Positions 1 to 64,000 of a stretch of DNA of 64,000 nucleotides are shown piece by piece. The stretch's first letter is position 1, and every line of letters starts with the position of its first letter. A model generated the notes under the pieces. The model ran no database searches, was not told where the DNA came from, and worked only from the letters and a program-made list of their open reading frames with translations. The translations under genes and the position numbers were made by a program. This DNA comes from Dehalococcoidia bacterium (GTDB lineage: Bacteria > Chloroflexota > Dehalococcoidia > Bin125): contig OZ241849.1 in the NCBI GenBank assembly GCA_965203165.1, forward strand, positions 1,281,267 to 1,345,266, given 5' to 3'.

Positions 1-669
1 TTGAGTGAAGACGCCCGACGGCGCGTTGAGTTGGCCGAAGTTGTTGAGTCCCCAGCATTCGACTGAGCCGTTCTCGCGCAGCGCGCAAGAGTGCGTGGTG
101 CCGGCGCTGACCTGGGTGAAGACGCCTTCGGGGGCGTTGGCGCGTCCAAAGCTGGCGCGGCCCCAGCAGGCGATTTCTCCCGAAACGCGCAGTCCGCAGG
201 CGTGGAGGTAGCCGGCGCTGACGGCGCTGAATTCGCCGTTGGGCGGATTCGCCTGGCCGTAGTCGAGCACGCTGCGGCCGAAGCTGTTGGTTCCCCAGCA
301 TTCGAGCTGGCCTGTCTCGCGGATGGCGCAGGCGAACTGCCAGCCCACCGCCACATCAACGAACGCGCCTGATGGCGCGTTCTGATCTGCGCCCCAGCAG
401 GCGATTTCGCCGTTCTCTTGGCGGATGGCGCAGTTGTGCCATGCTCCGGCGCTGATGGCGCTGTAGCGGCCTTCGGGGATGTCGCGTAGGTCGGCGGAGT
501 TGCCGCCCCAGCAGCGGATTACTCCGTCGGCGCGGAGGGTGCATTGGTGTTCGCCGCCGGCGTCTAGCGCGAGGTAGCGGCTGGTTGAGGTGGGGGTGGC
601 GGCTTGGGCGAGGGTCAGGGCGGCGAGTAGGAGCGCGGCGATCGCGAGGGCGATCGGGAGGAGTTTATG
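1..669 (-). CDS. RCC1-repeat secreted protein (N-terminal part; C-terminus lies beyond the window start). No in-frame start codon; a C14 homopolymer abuts the signal peptide.
   Basis: Reverse-strand translation gives repeated ...HSCALRENGSVECWG... and ...GEHQCTLRADGVIRCWG... motifs typical of RCC1/ATS1 repeats. It is preceded by a signal-peptide-like KLLPIALAIAALLLAALTLAQA. The frame is open to the window edge. Confidence 0.55.
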
Positions 670-791
670 CCCCCCCCCCCCCCGATCGGGTGAGCGCCGC
701 CGCCGCGCGGCGGGCGCGTTGGGCGGTGGTTTGGGGGTTGGCGGCGTGGTTCACGGTTGTCACTTTACACCAGTGGGGTGCCTGCGTCATA

Positions 792-1550
792 GCGGGGCTT
801 GGTGCGGGGGAGCTGGGCGCGGGGCTTGGTGCTGGTCACGGCGAGATACCCGCGGCAAGCGCGGGTATGACGGATCTCTTTCGCGCGGGTGTAACGGAGG
901 TGGGTGCGCGGGTGTGGCGGGATGGCGGGCGCGGGGGAGTTGGGCGCGGGGCTTGGTGCGCAGCGCGGCGAGATACCCGCGGCAAGCGCGGGTATGACGG
1001 ATCTCTTTCGCGCGGGTGTGACGGGGGTGGGTGCGCGGGTGGGGCGTGGGGGAGTTGGGCGCGGGGCTTGGTGCTGGGCGCGGCGAGATACCCGCGGCAA
1101 GCGCGGGTATGACGAATCTAGCTCGCGCGGGGGTGGCGGGGGTGGGCGTGCGGGTGTGGCGGGGCTTGGGGCGCGGGGAGCTGGGCGCGGGGCTTGGTGC
1201 TGGGCGCGGCGAGATACCCGCGGCAAGCGCGGGTATGACGAATCTAGCTCGCGCGGGGGTGGCGGGGGTGGGCGTGCGGGTGTGGCGGGGCTTGGGGCGC
1301 GGGGAGCTGGGCGCGGGGCTTGGTGCTCGACGCGGCGAGATACCCGCGGCAAGCGCGGGTATGACGGATCTGGGGCGCGGGTGTGGCGGTCTGGCTCGCG
1401 CGGGTGTGACGGTCTGGCTCGCGCGGGTGTGACGGAGGTGGGTGCGGGGGGGTGACGGCCCAGCTCGCGCGGGGGTGGCGGTCTAGCTCGCGCGGGGGTG
1501 GCGGAGGTGGTTTGTGCGGGGGTGGGGGAGGTGGTGGGTGGGGCGGGTAG
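792..1550. repeat. Repeat cluster A: about 6 tandem units of roughly 120 bp, each carrying the palindromic core GGCGAGATACCCGCGGCAAGCGCGGGTATGAC
   Basis: The core recurs with a 120-bp period at about 848, 968, 1088, 1208 and 1334. Inter-core segments are mutually similar (GGGGCTTGGTGC flank), so these are not unique spacers. Confidence 0.85.
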
Positions 1551-1559
1551 CATCTGCTT

Positions 1560-2834
1560 ATGAGCATGCACGCGCCGCAGGAGGCTGGGCCGCTGCCGCC
1601 TGCGGCTGGTGGGGCGCTGCCGCCTGGGGCGCTGCCGCCTGCGCCTGGTGGAGCGCTGCCGCCGGAGGCTGGTACTCCGCTGCGGTATCGGCGGGGGGTT
1701 CGCGACTTTGTTGTTCAGGCGATCTATGTGGGGGTCACCGCGCTGGTGATCGCCTATGTCGTGCTGCAGCTGGGGGGGCGGGAGTACGGCTTCGGCTTCC
1801 TTAATCAGCCGGCGGCCTTTGATGTCGGCAACCAGTGGCTGACCAGCATTGACGGCACGACCAACTCGCGCTTCACGATGTACCTCGTGGGCGTCTGGTC
1901 GACGATTCGCGTGGTTGTGCTGGCGATCGCGCTTTCGACGGTGCTGGGGATTCTGATCGGCGTGGCGCGGCTCTCCTCCAACTGGCTCGTCTCGCGGTTG
2001 GCGATGCTGTTCGTGGAGACTTTCCGCAACGCGCCGCTGTTCGTGCAGATTGTGCTCTGGTACGCGGTCGTGCTGTTCGGGCTGCCGACGATTCAGAACG
2101 TGATCAACATCGGCGATTTCGCCTACCTCTCGAACCGGGGGATCGCGATTCCCTGGCCTGTGCCCGACGGCGGCTGGTGGGGCGGGCCGGACTGGCTGGT
2201 GGGCGTCTGGGTGGCGGCGCTGATCCTGGCGGGCGCGGCGGCCTGGCGGCTGCGCCGCGGGCGGCAGATTTTGGAGCGCGAGACGGGCGAGATTCGGCAC
2301 CCCAACCGCTGGGCGCTGGGGCTGTTCGCCGGGCTGGCGCTGCTCAGCTTTCTGCTGCTGGGCGGGCCGGTCGCGATCGACCGCCCGATCGTCGAGGGCA
2401 CCAGCTACGCCGAGGGGATGGGCATTTTCCCGGAGTTCGCCGCGCTGCTGCTGGGCCTGACGATCTACACCGCCGCGTTCGTCGCGGAGATCGTGCGCGG
2501 CAGCATTCAGGCGCTGCCGCGCGGGCAGAGCGAAGCGGCCAGCGCGATCGGGCTCAACGCCTACCAGCGGCTGACGCTGGTCGTCCTGCCGCAGGCGCTG
2601 CGGCAGATGATCCCCTCGATGACCAATCAGTACCTCAACGTGAGCAAGAATTCGAGCCTCGCTTCGGGCGTCTCCTATTTCGACCTGTTCTTCGTGGCCA
2701 ACATCATTCAGAACAAGATCGGCCACGCGGTCGAGGTCTTTCTGCTGATTATCGTGACCTACATGCTGATGTCGCTGTTGATCTCGGTGGTGATGAACTA
2801 CATCAACCGCCGGGTGACGCTGCACACGGTCTAG
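1560..2834 (+). CDS. Polar/general amino-acid ABC transporter permease (AapQ/BztB-like)
   Basis: Multi-TM protein with the conserved ABC permease EAA-region ...SIQALPRGQSEAASAIGLN.... The N-terminus is proline-rich low complexity. Followed by a second permease and an ATPase. Confidence 0.8.
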   Translation: MSMHAPQEAGPLPPAAGGALPPGALPPAPGGALPPEAGTPLRYRRGVRDFVVQAIYVGVTALVIAYVVLQLGGREYGFGFLNQPAAFDVGNQWLTSIDGTTNSRFTMYLVGVWSTIRVVVLAIALSTVLGILIGVARLSSNWLVSRLAMLFVETFRNAPLFVQIVLWYAVVLFGLPTIQNVINIGDFAYLSNRGIAIPWPVPDGGWWGGPDWLVGVWVAALILAGAAAWRLRRGRQILERETGEIRHPNRWALGLFAGLALLSFLLLGGPVAIDRPIVEGTSYAEGMGIFPEFAALLLGLTIYTAAFVAEIVRGSIQALPRGQSEAASAIGLNAYQRLTLVVLPQALRQMIPSMTNQYLNVSKNSSLASGVSYFDLFFVANIIQNKIGHAVEVFLLIIVTYMLMSLLISVVMNYINRRVTLHTV

Positions 2835-2847
2835 AGGGGAGCGCGCG

Positions 2848-4119
2848 ATGGCCGAGCAGCCGCCGATTCCGCCCGCGCCCGACGCGCCGCCGGTCGGCGT
2901 CCATGCGCCGCGCAAGATCGTGCTGCCGCCGCACCGCGCGCGGGCGCACCGCCCGCTCTCGGAGCGCGCGCGCGAATGGGCGCGGCGCAACCTGTTCGCC
3001 TCGCCCGGGCAGATTGTGATGACGCTGCTCAGCCTGGCGCTGGTCGGCCTGATCGTCGCCGGGCTGGTCTGGTTCGTCTTTTTCGAGGCCAACTGGCGGG
3101 TGATCACCGTCAACCGCTGGCTGCTCTTCGCGGGGGGCTTCCCGCAGGAGGAGTCGTGGCGCTTGTGGCTGAGCGTGGCGGTGGTGTTCCCGCTGATCGG
3201 CGGCGCGTACGGGATGTGGGCCAGCCTGGGGCGGCGCGACCTGCTCTTCATCGCGCTCTCGGCCGCCTTCCTGTTCTTCCTGATGGCGCACGGCGGGGCG
3301 GGGCCCACTTCGTCGATCTGGTTCACCGCCTCGCTGACGCTCTTCTTCCTGGGCTACCTCGTCTGCCGCCGGATTCCGCGCGAGACGGGTCCGCGCCGCG
3401 ATCTGGCGGTGCGCTCGCTGTCGGCGCTGATTGTGCTGGCGCTGCCGATCGTGCTGGCCGTGCTGATGGCCGGCGGCGGGGCTCGCGCGAGCGAGTTCGG
3501 CGGCTTCATGCTCAACCTGATCCTCGCCCCGGTCGGCATTGTCGGGGGGCTGCTGCTGGCGGTGCCGCTGGCGCTAGGGCGGGCCTCCTCGCTGCGCGCG
3601 ATTTCCTGGACCTGCACCGCCTACATCGAGGTGATTCGCGGCGCGCCGCTGATCGGCTGGCTGTTCGTCGCGCTGTTCATCCTCGAAGACATCGTCTCGG
3701 GGCCGCTGATCGTGCGTACGATGATCGTGCTGGCCGTCTTCACCGCGGCCTACGTGGCGGAGTACATCCGCGGCGGGTTGCAGGCGCTGCCCAAGGGGCA
3801 GGCCGAGGCGGCGCAGGCGGTAGGACTGAGCCGCTGGCGCACGCTGCAGACGGTCGTGCTGCCGCAGGCGCTGCGGGTCTCGATTCCGCCGATCGTCGGG
3901 CAGGCGATCGGGCTGTGGAAGGACACGGCGCTGATTTCGATCATCCTGCCGCTGCGCGAGTTGGTGGGCAACTCGCGCGCGGCGATCGCCCAGTCGGAGT
4001 TCATTCCGGACCGGATCGAGGTCTACGCCTTCGCCGCGATCATGTTCTGGATCGTCGCGTTCATGATGTCGCGCATCTCGCAGCGTCTGGAGCGCTCGCT
4101 CGGCCTGGGCGAGCGTTAG
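2848..4119 (+). CDS. Amino-acid ABC transporter permease (AapM/BztC-like)
   Basis: Multi-TM protein; EAA motif ...GGLQALPKGQAEAAQAVGLS...; adjacent to the first permease. Confidence 0.8.
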   Translation: MAEQPPIPPAPDAPPVGVHAPRKIVLPPHRARAHRPLSERAREWARRNLFASPGQIVMTLLSLALVGLIVAGLVWFVFFEANWRVITVNRWLLFAGGFPQEESWRLWLSVAVVFPLIGGAYGMWASLGRRDLLFIALSAAFLFFLMAHGGAGPTSSIWFTASLTLFFLGYLVCRRIPRETGPRRDLAVRSLSALIVLALPIVLAVLMAGGGARASEFGGFMLNLILAPVGIVGGLLLAVPLALGRASSLRAISWTCTAYIEVIRGAPLIGWLFVALFILEDIVSGPLIVRTMIVLAVFTAAYVAEYIRGGLQALPKGQAEAAQAVGLSRWRTLQTVVLPQALRVSIPPIVGQAIGLWKDTALISIILPLRELVGNSRAAIAQSEFIPDRIEVYAFAAIMFWIVAFMMSRISQRLERSLGLGER

Positions 4120-4133
4120 GGCCAACGGCGGCG

Positions 4134-4358
4134 CTAGACGGCGGCGGGCAGGGAAACCGCAACGACGCTGGTCGTGGTGGTTGCCTCGGGGATCGGATCC
4201 CCGTCTTCCACGATGCCCTCGAGGTGAAACTTGATTGCGCTGCGGATCTCAGCTTCGGTCTCTTCGCGGGTCGATCCGGTGGCGATGCAGCCTGGCAAGT
4301 CAGGCACGTAGGCCGAGTAGTTGTTGGCGGCCTTCTCGATCACGACGACGTACTGCAC
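4134..4358 (-). CDS. hicB: HicB-family antitoxin (UPF0150), orphan
   Basis: YVVVIEKAANNYSAYVPDLPGCIATGSTREETEAEIRSAIKFHLEG matches the HicB/UPF0150 signature (YxVxIE...VPDLPGC...EEA). GTG start with a GGAGGTGA ribosome-binding site. No HicA gene is adjacent. Confidence 0.7.
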   Translation of the reverse strand: MQYVVVIEKAANNYSAYVPDLPGCIATGSTREETEAEIRSAIKFHLEGIVEDGDPIPEATTTTSVVAVSLPAAV

Positions 4359-4463
4359 GACTCACCTCCGCTCGCGCAAACCTGCTCGCCGCTGCGGGCA
4401 TCGTCTCCGAGCTTCGGTGGATGCTAGCATCGGCGGTAACCGAACATCGTTTGGAGCAGCCGA

Positions 4464-5306
<843 letters not shown>

Positions 5307-5322
5307 CGGCCGGGAGCGAGCA

Positions 5323-6051
5323 ATGCCGAGCATTCCCGCCGAGCTGGGCGATGTCCGCGCGCTGACCTTTGATGTCTTCGGCACGGTGGTCGACTGGCGC
5401 TCGTCGGTGATCGGCGAGCTGGAGTCGTTCGGCGCGCGGCACGGCCTGGAGGCCGACTGGGGCGTGTTCGCCGATCGCTGGCGGCGCGAGGGCTACGCGG
5501 GCGGGATGCGGCTGGTGCGCGACGGCGAACTGCCTTTTCAGACCGCCGACTCGCTGCACCGGCGAATGCTCGACATCCTGCTCACCGAGCTGGGCGCGGA
5601 GGTCGACGAGGATGAGGTCGCCGATCTCAACCGCGTCTGGCATCGGCTCGCGCCGTGGCCCGACTCGGCGGCGGGGCTGGCGCGGCTGCGCGCCGGCCAC
5701 ACCATCTCGACGCTCTCCAACGGCAACGTCGAGCTGTTGGTCAACATGGCCAAATTCGGCGGGCTGCCCTGGGACTGCATCCTCTCGGCCGAAATCACCG
5801 GCGCGTTCAAGCCTGAGGCGCGCTGCTACGAGCGGGCCGCCGAGCTGCTCGGCTGCGAGCCGCCGCAGGTGATGATGGTGGCCGCCCACCAGGGCGACCT
5901 GCTGGCCGCCGCGCAAACAGGGATGCGCACCGCCTTCGTCCCGCGCCCCAACGAAGCCGGTCCCAACCACCCGGCCGACCTGACCCCCGACCCATCCTTC
6001 AACATCGTCGCTTCCGACTTCCACGACCTCGCCCGCCAGCTCGGCCTCTGA
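5323..6051 (+). CDS. HAD-superfamily hydrolase, haloacid dehalogenase type II-like
   Basis: N-terminal motif FDVFGTVVDW (HAD motif I, typical of L-2-haloacid dehalogenase family). Confidence 0.7.
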   Translation: MPSIPAELGDVRALTFDVFGTVVDWRSSVIGELESFGARHGLEADWGVFADRWRREGYAGGMRLVRDGELPFQTADSLHRRMLDILLTELGAEVDEDEVADLNRVWHRLAPWPDSAAGLARLRAGHTISTLSNGNVELLVNMAKFGGLPWDCILSAEITGAFKPEARCYERAAELLGCEPPQVMMVAAHQGDLLAAAQTGMRTAFVPRPNEAGPNHPADLTPDPSFNIVASDFHDLARQLGL

Positions 6052-6111
6052 CTCGGCGCGCACGCGATATCTTCCCTGCAACGAGGCAGCGAGCGAGCGA
6101 GGAGTGCGACA

Positions 6112-6906
6112 GTGCTGGACGCGCAGAGCTACACGACGATCGAGATTGAAAAGCGCGGCGACGGGGTGGTGATCGCCAGGCTGAACCGCCCCGAGAAGCT
6201 CAACGCGGTCAACGCCGCGATGCACCGCGAGCTGGCTGCCCTGCCGCTTGACGCCAACCGCGACCCGGATGTGCGCGTGCTGGTGCTGACCGGCGCGGGG
6301 CGGGCGTTCTGCGCCGGCGGCGATTTCAGCGCGGATCGCGATGAGCCGATGGGCGGGAGCTACCTCAACTCGCTCAACGAGGCTCGCCTGATCGTGGATA
6401 ACTGGCTGGACCTGGAGAAGCCCGCGATTGCCGCGGTCAACGGCTACGCGCTGGGGCTGGGCGCGACGGTCGCGCTGCTCTCGGATGTGGTCTACGCCGG
6501 CAAGAGCGGCGTGCTCGGCGACACGCACGTGAACATGGGGATCGGGGCGGGCGACGGCGGCGGGGTGCTTTGGCCGATGCTGATCGGCCCTTCCCGCGCC
6601 AAGTACTACCTGATGACCGGCGAGCACATCAGCGCCGAAGCGGCGGCGGCGATGGGGCTGATCCACGCGGCAGTCGAGGATGACGAGCTGATGCCCACTG
6701 CGCTCGGTCTGGCGGAGCGTCTGGCCAACGGGCCGATCCGGGCGATCTCCGCTTCCAAGGTGCCGGTCAACAAGTGGGTCAAGTTCGTCTCGAATCTCGT
6801 GCTGCCCGTCTCCCTGGCGATGGAGGGGATCACGATGAGCGGCGGCGAGGCGTCCGAAGCCCAGGCCGCCTTCCGCGAAAAGCGCCAGCCGCGCTTCCGC
6901 GCCTAG
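6112..6906 (+). CDS. Enoyl-CoA hydratase/isomerase (crotonase family)
   Basis: LNRPEKLNAVN...VLTGAGRAFCAGGDF crotonase signature. Confidence 0.8.
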   Translation: MLDAQSYTTIEIEKRGDGVVIARLNRPEKLNAVNAAMHRELAALPLDANRDPDVRVLVLTGAGRAFCAGGDFSADRDEPMGGSYLNSLNEARLIVDNWLDLEKPAIAAVNGYALGLGATVALLSDVVYAGKSGVLGDTHVNMGIGAGDGGGVLWPMLIGPSRAKYYLMTGEHISAEAAAAMGLIHAAVEDDELMPTALGLAERLANGPIRAISASKVPVNKWVKFVSNLVLPVSLAMEGITMSGGEASEAQAAFREKRQPRFRA

Positions 6907-6968
6907 GCGCTCCCGATATGAGTGCCTGTACCCTGCCGTCTAGCGGGCGCGGGGGATAGGCTCGCGCT

Positions 6969-8531
6969 ATGGGATGGCATCGCCTGCTCTGGATCTTCGC
7001 GTGTCTGGCCTGCGCCGCGATCGCGGCCGCAGCCTGCGTTGACGACGCTGACGACGCGCGCGCCGCGTCGGCGCAGACTGAGCAACAGGCGGAACCGCGG
7101 GCCCGCCAGCAGGCGCAGTCCGAACCGGAAGAGCCAAGCGCCGCCGCGCCGCAGCAGCAGGCCGGCGAGCAGCAGCAGGACGCAGGCGAGGCGCAGTCGG
7201 ATCAGCAGCAGGAGCGGAGCGCTCGCCCGGCAATGCAGGCGCAGCAAAACGGGCAGGCCTACGCGCCGCAGCAGCAGGACGCATACGCGAGCGACGCGGC
7301 CGGTCCGCCCGCGGTCGCCGCGCCGCCGCGCGAAGTGATCACCGACGGATTCCCGCTGACGCCCAGCGCGCCCGCGGCGGGCGACGAATACGGCTGGTCG
7401 GCCGTTGTGGACGGCGACATCATCGCAGTCGGCGCGCCCTACCACGACGCTGTAGCCGAGGATGCCGGCGCGGTTTTCATCTTCGAGCGGAGCGGCGATG
7501 AGTGGGTTGAGACGGCGAAGCTGCTGCCGCCGTTCGGCGAGAAAGACGGGTGGTTCGGGCGCTGGTTGGCGCTCGACGACGGGCGGCTGCTGGTCGGCGC
7601 TCCCTACGAGGATCTCTGGCAAGCGTCAGGCGGCGATTGGGTCGTCGATGTGGGCGCGGCCTACATCTACGAGAAGGTGGACGGGGAGTGGGTGCGCACG
7701 GCGACGTTGCTGCCCGAAACGCTCGCGCCCGGCCTCTCGTTCGGTTGGTCGGTCGCGATCCACGGCGATCGCCTCGCCGTGTCGGCTTGGGCGGAGACAG
7801 TCGGCGAAGAGCTGGCGGGCGCCGTTTACGTCTACCAGGAGGCGAAGGGGCTGTGGCGTCTCGAAGAGCGCATTACCCCGCCCGAGCCGCAGGCCATTCA
7901 CCAGTTCGGGCGCGATATCGAGCTGGAGCAGAACGTGCTGGTCGTCGGCGCGCCGGGCCACGACGGGGATGAGCGCGAAGACATCGGGGCGGTGTTCGTC
8001 TACCACCGGTACGACCACACCTGGAACTTCACCGGCACGTTCATCGCGCCCGACGGCGGCGAGGGCGATGCGCTCGGCTCGCAGGTCACGCTGGCGCTGC
8101 CCTGGTTTGCGGCGGGCGCGCACAGCCATGACGGCGAGGAGTTGGAGGCGGGGGCGGTTTATGTCTGGCGGCTGGGCGATTACTGGGCGCTGCACAGCCG
8201 CTTGACTGCGTCGGATGTGGTGCTCGGCGACTGGTTCGGCTATGCGCCGGCGGTGGAAGGGGAGCGGCTGGTGATCGGCTCGCCGCACCGAGCGGATCCC
8301 GACACCGGCCTCTACCGCACCGGCGCGGCCTACATCTTCGAGCTGGAGGGCGACCAGTGGGTGGAGCGCGGCGTGGTGGGCCCGGTCGATCCCGTCCTGC
8401 ATGGCGAACAGGCGGAGTTCGGCTGGGTCACCGATGTGGACGGCGGCACCATCGTGGTAGGCGCCTGGCTGGCCGACACGGACGCCGGCGAGAACGCCGG
8501 GGCCGCGGCGGTTTATGTCGTTGACCCGTAG
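6969..8531 (+). CDS. FG-GAP repeat lipoprotein
   Basis: Signal/lipobox FACLACAAIAAAAC. A Q/A/E-rich low-complexity linker follows, then repeated ...FGWSVA..GD.L.VGAP... FG-GAP-like repeats. Confidence 0.55.
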   Translation: MGWHRLLWIFACLACAAIAAAACVDDADDARAASAQTEQQAEPRARQQAQSEPEEPSAAAPQQQAGEQQQDAGEAQSDQQQERSARPAMQAQQNGQAYAPQQQDAYASDAAGPPAVAAPPREVITDGFPLTPSAPAAGDEYGWSAVVDGDIIAVGAPYHDAVAEDAGAVFIFERSGDEWVETAKLLPPFGEKDGWFGRWLALDDGRLLVGAPYEDLWQASGGDWVVDVGAAYIYEKVDGEWVRTATLLPETLAPGLSFGWSVAIHGDRLAVSAWAETVGEELAGAVYVYQEAKGLWRLEERITPPEPQAIHQFGRDIELEQNVLVVGAPGHDGDEREDIGAVFVYHRYDHTWNFTGTFIAPDGGEGDALGSQVTLALPWFAAGAHSHDGEELEAGAVYVWRLGDYWALHSRLTASDVVLGDWFGYAPAVEGERLVIGSPHRADPDTGLYRTGAAYIFELEGDQWVERGVVGPVDPVLHGEQAEFGWVTDVDGGTIVVGAWLADTDAGENAGAAAVYVVDP

Positions 8532-8589
8532 GGGGCATTGCGCTCAGCCGCCCTGAGCCTCTCTCACCGCACAATCGCCGCGGACGCGC

Positions 8590-9625
8590 CTGCTGGGGTA
8601 TGGGGGGAGGAAGCGTGAGCGTGCGGGGTTTGGGCGGCGGCAAGCGGGCTTGGCGCTCATCACGGCGAGATACCCGCGGCGAGCGCGGGTATGACGGACC
8701 TATTTTTGCGCGGGTATGGCGGGCCTAACTCTGCGTGGGTATGGCGGAGTGGGTGCGCGGGTGGCCGGAGGAAGCGTGAGCGTGCGGGGTTTGGGCGGCG
8801 GCAAACGGGCTTGGCGCCCATCACGGCGAGATACCCGCGGCAAGCGCGGGTATGACGGACCTAATTTTGCGCGGGTATGGCGGGAGAGGGGCGCGCGGGT
8901 GCGGGGTTTGGGCGGCGGCAAGCGGGCTTGGCGCCCATCACGGCGAGATACCCGCGGCGAGCGCGGGTATGACCCTATTTTTGCGCGGGTATGACGGGCC
9001 GGACTCTGCGCGGGTATGGCGGGAGAGGGGCGCGCGGGTGGCTGGAGGAAGCGTGCGCGTGCGGGGTTTGGGCGGCGGCAAGCGGGCTTGGTGCTCATCA
9101 CGGCGAGATACCCGCGGCGAGCGCGGGTATGACGGACCTCTTTTGCGCGGGTATGGCGGACCTGACTCTGCGCGGGTATGACGGGCCTGATTCTGCGCGG
9201 GTATGGCGGACCTAACTCTGCGCGGGTATGGCGGGAGAGGGGCGCGCGGGGGCTGGAGGAAGTGTGCGCGTGCGGGGTTTGGGCGGCGGCAAGCGGGCTT
9301 GGCGCTCATCACGGCGAGATACCCGCGGCGAGCGCGGGTATGACGGACCTAATTTTGCGCGGGTATGACGGACCTAATTTTGCGCGGGTATGACGGACCT
9401 AATTTTGCGCGGGTATGACGGACCTAATTTTGCGCGGGTATGGCGGGCCTGATTCTGCGTGGGTATGGCGGACCTGACTCTGCGTGGGTATGGCGGGCCT
9501 AACTCTGCGCGGGTATGGCGGGCCTGATTCTGCGTGGGTATGGCGGGCCTGACTCTGCGCGGGTGTGGCGGGCCTGACTCTGCGCAGGTGTGGCGGAGGT
9601 TGCGGTGTGGGGGCGGGGGGCTTAG
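8590..9625. repeat. Repeat cluster B: 5 core palindromes plus nested 25-27 bp iterated half-sites
   Basis: Cores at about 8668, 8836, 8951, 9109 and 9313. GGGTATGACGGACCTAATTTTGCGC x4 at 9340-9440, then about 27-bp GGGTATGGCGGGCCTGAYTCTGCGY units to about 9600. Confidence 0.85.
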
Positions 9626-10497
9626 GTGTCCGTGAATTTTGGGCGGCGCTTTTCGGAGAAGGCTTTTGGGCCTTCGATCGAGTCGTTCATCCCCTGGAGG
9701 TTTTGCTCCATGGCGGCGCCGTATTGCTGGGCGGTGAGCGGCTCCATGTAGTAGCCGCGGTAGAGCGCCTGTTTGAAGTTTTGCACGGCGCGCGGGGCGA
9801 GGTAGAGCATCCGCCGCGCGTAGGCGAGCGCCGTTTCGAGCAGCATTTCGCGGGGCACGACGCGCTGCACCCAGCCGAGCTCGTAGCAGCGGCGGGCGTC
9901 GTATTGGGTGTCGCCCCAGAGGGTCAGCTCGAGCGCGGAGCCGAGCCCGATCTGGCGCGTCAGCGGGGCCATCCAGCCCGCGCCGCCCATGTTCCAGCGC
10001 GCTTCGGCGATGCCCACTTTGGCCTCCTCCGACATGATGCGAATGTCGCACTGCATCGCGTACATGAAGCCGCCGGCGACGGCCCAGCCGTTGATTGCGG
10101 CGATGGTCGGCTTCCAGAGGTTGAGCGTTTCGGAGAGCGGGGTGGGGTTTTTGCGTCGGTCGGGCGCGTGGACGCGCGACTCGCGGCCCTCGCGCGCCGC
10201 CTCGCGCAGCTCCGTCGTGTTGATCAGGTCGGCGCCGGCGCAGAAGGCGCGCCCGGCGCCGGTCAGCACGGCGCAGCGCGCGCGCGGATCGTCGCGGTAC
10301 TGCACAAAGGCGTCGTAGAGCGCCTCCGACAGCCCGTCGCCGATCGCGTTCAGCCGATGCGGGCGGTTCAGCGTGATCAGGTAGATGCCGCCGTCTTCGA
10401 GCAGGTCGACTTTGACCACCGGCCCGAAGGTCTCCTGCGGCGTGGCGCGGTTATGCACCGCGGGGTTGTAGGTCTCGTGCTGCGTCTCGTCCGGCAT
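9622..10497 (-). CDS. Enoyl-CoA hydratase/isomerase family protein
   Basis: MPDETQHE...LNRPHRLNAIG...VLTGAGRAFCAGADL. The start was re-derived (cat at 10495-10497). The 576-aa track ORF is a read-through into cluster C. Confidence 0.8.
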   Translation of the reverse strand: MPDETQHETYNPAVHNRATPQETFGPVVKVDLLEDGGIYLITLNRPHRLNAIGDGLSEALYDAFVQYRDDPRARCAVLTGAGRAFCAGADLINTTELREAAREGRESRVHAPDRRKNPTPLSETLNLWKPTIAAINGWAVAGGFMYAMQCDIRIMSEEAKVGIAEARWNMGGAGWMAPLTRQIGLGSALELTLWGDTQYDARRCYELGWVQRVVPREMLLETALAYARRMLYLAPRAVQNFKQALYRGYYMEPLTAQQYGAAMEQNLQGMNDSIEGPKAFSEKRRPKFTDT

Positions 10498-10605
10498 TTC
10501 GCTGCTCCCAACCGCCGCTGCGCTGCGGCAGGCGCAGGCTAAACTATGGCGCGGCCGTCGATTTGCGGCGATGATTCGAACAGCAAGGCGGGAGGCGAGG
10601 TGCGC

Positions 10606-11061
10606 ATGCAGCCACGAGCGATCGTGCTGATTCTGGCGATGATCTACATCGGCGGGATGGGGCTGGCCTACGGCTTCAACCTCGCGCTGACCCCCGTCTA
10701 CCACGACAACTCGCCGGACTACCCGATCTGGCGGATCATGAACGACATGGCGGTGCCGGTCGTGCTCGTGCTGCTGCCGTTGAACATCTGGCGCAAGTTC
10801 CGCCTGCCGGGCGGCGGCGACGCGGCGGTGACGCGCGAGTACCTGGGGACGACGATCGCCTTCTACGCGGCGATCGCGCTGATCATTCTCTTCTTCTGGG
10901 AGTGGTTCTGGTCGCTGTGGCCGGAGAACGAGGCGGGCGAATTCGTGGTGATCTCGCATCTGATCCACTACCCGGCGGTCGATGTCATCTTCTCGCTGCT
11001 GGCGATTGAGGCGGCGATCTGGCTCTACCGCGAGGCGCGGGCGGCGATGTCTGCGGGCTGA
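10606..11061 (+). CDS. Hypothetical small membrane protein
   Basis: Four predicted hydrophobic helices. ATG at 10606 is preceded by GGGAGGCGAGG; an alternative ATG lies at 10546. Confidence 0.4.
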   Translation: MQPRAIVLILAMIYIGGMGLAYGFNLALTPVYHDNSPDYPIWRIMNDMAVPVVLVLLPLNIWRKFRLPGGGDAAVTREYLGTTIAFYAAIALIILFFWEWFWSLWPENEAGEFVVISHLIHYPAVDVIFSLLAIEAAIWLYREARAAMSAG

Positions 11062-11170
11062 GTCGTGGGCGCGCAGGCCGAAACTGTCGAATGGGGCTAC
11101 GCGGGCGCGGGCGCGCCGGAGCGCTGGGTGGATCTGTCCGCCGACTACGCCGCCTGCGCCGAGGGCGCGA

Positions 11171-11745
11171 GTGTGGCGGAGGTGGTTGAGCGGGGGGGGG
11201 TGTAGGCGGGGCTTGGTGCGCACCGCGGCGAGATACCCGCGGCGAGCGCGGGTATGACGGATCTTTTTGCGCGGGTGTGACGGAGGTGGTTGGGCGCGGG
11301 GGGTGGGGCGGAGGGCGCGCGGGGGGGGGTGTGGGCGGGGCTTGGTGCGCACCGCGGCGAGATACCCGCGGCAAGCGCGGGTATGACGGATCTACTCGCG
11401 CGGGTGTAGCGGAGGTGGTTGGGCGCGGGGGTGTGACGGAGGGCGCGGGGGTGTGGGGGGGTGTGGGCGGGGCTTGGTGCGCACCGCGGCGAGATACCCG
11501 CGGCAAGCGCGGGTATGACGGATCTACTCGCGCGGGTGTGGCGGAGGTGGTTGGGCGCGGGGGGTGGGGGTGTGGGCGGGGCTTGGTGCGCACCGCGGCG
11601 AGATACCCGCGGCAAGCGCGGGTATGACGGATCTACTCGCGCGGGTATGACGGATCTTTGGGCGCGGGTATGGCGGAGGTGGGGCGCGGGGGTGGCGGGT
11701 CTGTTTCGCGCGGGGGTGGCGGAGGTGGTTGGGCGCAGGGCGTAG
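11171..11745. repeat. Repeat cluster C: 4 units of about 110-130 bp with the same core
   Basis: GGGGCTTGGTGCGCACCGCGGCGAGATACCCGCGGCRAGCGCGGGTATGACGGATCT at about 11227, 11353, 11484 and 11595. Confidence 0.85.
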
Positions 11746-11799
11746 CATTTGTGGGGAGCGGCGCGTGGATGGATTGGCGCGAACGCGAGGAGGGGGAAC

Positions 11800-13347
11800 A
11801 TGACTACGCAGGGGTTGCCTACGCAGGGGTTGCCTACGCGGGGGCTGACTACGCTGGTGGAGACTTCGCTGGGGGGGTTGCGGGGGGTTGAGGATGAGGA
11901 GGTGGTCGTGTTTCGGGGGGTGCCGTTTGCGAAAGCGCCGGTGGGGGAGCTGCGCTGGCGGCAGCCGGAGCCGCTTGATCCGTGGAGCGGCGTGCGCGAC
12001 GCGAGCGAGTTTGGGGCGTCGGCGATTCAGCGGCCGCTGCCGGGCGATCTGGGAGATCTGATTGGCATCCCGCTGCAGGAGATCAGCGAGGACTGCCTCT
12101 ATCTCAATGTCTGGACGCCTGCGCTGGATGGCGCGAAGCGGCCAGTGATGGTCTGGATTCACGGCGGCGGCAACACGGTGGGCTCGGGGACGCAGCCGCG
12201 GATCGACGGGCGGCGGTTGGCGCTGGCGGGCGATGTGGTGGTGGTCACGATCAACTATCGGCTGGGCGCGTTCGGCTTTCTGCACGCGCCGGTGCTGGGC
12301 GCGTACGGCAACGAGGGGCTGCTTGACCAGGCGGCGGCGCTCTTCTGGGTGCGGCGCGAGATCGCGGCGTTCGGCGGCGACCCGCAGAATGTGACCGTGT
12401 TCGGGCAGTCGGCGGGCGGCTTCGACATTGCGCATCTGATGGCGATGCCCTCGGCGGCCGGGGCGTTCGACAAGGCGGTTCCGATGAGCGGCTCGCTGAT
12501 CCGCACGATCGGCAAGGATGAGGCGCGGGAGACCACCGAGAAGTTTTTGATTCGGTTCCGCGCGGTCGACGATCCCGAGCGGCTGCGCGATGTGCCCGCG
12601 GAGGAGATTCTGGAGTACCAGCTGGAGCTGACCGGCGGCGGGCTGGGCGGGGTGCGCTTCGGACCGACGGCCGACGGCTACGCGCTGGGGCTCGATGCGG
12701 AGGCGCGGATCGGCGCGGGCATTCAGACGCGCGGGATGCCGCTGCTGATCGGCCACACGCGCGACGAGTTCGCGATCTTCACCGAGACCAATGAGGCGTT
12801 CGCCGAGTTCGGCGAGGACGATCTGTACGGCGCGGCGGCGCTGCAGTTCGGCGTGCGCACCGCGGAAGGGCTTGACTGCTATCGCACGGCGCGCGCCGAG
12901 CGGGGCGAGGCGACGGATCCGCGCAGCCTCTACACGGCGCTGATGACCGACGCGATGTTCCGCATCCCCGCGGTGGCGACGGCCGAGGCGCAGGCGCGGC
13001 ATACGCCGGATGTCTGGTTTTACCGCTTCGATCATCCCTCGCCGGCCTACGACGGGCGGCTGGGCGCGTGCCACTCGCTGGACATTCCGTTCATCTGGGG
13101 CACCTACGAGGCGGAGAACATGCGGCGCTTCTGCGGCGATGATGCGCGGCTGGCCGAGCTGAGCGGGATGATGATGGCGACCTGGCTGAGCTTCGCGAAG
13201 AGCGGCGACCCGAACAACGAGGCGCTGCCGGAGTGGCCGCGCTACGACGCCGAGAGCCGCGCGGTGATGTCGCTGGGGCTGGAGCCGCGCGTGGAGCGCG
13301 ACCCGGGGGCGGCGGAGCGGCGTTTCTGGCAGTCGTTGGAGCTGTAG
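11800..13347 (+). CDS. Carboxylesterase type B (para-nitrobenzyl esterase-like)
   Basis: EDCLYLNVWTP, VMVWIHGGG, and the nucleophile elbow GQSAGG. Confidence 0.8.
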   Translation: MTTQGLPTQGLPTRGLTTLVETSLGGLRGVEDEEVVVFRGVPFAKAPVGELRWRQPEPLDPWSGVRDASEFGASAIQRPLPGDLGDLIGIPLQEISEDCLYLNVWTPALDGAKRPVMVWIHGGGNTVGSGTQPRIDGRRLALAGDVVVVTINYRLGAFGFLHAPVLGAYGNEGLLDQAAALFWVRREIAAFGGDPQNVTVFGQSAGGFDIAHLMAMPSAAGAFDKAVPMSGSLIRTIGKDEARETTEKFLIRFRAVDDPERLRDVPAEEILEYQLELTGGGLGGVRFGPTADGYALGLDAEARIGAGIQTRGMPLLIGHTRDEFAIFTETNEAFAEFGEDDLYGAAALQFGVRTAEGLDCYRTARAERGEATDPRSLYTALMTDAMFRIPAVATAEAQARHTPDVWFYRFDHPSPAYDGRLGACHSLDIPFIWGTYEAENMRRFCGDDARLAELSGMMMATWLSFAKSGDPNNEALPEWPRYDAESRAVMSLGLEPRVERDPGAAERRFWQSLEL

Positions 13348-13398
13348 GCGCTACACTGGGCGCATTCTGGACTGAGGGCGGCGAAAGGACGACTCCCA

Positions 13399-14484
13399 AT
13401 GAAAATCGAAACCGGCTTCGGCGGCGGCTGGCTGGGCGGTATTCCCGAGCAGGTGCGCGCGGCAGAAGCGCGCGGCTTCGACGCCGTGGTGACGCCCGAA
13501 ACGAAGCACGAGTCGACGCTGGCGATGGCGCTGGCGGCGGAGCACACGGAGCGGGTGGAAATCTGCTCGAGCGTGACGATCGCCTTCCCGCGCACGCCGA
13601 TGATCCTGGCGCAGGCGATGTGGGATCTGCAGCAGCTCTCGAAGGGGCGGATGAACATCGGGCTGGGCAGCCAGGTGAAGGGGCACAATGTACGCCGCTT
13701 CGGCGGCACTTGGACGCCGCCGGCCAAGCGGATGGAGCAGTACATCGGGATGATGCGCGCGGTCTGGCACTCGTGGCAGACGGGCGAGCGCCCGGAGTAC
13801 ATCAGCGACAACTACACCTACACGCTGATGACGCCGATGTTCGACCCGGGGCCGATCGAGTACGCGCCGCCGAAGATTTCGCTGGCCAACGTGGGTCCGC
13901 TGATGGCGCAGGTGGCGGGGGCGTGCGCGGACGGGCTGCGTCCGCACGGCTTCATGACGCACAAGGTGATGCTGGACACGGTGCTGCCCAGCGTGAAGAA
14001 GGGCGCGGACCGCGCCGGGCGCACGCTCGACGAGATCGAAATCTCGGTGGGCGGCTTCACGGCGTTCGGGGAGACCGAGGCGGAAGTCGAGCAGGCGATC
14101 GAGGGGCTGCGGCAACCGATTTCGTTCTACGGCTCGACGCGGACGTATCACCACATCTTCGAGGCGCACGGCTTCGATTCGCTGGGCATGCAGCTGCACG
14201 AGCTGTCGCTGCGCGGCGAATGGGACAAGATGATCGACGCGGTGAACTTCGAGGTGGCGGCGGAGATGGCGCACGCGGTGACCTGGGACGACCTGCCCAA
14301 GTACACGCGCGAGCACCTCGATTACGCGGGGCGGATGAACCTGGGGCAGTACGCGCGGACGTCGGATCGCAACCGGCAGGGGAATTTCGCGTACCCGGGC
14401 AGCGCGGAGAAGGCGTCCAAGCCGGCACCGGAGCTGAGCGAGGAGCGGCTGAGCTGGTTGATGGAGGAGCTGGCGCCGATCTAA
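13399..14484 (+). CDS. LLM-class flavin/F420-dependent oxidoreductase (luciferase-like)
   Basis: TIM-barrel luciferase-like family pattern: MKIETGFG...GFDAVVTPE...MNIGLGSQ. Confidence 0.7.
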   Translation: MKIETGFGGGWLGGIPEQVRAAEARGFDAVVTPETKHESTLAMALAAEHTERVEICSSVTIAFPRTPMILAQAMWDLQQLSKGRMNIGLGSQVKGHNVRRFGGTWTPPAKRMEQYIGMMRAVWHSWQTGERPEYISDNYTYTLMTPMFDPGPIEYAPPKISLANVGPLMAQVAGACADGLRPHGFMTHKVMLDTVLPSVKKGADRAGRTLDEIEISVGGFTAFGETEAEVEQAIEGLRQPISFYGSTRTYHHIFEAHGFDSLGMQLHELSLRGEWDKMIDAVNFEVAAEMAHAVTWDDLPKYTREHLDYAGRMNLGQYARTSDRNRQGNFAYPGSAEKASKPAPELSEERLSWLMEELAPI

Positions 14485-14604
14485 GGCGGTGCGCCTGGAC
14501 TCTGCTTGCCTCTTCCCCTTCTGGTCCCTCCCCTTTGGCAGGTGGGGGGTTGGAGGCAGTGAACCACCGCCGGCGCACGCTCGCTACGCCGACCCCCCTC
14601 TTAG

Positions 14605-14627
14605 TCTCCCCCCTGAAAGGGGGGAGA
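14605..14627. terminator. Candidate bidirectional terminator hairpin between convergent genes
   Basis: TCTCCCCCC-tgaaa-GGGGGGAGA forms a perfect 9-bp stem. It lies between the oxidoreductase 3' end (14484) and the methyltransferase 3' end (14645). No clear U-tract. Confidence 0.3.
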
Positions 14628-14644
14628 GATGAATTGGGGAATGT

Positions 14645-15574
14645 TCATGTACGCCGCCCTCTCCGTCGAGCGCGGGTGGTTGCGCGGCGGCGACCTTCGA
14701 GCAGCTGTCGCTGTAGCTCGCGCTGTGGCGCGGCGTTGTCCAAGACCAGGATTGGGCTCGTCAGATCGACGCCGAGATCGACTGCGAGATCGGCCGCTAC
14801 GTCGTGCAGAATCTCGACGCCGATGCTCTGCCGACCCATACGCTGAGCTACGCGGAGCGTTGTCCCGGAGCCTACGAACGGATCGAGTACGACATCACCC
14901 TCGTCGGTGAACAGCTTGATGAACCACTCCGGCAGCCATTCGGGATACGCCGCTGAGTGACCGGTGTTGTGCGCAACCGGCGATCCGTAGAGGACATTGT
15001 TCGGCAGAACGGTGTCTTTGTCAGTCCAATACGCGATCTTCCGTCCGACGCCGCTGCCGGTGGCGCTGTTGTGGCGTGTGAGGTCTGCGTCGCCCAGCTT
15101 CTTCAGCCGAGCCTCCGTCCAGTCGCCGATTGGCACTCGCACCGCGTCCTGGTTCATTTTGAAGTTGCGCTCTTTGGTGAAATGCAGGCAGCGCTCCCAA
15201 GCGTCGCGGAACCGGTTTCGCCAGTAGCCGGGCGCGCTGGTCGTCTTGTGCCAAACGTACTCCTCGACCCACCTGAATTCGCACTCGCTGCGCAGCGCTT
15301 GGATCAGCTCGAGCACGTAGGTGTGGCGCTCTCCGTCTACGCACTTTTCTTTGATGTTGAGTACGAACGAGCCTGTCGGCGCGAGGACGCGGTAAAACTC
15401 GTGCGCCCGCGGAATGAACCACTCGACGTAGTCGTCCGGCCGAATGCCGCCGTAGGTTCGCTTGCGGGCGTCCGCGTAGGGTGGCGACGTGACGATCAGG
15501 TCGACGCTGTCGCTCGGAACGTTGGTGAGCGCGTCAAGGCAGTCGCCCGCGAATAGCGTGATCGAGTCCGGCAT
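14645..15574 (-). CDS. DNA methyltransferase, beta-class N4-cytosine or N6-adenine
   Basis: Motif IV DLIVTSPPY precedes motif I DPFVGSGTT (IV...I order, beta group). Sits in a lower-GC segment adjacent to a putative endonuclease. Confidence 0.8.
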   Translation of the reverse strand: MPDSITLFAGDCLDALTNVPSDSVDLIVTSPPYADARKRTYGGIRPDDYVEWFIPRAHEFYRVLAPTGSFVLNIKEKCVDGERHTYVLELIQALRSECEFRWVEEYVWHKTTSAPGYWRNRFRDAWERCLHFTKERNFKMNQDAVRVPIGDWTEARLKKLGDADLTRHNSATGSGVGRKIAYWTDKDTVLPNNVLYGSPVAHNTGHSAAYPEWLPEWFIKLFTDEGDVVLDPFVGSGTTLRVAQRMGRQSIGVEILHDVAADLAVDLGVDLTSPILVLDNAAPQRELQRQLLEGRRRATTRARRRGRRT

Positions 15575-15585
15575 CGCGATCCTGC

Positions 15586-16410
15586 CTATCGCCCCAGATG
15601 CACTTGCTGAAAGAGATCGCGGCAGAACTGCACTGCTTCGGTGTCGACTTTGTCGGACATGTCCGGCGACAGGTGGTCTTGCATTCGATTTGCGAGCTGC
15701 GCAAAGACCAGATCGAGGGCGTCGTCCACACCGGAAGCGATGGCGTAGAACGTTCGCCCGTCAACGCGCTCGATCCTCTCGCCGACAGCGGCGGGCTGCT
15801 GTCCTGGGCGGCGCGGCAAGATCGTGACCAGATAGCCACGGCCGCTCGACCCCCATCGTTTGGCGCGCAAGAACTGAGAGATGTTGTCGAGCACCTGCTT
15901 CGTGGTGTCGGCATTCATCGTGTTGTGCTTGTTCTTGACCTCCGCCGCGATCCGGGCGTCGTCGTTGAACAGATCGACGAGGCCGTCCTGCTCGGTCCAG
16001 CCCGGCATCGCACCGAGCACGTTCTGGTGAAAGCCGCCGATTGCACTCGCGATTGCCTGCGCCAGCGACCTTGAGCCGTCCAGACGATTGAGATCGTCCA
16101 CACCGCCGCCAAGAACGCAAGCCTGCGCGAGCAGCGCGAAGGGGTCGCGCACATTCTTCTCAAGTCGGGCGGGGATCTCGCGGTCGGCCTCGCCAATTCG
16201 GGAGATCAGCGTTCGGATGGCTGCGTCAAAGTCGGCGTCGCTGATGAACGGGAGCTGTCCGCTTCCACCTGGATCTCGCGGGGGGGGGGGGGGGGGGATA
16301 CGACGAGCGGACGAGCTCACGGCGGACTCCTCGATCGGGCCGCGTACCATACACAGCGGGCCGCCAGGGGCCAAGGCCCGACGGCGGGCCGGGAGAGAAC
16401 GCAGCCGCAC
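15586..16410 (-). CDS. Putative type II restriction endonuclease (PD-(D/E)xK-like); N-terminus contains an 18-nt poly-C/G tract
   Basis: DLFNDDARIAAEVKNKHNTMN fits D...(D/E)xK. Co-oriented directly upstream of the methyltransferase. Family assignment (possibly Eco47II-like) is uncertain. Confidence 0.45.
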   Translation of the reverse strand: MRLRSLPARRRALAPGGPLCMVRGPIEESAVSSSARRIPPPPPPRDPGGSGQLPFISDADFDAAIRTLISRIGEADREIPARLEKNVRDPFALLAQACVLGGGVDDLNRLDGSRSLAQAIASAIGGFHQNVLGAMPGWTEQDGLVDLFNDDARIAAEVKNKHNTMNADTTKQVLDNISQFLRAKRWGSSGRGYLVTILPRRPGQQPAAVGERIERVDGRTFYAIASGVDDALDLVFAQLANRMQDHLSPDMSDKVDTEAVQFCRDLFQQVHLGR

Positions 16411-16442
16411 TCTGTCGGTGCGAGCTAGAGACGAGCGCGGAC

Positions 16443-17228
16443 ATGCCCAACGACTGGCACGAGCTTTTGGATGACCTTGCGGCGGAGCAGCGGTATCTGG
16501 ATGATGCGCTGGCTGCGACTGAGGATGCGGTGTGGGAGCGCGCGACGCCCTGCGAGGGGTGGCTGGTGCGGGATGTGATCGCGCATCTGGCGGAGGTTGA
16601 CGACCATGCGGCGATCGTGGCTTCGGGCGCGCCGCGCTATCCGGACGGGGGCGGGCGCTCGGCGGACGGGCTGCGCTCGCAGGGGCAGGATGAAGCGCGG
16701 CAGATGACGCGGGCGCAGCTGGTCGATTGGTGGCGCGGCGCGCGGGGGCGTCTGGAGGCGGCGCTGCGTCCGCTCGACGCGAAGCATCGGCTGCCGTGGG
16801 CGGGCCCGCCGATGAGCGCGCGCTCGTTCGCCACGGCGCGGCTGATGGAGTGCTGGAGCCACGGGCTGGACGCGCTGGACGGGGCGCAAATCGCGGCGAT
16901 GGACAGCGACCGGCTGCGGCACATCGCGCATCTGGGCTGCATCACGCGGGCGTTCGCCTACCAGACGCGGGGGCTGGAGCCGAACACGGAGCCGCTGCGG
17001 GTCGAGCTGGCGCTGCCCTCGGGCGCGGCGTGGGCGAGCGGTCCGGAGGATGCGGCCAACCGAATCAGCGGCGCGGCGGGCGGTTTCTGCCGCGTCGTGA
17101 CGCAGCGGATTCACTACCGCGATACGGACCTGCAATGGCAGGGCGAGGCGGCGGAGGAGTTTCTGCAGGTGGCACAGGCGTTCGCGGGCCCGCCCGGGCC
17201 GGGGCGGGCGGAGCGGTCGCGGGGGTGA
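16443..17228 (+). CDS. DinB-like / mycothiol maleylpyruvate isomerase N-terminal domain protein (TIGR03083-like)
   Basis: ATPCEGWLVRDVIAHLAEVDDH is the conserved N-terminal motif of this family. Confidence 0.55.
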   Translation: MPNDWHELLDDLAAEQRYLDDALAATEDAVWERATPCEGWLVRDVIAHLAEVDDHAAIVASGAPRYPDGGGRSADGLRSQGQDEARQMTRAQLVDWWRGARGRLEAALRPLDAKHRLPWAGPPMSARSFATARLMECWSHGLDALDGAQIAAMDSDRLRHIAHLGCITRAFAYQTRGLEPNTEPLRVELALPSGAAWASGPEDAANRISGAAGGFCRVVTQRIHYRDTDLQWQGEAAEEFLQVAQAFAGPPGPGRAERSRG

Positions 17229-17234
17229 GGGCAC

Positions 17235-17860
17235 TTGGCGCCCTCGCGCACGCCCCAGATCCGTCATACCCGCGCTCGCCGCGGGTATCTCGCCGTGTTC
17301 GGCACTAGGCCATGTTCTCGCCCCCTTTCCGTCATTCCCTGCGCAGGCAGGGTTGAGAGGCGAGGACGGGACTTGGGTGCAGCGCAGCGAGATACCCGCG
17401 GCGAGCGCGGGTATGACGGAAGGGGCGCGGGTATGACAGAAGGGGGCGTAAGGGAATGACGGGCTTTGCGCGGGCTGCGGGCGTGTGTGTTTTCCGCTCT
17501 CTTCCTCCCTTCGGAGCGTTAGGGGGTGCGAGAGGGCTTTGCGCTGTGCTCGGCGAGATACCCGCGGCGAGCGCGGGTATGACGGAGGAGGCGGCGCGGG
17601 TATGACGGAAGAGGGGGGGCAGGTATGACGATATGGGCCGCAGGGGAATGACGGGGCTTTGCGCGGAGCTGCGGGCGTGTGTGTTTTCCGCTCTCTTCCT
17701 CCCTTCGGAGCGTTAGGGGCGCGAGAGGGCTTTGTGCTGTGCTCGGCGAGATACCCGCGGCGAGCGCGGGTATGACGGATCTTTTTGCGCGGGTATGACG
17801 GAAGAGGGGGCGCGGGTATGACGGAGGAGGGGCGCGGGTATGATGGACCTCGTGTGAACA
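17235..17860. repeat. Repeat cluster D: one inverted core then three forward cores with about 180-bp period
   Basis: Inverted core GTCATACCCGCGCTCGCCGCGGGTATCTCGCC at about 17262; forward cores at about 17390, 17565 and 17747. A conserved TGTGTGTTTTCCGCTCTCTTCCTCCCTTCGGAGCGTTAGGGG appears twice between cores. Confidence 0.85.
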
Positions 17861-17864
17861 GGCG

Positions 17865-19076
17865 CTAGTCGATTTGGGCGCGTTGGAGGATGGCGCGGTT
17901 GATTAGGCCGTCGATTGTTGGGGTGGTGTGAGTGATTTGGATCCGGCTCATGAACGCTCGCGGGCCCAGCTCGATGAAGAGGCTGCCCAGCAGTTCGTCG
18001 GCGAAGCCGCTGGAGACCATTGGGATGTCGGAGAAATCCAGTGTTACGCTGCGGTTTTCGCGTAGGTGTTGCTCTACGGTGCCGCGCACTCGTTGGCCGC
18101 CTGCTCTGGAGCCGACTTCTTGCGCGGCTTCGGTGGCGATCGACAGAGTTGCGGCGGCGGCTTCGTTATCGGGGCGCGGCTCGTGGGATCGTTTTGGGAA
18201 TGAGAGCGCGCGCGCCAGCAGATCCGGGTGATCGACGGCTATTTCGCAGCGCACTACTGTGCCGCTGTAGCGGATTCTTCGTTTGCGCGTTTTGTACTCG
18301 TCCGGTCCGGAGCGCGAGGCGTGCAACAGGGCGAAGCCGGAGTTGAGCTCGAATTCGCCGCCGGAGAGTTTGGCGATGCGGAAGCTTCCCAGCAGGCCGT
18401 CTTTTGCGACTGCGCGGATCAGCGCCTGCTCGTGGTCGCGGATACGCATGCTGCCGGCGAGTCCGCCGCCGCCGTCGGCGATGACCAGCTCGACCCGCTT
18501 CGATTCCTCGTTGAGCGTCGTTTGGGCGAAGCCGCCGGTCGGAGATTCGGCGTGGCGCAGCACATTGTCGGCCAATTCGTAGATCGCCCACTCCAGCGCC
18601 GCGGCGTCGGCGCGCTCGATGCCCGGCTGCGACATCGCAGCGGCCAGCGCGTCGTCGACGATCGGCGCGATTTCCGCCGCCGTGGTGAAGCGCCGCGCGG
18701 GCGGGCGGGCGTCGGCGAGCGGCTGGAGCGGGTAGCGCTCGGGATTGATGAAGTGCGCCCAGTTGGACGCGATCAGCTGCTGCTTGAGCGCGTCGTCCTG
18801 CGGCTCGACCAGCTCGAAGCTCGCGCCGGCCGTCTCGCGGTAGCCGGCCACGACGGGCAGCAGCGGCAGCATTGCGGCGGGGGTGAGCGCCTGACATTGG
18901 GCGAAGTCGAGCGTGACCTGTTGGTGCTCGCCGCGCTCAATGGTGTCGAAGACGGCGGCGCGGACGACGCGCAGCTCGTCAAAGCGGCGCAGCTCGCCGC
19001 GCAGCGTGACGCGATTGCCCTCGTGGCCAACTTCGAGCGGCATAGGGACACAATACGCCCCCACCGACCGCCACAC
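17865..19076 (-). CDS. STAS-like / GHKL ATPase (RsbW-type) / C-terminal DUF4325-like fusion protein
   Basis: Central GHKL-like N-box and G1 motifs ELADNVLRHAES...VELVIADGGGGL. C-terminal ...VTLDFSDIPMVSSGFADELLGSLF... is STAS/DUF4325-like. N-terminal ...VTLDFAQCQALTPAAMLPLL... is STAS-like. Confidence 0.5.
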   Translation of the reverse strand: MWRSVGAYCVPMPLEVGHEGNRVTLRGELRRFDELRVVRAAVFDTIERGEHQQVTLDFAQCQALTPAAMLPLLPVVAGYRETAGASFELVEPQDDALKQQLIASNWAHFINPERYPLQPLADARPPARRFTTAAEIAPIVDDALAAAMSQPGIERADAAALEWAIYELADNVLRHAESPTGGFAQTTLNEESKRVELVIADGGGGLAGSMRIRDHEQALIRAVAKDGLLGSFRIAKLSGGEFELNSGFALLHASRSGPDEYKTRKRRIRYSGTVVRCEIAVDHPDLLARALSFPKRSHEPRPDNEAAAATLSIATEAAQEVGSRAGGQRVRGTVEQHLRENRSVTLDFSDIPMVSSGFADELLGSLFIELGPRAFMSRIQITHTTPTIDGLINRAILQRAQID

Positions 19077-19108
19077 GCCACAGTGCGCGGCGGCGTTAGC
19101 CTGCTGGG

Positions 19109-20356
19109 GTGCTGACTCACCTGCGCGTGCTCGACCTGACGGATCAACGCGGCGTGCTCGCCGGGCAGATGCTGGCGGACCTCGGCGCGGACGTGATTCA
19201 GCTCGAGCCGCCGGGCGGCTCGCGCGGTCGCCGCGTCGCGCCTTTCTTCGCCGCCGACCTGCCTGAGGTTGAGCGCTCGATCTTCTGGACCGCTTACACG
19301 CGCAACAAGCGCAGCGCGACCTGCGATATTGAGCGTCCCGAAGGCCGCGAGCTGCTGCGCCGGCTGCTGGCCGAGGCGGACATCCTGATCGAGTCGTCCG
19401 AGCCCGGCGCGATGGCCGAGCTGGGGCTGGGCTATGAGCAGCTGAGCGCCGATTTTCCGCGGCTGATCTACGCCTCGATCAGCGCGTTCGGGCAGAGCGG
19501 GCCGAAGGCGGGCTATCAAGCGACTGATCTGGTGATCTGGGCGGCGGGCACGCCGCTGTTGATGACGGGCGACGACGACCGCGCGCCGGTGCGCGTCTCC
19601 GTGCCGCAGTCGTGGTCGCATGCCGCGGCGGACGCGGCCGGCGGGGCGATGCTGGCGCTGCACGCGCGTCACGCGACGGGGCGCGGGCAGCATGTGGATG
19701 TTTCGGCGCAAATCTCGGCGGCGCAGGCGACGCTGGGGCAGGTGCTGGCGCACTCGCTCGGCGCGTCGGAGCCGGAGCGCTACGCGGGCGGGGTCAAGGT
19801 GCGCGGAGTCGGCTTTCGCGGTACCACCGAAGTTGAGGACGGCTGGATTGTGCTCACGCTCGCGCCGGGGCCGGCGATCGGGCATTTCGTCAACCACGCG
19901 GTGCGCTGGCTGATCGACGAGGGCGCGCTCGAACCCGAGCTGGCTGAGGAGAACTTCGTCGATTACCCCGACCGCCTGCTGGCCGGCCGCGCCGACCCGG
20001 AACTGATGCCGCGCATCCAGCAGGTGATGCAGGCGCAGGTGCGGGGCAAATCCAAACGCGAAATGCTGGACATATCGATTGCGTACGACCTGCTGCTCGT
20101 GCCGGTGCTGACGGTCCCGGACCTGGCCGAGAGCCGCCAACTTGCGGAGCGCGGCTTCTGGCGCGAGTTTCGACTCGAAGACGGGCGCGCGCTGCGGTTG
20201 CCCTCCGCGCCGCTGCAGATCAGCATCGACGGCGCGGCGCAACGTTGGGATGAACGCCCGCCGCCGCGGCTCGGTCAGCACAACGACGAAATCTGGGGCG
20301 GGCTCGGACTCAGCGCAGAAGAGATCGCTGCGTTGCGCGGAGAGGGCGTGATCTGA
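19109..20356 (+). CDS. CoA-transferase family III (CaiB/BaiF)
   Basis: LRVLDLTDQRGVLAGQMLADLGADVIQLEPPGG N-terminal signature. Confidence 0.8.
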   Translation: MLTHLRVLDLTDQRGVLAGQMLADLGADVIQLEPPGGSRGRRVAPFFAADLPEVERSIFWTAYTRNKRSATCDIERPEGRELLRRLLAEADILIESSEPGAMAELGLGYEQLSADFPRLIYASISAFGQSGPKAGYQATDLVIWAAGTPLLMTGDDDRAPVRVSVPQSWSHAAADAAGGAMLALHARHATGRGQHVDVSAQISAAQATLGQVLAHSLGASEPERYAGGVKVRGVGFRGTTEVEDGWIVLTLAPGPAIGHFVNHAVRWLIDEGALEPELAEENFVDYPDRLLAGRADPELMPRIQQVMQAQVRGKSKREMLDISIAYDLLLVPVLTVPDLAESRQLAERGFWREFRLEDGRALRLPSAPLQISIDGAAQRWDERPPPRLGQHNDEIWGGLGLSAEEIAALRGEGVI

Positions 20357-21573
20357 TGCCAGCCGAGCGGCCGATCCTCGCCGACCTCAAGGTGCTCGAC
20401 CTTTCCTGGATCGTGGCGGGACCGACGGTGGGCCGCGCGCTGGCGGATTTCGGCGCGACGGTGATTCGCGTGGAGTCGGCCGCGCGGGTTGACACGGCGC
20501 GGGTGGTCGGCCCGTTTCACGGCGACGAGCCAGGCGTGGAGAATTCCGGGCTGTACGGCTCGGTCAACGCGGGCAAGCTGGGTGTGGCGCTCAATCTGCG
20601 CTTCCCCGAAGCGCGGGAGGTGCTGCGCGATCTCGTCCGTTGGGCGGATCTGGTCAGCGAGTCGTTCACCGCCGGGGTGCTCGAACAGTGGGATTTGGAC
20701 TACGACGCGCTGCGGCGGATCAAGCCCGATTTGATCATGCTGAGCAGCACGCTGCTGGGGCAGTACGGCCCCGAGCGCTCGGTCTCGGGCTTCGGCACGC
20801 AGGGCGCGGGGATGTCGGGGGCGTTGGATTTGACGGGCTGGCCGGACCGGCCGCCGGCCGGGCCTTTCGGTCCCTACACCGACTACCCGGCGCCGCGTTT
20901 CGCGCTCACCGCGGTGTTGGCGGCGCTTGAACACCGCCGCCGCACGGGGCAGGGCGCGCATATCGACCAGGCGCAGGCCGAGGCCACGCTCCACTTTCTC
21001 GCGCCGGCGCTGATCGATTACCTCAACGGCGGCCCCGCGCTGCAACGGCGCGGCAACGACAACGCGCAGATGTGGCCGCACGGCGTCTATCCGTCGCAGC
21101 CGCCGCCGGACCGCGGCGAGGCGTGGGTCGCGATCGGGGTGCGCGGCGACGCGGACTGGCGCAGCCTCGCGGGGGTAGTCGGCGGGCTCGATGCGGCGCT
21201 GACTGAGTCTCAGCGCCGCGCGCAGTCAGGGGAGATCGACGCCGTGATCGCAGCCTGGACTGCGCAGCGCTCCGCCGGTGCGGCCGAGCGGGTCCTGCAG
21301 GCGGCGGGCGTTCCTGCGCACCGGCTCGCCAGTACGGAGGATGCGGCGAATGATCCGCAGCTGGCGCAGCGCGGGCACTTTGTGCAACTGCCGCACGCGC
21401 TGCTCGGGCAAACCGTGGTAGAAGGGCCGCGCTATCGGCTCTCCGATACTCCGGGCGCGCCGATCCGCCCCGCTCCGCAGGTCGGGGAGCACACGGCGCG
21501 GGTGCTCAAAGAGATTCTCGAATACAGCGACGTGCAGATTACGTCGCTGGCCGCCAGCGGCGCGCTGAGCTGA
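20356..21573 (+). CDS. CoA-transferase family III (CaiB/BaiF)
   Basis: LKVLDLSWIVAGPTVGRALADFGATVIRVE. Its start overlaps the previous stop (TGATG). Confidence 0.8.
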   Translation: MPAERPILADLKVLDLSWIVAGPTVGRALADFGATVIRVESAARVDTARVVGPFHGDEPGVENSGLYGSVNAGKLGVALNLRFPEAREVLRDLVRWADLVSESFTAGVLEQWDLDYDALRRIKPDLIMLSSTLLGQYGPERSVSGFGTQGAGMSGALDLTGWPDRPPAGPFGPYTDYPAPRFALTAVLAALEHRRRTGQGAHIDQAQAEATLHFLAPALIDYLNGGPALQRRGNDNAQMWPHGVYPSQPPPDRGEAWVAIGVRGDADWRSLAGVVGGLDAALTESQRRAQSGEIDAVIAAWTAQRSAGAAERVLQAAGVPAHRLASTEDAANDPQLAQRGHFVQLPHALLGQTVVEGPRYRLSDTPGAPIRPAPQVGEHTARVLKEILEYSDVQITSLAASGALS

Positions 21574-21606
21574 ACGGTTTATCCTGAACGCAGGGGAGGC
21601 GAATCC

Positions 21607-22308
21607 GTGTTGAAGCCGCATGATCCCGTGCTCACCGAGCCGCGCTACTCCGCGTCCGACGCGGCGCTGATCGCCCGAACACGCAGCCAGAACATCTCGA
21701 ATTGGTTCCGCGGCTACGCACGTGCCGGCAAACAGTTCGCGCCGCTCTTTCCCGACCGCGGGCGCACAGCCGACGCTGCGTTGAAGATCGGCTTCCTGGA
21801 ACTGACCGAGGCGATCGTCGTCGCCCGCTTTCGCGAGCTGGGCGTCCCACTACAGCGCATCCGCGCGGCACGGCAATTCGTCGAGGTCCACTTGGACGCA
21901 GAGTATCCGTTCGCGCACCGCAAATTTAAGGTTCGCGGCGGTCGCATCCTGCACGACTTCGAGAGCAAGCAGCCAGACGCAGGACCGGGGTTGGTGCTGA
22001 TCGACGAAGGCAACGCCGCAGGGCAGATCACTCTTCCCGCCTTGGTGCAGGATGCGCTCGACCTCTTCGAGTACTCGTCGGGCGAAGATGCCTGGGCGGC
22101 GCGGATCCATCCCTGCGGATCTGATGCGCCACTGTCCATCGACCCGCACTTCCGCTCAGGTCAGGTCGTTGTCGAAGAGCGCGGAATCACGGTGCATCAC
22201 ATCGCGGGGCGCTTTCGCGCCGGCGAAACTGTTCCGTTTATCGCGCGCGACTACGAAATCGATGTCGCGTCAGTCAATGCTGCGTTGGAATTCGTGCACG
22301 CGGCATGA
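21607..22308 (+). CDS. VapB45-like antitoxin (N-terminal extension plus C-terminal DUF433)
   Basis: C-terminal FRSGQVVVEERGITVHHIAGRFRAGETVPFIARDYEIDVASVNAALEF matches the DUF433 pattern (G.P.I.GTRI.V..I...G.S.EEI...Y.L....I.AAL.Y). Lower GC than its surroundings. Confidence 0.55.
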   Translation: MLKPHDPVLTEPRYSASDAALIARTRSQNISNWFRGYARAGKQFAPLFPDRGRTADAALKIGFLELTEAIVVARFRELGVPLQRIRAARQFVEVHLDAEYPFAHRKFKVRGGRILHDFESKQPDAGPGLVLIDEGNAAGQITLPALVQDALDLFEYSSGEDAWAARIHPCGSDAPLSIDPHFRSGQVVVEERGITVHHIAGRFRAGETVPFIARDYEIDVASVNAALEFVHAA

Positions 22309-22712
22309 ACATGTTCTTCGACGAAAACATCGGCAGAGGAGTGCCGTTGGCGCTGCGCAACGTGGGCTTTCGAAATGTGCGCTACCTGAGGGAGACATTC
22401 CGAAAGCGTATCCGTCGAGGTGAGCGCATCTACGATCGTGATTGGATCCCGATGGTTGGGCAACAAGGCTGGCTCGCCATCACGGAGGATTTGGCAATCC
22501 TGGACAATGAAGATGAACGTGCACTCCTGCTGGAGCACAACATCGGCATCGTGTTCCTCAAGGCGGCGAACCTGCCAGCCAGCGACGTACTCGCGTTCAT
22601 GCTGCGGCGCATGAAGTGGCTGGAAGCAATCGACCAGCAGCCGCGGCCGTTTGCATATGTCACCGGCTTGCGTGGTCGGGCGACATTGGATCCGCGTGTC
22701 GCAGCGCTCTAA
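22305..22712 (+). CDS. DUF5615-family putative toxin (VapC45-like partner of DUF433)
   Basis: MNMFFDENIGRGVPLALRNVGFRNV matches the DUF5615 N-terminus (M.FL.DEN......L...G..V). Overlaps the upstream gene by 4 nt. GC is about 55%. Confidence 0.55.
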   Translation: MNMFFDENIGRGVPLALRNVGFRNVRYLRETFRKRIRRGERIYDRDWIPMVGQQGWLAITEDLAILDNEDERALLLEHNIGIVFLKAANLPASDVLAFMLRRMKWLEAIDQQPRPFAYVTGLRGRATLDPRVAAL

Positions 22713-24223
22713 CCCCCCGCGACCCACTCGGCGATTCGTTCGCCGATCACCATGCTTGTGAAGTTGGTGTTGGCGCGGATCAGGGTTGGCATGATTGAGG
22801 CGTCGGCCACGCGCAGACCTGTTACGCCGAAGACGCGGCCTTCGGAATCGACCACTGCGCCCTCGTCCGGGCTTTGGCCCATTGCGCAGGTGCAGGTTGG
22901 GTGCGCCATGCTTGTGCAGGTCGCGTGGATCCAGGCGTCCAGCAGCTCGTCGTCGTTCGCCGTGGCCTCGTCGAAATCCACTGCGCCGTCGTGATACTGC
23001 GCCAGCGCAGGGTGCTGCGAGAGCCGCCAGGCCAGCCGCGCGCCCTCGCGCAGGCGGCGACGATCTTCTTCGTTATCGTCGAAGCTGACGTCGATTCGGG
23101 GATGTTCGCGGTAATCGGCGCTGGCCAGCGTCACCGCGCCGTAGGAGTTGGGCAGCTGCACGCCCGGCGCGATTCCGAACGTACCGTCGCCTCCCCAGAT
23201 CGCGGCCTGCACATGCCCCAGCAGGTAGACCTGCATATCGTTGAACTCGCCACCTTCGGCGGTATAGCGCAGCAGCGTCTGGGTGAGCGGCTTGTCGATC
23301 TCAGCGACGCCCGGCTTGGCGTGGAAGAGCATCGGCGTCATTGGGTGATCCATCAGCCGTTTGCCTACGCCCGGCAGATCGACGACCGACTCGATGCCCA
23401 GCGCCGACAGTTCGGCAGCCGGCCCGATTCCCGAACGGAGCAGGATCGCCGGACTCTGGATTGCTCCGGCCGAAATGATGATCTGCTTGGCCCGCACCGT
23501 TTGCAGCTCGCCGCCCGAGTCCACCCGCAGCCCTACGGCATGCCCATTCTCGACCAGTATCCGATCGACCAGGCAGCCGCTGCGCAGGGTCAGATTGAGC
23601 CGATGCCGCGCCGCCGACAGGTAGCCGAGGTTCGCCGACCAGCGCACCATGCCGCGGCGATTCATCGCCAGCGGCGAAATGCCGGTGCTCTCCGGATCGT
23701 TCTGGTCGTTGGTCTGCTCGAAGCCCAGCGCGACGCAGGCGTCGTAGAAGCCGCGCTGCACCGGCTCCATCTCCTCGCGCTTCCAGCGGACTACGGGGAT
23801 CGGCCCGCCCTGACCGTGAAAATCGCCGCCCTCGTCCTGATCGTCCTCCAGCCGGCGGAAGTAGGGCAGGCACTCGGCCCAGGCCCAGCGCGCGTCGTCG
23901 GTCAGCTCGGCCCAACGGTCGTAGTCGCCGGGCGCGCCGCGGATCGCCACGCCGGTGTTGATCGCGGAGGAGCCGCCGACCAGCTTGCCGCGCGGCATCG
24001 GCTGATCGCGTCCCGGCACGTAGGTGGCGCTGAAGCCCCAGTCGTGCTTCTCGACCGACGGCTCGTGGATGCTGGCTACATCCTCAGGCAGTGACTCCAC
24101 GCCGGCGAAGTCGGGCCCCGCTTCGAGCAGCAGCACGGAGCGATCGGCGTCCTCGCTGAGCCGCGCGGCCAGCACCGCGCCGGCCGAACCCGCCCCCGCC
24201 ACGATCACGTCGTATTCCATCAT
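22709..24223 (-). CDS. GMC-family oxidoreductase (choline dehydrogenase-like)
   Basis: YDVIVAGAGSAGAVLAARLSED FAD-binding N-terminus. Start taken at MMEYD. Confidence 0.8.
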   Translation of the reverse strand: MMEYDVIVAGAGSAGAVLAARLSEDADRSVLLLEAGPDFAGVESLPEDVASIHEPSVEKHDWGFSATYVPGRDQPMPRGKLVGGSSAINTGVAIRGAPGDYDRWAELTDDARWAWAECLPYFRRLEDDQDEGGDFHGQGGPIPVVRWKREEMEPVQRGFYDACVALGFEQTNDQNDPESTGISPLAMNRRGMVRWSANLGYLSAARHRLNLTLRSGCLVDRILVENGHAVGLRVDSGGELQTVRAKQIIISAGAIQSPAILLRSGIGPAAELSALGIESVVDLPGVGKRLMDHPMTPMLFHAKPGVAEIDKPLTQTLLRYTAEGGEFNDMQVYLLGHVQAAIWGGDGTFGIAPGVQLPNSYGAVTLASADYREHPRIDVSFDDNEEDRRRLREGARLAWRLSQHPALAQYHDGAVDFDEATANDDELLDAWIHATCTSMAHPTCTCAMGQSPDEGAVVDSEGRVFGVTGLRVADASIMPTLIRANTNFTSMVIGERIAEWVAGG

Positions 24224-24236
24224 CGCCCTCTCTTTC

Positions 24237-25657
24237 TCAGGTCTGCCGCTGCGGCGCGGCCGCACTGATCATTCTGACAGCTGCCGCCTCGCCGCCCTGC
24301 CGCCCGGGCGGACCGCTGCCGGGCAGCCGCGGGCGGGCGGCCATCAACACCCAGAGCGCGCCGGTCAGCGCGCCCAGGCCGAGCACCGTGAACGGAACGG
24401 CGTAGCTGCCGGTTGCGTCGTAGAGCACCGCGGAGAGGAAGCCGCCGACCGTCATAAAGGTCGACATCACGACCGACGACCAGCCCATGATCTGGCCGAA
24501 GTTCGACGCGCCGAAGTAGTCGGCGCGCAGCGCCGTGATCAGCGGGGCGCGCGAGCCCCAGGCGAGGCCGTTGACCAGCGCCGCCAGCAGCACGATTTCG
24601 TAGGACGCCGCGAACGCTAACAGAATCGCCGCCGCGCAGTGTCCGAACATCGCCGGAATCAGCAGCAGTCGTTTGGAATAGCGATCGCCGAGATAGCCCA
24701 TTCCCAATTGGCCGACCAGCTGCGCCAGATTCATCACCGTATAGGCGATCCCGGCGTGGGTCAGGGTCAGACCATCGATATCGGTCACCAGCAACGTGAA
24801 GTGGACGAAGACGCCGGAGATCACGAGCAGGGGCGCGCCGTGGGCAAGCGCCAGGCCCCAGAACGCCCGCGTGCGCAACGCCTCGCGCGCGGTGAAATCG
24901 CGGTGCCTGCGTGAATTCGCCGCTGGCTGCGGCGCCGCCGGCGCATCGTGCGCAGACTGTGCAGGCTGCGCCTCCGACGGCGCGGGTCCGCCGTCCTTCT
25001 GTAGTCCGCGGTCCTCGGGGCGGCGCACAAACAGCGTCGCCAGCGTTTGTCCGACGGCGAACAGTACGATTCCGGAAAGCAGCGCGGCGTTGCGCCAGCC
25101 GATCTCCTGGATCATATAACCGACGGGCGTGGCCAGAAATCCGCCCAGCGCGAAACCGGTCGACATATAACCGAGCGCGCGCGAGCGATTGCGCTCGAAC
25201 CAGGTGACGACCGCGACCGAGACGGTCATAAACCCGCCCACCGACGCGCCGATCGCGACGACGAAGTAGAAGCCGATGAACGTCCCCTGGCTCCACAGCT
25301 GGGAGAATGCGAGCAGGCCGATCGCCGTGGAGAGGATGCCCAACCGCATCATCGTCTGCGGGCCGAAGCGGTCGATCAGCCAGCCCTGGATCGGACCGAG
25401 CACGCCCGATTCGATTCGCGTGAGCATGAAGGCGAAGCCGAAGAGCGTGGCCGGCCAGAGGAACTCGGCCTTGAGCTCGGCGACGTAGAAGTGGAAGGCG
25501 TGCATGATTAGCCCGCCCATGAGCATGTTGAGCACGATGCCCGCGATGACGATGTACCAGCCGTAGAAAACGTTCGGGGCGCGCAGTCGCAAAACGTGTC
25601 CTCGTAGGCGGACCGGCTGCGCACCAGGCGGCGGCAGGCGCTTCAACCCCGTGATCA
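24237..25657 (-). CDS. MFS transporter
   Basis: About 12 hydrophobic segments and MFS loop motifs. The start was re-derived (cat at 25655-25657). The 934-aa track ORF is a chimera. Confidence 0.7.
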
Positions 25658-25796
25658 TACAGCCGCCGCCGCTTACAGCCCGCCCTAGCGTCGGGCCGTC
25701 CCGCGACGCACCGCAGCGCCCCGCAGCGTCTTGCGCTCTGGCATACTGCGGGGGCATTGGAGGGCGGCGATCGGGCCGCCGGAAGGGAGCTTGACG

Positions 25797-26732
25797 ATGG
25801 CTGAATCGCAAGGGAAACGCGCCGATGTCGATGCGCTCGCGCAGCAGCTGTCCAACTGGGGGCGCTGGGGCGCGGACGACGAGCGTGGCGCGCTCAACTT
25901 CATCACGCCCGAGACCGCCGCGGCGGCCGCCGCGCTGGTGCGGGACGGCGCGACCGTCTCCTGCGCGCTCGAGCTGGCCAAGACGCCCGCGGCCGACAAT
26001 CCGACGCCGGTGATGCACATGATGACGCTGGCCGGCGACGCCAGCGGGCAATCGCGTCTCCAGGGGATCGAGTCGACCGGCGACTATTTCGCGATCGCCC
26101 CGCACGGGATGGCCAACACGCACCTGGACGCGCTCTGCCACATCCTCGACCAGGGCAAGATGTACAACGGGTTCGAGGCCTCGGAGGTGCTGAGCACGGG
26201 CGCGATGCGCAACGCGATCACGGCGGGCGAAGACGGGATCGTCTCGCGCGGCGTGCTGCTCGACATCCCCGCGCTGCGCGGCGTGGACTGGCTCGAACCG
26301 GGCGCGCCGATCGGCGTCGCCGACCTCGAAGCGGCCGAGCAGCGCCAGAATGTGCGCGTGCGCTCCGGCGACATTCTGTTGATCCGCACGGGGCGCGACA
26401 GCCGGCGCGAGGCGGAGGGCGCCTGGCCGCCGTTCGAGGGTCTGGCCGGGCTGACGCTCGAAACGCTGCCCTGGCTGCGCGAGCGCGAAGTCGCGATCCT
26501 CGGCTGCGACGGCGTCTCCGACATGATCCCCTCGAATGTCGAGGGCTCGCCGCTGCCGATCCACCACATCATCATCACCTACATGGGCGTCCACCTGATC
26601 GACAACGCGCGGCTCGGTCCGCTGTCGGCGGCCTGCGCCGAGCGCAGCCGCTGGGAGTTCCTGCTGACGATCGCCCCGCTGCGGCTGGCCGGCGGCACCG
26701 CCTCGCCGATCAACCCGATCGCCCTCTTCTGA
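25797..26732 (+). CDS. Cyclase-family protein (kynurenine formamidase-like)
   Basis: The putative cyclase fold pattern continues to the C-terminus. ATG at 25797 follows GGAAGGGAG. Confidence 0.6.
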   Translation: MAESQGKRADVDALAQQLSNWGRWGADDERGALNFITPETAAAAAALVRDGATVSCALELAKTPAADNPTPVMHMMTLAGDASGQSRLQGIESTGDYFAIAPHGMANTHLDALCHILDQGKMYNGFEASEVLSTGAMRNAITAGEDGIVSRGVLLDIPALRGVDWLEPGAPIGVADLEAAEQRQNVRVRSGDILLIRTGRDSRREAEGAWPPFEGLAGLTLETLPWLREREVAILGCDGVSDMIPSNVEGSPLPIHHIIITYMGVHLIDNARLGPLSAACAERSRWEFLLTIAPLRLAGGTASPINPIALF

Positions 26733-26917
26733 CCTGCGCTGAGGGGCTGTCCGCGCAAAGGGGTTGGCGAGGCCAGTCGGCGCGCGGCGTCGGAGTAACG
26801 GTGGCCGCCGAGTGCGAAAGCCGACCGAGGCGCAGCGCGCACGGGGCCGCGCCTCTCCGCGAAGCCGCCTAGCGCCTCGCGAGCATCGGCCGTGGCGGTG
26901 GTCATATGTGCTATAGC

Positions 26918-29578
26918 TTACTCCAGCTCGGGCGGCCGCGGCCGGTGAAGCAGATCCCGCATTGAGTCGCTGGGCAGCCGCCTTCCTGGACGGCGCGCGA
27001 TCGAGCCAGAGGGCGGCGCATCGGGAGCCGCGCGGTACCACTCCGGCAACAGTTCCGCCGCCATCGGCGTCATTGGCCGCGTAGTCGCGAAGTGCACCTG
27101 GATTTCGCCTGCTTCGATCGAGGTGAGCACGTCGACCAAACCGTCCAGATCCATCGCAGAGTGCGTGATGTCCTGCAAGGTTTGGTAGAGGAGTGGGTGC
27201 GCGTCCGTAGGGAGCGTCGCGGTGTTGGTGTCCGCATAGTGAGACAGTTCATTGACGACCGCGTCGTAGAGAGCGGAGGCTTCGTGCTGCTGCCGCTGAA
27301 TCGGGATGCGTCCGTTGGTGTCGACGCGATGCACGGCAAGAGCGATGGTCGCTGCCCAGCGCCAGCGGACTGGCCAGAACGGGTTGAACTGCGCGGCGCG
27401 CTCGACCAACTCAACGGCATTGAGCGGATTGACAGCGGAAAACACGTCCGGCGGGATCCCTCTTGTGGCGAACCCCTCGTCAGTGATTGTTGCTGCCTGG
27501 CCGATGTCGACATGCTCGCGCTGCGCCAGTTCGAGCACGGCGGCGGCCCACGCCCGGTTGATGCGCAGGCCGAACGGAGCGTGAGCGATAACGATTTCGT
27601 CTCGCTCCTCTTCCCATGTGTGCTCAATGACGATATCCAGCTCGGACGGAATGACGCCAAGCTGCTCCTCAGTGCTGGTGAGGTAGAGAACAGCAAGTTC
27701 GTCTGGGGTTGTGTTCGATTGTGTACGACCAGCGGTACTGATCTGGTGTAGGAGTTCTACAGCGGAGTCGCTCTGATCTGCGGCTGCGATGATCGAGCGG
27801 CGGATTTTTCCGACTTCAGCTGAGAGCTCGCGACTGCGCCCTATGCCTTCACCTGGCCAGCTGGGCGGGTCGGCGCGGTCTTCGATTTGGGTGACCCAAA
27901 CAATCCCTTCCGGGTCGACGCGGCGGACCTGCCAATAGTGGCGGGCGAGCATGAAGGACATGCCTTGTTCCAGCCCGGACGCAAAGAGCTCATCGAGAAT
28001 GCCGACCTCCTTGAGATTCTCCGCGTTGACCGCGCGGAACGTTCCGGTATCGGGGATTGTCCCGCTGTTTGTCAGCGCGATGCGTCGCGTATCAGGCAAC
28101 GGCACGAGCCCATCGCGTCGCGACGACTCTGCGATCAACGGCTGGGACCGGGCGCGGCCGCTGCCCACGCCGTTGATTTGCATTTGCACAGCCGCGTCAA
28201 ACTGGTCTTCAGTGAGCTCTGCATACGGCGCCGCCCGGCGGAACATGTCGAACAGAGCTACAGGGTCCGCGAAATTGGCGGCACTGATTTCGGCGGCAAT
28301 GTGCTGCGCAAGGACATCGAGCGGCATGGGGGGTTGCTGGAGCATGTCGAGCGTGCCGGTGCGCGTGGCTTGCACAAGCGCGGCGCCCTCGATCCAGCCA
28401 TCGACCGATGTCGGGAATAGCGCGCCGTTCGGGATTCGACCTTGCACTCGCCCTGAACGGCCAACCCGCTGCAAGAACGTTGCGATGCGCTTTGGCGAGC
28501 CGATTTGACAAACCAGATCGACTGCGCCGATGTCGATTCCCAGTTCGAGCGACGCGGTGGCAACCACTGCGCGGACATCTCCCCGCTTCATCCGCTCTTC
28601 GAGTGCATCGCGGCGGGCGCGGGAAACTGCGCTGTGGTGGACTCCAACCGCATCTTCTCCGAGAATGTCGCGCAGGGCAGCGACGACGGATTCCGCATCA
28701 GCCCGCGAGTTGACGAAGACGAGGGTAGTGCGGTGTTCGCGGATCAGCTCGGCGATGCGCTTAGCAGTGAAGCTCCAATCCGCCTTGAAGCGCAGATCAG
28801 ATATCGGGTCCTGCGCGCCTTGAGGGATAGTCGGCTCAAGCCAGACCTCGATCTGCTGCTGGTGGCCCAGGTCGACGATGTGGCAAGGCAGCGGCTGGCC
28901 ATTGCGGTCGAGGCCGGAAAGGTAAGCGGCCACTTCATCCATCGGCTTCTGTGTGGCAGAGAGGCCGATGCGGGCCGGGCGCTGTCGCGCGACGTGATCG
29001 AGGCGTGCCAGGGCGAGCGCCAGGTGTGTGCCCCGTTTGTCCTGAACCAGATGGTGAATCTCGTCGATGATCACCGTTTCGACGGTGCGGAAGAGGGCGC
29101 GGCCTCGCGGCGACGAGAGCATGATGTGGAGAGATTCCGGCGTCGTGTTGAGGATGTGCGGCGGGTTGTTGTTGATGTAGTCGCGCTCTTCACGAGTTGA
29201 GTCGCCGGTCCGAACGGCGGTCCTCACGTTCGGCGCCCGCCGGCTTGACGCAAATGCGCGATCGGCGATCTCGTCGAGAGGGCCGTTGAGGCTGCGCTGG
29301 ATGTCGTTGGCGAGGGCCTTGAGCGGCGAGACGTAGAGGATTCGCAGCTCGTTGCCGAGCTGGCCGCGCGCGTCCTCTGCAATCAGCGCGTTGATTCCGG
29401 CAAGGAACGCGGTCAGGGTCTTACCGCTGCCTGTCGGCGCGGCGATCAGCGTGTCGTTGCCTGCCTGGATGCTGGGCCAGCCTTGGACCTGCGTCTCAGT
29501 CGGGCCGCCGGGGAACTTCTCTTGGAACCACTCGCGCACAAGTGGGTGAAAGCGGTCCAGCACATCGGAAGCAGTCAT
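26918..29578 (-). CDS. lhr: Lhr-like ATP-dependent DEAD/DEAH-box helicase
   Basis: Walker A AAPTGSGKT, DEIH box, and an 886-aa length typical of the Lhr core. Confidence 0.8.
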   Translation of the reverse strand: MTASDVLDRFHPLVREWFQEKFPGGPTETQVQGWPSIQAGNDTLIAAPTGSGKTLTAFLAGINALIAEDARGQLGNELRILYVSPLKALANDIQRSLNGPLDEIADRAFASSRRAPNVRTAVRTGDSTREERDYINNNPPHILNTTPESLHIMLSSPRGRALFRTVETVIIDEIHHLVQDKRGTHLALALARLDHVARQRPARIGLSATQKPMDEVAAYLSGLDRNGQPLPCHIVDLGHQQQIEVWLEPTIPQGAQDPISDLRFKADWSFTAKRIAELIREHRTTLVFVNSRADAESVVAALRDILGEDAVGVHHSAVSRARRDALEERMKRGDVRAVVATASLELGIDIGAVDLVCQIGSPKRIATFLQRVGRSGRVQGRIPNGALFPTSVDGWIEGAALVQATRTGTLDMLQQPPMPLDVLAQHIAAEISAANFADPVALFDMFRRAAPYAELTEDQFDAAVQMQINGVGSGRARSQPLIAESSRRDGLVPLPDTRRIALTNSGTIPDTGTFRAVNAENLKEVGILDELFASGLEQGMSFMLARHYWQVRRVDPEGIVWVTQIEDRADPPSWPGEGIGRSRELSAEVGKIRRSIIAAADQSDSAVELLHQISTAGRTQSNTTPDELAVLYLTSTEEQLGVIPSELDIVIEHTWEEERDEIVIAHAPFGLRINRAWAAAVLELAQREHVDIGQAATITDEGFATRGIPPDVFSAVNPLNAVELVERAAQFNPFWPVRWRWAATIALAVHRVDTNGRIPIQRQQHEASALYDAVVNELSHYADTNTATLPTDAHPLLYQTLQDITHSAMDLDGLVDVLTSIEAGEIQVHFATTRPMTPMAAELLPEWYRAAPDAPPSGSIARRPGRRLPSDSMRDLLHRPRPPELE

Positions 29579-29909
29579 GATGTGAGCAGCATAGGATCAG
29601 GTGGACACTGTGTCGTTGAAAGAGACCCAGCCATGCCCAGCAAATGGCCCGCCGTCCACGACGAAGCCCTCACCCTTTCCGTCAGATCCACGCCTGCGGC
29701 GCGCGCGCTTTCGGCAACCCGCCCCCGCCGGCCGGCCGCCTCGCTGGTGACAGCTGGCCATACCGCCGCCAGATCGTCCGCGGCGGCGAGCCCAACGCCC
29801 TCTGCCTCGCCTTATCCGGATCACCCTGCTCGTCAAGACGCCCTCTGCCGTTAGTGTGAACAGGCCGGGAGCGGCGCGCAGCCGCTTCGAGGCTGAATGG
29901 AGACCCACC

Positions 29910-32516
29910 ATGACCACTAGTTTGCCGCTTGACGGGGCGCTGGTGCTGGATTTGGCCGACGAGCCGGCGGTTGCCGCGGGGCGCTACCTCGCTGATCTGG
30001 GCGCGCGGGTGGTGCGCGTCGAATCCGCCAGCGGCGATCGCCTGCGCCGCGTCGGTCCGTGGGTCGACGGCGAGCCGGGCATTGAGCGCGGCCTGCGCCA
30101 CCTGCTCTACAACCAGGGCAAGCAGTCGCTGGCGCTGGCGTTGGACGCGCCCGAAGCCTGGGACGTGATCGAGCGGCTCGCCGAGCGCGCCGATGTCGTG
30201 ATCGGCCCGGTCGAGAAGTCGGAGCGCGCGCGCCGCGCCTTTGAGCGGCTGCGGCGCAACGCCGAAGCGGGCGCCGAGGACGCGCCGAGCGTGATCGACA
30301 TCGTCTTCCGTCGCGGCGATCCGGAGCAGGCCGCCACGGACCTGATCGCGATGGCGGCCGGCAGCCAGCTGGTCTGCAACGGCTTCCCCGACACCGCGCC
30401 CGACTATCCGGCGGGCAAGCTCGGCTACAAGCAGACCGCCTACTGCGCGGTCGCCGCGGCGGTGTCGGCGATCTGGCAGCGCTGGCGCGGCGGCGGCGCG
30501 GTCGGCAGCGTCGTCAGCATGCAGGAGGCGGTCGCCTCGACGATGATTCAGGCGGCCAACCAGAACCTCTACGTCTGGCACGGGATGATCGCGGAGCGCG
30601 ACGGCACCGGCGGGCTCAAGTATCCGGTGGTCGGGGCGGGCTTCGGCGCGTACGAGCAGGGCCGCTTCGAAGACGGCGAGATCGTTTTCATCAACACGCC
30701 GGGCTCGACCTACCAATGCGCCGACGGCAAGTGGGTGACATATCTGGGCAACCCGACCAGCACGGCGTGGGAGAACTTCCCCAACTGGTACGCGGAGGTG
30801 ACGGGCGACGACACGCTGCTCCAGGAGCCGTGGACCTCGCAGGATTACCGCGTCGCGCACCGCGAGGAGATGATCGAGTTCACGCGCCGCTTCTGCGCGG
30901 CGCAAAACCGCGAGGATCTGGTGCGCCGCGCGCAGGCGGAAGGCGATCTCGGCCTGCCGGTGCAGACCGCGCACGATCTGGTCGGCGACATCCATCTACA
31001 GGAGCGCGGCTTCTTCCGCGCCGTCGAGCACCCGCAGCTGGGGCGCAGCATTACGCTGCCACGCTCGCCTTACCGCTCGGACGCCTACGATTTCGGCTCG
31101 CGTCCCGCGCCGGCGCTCGGCGCGCACAGCGTTGAAGTGCTGCGGGAGATCGGCGGTCTCGGCAACGGCGAGATCGGCGAGCTGATCGAGTTGGGCATCG
31201 TGCGCGGCGACCGCTCGCAGTTGAACGGCGCAAACGGTTCGCTTGGCGCTTCGATTAGTGCAAACGGCGCGGCGGCTGCGCCGCCCGCGCTGAACGCGCC
31301 CGCCGATCACGGCGCGGATTCGCTGCCGCTGGCCGGCGTGCGCGTGCTCGACTTCTGCTGGATGGCGGCGGGGCCGCTGATCACCGAGATGCTGGCCAAC
31401 CTCGGCGCGGATGTGATCAAGATCGAGTCCGCCTCCGGGCTGGACAGCGTGCGCGAGTTTTCGCACCCGCCGCGCGGCTTCTCGATCGACACCGGCGCAT
31501 TCTTCAACGACACCAACACCGACAAGCGGAGCATCACGCTCAACCTGCACAAGCCGCAGAGCCTCGAACTGATCCGTAGCGTGCTCGACCAGTTCGACAT
31601 CGTGACCAACAACTTCGCGCCGGGCGCGATGCAGAAGTTCGGCCTCACCTACGACGAGCTGCGCGCGATCAAGCCCGATCTGATCTACGCCTCGTTCCCG
31701 GTGATGGGCACGTGGGGGCCGAACAACAGCTGGCGCGGGATCGGCAACGGCGTGACGGGGCTCTCGGGCGTGGTGGGGCAGACGGGACAAGCGGACCGCG
31801 CGCCGATCGGGCTGGGCTCGCTGCACACCGATTTCACGCTCGCGCCGATCGCCGCTTCGCAGATCATCGCCGCGCTGATCCACCGCGAGCGCACGGGCGA
31901 GGGGCAGGAGATCGAGATCGCGCAGTACGAGGCGGCCGTCCACCTGCTTGACGCCGAGCTGGTCGACGCGCTGGTCAACGACGCCGACACGCCGCGGATC
32001 GGCAACCGCTCGACCGAGTACGCGCCGCACGGCCTCTTTCCGGCCAACGGGAACGATGAGTGGCTCGCGGTCGCGGTGCGCGGAACGGGCGAGTGGCTCG
32101 AGCTCTGCGACGTGATCAAACGCCCCGACCTGGCGGAGCGCGGCGAGCTGCGCAGCCTCGCCGGGCGCAAAGCGGCGGAGGACGAGATCGAAGCCGCGCT
32201 GGCGGCCTGGTCGAGCCAGCTCGACCCATGGCGCGCAGCCGGTCTGCTGCAGGCGCGCGGCATCCCCGCCTCGCCCGCCGAAACCGCCCGCGACCTGGTG
32301 CTCAACGACGACGGGATTCAGCCCTATTTCTTCCATTTCCAGCGCGGCGAGGCGCCTTTCATGGTGCAGCACCAGCCGTTCACCTGGAACGGCCGCCGGC
32401 TGGGCAAGCGGGGCTCGCCCGAACTGGGCGAGCACAACGAGCAGGTGCTCAAAGAGGAGTGGGGCGTGGGCGATGAGCGCTACGTTGACCTGCTGGTCGA
32501 GCAGGTCATCTTCTAA
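29910..32516 (+). CDS. Tandem (double-domain) CoA-transferase family III protein
   Basis: Two complete CaiB/BaiF units: LVLDLADEPAVAAGRYLADLGARVVRVE... and VRVLDFCWMAAGPLITEMLANLGADVIKIE.... ATG at 29910 follows GGAG. Confidence 0.8.
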   Translation: MTTSLPLDGALVLDLADEPAVAAGRYLADLGARVVRVESASGDRLRRVGPWVDGEPGIERGLRHLLYNQGKQSLALALDAPEAWDVIERLAERADVVIGPVEKSERARRAFERLRRNAEAGAEDAPSVIDIVFRRGDPEQAATDLIAMAAGSQLVCNGFPDTAPDYPAGKLGYKQTAYCAVAAAVSAIWQRWRGGGAVGSVVSMQEAVASTMIQAANQNLYVWHGMIAERDGTGGLKYPVVGAGFGAYEQGRFEDGEIVFINTPGSTYQCADGKWVTYLGNPTSTAWENFPNWYAEVTGDDTLLQEPWTSQDYRVAHREEMIEFTRRFCAAQNREDLVRRAQAEGDLGLPVQTAHDLVGDIHLQERGFFRAVEHPQLGRSITLPRSPYRSDAYDFGSRPAPALGAHSVEVLREIGGLGNGEIGELIELGIVRGDRSQLNGANGSLGASISANGAAAAPPALNAPADHGADSLPLAGVRVLDFCWMAAGPLITEMLANLGADVIKIESASGLDSVREFSHPPRGFSIDTGAFFNDTNTDKRSITLNLHKPQSLELIRSVLDQFDIVTNNFAPGAMQKFGLTYDELRAIKPDLIYASFPVMGTWGPNNSWRGIGNGVTGLSGVVGQTGQADRAPIGLGSLHTDFTLAPIAASQIIAALIHRERTGEGQEIEIAQYEAAVHLLDAELVDALVNDADTPRIGNRSTEYAPHGLFPANGNDEWLAVAVRGTGEWLELCDVIKRPDLAERGELRSLAGRKAAEDEIEAALAAWSSQLDPWRAAGLLQARGIPASPAETARDLVLNDDGIQPYFFHFQRGEAPFMVQHQPFTWNGRRLGKRGSPELGEHNEQVLKEEWGVGDERYVDLLVEQVIF

Positions 32517-32532
32517 TCACCGCCTCCGCGAC

Positions 32533-34280
32533 TCATTCGCGCTCCGACTCGCCGCGGTCCACTTCAACGAAAGCGCGGGTCAACGCCTCTTCCATTGCAG
32601 TCGGAGGCTCCGCACCACCGGGTTCCGGATCGCCGTCAGCCGCCCGAGCCGACGGCTCTGCTTCGTCCGAGCCATCGCCCACATGCACAACACGCCAGAC
32701 GCCGTCGAACTCCCAGCCAGCCTCTTCGACAGCAGATCGATCTTCAACCGCGCCCAAAACAAGGTGGCCAGCAGCGCCCGCGCCACTCCGCTCGCGATCG
32801 ACGCGAAGGATCTTGACCGGGATGAGATCCCCTTTTCTGACAACGTCTTCGACGCTGCCGTCGGCGCCCGGGGCGAGTTGAGAGACATCCATGTGCCCGT
32901 GGACGTACGTCCCTTCAATTCGCGCGTTCACAACTCTTTTCGATTGTACGCCCGCAACTTCGGCGATTACGAACGGTTCGGTGCGCAGCCGCGCTACGAC
33001 ACTGTCCCATTCTTGGGAGGCCGCCTGGCGCATCGAGAGGCGCAGATCTGCGGAGCCCGCGCGCACCGCCAGAACGTGCACTTGTACATCCTGCCCTACC
33101 TGGAACATGTCGCTGGCGACTGTGTCGTGACTCCACGAAACTTCCCTGTTCGGTATGAGCCAACTGACGCCGCCGTACTCCACGGACACACTGCCGTTTG
33201 ATCGGATCTTGCTGATCTTGCCGGCGATGACGTCGCCCTTCTTCAGCCCGGTTAGCGCCGTGCGTTTCCGCGCCGCGCGCTCTGAGAGAATCGCCTCTTT
33301 TTGCCTGGGATCGAACTTGACCACCTTGAACCACAACGAACTGCCGCGCTTGTACTTGCGAACATCCGCGTCGGCGAGTTGGCTTCGCGGCGCGAGTGCT
33401 ACTGCGCCTCGAACCATGACCTTCAAGCCGTCTTCGCTGTAGTCGACGATGCGGCCGTGCACCAGCGCATCCTCGGTGTAACAGCGTTCGAGTTCGTCCC
33501 ACCCGATCAAGTAGTTCGCGCTGTCCGCGGTCACCGTGTAGTCGTCAAGCCACAACTTATGCATCGGTGATCGCGCCCCAGCTCCGAGGTGTCGGAGCCG
33601 GCGGTGTTTCTTGTCCAGAATCTGGTCCTGGCGCTTCCGCGTGCCGTCGGCTTGCAGCACCCGCCGGCACCACCCGGCTCGATGTATCTGCGGCAGGAGT
33701 TCAGTGCTGTAGCGGGTCAGCATCGCATGCATGAGCGGGAGAAAATCGCTGTCCTCCGAGAACAGGATGGCGACATCAAACTCCCCTTGCGCCGCCATGG
33801 CGAGCACATCCACGGTCAGCTGCGTGTCAACCTCCTGTTCGAAGGGTTTGCACCGCTCCGCCCAACGTGGGTGCGACGCCTTCGGATAGTGAAGCGGTGG
33901 ATCAATGACTGTGATTTTCGGGCTGTCGACCGGGTCAGACATATTGCCGTCCAACCACGCGTACTTTCTCGCAAGGCTGTCGGCGTGCCTCTTCGACTCC
34001 TTCTGCTGATGGGGCAGGCCGCGATACACACGGACCTCTGACAGCTTCAGTGGGGGCAATCCGCGTCGCTCTGGCCTTTTGTTGTACTGTTCGCAGACCA
34101 GTCTTCCGAGCTCGCCAGGGTGAAAGTGCCCAGCATTGTCGAGGCGGTCCCCGAACAGCCTGGCAGCATTCTGCCGGGCGTTCTCGTAATCGACGAACAG
34201 CACCGTCTTGAGATGATCGACATCGGACGCCGCGTGGTCCTGTGTTCTCGCAACATCCGGCTCGTGGTGATCAAGCGGCA
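32533..34280 (-). CDS. NYN-domain (LabA-like) ribonuclease fused to three S1 RNA-binding domains
   Basis: NYN: TVLFVDYENARQNA...FDVAILFSEDSDFLPLM. Three S1-like segments: GRIVDYSEDGLKVMV..., GDVIAGKISKIRSNGSVSVE..., VIAEVAGVQSKRVVNARIEGTYVHGHM.... Likely GTG start overlapping the upstream stop (GTGCCGCTTGA). Confidence 0.55.
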
Positions 34281-34891
34281 CTCGGAGCCTCGCTCTCGAG
34301 GACCTGATCAAGAACGTGCCAGGCCAGAGTATGTTGCCTGATGGCCCCGGCGCTGAGGCGCCAATCTCGCCACAGATGCTCTTGACCGGTCCATGCTGCA
34401 AGATCAAGCCGAGGCGCTGCACCTGCGCCAAACCGATCAGTGATCGCACGCACCACCGGCGCACAGTCTCGATCAGTTGAGAACAGTACCGCAACAGCTA
34501 GCTCGGATGCTCCAGCAGCGGCGAGCTGCGCCCAATTAAACAGCTCGGTCGACAGCGTCGTGTAGAGTTCTTTGACCGTTCTCCATCGAGGCTCATCGTA
34601 CGCGTGCTCCCAAACGTAGACGCGCTCACCACCATGCCTGGACTCCCAGGCTTGGCCTAACTCTTCGTAGAACCGGTGCTCTACACTCCCGTGTTCGCGC
34701 GGGATGCCTCGAAACACGCACGATTGGAGCAGTTCATAGGCCGAATCGCCCGAGTTGGCCTCGCGGCCCATCTCGTCGCAGATGGCCTCGCCAAGCCTCC
34801 ACGGGTCAAAGTGGCCGTCGCCGCCCGACTGGGCTGCCGCGAATGAGCGTGCATCCTCATAGTCGATGAATGCGATGACCTGCGTCGCCAT
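34271..34891 (-). CDS. Stand-alone NYN-domain (LabA-like) protein
   Basis: MATQVIAFIDYEDARSF...ELAVAVLFSTDRDCAPVV. Its start may be further upstream (35020). Confidence 0.55.
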   Translation of the reverse strand: MATQVIAFIDYEDARSFAAAQSGGDGHFDPWRLGEAICDEMGREANSGDSAYELLQSCVFRGIPREHGSVEHRFYEELGQAWESRHGGERVYVWEHAYDEPRWRTVKELYTTLSTELFNWAQLAAAGASELAVAVLFSTDRDCAPVVRAITDRFGAGAAPRLDLAAWTGQEHLWRDWRLSAGAIRQHTLAWHVLDQVLESEAPSAA

Positions 34892-35601
34892 TGGCGTCTC
34901 CGCCAGAAACGAGCCAGCCCCGCCGCACCGGTTCTTTACGCCGGCCGGCAGGGCTGCCCATCCGCTCAGCTGCTGAGTGCCCGAGTGCTCTAGGTACGCG
35001 CCACTTACGTTCTCCGGCATCTCGTCGCGTGGCTGGCGCCTGGAGGAGTTCGTCCTTGCCAGACAGGTTGTGCCCCTGCGATGTCCACCGAAACGCGTCG
35101 ATCGGTTCCCCTAGCTCGAGCTCCTCTCCGGGTTTCTCCCGGAAGACTGAGCCTCTTCATCCTAGCACACACTCTGATCCGTGTGTCAAGCTCCAGTCGC
35201 AAGACGCGCCAAAGCCCCTTCAGGGCTCAAGTCTGCTGGACCGATCTCTCGCAAACGGACCACGGCGCGGCGGCGGTGAGGCGCAGTTCGCTGCGTTGGG
35301 CTTGCTGCTGCCGGAGGTCCGTTGGGGCGGCGCTGCGGCAGAGGGCGATGTCGCTGAGCAAGTCGGCGCGTTGGGCGGTGACGGTGGCGCGGGTGGTGCG
35401 TTGGGGGATGGGGCGGATGCCGGCGCCGCGTTGGCGGGGCAGGAGGGTGAACGTACCCATATTCTGATTAGGTGCCGGGCGGCGGGGTTTGTCAAGTGGA
35501 TGAGGATGTGGAGGCGGGCGCGGGGCGCTGTGCTGGGCGCGACGGGGGTTTCGGCACCGGGTGTGCTGGGATTGTTTGGGTCGGGGCAGTGAGGTTTTGG
35601 G

Positions 35602-35790
35602 GCGCGATGGGGTTGGGCGCGGGCTGTGCGAGCGGCGCGATGGAGTTGGGCGCGGGCTGTGCGAGCGGCGCGACGGAGTTGGCGCGGGCCGTGCCAAGGG
35701 CGCGACGGCGCGCGCGGGCCGTGCTAAGGGCACGGTGGAGTTGGGCGCGGGTTTGTGCCAGGGGCGCGCGACGGCGACGGGCCTCGGCTA
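35602..35790. repeat. Degenerate 33-bp tandem repeat (about 5 copies) in the 3' region of glnK
   Basis: GCGCGATGGRGTTGGGCGCGGGCTGTGCGAGCG appears twice as perfect copies, then diverged copies. Confidence 0.5.
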
Positions 35791-36132
35791 GAGGACGTCG
35801 GGGCCGCGTTCGCCGGTGCGGACACGGATGGCGTCCTCTACGTCGGAGACGAAGATTTTGCCGTCGCCGATGTTGCCGGTGCGCGCGTTGGTCAGGATTG
35901 CGTCCAGCGCCTTGTCGGCCCAGTCCTGGGTTGAGACGACGATGGTCAGCTTGACCTTGGGCAGCATGTCCACCCGGTAGGGCTGGCCGCCGCGGCCGTC
36001 GCGCTGCACGCCGCCCTGGTGGCCGTGGCCGGCCACGTTTTCGACGTGCATGCCGTTGATCTCGAGCTTGACCAGCGCTCGCTTGACCTCGTCCATGGCC
36101 TCCGGGCGAATGATCGCCTCGATCTTCTTCAT
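35788..36132 (-). CDS. glnK: Nitrogen regulatory protein P-II
   Basis: MKKIEAIIRPE...; T-loop GHGHQGG... in a homologous position; immediately downstream of amt. Confidence 0.9.
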   Translation of the reverse strand: MKKIEAIIRPEAMDEVKRALVKLEINGMHVENVAGHGHQGGVQRDGRGGQPYRVDMLPKVKLTIVVSTQDWADKALDAILTNARTGNIGDGKIFVSDVEDAIRVRTGERGPDVL

Positions 36133-37472
36133 TATCGCGACCTCCTGCGCAGAACTTCGAAGCCGACGACCGGCTCTTCGTGCTCTTCCGAGCTCGCCGC
36201 CCAGCTGACGCCGATCTCGTCAAACTGGTAGGCGGGCTCGTTGTGTCCCGCTCGATCCAGACCGATCAGTTCCTCGCGCGGCTCCACCCGCAGCGGGATG
36301 AACTTGCCGATCACCCAGAACAGCCCGATCGACAGCGCCAGCGACCACGCGAATGCGGCCAGCACGCCGACGATCTGCTTCCAGAACAGGTCCCACGAAC
36401 CCTCGATTGCCCCGCTCACGCCGTTGATCGCCGTCACGGCGAACAGGCCGGTGGCCAGCGCGCCCCAGATGCCGCCCACGCCGTGGACGGCGAAGACATC
36501 GAGCGTGTCGTCGAGGTGCCCCCAGTTGTGCAGCAGGCGCACGGCGTAGAAGCCGAGCACACTGGCCATCCCGCCGATCATGATCGCCGGCATGGCGTCG
36601 AGATAGCCGTCGGTGGCGGGCCAGAGGCCGACGAAGCCCGCGGCTGGCGTGATTGCGACCAGCCCGGCCACGGCGCCGGTCGCCGCGCCGATGATTGAGG
36701 GGTGCCCGGTGTAGCGCCAGCTGAGCAGGGTCCAAGCCACCGCGCCGGCGCCGGCCGAGATGTGCGTCTGCACGAAGGCGCTGGCGGCGAGGCCGTCGGC
36801 CGCCAGCGCGGAGCCGGCGTTGAAGCCGAACCAGCCGAACCAGAGCAGGCCCGCGCCGAGCACGACCTTGGAGACATCGTGGGGGTCGGTCTCCGCCACG
36901 CTGTCGCGGCGGCGTCCGACGAAGATTGCGCCGGCCAGCGCGGCAGCGCCGGCGTTGATGTGCACCACGGCGCCGCCCGCGAAGTCCACCGCGCCCAAGT
37001 CGAGCAGCCAGCCGCCCGGAGCCCAGACCCAGTGCGCCAGCGGCGCGTAAACGATCGTGACCCAGGCCACGGTGAAGACGATCAGCGCGCTGAAGCGGAT
37101 GCGCTCGACGAACGCGCCGGTGATCAGCGCCGGGGTGATGATCGCGAACATCATCTGGAAGCCCATGAAGATGATGTCGGGCACGCCGCCGGAGGAGGGC
37201 CAGACGCCATCCTCGTCCGGCCCCAGGCCGCGCAGGCCGAAGTTTTTGAGGTCGCCGACGAAGCCGCCGATGTCGCCGCTGAACGCCAGGCTGTAGCCCC
37301 AGAGCACCCAGACGATCGTGACGACGCCCATCATCGTGAACGACTGCATGATCGTGGAGGCGGCGTTCTTGGTCCGCACCAGGCCGCTGTAGAAGAATGC
37401 GAGACCCACCACCATCAGCAGCACCAGCGCCGCTGAGACCAACAACCAGGCGACATTGCCTCCGTCGAGCAT
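36132..37472 (-). CDS. amt: Ammonium transporter
   Basis: Amt/MEP signature, 11 TM segments, GAVAGLVAITPAAG... region. Confidence 0.9.
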   Translation of the reverse strand: MLDGGNVAWLLVSAALVLLMVVGLAFFYSGLVRTKNAASTIMQSFTMMGVVTIVWVLWGYSLAFSGDIGGFVGDLKNFGLRGLGPDEDGVWPSSGGVPDIIFMGFQMMFAIITPALITGAFVERIRFSALIVFTVAWVTIVYAPLAHWVWAPGGWLLDLGAVDFAGGAVVHINAGAAALAGAIFVGRRRDSVAETDPHDVSKVVLGAGLLWFGWFGFNAGSALAADGLAASAFVQTHISAGAGAVAWTLLSWRYTGHPSIIGAATGAVAGLVAITPAAGFVGLWPATDGYLDAMPAIMIGGMASVLGFYAVRLLHNWGHLDDTLDVFAVHGVGGIWGALATGLFAVTAINGVSGAIEGSWDLFWKQIVGVLAAFAWSLALSIGLFWVIGKFIPLRVEPREELIGLDRAGHNEPAYQFDEIGVSWAASSEEHEEPVVGFEVLRRRSR

Positions 37473-37714
37473 TGCGGTTTCTCCTCTTCAGCGGCGGGGC
37501 GGCGAGGGCCGCCCGCGGCGCGGTTCGGCGCTGCGGATTGCGCGGGAACGCACAAGGTCGCACAGGGCCCCGTTCGCGCGCTTGCGTAGAATACAACGAT
37601 GCGCGGCTAGCGCTACAGCGATCGCCCGATTGTGAAGTTGACAGTTGAGTCGGCTGATAAGATCACCCGCACTGCGGCTCCCGCAGCCGCCCCCGAAGAC
37701 CGCCCGGAGACCGC

Positions 37715-38491
<777 letters not shown>

Positions 38492-38711
38492 TTGAGTTGG
38501 CGGCCGCTCGGTCGCCGCGGCGCGCGCGCCGGGCGCGCAGGCGGTGGATAAGCGCTCCAGGCAACGCAGCCGCTGTTGCGCAACCGTCATCCACAGGTTG
38601 TTGACAGGACCGCGGCGAGGCTGAATACGGATACAATCAAGGGCAGCGGCGCACGTGCCGCTGCGACGCGGTGGATGAGACGGCGGCAAAGCCGCCGCTC
38701 CCGGAGCCGAC

Positions 38712-39722
38712 ATGGACGACCATTCCGCCCCCCCCAGCGAGGCCGCGACCGACGACGCCTACGCGCTCGTCTTCCCCGGCCAGGGCTCGCAGTCCGTCGG
38801 CATGGCCGGCAAGGTGCTCGAGGTCCACCCGGCCGCCGAGCACTGGTTCGAGCGCGCCAATCAGCTGCTCGATTACGACCTGCTGGGCCTGATCGAGCGC
38901 GGCCCGGTGGAAGACCTCAACGAGACCGAGCATTCGCAGCCCGCGATCTTCGTGGCCAGCGTCGCTTGGCTCGAAGCGCTGCGAGCCACCTGGCACGCCG
39001 CCGGGCGAAAACTCAGCCCGACCGTCGTCTCCGGGCACAGCATGGGGCAGATCACCGCGATGTTCTCGGCCGGCTCGATCAACTTCGACGACGCGCTGCG
39101 GCTGGTCAAAAGCCGCGGCGAGCTGATGCGCGACGCCAATCTGCGCCGCCCCGGCGGGATGGCCTCGATCATCGGCCTGCGCGACCGCGTGCTCCGCTCG
39201 CTGGTCGGCGAGGCCGCCAACGACGGCACGATCGTGGTCGCCAACGACAACTGCCCCGGGCAGACCGTGGTCTCGGGCGACGACGCGCCGCTGCGCCGCC
39301 TGATGCGGCTGGCCGAGGACCACGGGGCGCGGCGGGTCGTGCGGCTGCCGATCTCGATCGCCTCGCATTCCCCGCTGATGGCCGACGCGCAGACGCAGTT
39401 CCGCGACGCGGTGCGCTCGGTCAAGTGGAGCGAGCCGGTCGTGCCGGTCGTGAGCAACATCAGCGGCGGCCTGATGCACACCAGCGACCAACTGGTCCAC
39501 GAGCTCTCCGACGCGCTCACCGCGCCGGTGCAGTGGCAGACGGCGGTCAAGACGATGGCCGCGCAGGGCTCGACGCTGTTCGTCGAAGCGGGGCCGGGCG
39601 ATGTGCTCTCGAAGCTCGTGCGGCGCATCTCGCGCACCTCCTGGACATTCCCGCTCTCCGACGACGACGCCGGACTGGGCGTGCGCGACTACCCGGACAA
39701 GAGCGACGGGATCCCCAAGTGA
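38712..39722 (+). CDS. fabD: Malonyl-CoA:ACP transacylase
   Basis: FPGQGSQSVGM and GHSMGQ active-site motifs. Confidence 0.85.
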   Translation: MDDHSAPPSEAATDDAYALVFPGQGSQSVGMAGKVLEVHPAAEHWFERANQLLDYDLLGLIERGPVEDLNETEHSQPAIFVASVAWLEALRATWHAAGRKLSPTVVSGHSMGQITAMFSAGSINFDDALRLVKSRGELMRDANLRRPGGMASIIGLRDRVLRSLVGEAANDGTIVVANDNCPGQTVVSGDDAPLRRLMRLAEDHGARRVVRLPISIASHSPLMADAQTQFRDAVRSVKWSEPVVPVVSNISGGLMHTSDQLVHELSDALTAPVQWQTAVKTMAAQGSTLFVEAGPGDVLSKLVRRISRTSWTFPLSDDDAGLGVRDYPDKSDGIPK

Positions 39723-39774
39723 GCCAGCCAGCGAGCCGCCGCCGGCTGCGCGCGGGCAATCCGCAGGCGGCCTG

Positions 39775-41022
39775 ATGCGGCGCACCGTGATCACCGGACT
39801 TGGCGCGGTCACGCCGGTCGGCAATGACATGCCGAGCAGCTGGGACGCGCTGATCGCCGGGCGCAGCGGCGTCGGGCGGCTGGAACGCTTCGACCCCGAA
39901 GCGGCCGGCATCCGCATTCCGATCGCCGCCGAAGTGCGCGGCTTCGAGCCCGACGCCGTGCTGCCCAACGACAAGGCGCTGCGCCACATCGATCGCAATG
40001 TGCAGTACGCGCTCGCCGCCGGCTTGGAGGCGTTGGCCGACTCCGCACTCGAGGTCAACGAGGACAACCGCGACCGGGTCGGGGTGATCTTCGGCAGCGG
40101 CGGCGGCGGAATGGAGCTCGTGATCCGCTGGGAGAACGTGCTCCAGGAGCGCGGCGCGCGGCGCGTCTCGCCGTTTGCGATGCCCAACCTGATCGCCGAC
40201 GCTGCCAGCGGGCACATCGCGATCGCGACCAGCGCGGCCGGGCCCAACTATTCGCCCACATCGGCCTGCGCGACGGGCGCGAACGCGGTCTCCGACGGGA
40301 TGCTTCAGATCGCGGCCGGTCGCGCCGACGCGCTGATCGTGGGCGGCTCGGAGGCGATCATTCTGCCGCTCTTCCACGCCTGCTTCGAGCGCATGGGCGT
40401 GCTCTCCGCGCCCGCCGAGCCGCTCTCCGCCTCGTGCCGCCCCTACGACCTGCACCGCGACGGCTTCGTGCCCGGCGAAGGCGCGGCGGCGCTGATGATC
40501 GAGGAGCTTGAGCACGCCCGCGCGCGCGGCGCGCGCATCTACGCCGAGGTGGTCGGCGGCGGCAGCGCCAACGACGCGCACGACATGGCGCAGCCCGACA
40601 GCGACGGCCTGGGGCTGATCGTCTCGGTCGAGCAGGCCTTAAATCAGGCGCAGATCGATCTCGCCGAGGTCGGCTACATCAGCACTCACGGCACCGCCAC
40701 CAAGCTTGGGGACCAGGTCGAGACCACGGCGATCAAGCGGCTCTTCGGCGCGCACGCCGAGGACCTCGCGATCTCTTCGATTAAGCCCGCCACCGGGCAC
40801 ATGATGGGCGCGAGCGGCGCGCTGGAAGTCAGCGTCTGCGCGCTGGCGCTGCATCACGGCGTCGCGCCGCCCACGCTCAACTACGAAACGCCCGATCCCG
40901 ATTGCGACCTCGACTGCATCCCCAACGAGGCGCGCGAAATTGATCTGGAGGCCGCCCTTTCCGTCTCCGTCGGCCTCGGCGGCCACAACGCCGCCGTCCT
41001 GCTCAAGCGCTACCGCGAATGA
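39775..41022 (+). CDS. fabF: 3-oxoacyl-ACP synthase II (KAS II), copy 1
   Basis: Cys-His-His triad contexts SACATG, STHGTAT and GHMMGASG. ATG at 39775 (MRRTVITGLGAVTPVG). Confidence 0.85.
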   Translation: MRRTVITGLGAVTPVGNDMPSSWDALIAGRSGVGRLERFDPEAAGIRIPIAAEVRGFEPDAVLPNDKALRHIDRNVQYALAAGLEALADSALEVNEDNRDRVGVIFGSGGGGMELVIRWENVLQERGARRVSPFAMPNLIADAASGHIAIATSAAGPNYSPTSACATGANAVSDGMLQIAAGRADALIVGGSEAIILPLFHACFERMGVLSAPAEPLSASCRPYDLHRDGFVPGEGAAALMIEELEHARARGARIYAEVVGGGSANDAHDMAQPDSDGLGLIVSVEQALNQAQIDLAEVGYISTHGTATKLGDQVETTAIKRLFGAHAEDLAISSIKPATGHMMGASGALEVSVCALALHHGVAPPTLNYETPDPDCDLDCIPNEAREIDLEAALSVSVGLGGHNAAVLLKRYRE

Positions 41023-42275
41023 CCCGCAGCGCTGAGCGCGAGCGCGTCGTGATCACCGGCATCGGGCCGGTCACCCCGATCGGCATCGGCGTCGACGCCT
41101 TCTGGGACTCGCTGCGCGAGGGGCGCTCCGGCGTGCGCCGCGTGCCCGCCCTGGCCGAGGCCGGGCTCAAGGTGCAGATCGCCGCCGACATCCCCGAGTT
41201 CGACCCCACCGACTTTATGGACGCCAAGGCCGCCCGCCGCATGGCGCGCTTCGCCCAGCTCGCCGTCGCCGCCGGCCGCCTCGCCGTGGCCGACGCCGGG
41301 CTCGATCTTGCGCAACACGACACCGAGCGGATCGCCACGATCGTCAACACCGGCGGCGGCGGCGTCACGACCATCGCGGACCAGGCCGCGGTGCTCAACG
41401 AGCGCGGGCCCGGCCGCGTCTCGGCGCTGTTCGTGCCGATGATGGCGGGCAACATGGCCTCCTGCCAGGTCTCGATCGAGCTCGGCCTGCGCGGCCCGGT
41501 GATCACCTCGCTTGCCGCCTGCGCCAGCAGCGTCTACGCCTTCATCGACGGCCGCCAGATGCTGCTCGGCGGCGAGGCCGAACTGGCCCTCGCCGGCGGC
41601 GCGGAGTCCAATGTCTCCCCGCTGGGCATCGCCGGCCTGGCCAACATGCACGCGCTCTCGCGCCGCAACGAGGAGCCGACCCGCGCCTCGCGCCCCTTCG
41701 ACCGCGACCGCGACGGCTTCGTTTTCGGCGAAGGCGCGGTCGTCTGCATCCTCGAAACGCTTGAGCAGGCGCAGCGGCGCGGCGCGCGCATCTACGCCGA
41801 AGTGCTCGGCGGCGGGCGCACCGCCGACGCCTTCCACATCACCGCGCCCGATCCTCAGGGCGAGGGCGCAGCCCGCGCGATGCGGGCCGCGCTGCGCAAC
41901 TCCGAGCTCGAGCCCGAGGCGATCGACTACATCTGCGCGCACGGCACGGGCACCGCGCTCAACGACGCGATCGAGACCCGCGCGATTCACGATGTCTTCG
42001 GCGCGCACGCCGCGCGGCTTGCCGTCAGCTCGCCCAAGAGCATGACCGGCCACCTGATGGGCGCCGCCGGCGCGCTCTCGGCCGCCGCTGCCGCGCTCGC
42101 GCTCTATCACGGCGTCCTGCCGCCCACGATCAACCACGAGCACGCCGACCCCGACTGCGACCTCGATTACGTGCCTCAACGCTCGCGCCCCGCCGAGCTG
42201 CGCCACGCCCTGGTCAACGGCTTCGGCTTCGGCGGCCAGAACGGGGTTGTCGCGCTGGCCCGCTTGAGTGAGTAG
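41019..42275 (+). CDS. fabF: 3-oxoacyl-ACP synthase II (KAS II), copy 2
   Basis: AACASS, CAHGTGT, GHLMGAAG. Its start overlaps the previous stop (ATGA). Confidence 0.85.
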   Translation: MTRSAERERVVITGIGPVTPIGIGVDAFWDSLREGRSGVRRVPALAEAGLKVQIAADIPEFDPTDFMDAKAARRMARFAQLAVAAGRLAVADAGLDLAQHDTERIATIVNTGGGGVTTIADQAAVLNERGPGRVSALFVPMMAGNMASCQVSIELGLRGPVITSLAACASSVYAFIDGRQMLLGGEAELALAGGAESNVSPLGIAGLANMHALSRRNEEPTRASRPFDRDRDGFVFGEGAVVCILETLEQAQRRGARIYAEVLGGGRTADAFHITAPDPQGEGAARAMRAALRNSELEPEAIDYICAHGTGTALNDAIETRAIHDVFGAHAARLAVSSPKSMTGHLMGAAGALSAAAAALALYHGVLPPTINHEHADPDCDLDYVPQRSRPAELRHALVNGFGFGGQNGVVALARLSE

Positions 42276-42335
42276 CCTCACTGCTGCGGCGCACTCCCAA
42301 CCCGCGCCGCGCGACATCACGCGGAGGGAGCCCCG

Positions 42336-42590
42336 ATGAGCGCCGTCCAGGACCGCGTCCGACAACTGATCGCCGACCAACTCCGCCAGCCGCTCGAAAA
42401 GGTCGCCAACGATTCGCACCTGATCGACGACCTCGACGCCGACTCGCTGGACATCGTCGATCTGACGATCGCCATCGAGGAGGAATTCTCGACCGACGAC
42501 AACCAGCTCGAGATCCCTGAAGAAGACGCCGCCGAGATCCGCACGGTGCAGGAGCTGCTCGACTACCTCGCCAATCACGGAATCGTCTGA
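42336..42590 (+). CDS. acpP: Acyl carrier protein
   Basis: DLDADSLDIVDL phosphopantetheine-attachment motif; 84 aa, acidic. Confidence 0.85.
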   Translation: MSAVQDRVRQLIADQLRQPLEKVANDSHLIDDLDADSLDIVDLTIAIEEEFSTDDNQLEIPEEDAAEIRTVQELLDYLANHGIV

Positions 42591-42597
42591 GACCGCC

Positions 42598-42975
42598 GTG
42601 CCTCTGCAACGCATCCGCGCCGAGGCGATCCCCTACGCCCAGGCCGCGCAGCGGGCAGCGCAAGTGAGCGCGCAACCCGGCGCACAGCCAGCCGCGGAAG
42701 ACGGCGAACAACGCAGTGCGCAAGACGGCGCGGAACCCAACTCCGGGCTTGATGCCGAAGGCATCCGCCTGCGCGAGGGCCGCACCCTGCTCAACCGCTC
42801 GGTCGACTCGGCCTCCGCGCTGATCGTCGTCGAGGGCGCGATGCGAATCGGCGTGCTCGACGATGACGCCCTACTCATCCAGGGCGAAGGCGTCCTGCTG
42901 CCCGCAGGCGCCACCTACTCCCTCCGCGCCGAGCAGGAGTCGGTGGCATTTGTCTTCTCCACCCGCCCCCAGTAA
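42598..42975 (+). CDS. Small cupin-domain protein
   Basis: C-terminal beta-barrel-like segment; N-terminal low complexity. Weak call. Confidence 0.35.
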   Translation: MPLQRIRAEAIPYAQAAQRAAQVSAQPGAQPAAEDGEQRSAQDGAEPNSGLDAEGIRLREGRTLLNRSVDSASALIVVEGAMRIGVLDDDALLIQGEGVLLPAGATYSLRAEQESVAFVFSTRPQ

Positions 42976-42987
42976 GGCCGCCTGCGC

Positions 42988-43311
42988 TCACCAACCCACA
43001 GGCCGGCGCTGATGATCTTCTCGATAGAGGATCACATCTCCGATTCGGACCATTGACGGATAGACGCCGATCAGGTGCCCGAACACGCATCGCAGGTAGT
43101 GAACTCGTGCGACCGTTCGGCCATCGTCGTCGTAGAAACGCATGAAGTAGGACTGGCCGCCCAAGCTGCATCGGTAAGACGGTCTCATGGTCTTGTCTTC
43201 GAGTTTCTGCGTTAGGCGTCCATCGGCGGCTCGCTCGAACAGCTCCAGCGCATCGAAGAGATCATGGAGCTCGTATTCTTGTATTCTGACACTGCGAGGT
43301 TTGGCTGGCAT
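42988..43311 (-). CDS. Hypothetical protein (lower-GC)
   Basis: 107-aa ORF in a locally lower-GC stretch; no recognisable family. Confidence 0.3.
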   Translation of the reverse strand: MPAKPRSVRIQEYELHDLFDALELFERAADGRLTQKLEDKTMRPSYRCSLGGQSYFMRFYDDDGRTVARVHYLRCVFGHLIGVYPSMVRIGDVILYREDHQRRPVGW

Positions 43312-43324
43312 GGAAACTGCTCAG

Positions 43325-43600
43325 ATGAAGAATCGCCAGGTGCGGGCGGAGCTGGCTGACCAGCTGCGCGCCTGTCTTGCCGGTGACGCGGATGTCCGCG
43401 ACTTTCTCGCCTTCGAGGCAGACTACGGCCTCGATGACGAGATAGACAACGATCTCCGCCTGTTGCTGGACGGCCTCGCATTGCTCGGCTACGAAGTGCG
43501 CAGCGGATGGGCGCCGGCAGCCGCTTTCGAGGATCTGGCCCGCGAAACGTTGGACGAGCTCGCGCCGCAGGCTGTGGCGACCGAGGCGGCGGCTGACTGA
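43325..43600 (+). CDS. Hypothetical acidic protein divergent from the previous ORF
   Basis: MKNRQVRAELADQLRACLAGDADVRDFLAFEADYGLDDEIDNDL...; about 91 aa. Confidence 0.3.
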   Translation: MKNRQVRAELADQLRACLAGDADVRDFLAFEADYGLDDEIDNDLRLLLDGLALLGYEVRSGWAPAAAFEDLARETLDELAPQAVATEAAAD

Positions 43601-43604
43601 GCGG

Positions 43605-44588
43605 CTACGACGAGCCCAGCACCTTTTCCGGCTCCCAGAGGCCTGGGGCGATTGGGTCGCTGCGCAGGACTGCGGCCACTGCGCCCGACTCACTCAGCGC
43701 CAGCGCGTGGCGCTTGCCTTCCGCAGGGCGGGCTCGAATTGGCTGGCCGCGGCGAACCCGCGACAACTGCTCTCCGCTGAGCGTGAAGGCCGGCCAGTCG
43801 GCGAACAGCCGCGCGGGCGAGTCCGACAACTCCCAGATACGCTCCTCCTGCGCGGCCGCCTCCAGCGCCTGCGGCGTGTGCGCGTCCGCTGCGGTCAGAT
43901 CGCCGATTTGCGTGCGGCGCATTTCCGTCACGTGCGCCCCGCAGCCCAGCGCCGCGCCCAAATCGCGCGCCACCGCGCGCACGTAGGTGCCGGTGCTGAC
44001 GCGCATCGCCAGTTTCAGCTGCGGCAGCTCGAGCGAGACCAGCTCGAGTTCATGGATTGTCACCGTGCGGGGCTCGATCTCCAACGGCTGACCCGCCCGC
44101 GCGGCGCGATGCGCCGCGACGCCGCCGACCTTGACCGCGCTGTAGCGCGGCGGCGCCTGCTCGATTGTGCCCCGAAACGGAGCCAGCGCAGCTTCGAGCT
44201 GCGCTTCGGTCAGCGCCGGCACCTCGCCCGTCGAGATCACCTCGCCCTCGCTGTCGTCGGTATCCGTCGCCGCGCCGAGCAGCAGCGTGGCCTCGTAGGA
44301 CTTGGCGTAGGGCGTGAGGTACTCATTCAGGCGCGTCGCCAGCCCCACGAAGATCGGCAGCAGGCCCGTCGCCAGCGGATCCAGCGTGCCGCCGTGCCCT
44401 ACGCGGCGCAGGTTCGTCCAGCGGCGCACATCGCGGACGATGTCGTGCGAAGTCGGCCCGCTCGGCTTGTCGACCAGGAAGATCGCGCCGGGATGCTCGG
44501 GGCCGCGCTTGCGCCGCCGGCGGCCGCCGCGGCGGCGCGGCGGGCGCGCGCCCTGCTCCGCTTCCGTGTTGGTCTCCGCGTCGCTCAT
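43605..44588 (-). CDS. truB: tRNA pseudouridine(55) synthase
   Basis: FLVDKPSGPTSHDIVRDVRR...GHGGTLDPLATGLL. Confidence 0.85.
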   Translation of the reverse strand: MSDAETNTEAEQGARPPRRRGGRRRRKRGPEHPGAIFLVDKPSGPTSHDIVRDVRRWTNLRRVGHGGTLDPLATGLLPIFVGLATRLNEYLTPYAKSYEATLLLGAATDTDDSEGEVISTGEVPALTEAQLEAALAPFRGTIEQAPPRYSAVKVGGVAAHRAARAGQPLEIEPRTVTIHELELVSLELPQLKLAMRVSTGTYVRAVARDLGAALGCGAHVTEMRRTQIGDLTAADAHTPQALEAAAQEERIWELSDSPARLFADWPAFTLSGEQLSRVRRGQPIRARPAEGKRHALALSESGAVAAVLRSDPIAPGLWEPEKVLGSS

Positions 44589-44986
44589 GTCGACGCCTGC
44601 TGCTGATCGGCCGCGCCCTCGGCCGCCAGCGTGCGCAGCCGCGCGCTGATCTCGGCCGACAGCGCGATCCGGTCGTCGCGCTCGAACTCAATCAGCGGAA
44701 TGCGCTTCAGATGCAGCTTCTTGCGCAGGGTGCGGTGGACAAACGGCTCGGCGCTGCGCAGCGCGGCGAGCGCATTTTGCAGCGCGGCGGCCTGCGCCTC
44801 GGCCGACTCGTTCGGCTCGGTCATCACCGAGACCAACGCCCGCGCACGGCGCAGGTCGCGGCTGGCGCGCACTTCCGTCACGCTCAGCAGCGGCACATCG
44901 AGCCGCGGATCCTTCAGCTCCCCGGCGACCACCTCGGCCAGCGTGTCGCGCAGCAGATCGTTTACCCGCGCCATGCGATCAGTCAT
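44585..44986 (-). CDS. rbfA: Ribosome-binding factor A
   Basis: RVNDLLRDTLAEVVAGELKDPRL...LSVTEVRASRDLRRARALVSVM. Confidence 0.85.
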   Translation of the reverse strand: MTDRMARVNDLLRDTLAEVVAGELKDPRLDVPLLSVTEVRASRDLRRARALVSVMTEPNESAEAQAAALQNALAALRSAEPFVHRTLRKKLHLKRIPLIEFERDDRIALSAEISARLRTLAAEGAADQQQAST

Positions 44987-45001
44987 CAGCAGCGCCTCTC
45001 G

Positions 45002-46834
45002 TCAGCGCGGCGCGGCGTGAATCTCACCGCCCGATGAAATCCGCGACTGCGTCTCCACGTGGTAGAACTCCAGCTGATCGCCCGCCTCGAAATCGTCGAA
45101 CGTCGTCAGCGCGATGCCGCATTCCTGGCCAGCGTCGACCGACTGCACATCGTCCTGGAAGCGGCGCAGGTTGCGAATCTCGCCGCCTGCGATCAGCTCG
45201 CCGCCGCGGTAGACATGCACCTGCGCGCCGCGCTGAATTGCGCCGTCCAGCACCCGCGAACCGGCGATCTTGCCGAGCCCCCGAATCGGGAAGACTTGCA
45301 GCACCTCGGCATGCGCGTCGACCACCTGCATCTCGACCGGTTGGAGCATGCCCGTGATCGCCGCTTCCACCTCTTCGATCACCTGATAGATGATGCTGTA
45401 GGAGCGGATCTCGACCCCTTCCGTCTCGGCCAGCCTGGCCGCGCCGGGCTCAATGGCGCAGTTGAAGGCGATCACGATTCCCTCGGAGGCGAGCGCGAGG
45501 TTGACATCGGTGCCGGTCACCGCGCCCGCGGCGGCGTGGATAACCTTGACCGCCACCTCTTCGTTGCTCAGGCGCTCGAGCGAATCGCGCAGCGCTTCGA
45601 CGCTGCCCACCACATCGGTCTTCACGATCAGGTTGAGCGAGCTGACGCCGCCGCGCGAGATTTCGCCGAACAGCGCGTCGAGGCTGGCCGAGTGGCGCAG
45701 TTGCGCCTCGCGCGCCTCACGCGCCCGCTTGGCCTGCTCGTAGATGCGCTTCGCCTCGCGATCGCTGGCCGCCACGCGGAAAGCGTCGCCCGCGTTGGCC
45801 ACATCCTGCAGCCCGAGCGCCACGACCGGCGTCGAAGGTCCTGCATCCCGAATTCGCATTCCGGCGAAATCGGTCATCGCCTTGATCCGCCCCCAGGTTC
45901 GGCCGACCAGCACGGCGTCGCCCTGGCGCAGCCGCCCGCGCTGTACCAGCAGCGTCGTGCGCGGCCCCTGCCGACGGTCCAGCTCCGCCTCGATCACCAC
46001 CCCCGCGGCGGCCCGCTCCGGATTCGCCTGAAAGTTGCTGATGTCGGCCAGCAGGCCGACCGTTTCCAACAGATCGTCCAGCCCGTCGCCGCGCGTTGCC
46101 GACACCTGCACCAGCGGCACCTCGCCGCCGTATTCCTCGATCTGCACCCCCGCCTCGGCCAGCGAGGCCTTGACCCGATCCGGGTTGACGTTGTCCAAGT
46201 CCATCTTGTTCAGCGCGACGACCATCGGCACTTCCGCCGCCTGGATGTGGTTGATCGCCTCGCGCGTCTGCGGCATTACCCCGTCGTTGGCGGCCACCAC
46301 CAACACGGCGATATCGGTCGCGCTCGCTCCCCGCGCGCGCATCTCCGTGAACGCCTCGTGGCCCGGCGTGTCGATGAAGGTCAGCAGCCGTCCATCGGCC
46401 TCCGCCTGGTAGGCGCCGACTCGCTGCGTAATCCCGCCCGCCTCGCCTTCCGCCACATTCGCCTCGCGGATGGCGTCGAGCAGGCTCGTCTTGCCGTGGT
46501 CCACGTGCCCCAGCACTGCGATCACCGGCGGACGCGGGCGGAGCGCCGCCGGATCGTCCCGATCGGCTTCGAGATCGGTCAGGAAATCGAGCGTCACGGG
46601 CGCTTCCGGCTCGGCGATCACATCGCCCTGCTCCTCCGGCTCGAAGCCGTACGTGAGCGCCACCACCGCCGCCGTGTCGTAGTCCAGCGTCTTGCTCACG
46701 TCGGCCATCACGCCGTTGAGCATCAGCGTCTTGATCACGGTCACGGGCGTGTCGTCGAGCAGCTCGGCAAGCTCGCGCACGGTCAGCGTGCGGGGAATTT
46801 GCAGTGTCTGCGCGGGGGGTTCCTGCGTCGTCAT
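45002..46834 (-). CDS. infB: Translation initiation factor IF-2 (short form, about 610 aa)
   Basis: G-domain [12 protein letters not shown]...DTPGHEAF...NKMD. The start was re-derived at MTTQEPPAQ (cat at 46832-46834). The 836-aa track ORF carries a spurious N-terminal extension. Confidence 0.9.
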
Positions 46835-47130
46835 ATCGCTTCCTCCTGCCCCGGGCCGTAGGCCCGCGAAATTTCGCCGCTCAATGCGGCCGGGATCGCG
46901 CAGCGCAGCGCGCGGGCCAGCGGGCGCAGGTCGGCGGCCAGCGCTGCGGCGCAGGCGCCGCCCCGATGTACATACGCGCCGCGCCCCTCCGCCGCGCCCA
47001 AGCGCAGCTCGCCGGCCGGCGTCCGCGCCATGCGCCCCAGCGCCGCCTTGGGCGCCGCTCGGCGGCAGACCACGCAGCGGCGCAGGGGCGCATCGGACAG
47101 GCGGCTGCTGGGCGGGGCGACTGCGGCCAC
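46831..47130 (-). CDS. ylxR: YlxR/RnpM-family protein (DUF448)
   Basis: RRCVVCRRAAPKAALGRMARTPAGELRLG...GRGAYVHRGGACAA. Conserved nusA-ylxR-infB order; its stop overlaps the infB start. Confidence 0.7.
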   Translation of the reverse strand: MAAVAPPSSRLSDAPLRRCVVCRRAAPKAALGRMARTPAGELRLGAAEGRGAYVHRGGACAAALAADLRPLARALRCAIPAALSGEISRAYGPGQEEAI

Positions 47131-47201
47131 GGCTGCTCCTTCCTCGATCGGCGCGCGCCTGCCGAGGAAGGTCCGCGGGCGCCGCGCCGATCAGCGCACG
47201 G

Positions 47202-48641
47202 TTAGAACTCGTCCTCGTAATCGGCGTACTGCGCGTAGGGGTCTTCGTCTTCGTCGATCTCCTCGACGGTTTCGATGTAGCGCGGGCGGCGGCGCGGGCG
47301 GCGCTGCTGATCTTCCTGCTCGCGCTGCAGCACTTCCTCCCCGAAACGAATTTGGCCCGGCTGAGAGGCGGCCGGCTGCAGTTCCGTCGCGGCCAGGGCC
47401 GGCTCCGGTTCCGGCTCTTCCTCGACCAGTGCGGCCGGCTGGTAGGACGGCGGCGCGGCCGGCTCGTCCACCGCCGGCGTCGGTTCGGGCGGCTCGGCCG
47501 CCGGCAACGCAATCGGCGGGGGCGGCGCCATCGGCTCCGGCACGATCACCAATTCCTCCTGCGGCGCAAACGCGCCGCGCCCTTCGTCGCTGAGACGCTC
47601 CGCCACCGTCTGCGGTTTGATGTCGATCCGGTGGCCTGTCAGCCGCGCCGCCAGCCGCACATTCTGCCCGTCCCGCCCGATCGCCAGGCTCAACTGCTGA
47701 TCGGGCACGGCCACCTCGGCCGTGTTCGTGCCGCGCACGAATCGCACCGCCAGCGTGTGCGCCGGGCTCAGCGCGTGCTCGACATAGAGCCGCGGGTCGT
47801 GATCCCACTGCACCACATCGATTCGCTCGCCGTTCAACTCGTTGACCACGTTCTGGATCCGAATTGCGCGCATCCCCACGCAGGCGCCGATCGCATCAAC
47901 CCCCTCCTGGCGCGAGTAGACGGCGATTTTCGTGCGGTAGCCGGGTTCGCGCGCGAGGCCGCGAATTTCGATCGTGCCGCGTCCGATCTCCGGCACTTCC
48001 ATCTCGAACAGCCGCCGCACAAACTCCGGGCGCCGCCGCGAAATCACGATCTGCGGTCCCTTGTTGGCCTGCAGCACCTCGATCATCAGCGCACGGATTC
48101 GCTGCCCGCTGCGGTAGTGCTCCATCCGCACCTGCTCATCGCTCGGCAGCACCGCCTCCGCGCGGCCAAGATCCACAATCACCTGGTGGTTGTCGATCCG
48201 CTGCACCAGGCCCGAGACGATCCCGCCCTCCTGCCCGGAGTACTCCTCGAACACCGCGTCGCGCTCGGCTTCGCGCAGCGCCTGGAGCACCACCTGCTTC
48301 GCCGTCTGCGCCTCGATTCGCCCGCCCACCTCGCCGACCTGATGCTGCTGCCGCAGCATCGAGCCGATCGCCGCGCCCGCGTCGATCGCCTGCGCCCGCT
48401 CCAGGTCGATCTGTAGATCCTCGTCGGCGATGTCCTCCTCGATTTCCACGACCTCCATCTCCGACCAGACATCCATCGCCCCGTCGTAGCGATCGATCCT
48501 GACCGACACCTCGCCCGGCAAGTCGTAGCCGCGCTTCACCGCAGCCGCCATGCCGCGCTCCACGGCGTCGAACACGACGTCCTCATTGAGGGCCTTTTCG
48601 GCCGTCAGCTGCTTGATCGCCAGGAGAAATTCGGTCTTCAT
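47202..48641 (-). CDS. nusA: Transcription termination/antitermination factor NusA with an acidic C-terminal tail
   Basis: [16 protein letters not shown]...; S1 and KH domains. Start re-derived at M16 (cat at 48639-48641). Confidence 0.9.
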
Positions 48642-48797
48642 CGCGCTGCCCATCGCGCTAGCCGCTGGGGAGCGGCCCGTTCGCACACACGCTTCAGTCG
48701 TGATCCGGGGCCGCGCACGCCAGATGCGGTCTCAGCCCCGCTGGACTCTCAGCATACACCCGCAACCGACCTGGAACGCCCGCGTCTCAGTCGCGCA

Positions 48798-50513
48798 TCA
48801 GTCACTCAGGGCGGCGAGCGCAGCCTGCGTTACCGAAGCGGCCTCCGCCAGCGCGATGTTGCGCGGCTCCGCTTCGGCGCGCGCCTTCAGCTCCACCTCG
48901 CCGTCGCGCAGTCCGCGCGGTCCCAGCGTGATGCGCAGCGGGACGCCGATCAGGTCGGCGTCGTTGAATTTCACGCCCGGCCGCTCGTCGCGATCGTCGC
49001 TCAGGCAGGACAGCCCGGCCGCTTCCAGGTCGGCTTCAAGGCGCTCCAGCGCGGCGCCCACATCCTCGCGCTCCGCCCCGATCGCCACAACATGCACATC
49101 GTAGGGCGCGACGGAGGGCGGCCAGACGATGCCCTGCTCGTCATGGTTGGCCTGCACCACCGCGGCCAGCAGCCGCTCGAGGCCGATGCCGTAGCAGCCC
49201 ATCACGGGCAGCACGCGCTCGCCCTCGGCGTTGAGCACGCCCGCGGCCATTGGCTCGGCGTAGACCTCGCCCAGTCGGAAGATGTGACCCAGCTCCACCC
49301 CGCGCTGCATTAGCAGCCGCCCACCGGCGCACGCCGCGCAGGGCGAGCCGGCCTGCGCCAGGCCGATGTCTGCGACTGTTCCTGCGGACCAGCCGCGCCC
49401 GTAATTCAGGTTGCGCAGGTGATAGCCCTCGCGGTTCGCGCCGCCGATCAGGTTGCGGGCTTCGACCACGCTGGGGTCCGCGACGACCCGCGCCGCGTCG
49501 AGCCCGACCGGCGAGGCATAGCCTGCTATCCAGCCGGCGTCGGCGACCTCCTCCGGCGTCAACGCCCGCGCTTCGTCCGCGCCCAGCGCGTTGATCAGCT
49601 TCAGCTCGTTGACCTCCAGGTCGCCGCGAATCACCGCGAAGGTCGGCTCGCCGTCCACCAAGAAGAAGGCAGCCTTCGCGGTGCGTTCCGCCGGCACGCC
49701 GAGGAATTCGGCCAGCGCCTCGATCGTCGTCGTGCCCGGCGTCGCCACATCCTCCATTGGCAGGGCGTCCTCTTCCGACGCTGCGCCGCGGGAGAACTCG
49801 GCCCGCTCCTGGTTCGCCGCGTAGCCGCACGAGTCGCAGAGCGCGATGTTGTCCTCGCCGATTTCGGTGAGGAAGATGAACTCCTCCGACTGCTTGCCGC
49901 CGATCGCGCCTGAATCCGCCTGCACCGCCACGACGGGCACCGCGCAGCGCCGATACACATTGTGGTAGGCCTCCGCCATCGCCGCGTAGGTTTGCTGGAA
50001 CGCCTGCTCGTCGATATCGAACGAGTAGGCGTCCTTCATGATGAACTCGCGCACGCGGATCAGGCCGCCGCGCGGGCGCGGCTCGTCGCGGAACTTGGTC
50101 TGCATCTGGAACACGCGCTGGGGCAGGTCGCGGTAGGACTGCGCCGTCTTGCGGAACAGGTCCGTCACCGCTTCTTCGTGCGTCGGCGCGAGCACCATCG
50201 GCCGCTCGCGGCGGTCGCGCAGTTGGAACAGCACCGGCCCGTAGGAGCGGTCGCGGCCCGTCTCCTGCCAGAGCTCGAGCGGCTGCATCGCGGGCATGCG
50301 GATTTCCTGAGCTCCCGCGGCCTCCATCTCCTCGCGCACGATTTGCTCGATTTTGCGCAGGCTGCGCCAGGCTGCGGGCATGAATGAGTAGACGCCCGCG
50401 GCGAGCTGCACGATCAGTCCGGAGCGCAGCAGCAGTTGGTGGTTGGCGCTGTCCGCGTCGCCCGGGGCTTCGCGCAGGGTGCGCCCGAACATGCCGCTCA
50501 TTCGCGTGGCCAT
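48798..50513 (-). CDS. proS: Proline--tRNA ligase
   Basis: MATRMSGMFGRTLREAP...; class II motifs. The start was re-derived (cat at 50511-50513). The 731-aa track ORF reads into repeat cluster E. Confidence 0.9.
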   Translation of the reverse strand: MATRMSGMFGRTLREAPGDADSANHQLLLRSGLIVQLAAGVYSFMPAAWRSLRKIEQIVREEMEAAGAQEIRMPAMQPLELWQETGRDRSYGPVLFQLRDRRERPMVLAPTHEEAVTDLFRKTAQSYRDLPQRVFQMQTKFRDEPRPRGGLIRVREFIMKDAYSFDIDEQAFQQTYAAMAEAYHNVYRRCAVPVVAVQADSGAIGGKQSEEFIFLTEIGEDNIALCDSCGYAANQERAEFSRGAASEEDALPMEDVATPGTTTIEALAEFLGVPAERTAKAAFFLVDGEPTFAVIRGDLEVNELKLINALGADEARALTPEEVADAGWIAGYASPVGLDAARVVADPSVVEARNLIGGANREGYHLRNLNYGRGWSAGTVADIGLAQAGSPCAACAGGRLLMQRGVELGHIFRLGEVYAEPMAAGVLNAEGERVLPVMGCYGIGLERLLAAVVQANHDEQGIVWPPSVAPYDVHVVAIGAEREDVGAALERLEADLEAAGLSCLSDDRDERPGVKFNDADLIGVPLRITLGPRGLRDGEVELKARAEAEPRNIALAEAASVTQAALAALSD

Positions 50514-50875
50514 CAGTCCCGCTCCTCCTGCGCTTCCTGCGACTGTATCGAGCGCTCCCGCTCCGCGCAGCGCCGCCGCGCCCAGGGGCGAAACAGCCGC
50601 CCCAGCTCGAACGAGTCCCAGACCGCGTAGGCGAGACGGCAGAGGAGCAAGCCTCCGGCCAGCGCCGTGAGCATGCTCACCGCGATCCCCGTTCCGTCGT
50701 CGAGCCCCAGCAGTGGAGTCGCCGCGCCGCCGCCGATCGCGCCCAGCAGCGCGCAGGGCAGCGCGAAGATGGCGCCCACCGCACGGCGCCGCAGGCTGAG
50801 GCCGATCCAGGCCAGTGCGCCCAAGGCTGCCCATGTGAGCAGAAACAGCGTCAAAAAGATCGCGTCGAAGAGCAC
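50513..50875 (-). CDS. Hypothetical small membrane protein upstream of proS
   Basis: Three hydrophobic helices (LFDAIFLTLFLLTWAALGALAWIGL...). GTG start; its stop overlaps the proS ATG. Confidence 0.35.
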   Translation of the reverse strand: MLFDAIFLTLFLLTWAALGALAWIGLSLRRRAVGAIFALPCALLGAIGGGAATPLLGLDDGTGIAVSMLTALAGGLLLCRLAYAVWDSFELGRLFRPWARRRCAERERSIQSQEAQEERD

Positions 50876-50889
50876 CCTGCCAGCCTATG

Positions 50890-51615
50890 CCCGGCGCAAC
50901 CCCGCCATACCCGCGCCGCAACTCCGTCATACCCGCGTTTGCCGCGGGTATCTCGCCGCGGTGAGCACCAAGCACCGTTCCCGCCTCCCACACCCCCGCT
51001 CACCGTGCCCGCCCAAGCGGCGTCCGAGCGCCGCCGGACGTTTGGGGGCGGGGTGTTGCGCTGCGCGTGGGTCTGCGCAGGATCGATCGAGTGGGAGGCG
51101 TGGAGGCGAGCGCGGGGTTCCGTGCAGAACTCGGCGAGATACCCGCGGCAAGCGCGGGTATGACGGATCTTTTCGCGCGGGTGTGGCGGACCTTTTCGCG
51201 GGTGTGGCGGACCTTTTCGCGCGGGTGTGACGGAGCTTTTCGCGCGGGTGTGGCGGACCTTTTCGTGCGGGTGTGACGGACCTTTTCGCGGGTGTGACGG
51301 ACCTTTTCGTGGGTGTGGCGGACCTTTTCGCGCGGGTATGACGGACCTTTTCGCGCGGGCGTGACGGACCTTTTCGTGGGTATGACGGACCTTTTCGCGC
51401 GGGTGTGGCGGACCTTTTCGCGCGGGTGTGGCGGACCTTTTCGCGCGGAGCGGCGGGGCTCTTGTGCGCGGGGGTGGCGAATGAGGCGGTTGGAGGCCAG
51501 GGACGGTGCTTGGTGCCCAGCGCGGCGAGATACCCGCGGCAAGCGCGGGTATGACGGATCTTTTTCGCGCGGGTATGACGGACCTCATTTTGCGCGGGGG
51601 TGGCGGGTTTGTTGT
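50890..51615. repeat. Repeat cluster E: one inverted core, two forward cores, and about 15 iterations of a 23-25 bp half-site unit
   Basis: Inverted core at about 50925; forward cores at about 51133 and 51525. GGACCTTTTCGCGCGGGTGTGGC-like units span 51170-51440. Confidence 0.85.
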
Positions 51616-51739
51616 GTAGGTGTTGGCGGGGTCGTTGCGTGGGAGTAACGGGAGCGGGAATTGTGAGCAGGCCCTAGCCTGCCCAACGCCATTGCTTGTG
51701 CTTGGCAGAGATTGGGGAGCGGGGATGTGCGGAGCGGCA

Positions 51740-52750
51740 ATGCGCTGGGTTGCGTGTTTTGTTCTCACTGCCGCCGCAGCTGCTGCGCTGATGGCTTGCG
51801 TGGGCGCTGAGCAGCCCGCCGCTCCGCAGCCGCGCGCTGCGCAGAGCGAAGGCGCTCCGGCCCAGTCCGGACCGATCATCGAAAGCGCTCTCAGCGACGG
51901 TCAATCCGCCAGCCCGCCCGCAGTGGGCTTCGCCGCCCTCAGCGCCGGCAGAGAGCACACCTGCGCGCTGCGCAGCACGGGCGAGATTGCCTGCTGGGGC
52001 AGCGACGAGTTTGGCCAATCCGATGCGCCGACGGGCAGCTTCACGGCCGTCAGCGCCGGCGCCGGGCACTCCTGCGGCCTGCGCGCCGACGGCGAAATCG
52101 TCTGTTGGGGCTACGACGGCGACGGTCAAACTGCGGCGCCGGGCGGCTCCTTCACCGCGGTGAGCGCCGGCGCCGGGCATTCCTGCGGCCTGCGCCAAAG
52201 CGGCGAAATTAGCTGTTGGGGCTGGAACGAGGACGGTCAGACCGACGCCCCGGCGGGCAGCTACGCCGCAGTCAGCGCCGGCATCCGACACAGTTGCGGC
52301 CTGCGCACCGACGGCGAGCTCGCCTGCTGGGGCTCCAGCGAGTTTCTGGTGACGACCGTTCCCGCCCCTGCGTTCTCGATCCTGCACTTCACCTTCGTGG
52401 ACGCGGGCGGGTACCACGCCTGCGCGCTCCAGCGAGCCGACAGAATCGTCTGTTGGGGCGACAACCGCGCCCGTCAGGCCGCCTCGCCGCAGGAAGCGTT
52501 CGTCGGCTTCGCTGCGGTGAGCGCGGGCGATGGGCACACCTGCGCCCTGCTCAAGGCTGGGATCCAAGTGGCAGAGGAGGGCTCAGTTTTCTGTTGGGGC
52601 GACAACAGGTTCGGCCAGACCGACTCGCCCGAAGGCGCGTTCGTCGCCATCAGCGCCGGCGGCCGGCACACCTGCGCGCTGCGCGAAACCGGCGAGATCG
52701 AGTGCTGGGGCCTCAACGACGAGGGGCAGACCGACGCCCCGCCTCGTTGA
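51740..52750 (+). CDS. RCC1-repeat lipoprotein
   Basis: [20 protein letters not shown] lipobox, followed by six or more HSCGLR..GE..CWG RCC1-like repeats. Confidence 0.6.
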
Positions 52751-52832
52751 CACGCAGCACGCGGGAGATGACGCCTGCGGCTCACCCTGCGACACTGAAG
52801 GGAAGCTGGACTCACCATCCCAGGAGCTCGCC

Positions 52833-53984
52833 GTGGCCGCTCGCAACCCTACCCGCTCTGTTCAGGTTGGCAACGTGACGATTGGCGGCGGTGGCCCGAT
52901 TGTCGTGCAGTCAATGGCGGCCACGCGCACGCAGGATGTGGAGGCGACGGTGCGGCAGGTGCGGCTGCTGGAAGCGGCGGGGGCGGATCTGGTGCGGGTC
53001 GCCGTCGATTCGCGCAAGGATGTCGCGGCCTTGGCCGAGGTGCGGGCGCAGACCAGCGCGCCGCTCTCCGTCGACCTGCAGGAGAACTACCGCCTCTGCG
53101 TCGAGGTCGCGCCGCATGTGGACAAGATCCGCTACAACCCCGGCCATCTGCACCACCACGAGAAGCAGAAGAGCGTCGCCGACAAGGTCGCCTTCATCGC
53201 TCAGACCGCCGCCGACAACGACTGCGCGATCCGGGTCGGCGTCAACTGCGGCTCGATCGATCCGCGGATGCTCGAGCGCTACCCGGGCGACCACGTTTCG
53301 GCGATCGTGGCCAGCGCGGCGGAGCACTGCGCGCTGCTCGACGGGCTCGGCTTCAAGCGTTACGTCGTCTCGCTCAAGGACTCCGATTGGAAGCAGGTGG
53401 TCGAGGTCAACCGGCGCTTCGCCGCGGAGCGGCCCGATGTGCCGCTGCACCTCGGCGTGACCGAGGCGGGCATGCCGCCGGAGGGCGTGATCAAGACGCG
53501 CGTGGCCTTCGAGCAGCTGGTCTCGCAGGGCATCGGCGACACGGTGCGCGTCTCGCTCACTGTGCCCTTCGACGACAAGGGGCTGGAGATTTCCACCGCC
53601 CGCGAGATTCTGGCCGACATTGAGGCGGGCCGCTTCCGCTCGGTCCCGCCGCGCTTCGACGAGGGGCTGAACATCATCTCCTGCCCCTCCTGCTCGCGCG
53701 TGGAGAACGAGAAGTTCGTCGAGCTGGCGCAGGATGTCAAAGTGATGACCGAGTACGCGAAGGAGCACGACATCACGATTGCCGTGATGGGCTGCCGCGT
53801 GAACGGTCCGGGCGAGACGGACGACGCCGATCTGGGCCTCTGGTGCGGCCCGGCGGCGGTGAATCTGAAGCGGGGGGAGGAATCGCTCGGGCACTACCCC
53901 TACGACGAAATCCTGCCCCGGCTCAAGCAGGAGCTGGATGATATCATCGAGAGGCTCGGCGCTCACAAGGGGCAGGGACGATGA
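52833..53984 (+). CDS. ispG: 4-hydroxy-3-methylbut-2-enyl diphosphate synthase
   Basis: [19 protein letters not shown]... and a C-terminal CPSC...C Fe-S region. GTG start at 52833 with CAGGAG 6 nt upstream. The 484-aa track ORF overlaps the RCC1 gene and is too long. Confidence 0.8.
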
Positions 53985-54175
53985 GAACAGTACGGTCTTG
54001 CCTCGCCGCTGTGAAGAAGCACCGCGCGCGGACCGCATTCGCGGCCTTCGCCATCGTTATGGGTCTCGTGCCCATAGCCGTGGCAGGTCCGGAGCCGACC
54101 TTGATGCTGGGCAGCGTAGCTTCGCTCGTCGGTGCGCTGATCATCGCCGGAAACATCCAGCCGTCTCAGCGCTAA
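53981..54175 (+). CDS. Hypothetical 64-aa membrane peptide
   Basis: Its ATG overlaps the ispG stop (ATGA). One or two hydrophobic helices. Confidence 0.3.
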
Positions 54176-54186
54176 CGAGGTCCACG

Positions 54187-54450
54187 ATGAGCAACGAACC
54201 TCTCGGCCAGACTGACGCAGAGCGCGAAGAGTATCCGGATGTCACCGACATCCGGCCGGTTGAGGTTGAATTCGCTGAGGACATCGGCGGCGTCGCCGAA
54301 GTTGATTTCGAGGCCGACGAGCTGGACATCCTCTTCGCTGCCTGCAAGATCTCCGGAGAGGAATCTCTGGAGTTCATCAAGCGCGCGGCGTTGGAACGCG
54401 CCGCCGAACTGATCGAGAAGCAGCCCGCCGCGCCTGCGGCATCTTCCTGA
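54187..54450 (+). CDS. Hypothetical 87-aa acidic protein
   Basis: MSNEPLGQTDAEREEYPDVTDIRPVEVEF...; no recognisable family. Confidence 0.3.
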   Translation: MSNEPLGQTDAEREEYPDVTDIRPVEVEFAEDIGGVAEVDFEADELDILFAACKISGEESLEFIKRAALERAAELIEKQPAAPAASS

Positions 54451-54457
54451 CCAACCA

Positions 54458-54652
54458 ATGCTTCGACCATTCGCCCGGGTCCGCAGCGCCCGCGGCGAGA
54501 TCCGCAAACACCCCGTCCGAGCCGCGATCTTCACCCTTTGGACAGCGGGGATCGTCGTCTCCCTCGCTCTCAGCGGCTTTCACCCCATCTCAGCGATCGT
54601 GGGCACCGCCTCTCTGCTGGCAGCCTGGGTCTACATCTGGGCGACGCGGTAG
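54458..54652 (+). CDS. Hypothetical 64-aa membrane peptide
   Basis: AAIFTLWTAGIVVSLALSGFHPISAIVGTASLLAAWVYIW has two hydrophobic helices. Confidence 0.3.
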   Translation: MLRPFARVRSARGEIRKHPVRAAIFTLWTAGIVVSLALSGFHPISAIVGTASLLAAWVYIWATR

Positions 54653-54655
54653 ACC

Positions 54656-55345
54656 TTAGCGCCCGCCGAACGCCTCGCCGTTGAAGCGATCGATTGTCGT
54701 GAAGCCCTCGACCGGGCCGCGCTTCAGACGCGTCAGTTGCTTGACCGGCTTGCCGATTGGCAGGAACGCGCAGACTGCGTAGTGATCGGGCAGCCCCAGA
54801 ACGGACTTCAGGCGCGGCTCTTCGGCGATCGGGATTGTCGTCAGCGTTCCGCCGTAGCCCTCGTTGCGCGCCATTAGCAGGATGCTCCAGACGAACGGGT
54901 AGATCGACGCGCCCGAAATCACGCCCACCCGATCCAACTCCTTGTCCACTGACGCCACCACGCCCAGGTCCACGCAGATCGCCAGCAGCACCGGCGCGTT
55001 GGTGTAGGGGCGGTGCAGCATCCCCGGCACCCGCACATCGGCGGCCGACTCGTCGGTGATCGACGACGGAAACGCGGCGTTCCAGGGTCCCTCGCCGGCC
55101 CGCTGCATGGCCACGTAGCGCCGCGCCGGGCGCTGCGCGCACTCCGCGATTTGCGCGCGGATTTCCGCGTCGCGCACGACGATCACGTGCCAGCCCTGCC
55201 GATTGCCCCCGCTGGGCGCGAACCGCGCGTGCTCCAGAATGCGCTTCAGCGTCTCGTCCGGCACCGGATCGTCGGTGAACTCCCGCGCTGCGAATGTCGT
55301 GCGGATCACCTCGCTGATTTCCATCTGATCCCCCATATGCTGCAT
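54656..55345 (-). CDS. Nitroreductase-family protein
   Basis: REFTDDPVPDETLKRILEHARFAPSGGNRQGWHVIVV. Confidence 0.75.
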   Translation of the reverse strand: MQHMGDQMEISEVIRTTFAAREFTDDPVPDETLKRILEHARFAPSGGNRQGWHVIVVRDAEIRAQIAECAQRPARRYVAMQRAGEGPWNAAFPSSITDESAADVRVPGMLHRPYTNAPVLLAICVDLGVVASVDKELDRVGVISGASIYPFVWSILLMARNEGYGGTLTTIPIAEEPRLKSVLGLPDHYAVCAFLPIGKPVKQLTRLKRGPVEGFTTIDRFNGEAFGGR

Positions 55346-55374
55346 GCGTACCGCTGAGGACGGATTCTACGCGC

Positions 55375-56214
55375 GTGTCGATCCTCGAAGTCATCGTCCT
55401 CGCCGTCGTCCAGGGGCTCACCGAATTTCTGCCGATCAGCAGCAGCGGCCACCTCGCCCTGACGCGCTGGCTGTTCGGCTGGGACGACCCCGGCTTGGCC
55501 TTTGATGTCGCCGTCCACGCCGGCACGCTGCTGGCGATCGTCTGGGCGTTTCGGCATGAAATCGTCGCGGTCCTGCGCGGCCTGCGGCTGAGCGCGGCGG
55601 ACGCGGCGGACGCGGCGCGCGCGCCGCGCGTTGACGGGCTGACTCCCCAACGGCTCATCGCGCTGGGCTTCGTCGCCACCGTGCCGCTGGCGATCATCGG
55701 CGCGCCGCTCTACGCGGCGCTCGAATCCGACCTGCGCGGGCCGACCAGCGCCGCCGCGTTTCTGCTGGTCACCGCCGCGCTGATCGCGCTGGCCGAGTGG
55801 CGCGCCCGCGGGTCGCCCAACGAGTCGCTGGCGAGCCTCACGCTGCCCCGCGCCGCGGCGATCGGCGTCGCGCAGGCGCTTGCCGCGCTGCCCGGCCTCT
55901 CGCGCGCGGGGATGTGCATCGTGGCCGGCGTGTCGCTCGGACACAGCCGCGAGGCGGCAGCCCGCTTCGCTTTCTGGCTGGCGTTGCCGGCGCTGACGGG
56001 GGCGGGCGCGCTGGCGATCCGCGCCGTGCTCGAGGAGGACGCCGCCGCGCAGATCGGGCATTTGGCGCTGGGAGCGGCCGTCGCCTGTCTTGCCGCGCTG
56101 CTCGCGATTCGCGCGCTGCTCTGGCTGACCCGCTCCCGCTCGCTTATGCCTTTCGCCGGCTGGTGTCTGCTGGCGGGCGGCGCCAACCTGATCGCGCGGG
56201 CGGCGGGGGGCTAA
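55375..56214 (+). CDS. uppP: Undecaprenyl-diphosphatase
   Basis: EVIVLAVVQGLTEFLPISSSGHL is the BacA/UppP signature. Confidence 0.85.
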   Translation: MSILEVIVLAVVQGLTEFLPISSSGHLALTRWLFGWDDPGLAFDVAVHAGTLLAIVWAFRHEIVAVLRGLRLSAADAADAARAPRVDGLTPQRLIALGFVATVPLAIIGAPLYAALESDLRGPTSAAAFLLVTAALIALAEWRARGSPNESLASLTLPRAAAIGVAQALAALPGLSRAGMCIVAGVSLGHSREAAARFAFWLALPALTGAGALAIRAVLEEDAAAQIGHLALGAAVACLAALLAIRALLWLTRSRSLMPFAGWCLLAGGANLIARAAGG

Positions 56215-56840
56215 TTCTCGTCGCGCCAGATCAGCGTCAGGTCGGCGGTGAAGCCGCGCAGCACATCTTCGCCCGAAAGCGTGTCGGGGCGCTTGAGCAC
56301 CTCAGGCGGCCGATCGGGCCGGTAGATGTGCGCAGTGCTCGTGAACGGATCGATCAACCAGCCGAGCCGCACGCCGTAGGAAAGCCAGAGCTCCATCTTC
56401 TCCTGCTGGCGATGCAGTTGGTCGGATGGAGAGACGATTTCGACGACAAAGTCTGGGCAGATTTGCCAGATGCCTTCGTCGCCCGGCGCGATTTGGCGGG
56501 CCCGTTGCGGCGAAATCCAGGCGACATCCGGCGCTCGCACCACGCGGTTGCCCAGGCGAAAGAACCCGTCGGCGGTTGTTCCGCGCCCGCCCCCACCAGC
56601 GCGCATCCAGATGAAGAGTTGCCCGCCGAAATCGAATGCGCGCTCGCTGCTCGCGCCGCCGGCTCCGCTCACGATCACCAGCCTTCCCAGTTCGTCGAAC
56701 TCAAACTCGCGGTCTTCGTTCAGACTGCACAGATCGATCAGCGCCTGGTCGCTCAGCGCCCACGCCGACGGCAGCGCCAGGGTAAGCGGCGCAGAGGGCG
56801 CAATCGCAGGCGCGGGCGGCGGGGCTTCAAGCGTGACCAT
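56211..56840 (-). CDS. Uma2-family (DUF820) PD-(D/E)xK endonuclease
   Basis: PDFVVEIVSPS core motif; 209 aa is typical of the family. Confidence 0.65.
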   Translation of the reverse strand: MVTLEAPPPAPAIAPSAPLTLALPSAWALSDQALIDLCSLNEDREFEFDELGRLVIVSGAGGASSERAFDFGGQLFIWMRAGGGGRGTTADGFFRLGNRVVRAPDVAWISPQRARQIAPGDEGIWQICPDFVVEIVSPSDQLHRQQEKMELWLSYGVRLGWLIDPFTSTAHIYRPDRPPEVLKRPDTLSGEDVLRGFTADLTLIWRDEN

Positions 56841-57137
56841 GATGCCGTGAGTATACGTGCGCGGCGCCTGGATGCCGCGCCGCCACCCTCATCGGTCGCA
56901 CCGCCAGGGCCTAATCGAGCCAACGTCAACGGACGCCCCCTCGGTCCTGTAGAACTGGCATCTGAAAATGACGGAACAGGTCGCGAGGCATAAGGCATCA
57001 ATCTTCGGCAAACGCTAATGCTCTTTCGCCATTTCTGCCCAGCCGAGGTACTCTGAAATCACCACATCGCGGACGACATCCTGAGGCACCGTCCGCGATA
57101 CGACCACTCAGCCTCAGGAACAGTAGAGGAGCAGGCA

Positions 57138-57380
57138 ATGTCTTCGCTTAACGCTGACATGCGGAAGTTTCGACGGGACCTCGACAGGGCCTTCAAGGAT
57201 GCCGTGCAGTCCAGCGCTACGCCGATTGCTCGAGAAGCGATGAAAGCTGCGCGAGCAGCAAATGCGCAGCAGGTGGAGTTCCGCTGTGAAAACGACGGCT
57301 GGACAACGACCGCCACCACCGAAGCGGATCTCAGGCATCGGATCAAGGCGCACTTCAGGAGCTCCCGGCACAAAGCCTGA
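57138..57380 (+). CDS. Hypothetical 80-aa protein
   Basis: AGGAGCAGGCAATG ribosome-binding site and start, in a lower-GC intergenic stretch; no recognisable family. Confidence 0.35.
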   Translation: MSSLNADMRKFRRDLDRAFKDAVQSSATPIAREAMKAARAANAQQVEFRCENDGWTTTATTEADLRHRIKAHFRSSRHKA

Positions 57381-57518
57381 CGGACGACTCGCCTAGATCT
57401 GGAAGCGTGGCCACCGGTGGTACCGGTGCGCAATCAACGCTCCCTGAGTCCGCACCCGGAGCAGCGCAGCCCGCATTGTTCCCGCTACCCGCTAGCCTCT
57501 GCGCATGGAGGAGCGGCT

Positions 57519-60008
57519 ATGACAGACCCTGCGGCGCTTGGCGGACTGCGCATCATCGACCTTGGCCAGGGGCTGGCGGCGCCTTTTGCGGCCAAGCTGC
57601 TTGGCGACCTTGGGGCTGATGTGATCAAGGTTGAGCCGCCCGGCGGCGATGCGGCGCGCCGCCGTGGGCCGTTTCCCGACGAGGCTGTCGATCCCGAGGC
57701 CAGCGCGCCCTTCCTGTATGCCAACACCAGTAAACGCGGCATCGTCCTCGACCCTGACGATGCCGACGACCGGCGTCTGCGCGACGCGCTGATTGGCGAT
57801 GCGCAGCTCGTGTTCGCCAGCGAGCCTGAGCCGCAGCTGGCGCGGCGCGGGATCGGGTTCGATGATCTCCGCGCGCTCAACCCCTCGATCATTCTGGTCA
57901 CCGTGACGGGCTTCGGCTCGGACGGGCCTTACGCCGACTGGCAGTGGAACAACCTGATCGCCTGCGCGATTGGCGGCTTCTCGCATCTCTGCGGGCGCGC
58001 CGAGCGCGAGCCGTTGCAGCTGGGCGGCTCGATTCCCGAAACTCTGGCCGGGGCTTACGCCGCCGTGGCCGCGCTGATTGCGCTGCGCGGGCAGCAGGCG
58101 CAGGCGCAGGCGCTGCCGCGGGCGGAGCATGTCGATGTCAGCGTGCTCGAAGCGGCCGTCAATATGGCGCTGCTCGTCACCCAGCGCTACGAGTACACCG
58201 GGCAGCTCGGCGCGCGCCGCGCCGACATCGGCCCCGCGCCGTCCTTCATTCTGCCGACCAGCGACGGCTACATCGGCGCGAACACGCTGACCCAGGCGCA
58301 ATGGGAGGTGATGTGCCAGTTTTTCGGACGCCCCGAGCTGATCGAAGACCCGAAGTTCGCCGATGTCTGGGGGCGCATTGAGAACTCGCGCCAGCTGGCC
58401 GACGAGCTGGCCGCGCTGACGCGCGACCGCACCGCCGACGAAATCTTTCACGAGGCGCAGGCCTGGCGCATTCCCTTCGGGCTGGTGCCCACGCTCGCCG
58501 AAGCGCTTGATCTGCTGCCCCACCGCGAGCGCGGCTTCCTCTTCGAGTTCGACCATCCGCGCGCCGGGCGCGTGCGGATGCCGGGGGCGCCCTGGATGTT
58601 CGGCGAGCAGCGCCCGAGCGGCGCGCCGCCGCCGCTGCTCGATCAGCACGGCGAGGAAATCCGCGGCGGCGATGTCTGGCGCGGCGCGGCGCCGCCCGCG
58701 GTCGAACCTGTCGATCAGCCGGTCGAGCGCCCGCTCGAAGGTCTGCGCGTGATCGACCTCTCGATGTTTATGTCGGGGCCGATGACCACAATGATCTTCG
58801 CCGACGCCGGGGCCGACGTGATCAAGGTCGAATCGGTGCAGCGGATCGACGGCTGGCGGGCCGGCGGCGCGATCGACATTCCCGAATTCTGGGAGACCGC
58901 GCCGCAGTTCAACTGGGTCAACCGCAACAAGCAGGGCATCACGCTCAATCTGACCGATCGGCGCGGCGCCGACGCGATCCGCACGATGGTGGAAGAGGCC
59001 GACATTCTGGTCGAGAACTACACCCCGCGCGTGATGGGGAACTTCGGCCTGGCCTGGGACGACCTGCGGGCGATCAATCCCGAGCTGATCATGCTCTCGA
59101 TGCCCGGCTTCGGCCTGACCGGCAGTTGGACCAACTACACCGCGTTCGCCAACACCACCGAGCAGATGTCCGGCTTGCCGCACCTGACCGGCTACGCCGG
59201 CGACCAGCCGATTTTCTCCGGCACCACGGGCGGCGACCCTCTTGCCGGGGTGATGGGCGCGCTGGCGCTGCTCTCCGCGCTCGAACGCCGCCGCCGGCTT
59301 GCAGCCGCCGGGCAGCCCGGCGGCTGCCACATCGATCTCTCGCAGACCGAGACCGCCGCCGCCTACATCGGCGACGCGCTCACCGCCTATGCAATCAGCG
59401 GGCGCGACCCCGGGCGCGTCGGCAACGCGCATCCGCGCATGGCGCCCCACAACACCTATCCCTGCCGCCCCGATGAGCGGGACGATCTGCAGGATGAAGC
59501 GCGGGAGCGCTGGGTGGCGATCGCCTGTCCCGACGACGACGCCTTCGCCAGGCTCGCCGAAGTCTGCGGACGCCCTGAATGGGCATCCGCCGACGGCCGC
59601 TGGCGCACGCTTGCCGACCGCCAGCGCTCGCTCGCCGAGCTCGACGCCGCCATCGCCGAGTGGACTCGCGCGCGCGACGCGAGGGAGATTATGCGCCGGC
59701 TGCAGGCCGTCGGCGTGCCCGCCGCCGCCGTCTATCACGGGCTCGACCTGCTCGAAGACGAGCAGCTTGCCGCCCGCGGCTTCTTCATCACCCAGGAGCA
59801 CCGCTACGCCGGACGGAAGCGCTACCCGCTCCAGCCCTACCGCTTCCGCCATTGGCCCGCGCCGCGCGCCGACCAGCCGTCGCCCACGCTGGGGCGCGAC
59901 ACCCGCGCCGTGCTCGCCCGCCTCACCGACATTTCCCCCGAAACCATCGACCAATGGGAGCGCGAGGATGTGACCGGCCAGACCCACATCGCCGCGCGCG
60001 CCGACTGA
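57519..60008 (+). CDS. Tandem (double-domain) CoA-transferase family III protein
   Basis: Two CaiB/BaiF units: LRIIDLGQGLAAPFAAKLLGDLGADVIKVEPPGG... and LRVIDLSMFMSGPMTTMIFADAGADVIKVE.... Start re-derived at MTDPAAL. Confidence 0.8.
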   Translation: MTDPAALGGLRIIDLGQGLAAPFAAKLLGDLGADVIKVEPPGGDAARRRGPFPDEAVDPEASAPFLYANTSKRGIVLDPDDADDRRLRDALIGDAQLVFASEPEPQLARRGIGFDDLRALNPSIILVTVTGFGSDGPYADWQWNNLIACAIGGFSHLCGRAEREPLQLGGSIPETLAGAYAAVAALIALRGQQAQAQALPRAEHVDVSVLEAAVNMALLVTQRYEYTGQLGARRADIGPAPSFILPTSDGYIGANTLTQAQWEVMCQFFGRPELIEDPKFADVWGRIENSRQLADELAALTRDRTADEIFHEAQAWRIPFGLVPTLAEALDLLPHRERGFLFEFDHPRAGRVRMPGAPWMFGEQRPSGAPPPLLDQHGEEIRGGDVWRGAAPPAVEPVDQPVERPLEGLRVIDLSMFMSGPMTTMIFADAGADVIKVESVQRIDGWRAGGAIDIPEFWETAPQFNWVNRNKQGITLNLTDRRGADAIRTMVEEADILVENYTPRVMGNFGLAWDDLRAINPELIMLSMPGFGLTGSWTNYTAFANTTEQMSGLPHLTGYAGDQPIFSGTTGGDPLAGVMGALALLSALERRRRLAAAGQPGGCHIDLSQTETAAAYIGDALTAYAISGRDPGRVGNAHPRMAPHNTYPCRPDERDDLQDEARERWVAIACPDDDAFARLAEVCGRPEWASADGRWRTLADRQRSLAELDAAIAEWTRARDAREIMRRLQAVGVPAAAVYHGLDLLEDEQLAARGFFITQEHRYAGRKRYPLQPYRFRHWPAPRADQPSPTLGRDTRAVLARLTDISPETIDQWEREDVTGQTHIAARAD

Positions 60009-60117
60009 GGCAAACGCCTCGCCCGGACCTCGTCTGGCCGCTGCCGCCGCAACGCTGATACCCTCCCAAACGCGCAGCAACACGCCGCCAACACCCGCCA
60101 GACGAAAGGAACCGTCC

Positions 60118-61005
60118 ATGCGACTGGCCAGCTTCTCCTTCGAGGATCGCGAGCGGGTTGGAGTGATCGTCGGCGACGAAATCGTCGACCTGTTCCTCGC
60201 CGAACCCGAGGCTCCGACCGACATGTGCGACTTTCTCGCGGCCGGCGAGGAAACCCGCGTGATGGCGGAGATGGCCGTCGAGCGGGGCGGCAACCGGCGT
60301 CCGCTGGGCGAGGTGCGGCTGCTCGCGCCGGTGCCGCGCCCGAGCAAGTTCCTCGCGGTCGGGCTCAACTATGCGGACCACATCGCCGAAACCGGCGCGG
60401 AGACGCCGCGCTACCCGACGATCTTCACCAAGCAGCGCACCTGCGTGAACCGCCCCGGCGGCGAAATTCAGATCCCGCTCGCCTCGAAAAATGTCGACTA
60501 CGAGGGCGAACTGGGCATTGTGATCGGCCAGGCTTGCCGCCACGTCGCCGCGGCCGACGCGCCCTCCGTGATCGCCGGCTACACGATCGTCAACGATGTT
60601 TCGGTGCGCGACTGGCAGAATCGCACGCGGCAGTTCACGATGGGCAAGTCGTTCGACAGCCACGGGCCGATGGGGCCGGTGATCGTCAGCGCGGACGAGC
60701 TGGGCGACCCGCACGCGCTTGGCATTCGCACGTTCGTCAACGGCGAGCTGCGGCAGAACTCCAACACCGAGCACCTGATCTTCAACTGCTTCGACATCGT
60801 CGAATACCTCAGCACCGCCTTCACGCTGGAGCCGGGCGATGTGATCGCGACGGGCACGCCGTCGGGCGTGGCGGTCGCCATGACGCCGCCGCGCTGGCTC
60901 ACGCCGGGCGACATCGTGCGGGTCGAAATCAACGGCATCGGGGCGCTGGAAAACATCTGCGCGGCAGAGCCGCAGCCGGCGGCGGACGGCAGCGAGCATC
61001 ACTAG
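60118..61005 (+). CDS. Fumarylacetoacetate hydrolase (FAH) family protein
   Basis: KFLAVGLNYADH...DYEGELGIVIG is the FAH-family fold signature. Confidence 0.8.
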   Translation: MRLASFSFEDRERVGVIVGDEIVDLFLAEPEAPTDMCDFLAAGEETRVMAEMAVERGGNRRPLGEVRLLAPVPRPSKFLAVGLNYADHIAETGAETPRYPTIFTKQRTCVNRPGGEIQIPLASKNVDYEGELGIVIGQACRHVAAADAPSVIAGYTIVNDVSVRDWQNRTRQFTMGKSFDSHGPMGPVIVSADELGDPHALGIRTFVNGELRQNSNTEHLIFNCFDIVEYLSTAFTLEPGDVIATGTPSGVAVAMTPPRWLTPGDIVRVEINGIGALENICAAEPQPAADGSEHH

Positions 61006-61039
61006 CCGAAAGCGAGGGCGGCGCCCGGCGCCTACGGCG

Positions 61040-62059
61040 TTATTCGCCGCCGCTGGCGCCCGGCGACGCTTCCTCGACCCGCCGCAGGATTTCCTCGGCG
61101 AGCGACTTGAAGTCGAAAAACGCATCCTGGGCTGCGAGCGCGTGACTGCCAATCGCTCCGTCTCCTGCCGACAGATCGAAAATCGGCTTTCGCGCATCCT
61201 GGCCCAGCGGGATCAGGCTGCGGTAGTGTTTCACCGTCGCAATGCAGTTGCGGTCGGATTCCGTGTCCGCTCCCGCCGACGCTTCGCGCAGCACGTTGTG
61301 CGCGTATTCCACAGGCATCCGCTGAACCCAGCGATCGTAGGCCTGTACCGGACGATGTTCGCGCTCAATGTACTGTTGCACAAGATAGCCGAGAGGCGCC
61401 ATATCGCCCGTCGGCAGCTCAAACTCAGGCTCCGGCCAATTTTCCCGCCGCTTCCGCCAGTCGGCTCGCCAGCGAGTCAGCGTTGGACCGAGATTGCGCA
61501 ATCCCTGACGCGAGAACAGGTCCGCCGCAAGCGGCACGACCACGAAGTCGGTCGCAATCAACGCAGAGCGGTTGATCGCGCCCAGGCTGGGCCCCAAATC
61601 GACGACGATCAGATCCGCCTCACTTGATCGAGCGCCTGCCTGCATGACCTGCCAGAACGCGGTCACTACCCGAAACGCGCGATAGAGGTTCTCGCCTCCG
61701 AGGCAATTCGGCCACTCCGAGGACAGCAGCTCTTCGAATCCGGATAGCGCGAGGTCGCCCGGGAGGAGATGCAGGCCGTCCGTAATCCAGATTGGAGACG
61801 GTTCCTGTAGATCGCCAACTCGCGTCAGCGGCTCCACGCACTGGTAGATCGTCTCCGGCGCGCCCGGCACCGGTCGATCCCACAGCCGCAGCATGGCGTC
61901 TTCGTCTCGAAACGCCGCAGTCAGATTCGCCTGGGGGTCCAGATCTACCGCCAGCACCGATCGACCGACTCGGGGCAGCATCCACGCCAGGTGATACACC
62001 AGCGACGTTTTGCCGACCCCGCCCTTGTTGTTGAAGAATGTCAGCACGGGTACGCTCAT
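61040..62059 (-). CDS. ParA/MinD-like P-loop ATPase
   Basis: TFFNNKGGVGKTS deviant Walker A. About 340 aa with a long C-terminal region. Its start overlaps the upstream stop (ATGA). Confidence 0.6.
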   Translation of the reverse strand: MSVPVLTFFNNKGGVGKTSLVYHLAWMLPRVGRSVLAVDLDPQANLTAAFRDEDAMLRLWDRPVPGAPETIYQCVEPLTRVGDLQEPSPIWITDGLHLLPGDLALSGFEELLSSEWPNCLGGENLYRAFRVVTAFWQVMQAGARSSEADLIVVDLGPSLGAINRSALIATDFVVVPLAADLFSRQGLRNLGPTLTRWRADWRKRRENWPEPEFELPTGDMAPLGYLVQQYIEREHRPVQAYDRWVQRMPVEYAHNVLREASAGADTESDRNCIATVKHYRSLIPLGQDARKPIFDLSAGDGAIGSHALAAQDAFFDFKSLAEEILRRVEEASPGASGGE

Positions 62060-63267
62060 GATCCCGCCCTCACCGTGCAAGACACCCAATTCGGGTCAAC
62101 CCGAAATTCGGGATCTGGTTGATCATTCTCGTGCAGCGCCCGCCGGGCATCCTGAATCCCGTACCCGAACCGTTGCACCAGGCCGAGCGCTCGCATCGTC
62201 TCGGTCAGATTCGGATTGCGGTAATCTACCGCCTCGGGCTGGCCGAAGGTTTCCTTCGTTACGATACCGTACGGACCTCCCGGACTCATGATCTCCACCC
62301 GGTCATCGTACCAGTAGACCCGCACCGGCGCATTCGTCGACTCGTAGGTCCGATGCATCACAGCGTTCCGCGTCAACTGTTGCAGCGCAAACAGCGGGTA
62401 GCTCGAATGGCGCTGCTCGACCGGCCCCGACCGAATGTCGATGCTTGTCCTGATATGCGCGCGCAGCTTTTCGTCCAGGCGGCGAATCACTTGGGCAATC
62501 GGCCCGTCGTATTGCCCTTCATCGACGATCTCGTCGCCAAGCTTCTGCCCCGCAATTCGCAAGAACTGGACGTACGCGCCGGGGAAGAAATCCAGCGGGC
62601 TCTTGCCGAGCGTCAGAATGCCGGTTACCGTCGGCGTGGGATCAGACACCGAGATGATCATTTTGGTTGCCGCCAGGCGCTCTTCCACCGTGCGATCGTT
62701 TCGCGCCAGCAATTCCGGATTGACCGCCGCGATCAGATACTCCCCCTCAAAGCGGAGCAAGTCGAGATCCGCGATCCGCGCCCGCCGCACCGGCTGCGCG
62801 TCGAAGTATCGATCCAGATACCAACGCCGCTCGTTCAAAATCCGCTCGTCTTGCGCGGTCGCGACCCGACACGTTGGGCCGATGCGAACCACAATCCGCC
62901 CCTGATAGCTGACGGGCGGCGAGTCCGACGGGTGAACCGTCACCACTGCCACCTCATCGCCTCGCAGCGTGCGTTTTTCGACGGACAAGGTAGGCGGCGG
63001 CACGATGTTGCCGTCCGACCGTACGTTACTCAGGTTAGTCAGCAGACCATCCGAAATGTCGAGCCCGTTCGGCTGTCCTGCGTTGTCCACGCCCACAAAC
63101 ACGACACCGGCGCGCCGATGATTCGCCAGGTCATTCGCGAATCCGCATACCGCCTCGCGAATCCGCTTCCCGGACTCCCGGCTGAGTAATTCCTTGAATT
63201 CCACGGATTCGCCTTCGCCCGCGGCCAGCATCCCCTCCAACTCCGCATCCGAGTATGTCCCGGCCAT
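62056..63267 (-). CDS. AlbA_2 (Schlafen-like) DNA-binding domain plus HATPase_c_4 protein (often annotated as RecG-like or transcriptional regulator)
   Basis: N-terminal ESVEFKELLS...REAVCGFANDLANHRRAGVVFVGVDNAG (AlbA_2 pattern). C-terminal VRVYWYDDRVEIMSPGGP (HATPase_c_4 pattern). Confidence 0.55.
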   Translation of the reverse strand: MAGTYSDAELEGMLAAGEGESVEFKELLSRESGKRIREAVCGFANDLANHRRAGVVFVGVDNAGQPNGLDISDGLLTNLSNVRSDGNIVPPPTLSVEKRTLRGDEVAVVTVHPSDSPPVSYQGRIVVRIGPTCRVATAQDERILNERRWYLDRYFDAQPVRRARIADLDLLRFEGEYLIAAVNPELLARNDRTVEERLAATKMIISVSDPTPTVTGILTLGKSPLDFFPGAYVQFLRIAGQKLGDEIVDEGQYDGPIAQVIRRLDEKLRAHIRTSIDIRSGPVEQRHSSYPLFALQQLTRNAVMHRTYESTNAPVRVYWYDDRVEIMSPGGPYGIVTKETFGQPEAVDYRNPNLTETMRALGLVQRFGYGIQDARRALHENDQPDPEFRVDPNWVSCTVRAGS

Positions 63268-63279
63268 GCGTGGTCTCTT

Positions 63280-63885
63280 CTACTCCCCCGCCAGCTTAGC
63301 GCGGACTGGGGGCCAGAGTTGGGCGAACCTCGGCACGCTGCCTGGGGGAGTGGGGCGGGCCGCGAAGAAGCGGCCGCCGGGGCGGGTGCGCAGCTCGATC
63401 AGCAGCGGGCCGGGGGCGGCCAGCAGATCATCCAGCGCCGCATCCAACTCCTCCGCTTCCGAGAAGCTCGCCGTGGCGCGATAGCCCGCGCCGGCCGCCA
63501 GCGCCGCGAAATCGACCCGCTCCTCCGACGGCAGCGGCTGCGCGCCCGAAGTCTCGTAGACGCCGTTATGCACCACGAAATGCACGAAATTCTCCGCGCC
63601 CGTCCCCGCAATCGTGCCCAGCGAACCGAGCTGCATCATCAGCGAGCCGTCGCCGTCGATCACCCAGACCTCGCGCTCCGGCTGTGCCAGCGCCACGCCC
63701 AGACCGAGCGCGGATGCGCCGCCCATGAAGCCGATGCAGGCCAAATTCAGGTCGCCCGGCGCGCGCTCCGCCCAGAGGCCGTTGGCGGTCATCGTGCCCA
63801 CCACGACCTGGTCCGACCAGTGCCGCGCCAGCACATCCAGCGCCGCCTCCAGCGACATTCGCCCGCCCGCTTCCGCGCCGCTCAT
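63280..63885 (-). CDS. Thiamine-diphosphate enzyme, C-terminal (PP-binding) domain protein; sulfopyruvate/phosphonopyruvate decarboxylase beta-subunit-like
   Basis: GDGS...N TPP-binding motif (VIDGDGSLMMQLGSL...NGVYETSG). About 200 aa, typical of a split beta subunit. Confidence 0.55.
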   Translation of the reverse strand: MSGAEAGGRMSLEAALDVLARHWSDQVVVGTMTANGLWAERAPGDLNLACIGFMGGASALGLGVALAQPEREVWVIDGDGSLMMQLGSLGTIAGTGAENFVHFVVHNGVYETSGAQPLPSEERVDFAALAAGAGYRATASFSEAEELDAALDDLLAAPGPLLIELRTRPGGRFFAARPTPPGSVPRFAQLWPPVRAKLAGE

Positions 63886-64000
63886 GAGGTCGTCGCTCCG
63901 ACCAGCAGCGCGACCGGCCCCTCGCGCTCTTCGGCCTCTTCAAACGCCTCGCCCACGTAGTGCAAGTCCTCGACGCCGTCGAGCAGATGGCTCGGCACGC
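63882..64000 (-). CDS. Partial ORF: probable alpha subunit of the same split TPP decarboxylase (C-terminal end only)
   Basis: Reverse frame ...VPSHLLDGVEDLHYVGEAFEEAEEREGPVALLVGATTS* ends in TGA overlapping the ATG of the beta subunit (ATGA). Truncated by the window edge. Confidence 0.35.
   Translation of the reverse strand, partial: VPSHLLDGVEDLHYVGEAFEEAEEREGPVALLVGATTS

Follow-up and report, generated by a model that had tools for sequence, protein, structure and literature searches.

The window, i.e., the whole stretch of 64,000 nt analyzed here, contains two genes at the positions assigned to them in the preliminary description, 62056–63267 and 61040–62059, both on the minus strand. The features of the locus are the following:

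62056..63267, minus strand: Schlatpase gene (403 aa plus stop), encoding an SLFN/AlbA_2 nuclease domain at the N-terminus and, after a helical linker, a GHKL-type ATP-binding domain at the C-terminus
62860..63216, minus strand: SLFN_AlbA_2 nuclease domain, residues 18–136 (Pfam)
63193–63216, minus strand: catalytic nuclease motif E18-x4-E23-x-K25, within the SLFN_AlbA_2 domain
within 62860..63216, minus strand: Schlafen box C41-G-F-A-N45-D-L, part of the SLFN_AlbA_2 domain
62068..62415, minus strand: GHKL (HATPase_c_4) ATP-binding domain, about residues 285–400
62341–62379, minus strand: N-box Q297-L-T-R-N301-A-V-M-H305-R306 of the GHKL domain
within the GHKL domain, minus strand: G-boxes (glycine motifs) S-P-G330-G331 and R-F-G368-Y-G370-I
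62056..62059, minus strand: ATGA in which the stop of the Schlatpase gene overlaps the start of the ATPase gene, read in the sequence
61040..62059, minus strand: ParA-like ATPase gene (339 aa plus stop), 3PG5-like subclade of the ParA/Soj/MinD ATPases
62006..62032, minus strand: deviant Walker A motif N10-N-K12-G-G-V-G-K17-T18, with signature lysine K12
61394..61477, minus strand: Trp/Arg-rich clade-specific segment T-R-W197-R198-A-D-W201-R-K-R204-R-E-N-W208 ... F213-x-L-P, residues 195–222, located in the long helix that follows Walker B

The ATG of the ATPase gene (62059–62057) overlaps the TGA of the Schlatpase gene (62058–62056) in the window sequence, as had been proposed, and this ATGA arrangement implies translational coupling. 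The mechanically delimited reading frame of the ATPase begins at a TTG (62089), and the alignment of 20 homologues places the true start at the ATG in 62059 (MSVPVLTFFNNKGGVGKTS). The length of 340 aa initially given for the ATPase holds as a count of codons including the stop, with the end at 61040, whereas the protein itself has 339 aa. The lower GC content noted previously was also borne out, with values of 0.60–0.64 for the pair versus 0.67–0.70 on either side.

The pair lies among metabolic genes, between a gene for an FAA hydrolase downstream, which is convergent, and one for a TPP enzyme upstream, in a position syntenic with that of locus L001, whose ATPase is 74% identical. Rfam matches and tRNA genes were absent from the whole 64-kb window. 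A search of positions 60800–64000 found no sigma-70-like promoter, and the terminator-like matches in this interval were not above the expectation from shuffled sequences; the genome has 69% GC, a composition at which such promoter searches say little.

The Schlatpase

The product of the first gene is a member of the class named Schlatpases (SLFN plus GHKL), fused relatives of which have been shown by experiment to be tRNases that act in phage defense. It combines, as originally described, an N-terminal AlbA_2 and a C-terminal HATPase_c_4 domain in 403 aa, both being well above their Pfam gathering cutoffs: PF04326 (SLFN_AlbA_2, residues 18–136) scored 60.9 bits against a cutoff of 25.3, and PF13749 (HATPase_c_4, residues 313–398) 62.6 bits against 26. 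The AlbA_2 domain had been regarded as DNA-binding; because it carries the Schlafen motif E-x4-E-x-K, "nuclease domain" is the more fitting name. The protein has no C-terminal HTH, and nothing matched it in NCBIfam.

The catalytic motif E-x4-(E/D)-x-K and the Schlafen box (S/C)AFAN have been defined previously (PMC13056530; bioRxiv 10.64898/2026.05.29.728809). Of 140 family sequences, 139 contain the former, with E18 and K25 invariant and E23 found in at least 90% of the sequences of the family alignment. For the Schlafen box, the window protein has C-G-F-A-N where the family consensus has C-A-F-A-N, N45 being invariant. Residues N301, H305, R306, E309, G330, G334, G368, and G370 of the GHKL domain are also invariant, and G331 is nearly so. 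The effector looks competent, its nuclease motif and Schlafen box being conserved along with the N- and G-boxes of GHKL.

The position four residues before N301 is occupied by Gln297 in the window, and by Gln in all 134 family sequences with a readable motif. The equivalent residue in RzAgo, a SLFN-pAgo, is the catalytic Glu E314, needed for ATP hydrolysis and for defense (bioRxiv 10.64898/2026.05.29.728809), and this position is likewise Glu in 3LMM and in the fused protein P0419 (see below). The invariant Gln in place of the catalytic Glu suggests that the GHKL domain probably binds ATP but hardly hydrolyzes it, and would thus not be able to reset itself.

The structures of both proteins were predicted with AF2 using alignments built from database matches. 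The model of the Schlatpase (pLDDT 77.8) matched 3LMM over its full length; the fold of its N-terminal domain matched SLFN11/14/13/5 and the SAMD9 tRNase, and that of its C-terminal domain PDK and the CA domains of histidine kinases.

The ParA-Like ATPase

The product of the second gene belongs to a distinct, 3PG5-like subclade of ParA. In Pfam it matched AAA_31 (85 bits) and CbiA (44 bits), whereas a PDB profile search returned 3PG5 over the full length of the protein (1.3e-36). The AF2 model (pLDDT 80.6, pTM 0.86) also had 3PG5 as its top fold match, followed by Soj and ParA.

The residues expected for ATP binding and hydrolysis are preserved. In the alignment of ATPase homologues (A1), the deviant Walker A motif has K12 and T18 without exception and G13, G14, and K17 almost without exception, and the aspartates of Walker A′ (D39, D41) and Walker B (D154) are invariant; the deviant Walker A is canonical in 131 of 145 family members. 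The same alignment shows W197, R198, W201, R204, W208, F213, L215, and P216 of the Trp/Arg-rich segment to be invariant, W197 being kept in the wider ATPase clade, including members linked to SIR2 genes. The AF2 model places a helix at residues 181–206, and we can only infer a function for this segment.

The Two Genes Form a Conserved Cassette

A search with the ATPase identified relatives in at least 572 of 185,579 species genomes (about 0.3% or more), with a patchy and phylogenetically mixed spread; the genome loci that were examined are the best ca. 80 of these. Schlatpase-coding sequence was found directly 5′ of the ATPase gene in 78 of the 81 genome loci with upstream DNA, from more than a dozen phyla, and, conversely, an ATPase gene was directly 3′ of the Schlatpase gene in 66 of 75 metagenome loci. 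Among 71 pairs from other genomes, 64 retain the 4-bp overlap (ATGA, GTGA or TTGA). The co-occurrence of the two families elsewhere had been named beforehand as a test of the proposed two-gene operon, and these counts reveal a near-obligatory coupling. The pairing is not due to chance, and the two genes are a real cassette present in hundreds of bacterial species.

The two proteins also appear to have diverged together: their pairwise identities correlate (r = 0.80, Mantel p ≤ 0.001) and their trees mirror each other. Identity across phyla has a minimum of 50–52% and a mean of 60–64% for both proteins, and the window ATPase is 67–71% identical to homologues from six different phyla. This degree of conservation is unusual for defense genes and does not favor a role in conflict. 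Additionally, P0419, found in 15 contigs, is a natural single-chain fusion of 731 aa containing SLFN_AlbA_2, HATPase_c_4, and AAA_31. Translational coupling and this fusion lend indirect support to the notion that the two proteins may bind each other directly. Clustering of the neighboring ORFs did not reveal any conserved third gene, the commonest neighbor family occurring in 6 of 64 loci.

The exceptions to the pairing are of two kinds. An intact Schlatpase with its catalytic motif, and without an ATPase, was found in 9 of the 75 loci; these proteins are scattered in the tree, beside ATPase-linked relatives with 64–79% identity. In a set of decayed loci, by contrast, the ATPase is intact and the nuclease gene is lost or broken, with large internal deletions in L016 and L038, an interruption in L067, and an orphan ATPase in L050.

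Genomic Context

Most loci are chromosomal and without mobile genes, in varied contexts. Among the 237 nearest and next-nearest neighboring ORFs, only a handful matched PADLOC models and the commonest Pfam families were housekeeping ones; most loci are therefore outside recognizable defense islands. Both this and the placement of the window pair amid metabolic genes, in synteny with L001, run counter to a conflict function, as does the lack of plasmid or phage copies of the family in the collections searched: no relative with more than 33% identity was found among 72,556 plasmids or among 50,697 phage records. In 60 of 61 loci, the pair had a lower GC content than the flanking DNA.

A few loci do adjoin defense genes. 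The pair is co-directional between HmaA and HmaB in L079 and L080, with overlapping or near-abutting gene boundaries, and directly 3′ of HmaA in L010. Family members lacking the ATPase adjoin BrxL- or PglZ-like genes and a DUF1156 methylase, as read from the sequences only; those in L125 and L143, in loci read as BREX-like, are subfamily members with 51–57% identity to the window Schlatpase. This setting agrees with a report that Schlafen-HisK RNases are spread among BREX loci, where they serve BREX and related systems as accessory effectors (NAR 2026, PMC12839542).

Related ATPases Are Coupled to Other Effectors

Full-length relatives of the ATPase with 27–33% identity have the clade motifs in common with it, and are followed by SIR2_2/ThsA-like genes, usually with a 4-bp overlap. 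We found such pairs in five viral contigs, one actinobacterial chromosome and plasmids of Spirosoma and Salmonella, adjoining integrases, recombinases, methylases and helicases; a match in a plasmid of Vibrio ponticus also covers an ATPase gene together with a SIR2 gene. These pairs thus have an ATPase of the same 3PG5-like clade and the same tight coupling to a toxic-type effector as the window pair. Nevertheless, the ATPase gene comes first in them, whereas the Schlatpase gene does so in the window, and their effector is a ThsA-like SIR2 on mobile elements instead of a chromosomal nuclease. Another member of the ATPase family, P0458, is fused to a RES domain and has a Schlatpase 5′ of it. 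The wider family comprises 662 clusters at 50% identity, including SIR2-linked and orphan relatives. Read from these arrangements, the ATPase is apparently the constant part and the effector the one that varies. No name for the ParA-like and SIR2_2 pairs, and no description of a ParA-Schlafen or ParA-SIR2 pair, was found in the literature searched, which excluded most subscription journals.

Comparison With Known Systems

The pair could not be assigned to any known system, as the preliminary description had anticipated. PADLOC-DB v2.0.0 contained no single system whose component models match both proteins, and no whole-protein match to either: the Schlatpase had only partial matches to pAgo and Aga models (residues 190–382, E-values 1e-9 to 4e-7) and the ATPase only a P-loop match to PDC-M28B (residues 3–41). 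The Schlafen literature examined does not mention a ParA partner.

The closest characterized relative is RzAgo, in which the same supradomain cleaves tRNA after ATP-driven tetramerization and protects against phage (bioRxiv 10.64898/2026.05.29.728809). RzAgo and the window protein have this domain pair in identical order, and they agree in the E-x4-(D/E)-x-K motif and the Schlafen box as well as in the G-boxes and Mg-binding Asn of their GHKL domains. The window Schlatpase differs in lacking the Argonaute sensor and a C-terminal HTH, in having Gln in place of the catalytic Glu and in its dedicated ParA-like partner, no conserved partner having been reported for SLFN-pAgos; in being small and stand-alone it resembles most Schlatpases (bioRxiv 10.64898/2026.05.29.728809).

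Fusions of pSlfn to a HisKinase-like domain are the commonest class of prokaryotic Schlafens, with 34% of 5,930 proteins (Perez Taboada et al., Nat Microbiol 2026, PMC13056530). The window Schlatpase has their architecture and catalytic motif, and the pair follows their logic of an effector plus a variable sensor. However, the validated systems are single genes with DUF262 or Ig-like sensors, and no two-gene form that includes a ParA-like ATPase appears there. Two Schlafen-HisKinase proteins did not protect E. coli against the phages tried (PMC13056530), which also speaks against a conflict function. The Schlafen-HisK RNases of BREX systems (PMC12839542) are similar in that subfamily members occur in L125 and L143 and that the pair occurs within or after Hma genes, but they have a C-terminal wHTH and no ATPase partner, and most copies of the pair adjoin no such system.

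The ATPase resembles ParA/Soj and DIP2308 (3PG5) in its fold, in its deviant Walker A and in the aspartates of Walker A′ and B. DIP2308, an orphan ParA-like protein from Corynebacterium diphtheriae, aligns over its full length, including the clade-specific segments. It is, however, only 29% identical to the window ATPase, with no Schlatpase or SIR2 neighbor in the strain examined. We suspected that DIP2308 and DIP2311 (3LMM) could be an already solved pair, since the two best PDB relatives, 3PG5 and 3LMM, belong to the same genome and their locus tags differ by three. This idea was not supported: in the C. diphtheriae contig examined, the DIP2308 gene is followed by genes for VanZ and a GH25 lysozyme and by housekeeping genes, with no Schlatpase within 7 kb of the ATPase.

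A functional analogy can be drawn with the two-gene PARIS system, in which the ATPase AriA controls the toxic tRNA-targeting nuclease AriB. The folds are unrelated to those of the window pair, AriA being an ABC/OLD-type ATPase and AriB a Toprim nuclease; neither window protein matched the PADLOC models for AriA and AriB, and the pair is not a member of PARIS.

Alternative Explanations

The pair could be a physiological RNA-processing or stress module without a defense role, in which a ParA-type ATPase would control a regulated nuclease acting on tRNA or other RNA, or determine its place on the nucleoid, e.g., to slow down translation under stress. The high conservation of both proteins, comparable to that of core genes, the chromosomal location, mostly without mobile genes and syntenic with L001 in the case of the window, and the absence of the family from the plasmids and phages searched are consistent with this, as is the fact that 30% of pSlfn genes are not near defense genes (PMC13056530). 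Conversely, a housekeeping role accords poorly with a patchy spread over about 0.3% or more of species, with a GC content systematically below that of the host, with the insertion of the pair inside Hma operons and with the fact that, on mobile elements, the ATPase clade is paired with toxin domains of the SIR2 and RES types. We thus consider this explanation unlikely, while giving it some weight.

A toxin-antitoxin (addiction) module, with the Schlatpase as a constitutively toxic RNase and the ParA-like protein as its antitoxin, would be kept mainly because its loss kills, with no dedicated anti-phage role. The tight coupling in a stand-alone two-gene cassette found in varied, mostly housekeeping settings fits this possibility. 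So do the decayed loci L016, L038, L067, and L050, in which the ATPase outlasts the nuclease, as would be expected if the nuclease were the toxic one of the two. Nevertheless, a type II toxin would not be expected to persist without its antitoxin, whereas the 9 of 75 scattered loci with an intact Schlatpase and no ATPase indicate that the nuclease repeatedly tolerates losing its supposed antitoxin; these genes weaken a strict antitoxin role for the ATPase. Moreover, the partner does not resemble a small labile binder, being an enzyme of 339 aa whose ATPase residues are fully conserved, and the covalent fusion in P0419 is hard to square with a separately degraded antitoxin. On balance, an addiction module seems quite improbable.

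Finally, a partition or cargo-positioning module, left by an integrated plasmid or ICE, in which the ATPase would move DNA or protein cargo with the Schlatpase as a ParB-like adaptor, has in its favor the ParA fold, the deviant Walker A with its signature lysine, closest solved folds that include Soj and ParA, and the RepA and ParA models as the best, though weak, named NCBIfam matches, but is rejected as highly improbable because these models scored far under their curated cutoffs (TIGR03453 RepA, 59.4 bits versus 348; NF041546 ParA_partition, 58.1 versus 180), the Schlatpase carries a conserved nuclease active site, the sister ATPase clade is coupled to NADase-type toxins and not to DNA-binding adaptors, none of the 72,556 plasmids or 50,697 phage records has a relative above 33% identity, the chromosomal contexts are varied, and neither ParB/parS nor a conserved third gene accompanies the pair. 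The absence of partition genes had been claimed from the start, and a parB gene or partition site beyond 61040 had been named beforehand as counter-evidence; inspection of the neighboring genes and a repeat search found neither of them, nor any repeat array, centromere or repeat family with more than two copies at the locus.

A Candidate Schlafen Conflict Module

Several results point to a conflict system: the placement within or after Hma genes, the BREX-like loci of relatives without the ATPase, the coupling of sister ATPases to SIR2 and of one variant to a RES domain, the low GC of the pair and its patchy distribution. We consider it probable, by a modest measure, that the pair is a self-contained two-gene conflict module, directed against phages or mobile elements, in which a Schlafen RNase effector is gated by a ParA-like switch. 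Judging from the genes, the likeliest identity of the pair is that of a Schlafen anti-phage system in a variant not described so far, and not that of a DNA-partition module.

In such a module the Schlatpase would be the effector, a metal-dependent Schlafen-type endoribonuclease that most likely cuts tRNA. It would probably be active only once the GHKL domain has bound ATP, leading to oligomerization and to a composite nuclease cleft, as in RzAgo; with its Gln, the domain would probably retain ATP with hardly any hydrolysis, and hence with no self-reset. The ATPase, produced by translational coupling and with all its catalytic residues intact, would dimerize on ATP and act as the regulatory or sensing subunit. 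It may bind the Schlatpase, possibly on nucleoid DNA, and keep the nuclease off until an infection-linked cue changes its nucleotide- or DNA-bound state, which would release the nuclease and arrest translation. Of this scheme, we infer which RNA is cut, whether the ATPase serves as inhibitor, activator or localizer of the nuclease, what sets the response off, and the phenotype.

A broader and more tentative proposal, which we put forward as a possibility rather than an expectation, is that the 3PG5-like ParA ATPases are an unrecognized class of infection sensors or switches over interchangeable toxic effectors (Schlafen-GHKL RNases, SIR2 NADases, and RES domains); in the Schlatpase-linked family, the GHKL domain would have been disabled by the change from Glu to Gln and the timing by hydrolysis outsourced to the ParA partner. 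If this is true, ATPases of the ParA/MinD type, known for positioning DNA and protein cargo, would join the regulators of bacterial immunity.

Among prokaryotic Schlafens, no class is larger than that of the stand-alone Schlafen-GHKL proteins, and the cassette provides one large, very conserved subfamily of them with a defined partner. At 2.2 kb, the pair is short and self-contained, and it can easily be cloned. Should the ParA-like protein be a regulator, this would be a new use of the ParA fold and would tie three effector types (RNase, SIR2, and RES) to one sensor family. Likewise, the natural replacement of Glu by Gln in the GHKL domain offers a ready test of the roles of ATP binding versus hydrolysis in the activation of Schlafens, which also bears on the human SLFN proteins.

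Organization of the locus

Two co-directional ORFs on the minus strand code for a protein with a Schlafen and a GHKL ATPase domain (Schlatpase) and for a ParA-like ATPase, and are flanked as follows:

56211–56840, minus strand, Uma2-family putative restriction endonuclease (PF05685, 105 bits)
60118–61005, convergent to the pair, FAA hydrolase
61040–62059, minus strand, ParA-like ATPase, 339 aa (ORF call and homologue-aligned start)
62056–63267, minus strand, Schlatpase, 403 aa (ORF call)
ending 12 nt ahead of the Schlatpase gene, TPP-enzyme subunit

Genes for a family III CoA transferase, the Uma2 endonuclease-like protein, BacA and a nitroreductase are situated further out. The mechanical ORF call of the ATPase starts at a TTG (62089); nevertheless, because the 20 homologues compared all share the N-terminus M-x-x-P-V-L-T-F-F-N-N-K-G-G, we took the ATG at 62059, which overlaps the TGA of the upstream Schlatpase gene (ATGA), as the start codon. 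The ORFs and the overlap sequence thus bear out the operon of the preliminary description, which was also right about the low GC content of the segment (0.60–0.64 versus 0.67–0.70 on each flank) and about the absence of partition genes: the neighbours are metabolic, and no parB, repeat array, tRNA or Rfam match was found at the pair or in the window. The Uma2-family gene sits between BacA and the CoA transferase, ca. 4 kb from the pair; in the syntenic locus L001 this interval holds only an unannotated 81-aa gene.

The two genes form a conserved unit

Of 185,579 species-representative genomes searched with a profile of the ATPase, at least 572 contained relatives. The best 80 of these matches, all 58–71 % identical to the window ATPase, come from more than 12 phyla (Acidobacteriota, Spirochaetota, Gemmatimonadota, Planctomycetota, Chloroflexota, Pseudomonadota, Desulfobacterota, Verrucomicrobiota, Bacteroidota, Nitrospirota, Elusimicrobiota and others). 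In the sample formed by these 80 matches and three loci found by exact-protein look-up, Schlatpase-coding sequence lay directly 5′ of the ATPase in 78 of the 81 loci having upstream DNA, as an uninterrupted ORF longer than 380 aa in 64 loci, window counted; of the 71 pairs that could be measured, 64 showed the 4-bp overlap (ATGA, GTGA or TTGA). From the Schlatpase side, the ATPase was the next gene in 66 of the 75 metagenome loci with downstream DNA (80 sampled), so that the two families do co-occur in other genomes, a point that the preliminary description had left to be checked. These samples are the best 80 matches per scan, mostly MAGs, with neighbour genes called by a simple ORF script. 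Clustering of all neighbour ORFs revealed no further gene conserved with the pair: even the most frequent family was limited to 6 of the 64 loci. Across 60 pairs, the pairwise identities of the one protein correlate with those of the other (r = 0.80; Mantel p ≤ 0.001), also for divergent pairs only (r = 0.60).

An exhaustive HMM search (E ≤ 1e-30) yielded 662 ATPase-family clusters at 50 % identity, among them a natural Rosetta-stone fusion of both proteins, P0419, a single chain of 731 aa with the domain order SLFN_AlbA_2, HATPase_c_4, AAA_31. It occurs on 15 contigs from independent samples (e.g., L177:5001–7196; also L178 and L179), and its gene adjoins that for prolyl-tRNA synthetase. Its nuclease motif is E-x4-E-x-T, not E-x4-E-x-K.

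Several loci contain decayed copies. The Schlatpase has a large internal deletion in L016 (5450–6001, a 183-aa ORF whose middle reads out of frame) and in L038 (5609–6004, a clean in-frame remnant of 131 aa), and is interrupted by a 325-aa ORF in L067 (4423–5713). The ATPases of L028 and L047 (around 6004–7023) show NNRSGVGKT and other substitutions and lack a neighbouring Schlatpase; in L028, IS21-type genes lie near the decayed ATPase, and the genome contains a second, intact Schlatpase elsewhere (P0341).

The Schlatpase probably binds ATP and hydrolyzes it poorly

The first protein matches SLFN_AlbA_2 (residues 18–136, 60.9 bits) and HATPase_c_4 (residues 313–398, 62.6 bits), both scores well over the curated cutoffs. 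The two domains named in the preliminary description are therefore present, although the AlbA_2 domain, taken there as DNA-binding, is a nuclease-type Schlafen domain. By sequence, the protein belongs to the Schlatpase class. A GHKL domain occurs in 58.6 % of 103,533 prokaryotic Schlafen proteins (bioRxiv 10.64898/2026.05.29.728809), and the Schlafen-HisKinase fusion is the commonest pSlfn architecture (34 %; PMC13056530). The family alignment keeps the E18-x4-E23-x-K25 motif, the Schlafen box, the glycine boxes, the Mg-binding Asn of the GHKL domain (N301), H305, R306 and E309. In the AF2 model (pLDDT 77.8), which matches 3LMM over its whole length, the N-terminal domain resembles the structures of SLFN11/14/13/5 and the SAMD9 tRNase, and the C-terminal domain resembles PDK and histidine-kinase catalytic domains.

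The window protein is a member of the class by domain content, but differs from it in one defining catalytic residue, the GHKL Glu. In RzAgo, a characterized SLFN-pAgo, E314, four residues ahead of the Asn, is required for ATP hydrolysis and defence, though not for ATP binding (bioRxiv 10.64898/2026.05.29.728809); its equivalent here is Gln297 (codon 62377–62379). Gln occupies this general-base position in all 134 readable subfamily sequences, with or without the ATPase gene, and Glu is found in 3LMM and in the fusion P0419. Glu-to-Gln mutants of GHKL ATPases bind ATP and hydrolyze it poorly, and by analogy the same is probably true of the GHKL domain of this subfamily.

The partner has a ParA fold and is not a partition ParA

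The ATPase matches AAA_31 and CbiA in Pfam. The alignment shows little or no variation in the signature lysine of its deviant Walker A and in the aspartates of Walker A′ and Walker B; Walker A is canonical in 131 of 145 family members, and the long helix that follows Walker B contains a Trp/Arg-rich segment (W197, R198, W201, R204, W208). In the sequence search (full-length match, 1.3e-36) as well as in the fold comparison, its best solved relative is 3PG5, the uncharacterized DIP2308 of C. diphtheriae, followed by Soj and plasmid ParAs. Scores with partition-ATPase models are far below their cutoffs (RepA, 59 bits versus 348; ParA_partition, 58 versus 180). A partition or positioning system, for which the ATPase fold speaks, is thus very improbable, all other tests having failed.

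DIP2308 (3PG5) and DIP2311 (3LMM), the best PDB relatives of the two proteins, are encoded in one C. diphtheriae genome, their locus tags differing by three. In one strain's contig there is no Schlatpase within 7 kb of the C. diphtheriae ATPase (L169:4170–5279), and the DIP2311 gene may be strain-variable.

The ATPase also occurs with other effectors

ATPase relatives of 27–33 % identity, which align over the full length and have clade motifs in common, are directly followed by a SIR2_2/ThsA-like gene (260–300 aa), usually with a 4-bp overlap, which is larger in L164 and replaced in L165, L166 and L171 by gaps of up to ca. 80 nt:

L164:7992–9867, ATPase-SIR2 pair
L165:7959–9872, ATPase-SIR2 pair
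L166:1287–3255, ATPase-SIR2 pair
L167:4787–6645, ATPase-SIR2 pair
L168:8004–9862, ATPase-SIR2 pair
L171:7001–8892, ATPase-SIR2 pair
L173:3510–5398, ATPase-SIR2 pair
L174:3504–5422, ATPase-SIR2 pair
L180:3814–6638 (also L181 and L182), Schlatpase and RES-fused ParA-like protein

The ATPase-SIR2 pairs are found on five IMG/VR viral contigs, in two of them right behind an integrase, on plasmids from Spirosoma and Salmonella Infantis and on one actinobacterial chromosome; a Vibrio ponticus plasmid match spans an ATPase and a SIR2 gene. PADLOC recognizes only the SIR2 half, and we found no name for the pair. Solo copies of ATPases of this sister clade have recombinases, a type I restriction system and an Abi gene in their vicinity. 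The L180 variant retains the Schlatpase gene upstream, again with a 4-bp overlap; Walker A of its ParA-like protein is degenerate (FFNPHGAVGTTS), and a RES domain (PF08808) is fused to the C-terminus. An RNA-ligase-like gene is two genes downstream.

Genomic contexts and dispersal

In two MAGs, one from an unclassified bacterium and one from Thermodesulfovibrionales, the pair is inserted between genes of the Hma defence system, HmaA (SNF2 helicase, 608–1572 bits) and HmaB (adenine methylase, E 1e-129 to 1e-178), the four genes being co-directional with boundaries that overlap or are at most ca. 225 nt apart. In a Burkholderiaceae MAG it lies directly 3′ of HmaA (1692 bits), and the ORF next downstream had no PADLOC match:

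L079:1281–8768, HmaA-pair-HmaB, unclassified bacterium
L080:1303–9946, HmaA-pair-HmaB, Thermodesulfovibrionales
L010:1191–7017, HmaA-pair, Burkholderiaceae

For nine Schlatpases of the subfamily no ATPase gene is present; they are scattered in a neighbour-joining tree beside ATPase-linked relatives (64–79 % identity), a distribution that indicates repeated loss of the ATPase. From their sequences, one adjoins putative BrxL- and PglZ-like genes, another adjoins putative genes for a DUF1156 methylase and an ABC-type ATPase, and a MazF-like gene occurs close to a third. These contexts agree with the Schlafen-HisK RNases reported as widespread accessory effectors in BREX and related systems (PMC12839542). 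One of the nine is followed by a gene (L087:4659–5405) whose 248-aa product, unmatched in Pfam at E ≤ 0.001, may be a partner in place of the ATPase.

In 60 of 61 loci, the GC content of the pair is lower than in the flanking DNA (mean difference, 4.6 points), while tracking host GC with a slope of 0.87. Homologues from six phyla resemble the window ATPase to about the same degree. From its GC offset and even cross-phylum similarity, the pair looks like an old accessory cassette that has spread horizontally.

Nevertheless, several observations argue against a defence role. Immediate and next-nearest neighbours are mostly metabolic or housekeeping genes, with a handful of 237 matching defence models; the window locus is syntenic with that of a relative at 74 % ATPase identity; the family was not found in 72,556 plasmid or 50,697 phage records; the conservation of both proteins is unusual for immune genes; and two Schlafen-HisKinase genes gave no protection in E. 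coli against the phages tried (PMC13056530).

A possible mechanism

We favor, with moderate confidence, a model in which the Schlatpase is an RNase effector, most likely acting on tRNA, and the ParA-like ATPase a regulatory or sensing subunit gating its assembly. The Schlatpase would be active only as an ATP-dependent oligomer, as is RzAgo (bioRxiv 10.64898/2026.05.29.728809), and the translationally coupled ATPase would control assembly, possibly from a DNA-bound state. The comparative argument for placing the ATPase on the sensor side is that it is common to all these combinations, whose toxic module differs (Schlatpase, SIR2, RES). The disabled GHKL hydrolysis site further suggests that a resetting or timing step may have been transferred to the ParA ATPase, an idea weakened by the presence of the Gln also in Schlatpases without the ATPase.

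A physiological RNA-control module would fit the high conservation and the housekeeping contexts, yet is unlikely given that the distribution is patchy and horizontally mixed, that GC is low, that the pair is found within Hma operons and that the sister clade resides on mobile elements. Still less probable is a strict toxin-antitoxin pair: the nuclease gene is deleted or interrupted beside an intact ATPase in L016, L038, L067 and L050, as expected for a toxin, but nine intact nucleases exist without the ATPase, and a natural fusion of the two proteins occurs.

The pair was not recognized by PADLOC (2023), and a full-text literature search, with most subscription journals outside its coverage, returned no paper describing a Schlafen protein with a ParA partner or a ParA-SIR2 pair, in keeping with the preliminary description, which could not assign it to a known system; source annotations are limited to ‘ParA family protein’, ‘AAA family ATPase’, ‘putative DNA binding domain-containing protein’ and ‘RecG’. 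Prokaryotic Schlafen conflict systems are known, and the pair differs from them in its two genes and its ParA-like partner; given the negative PADLOC and literature results, this two-gene form would appear to be new.
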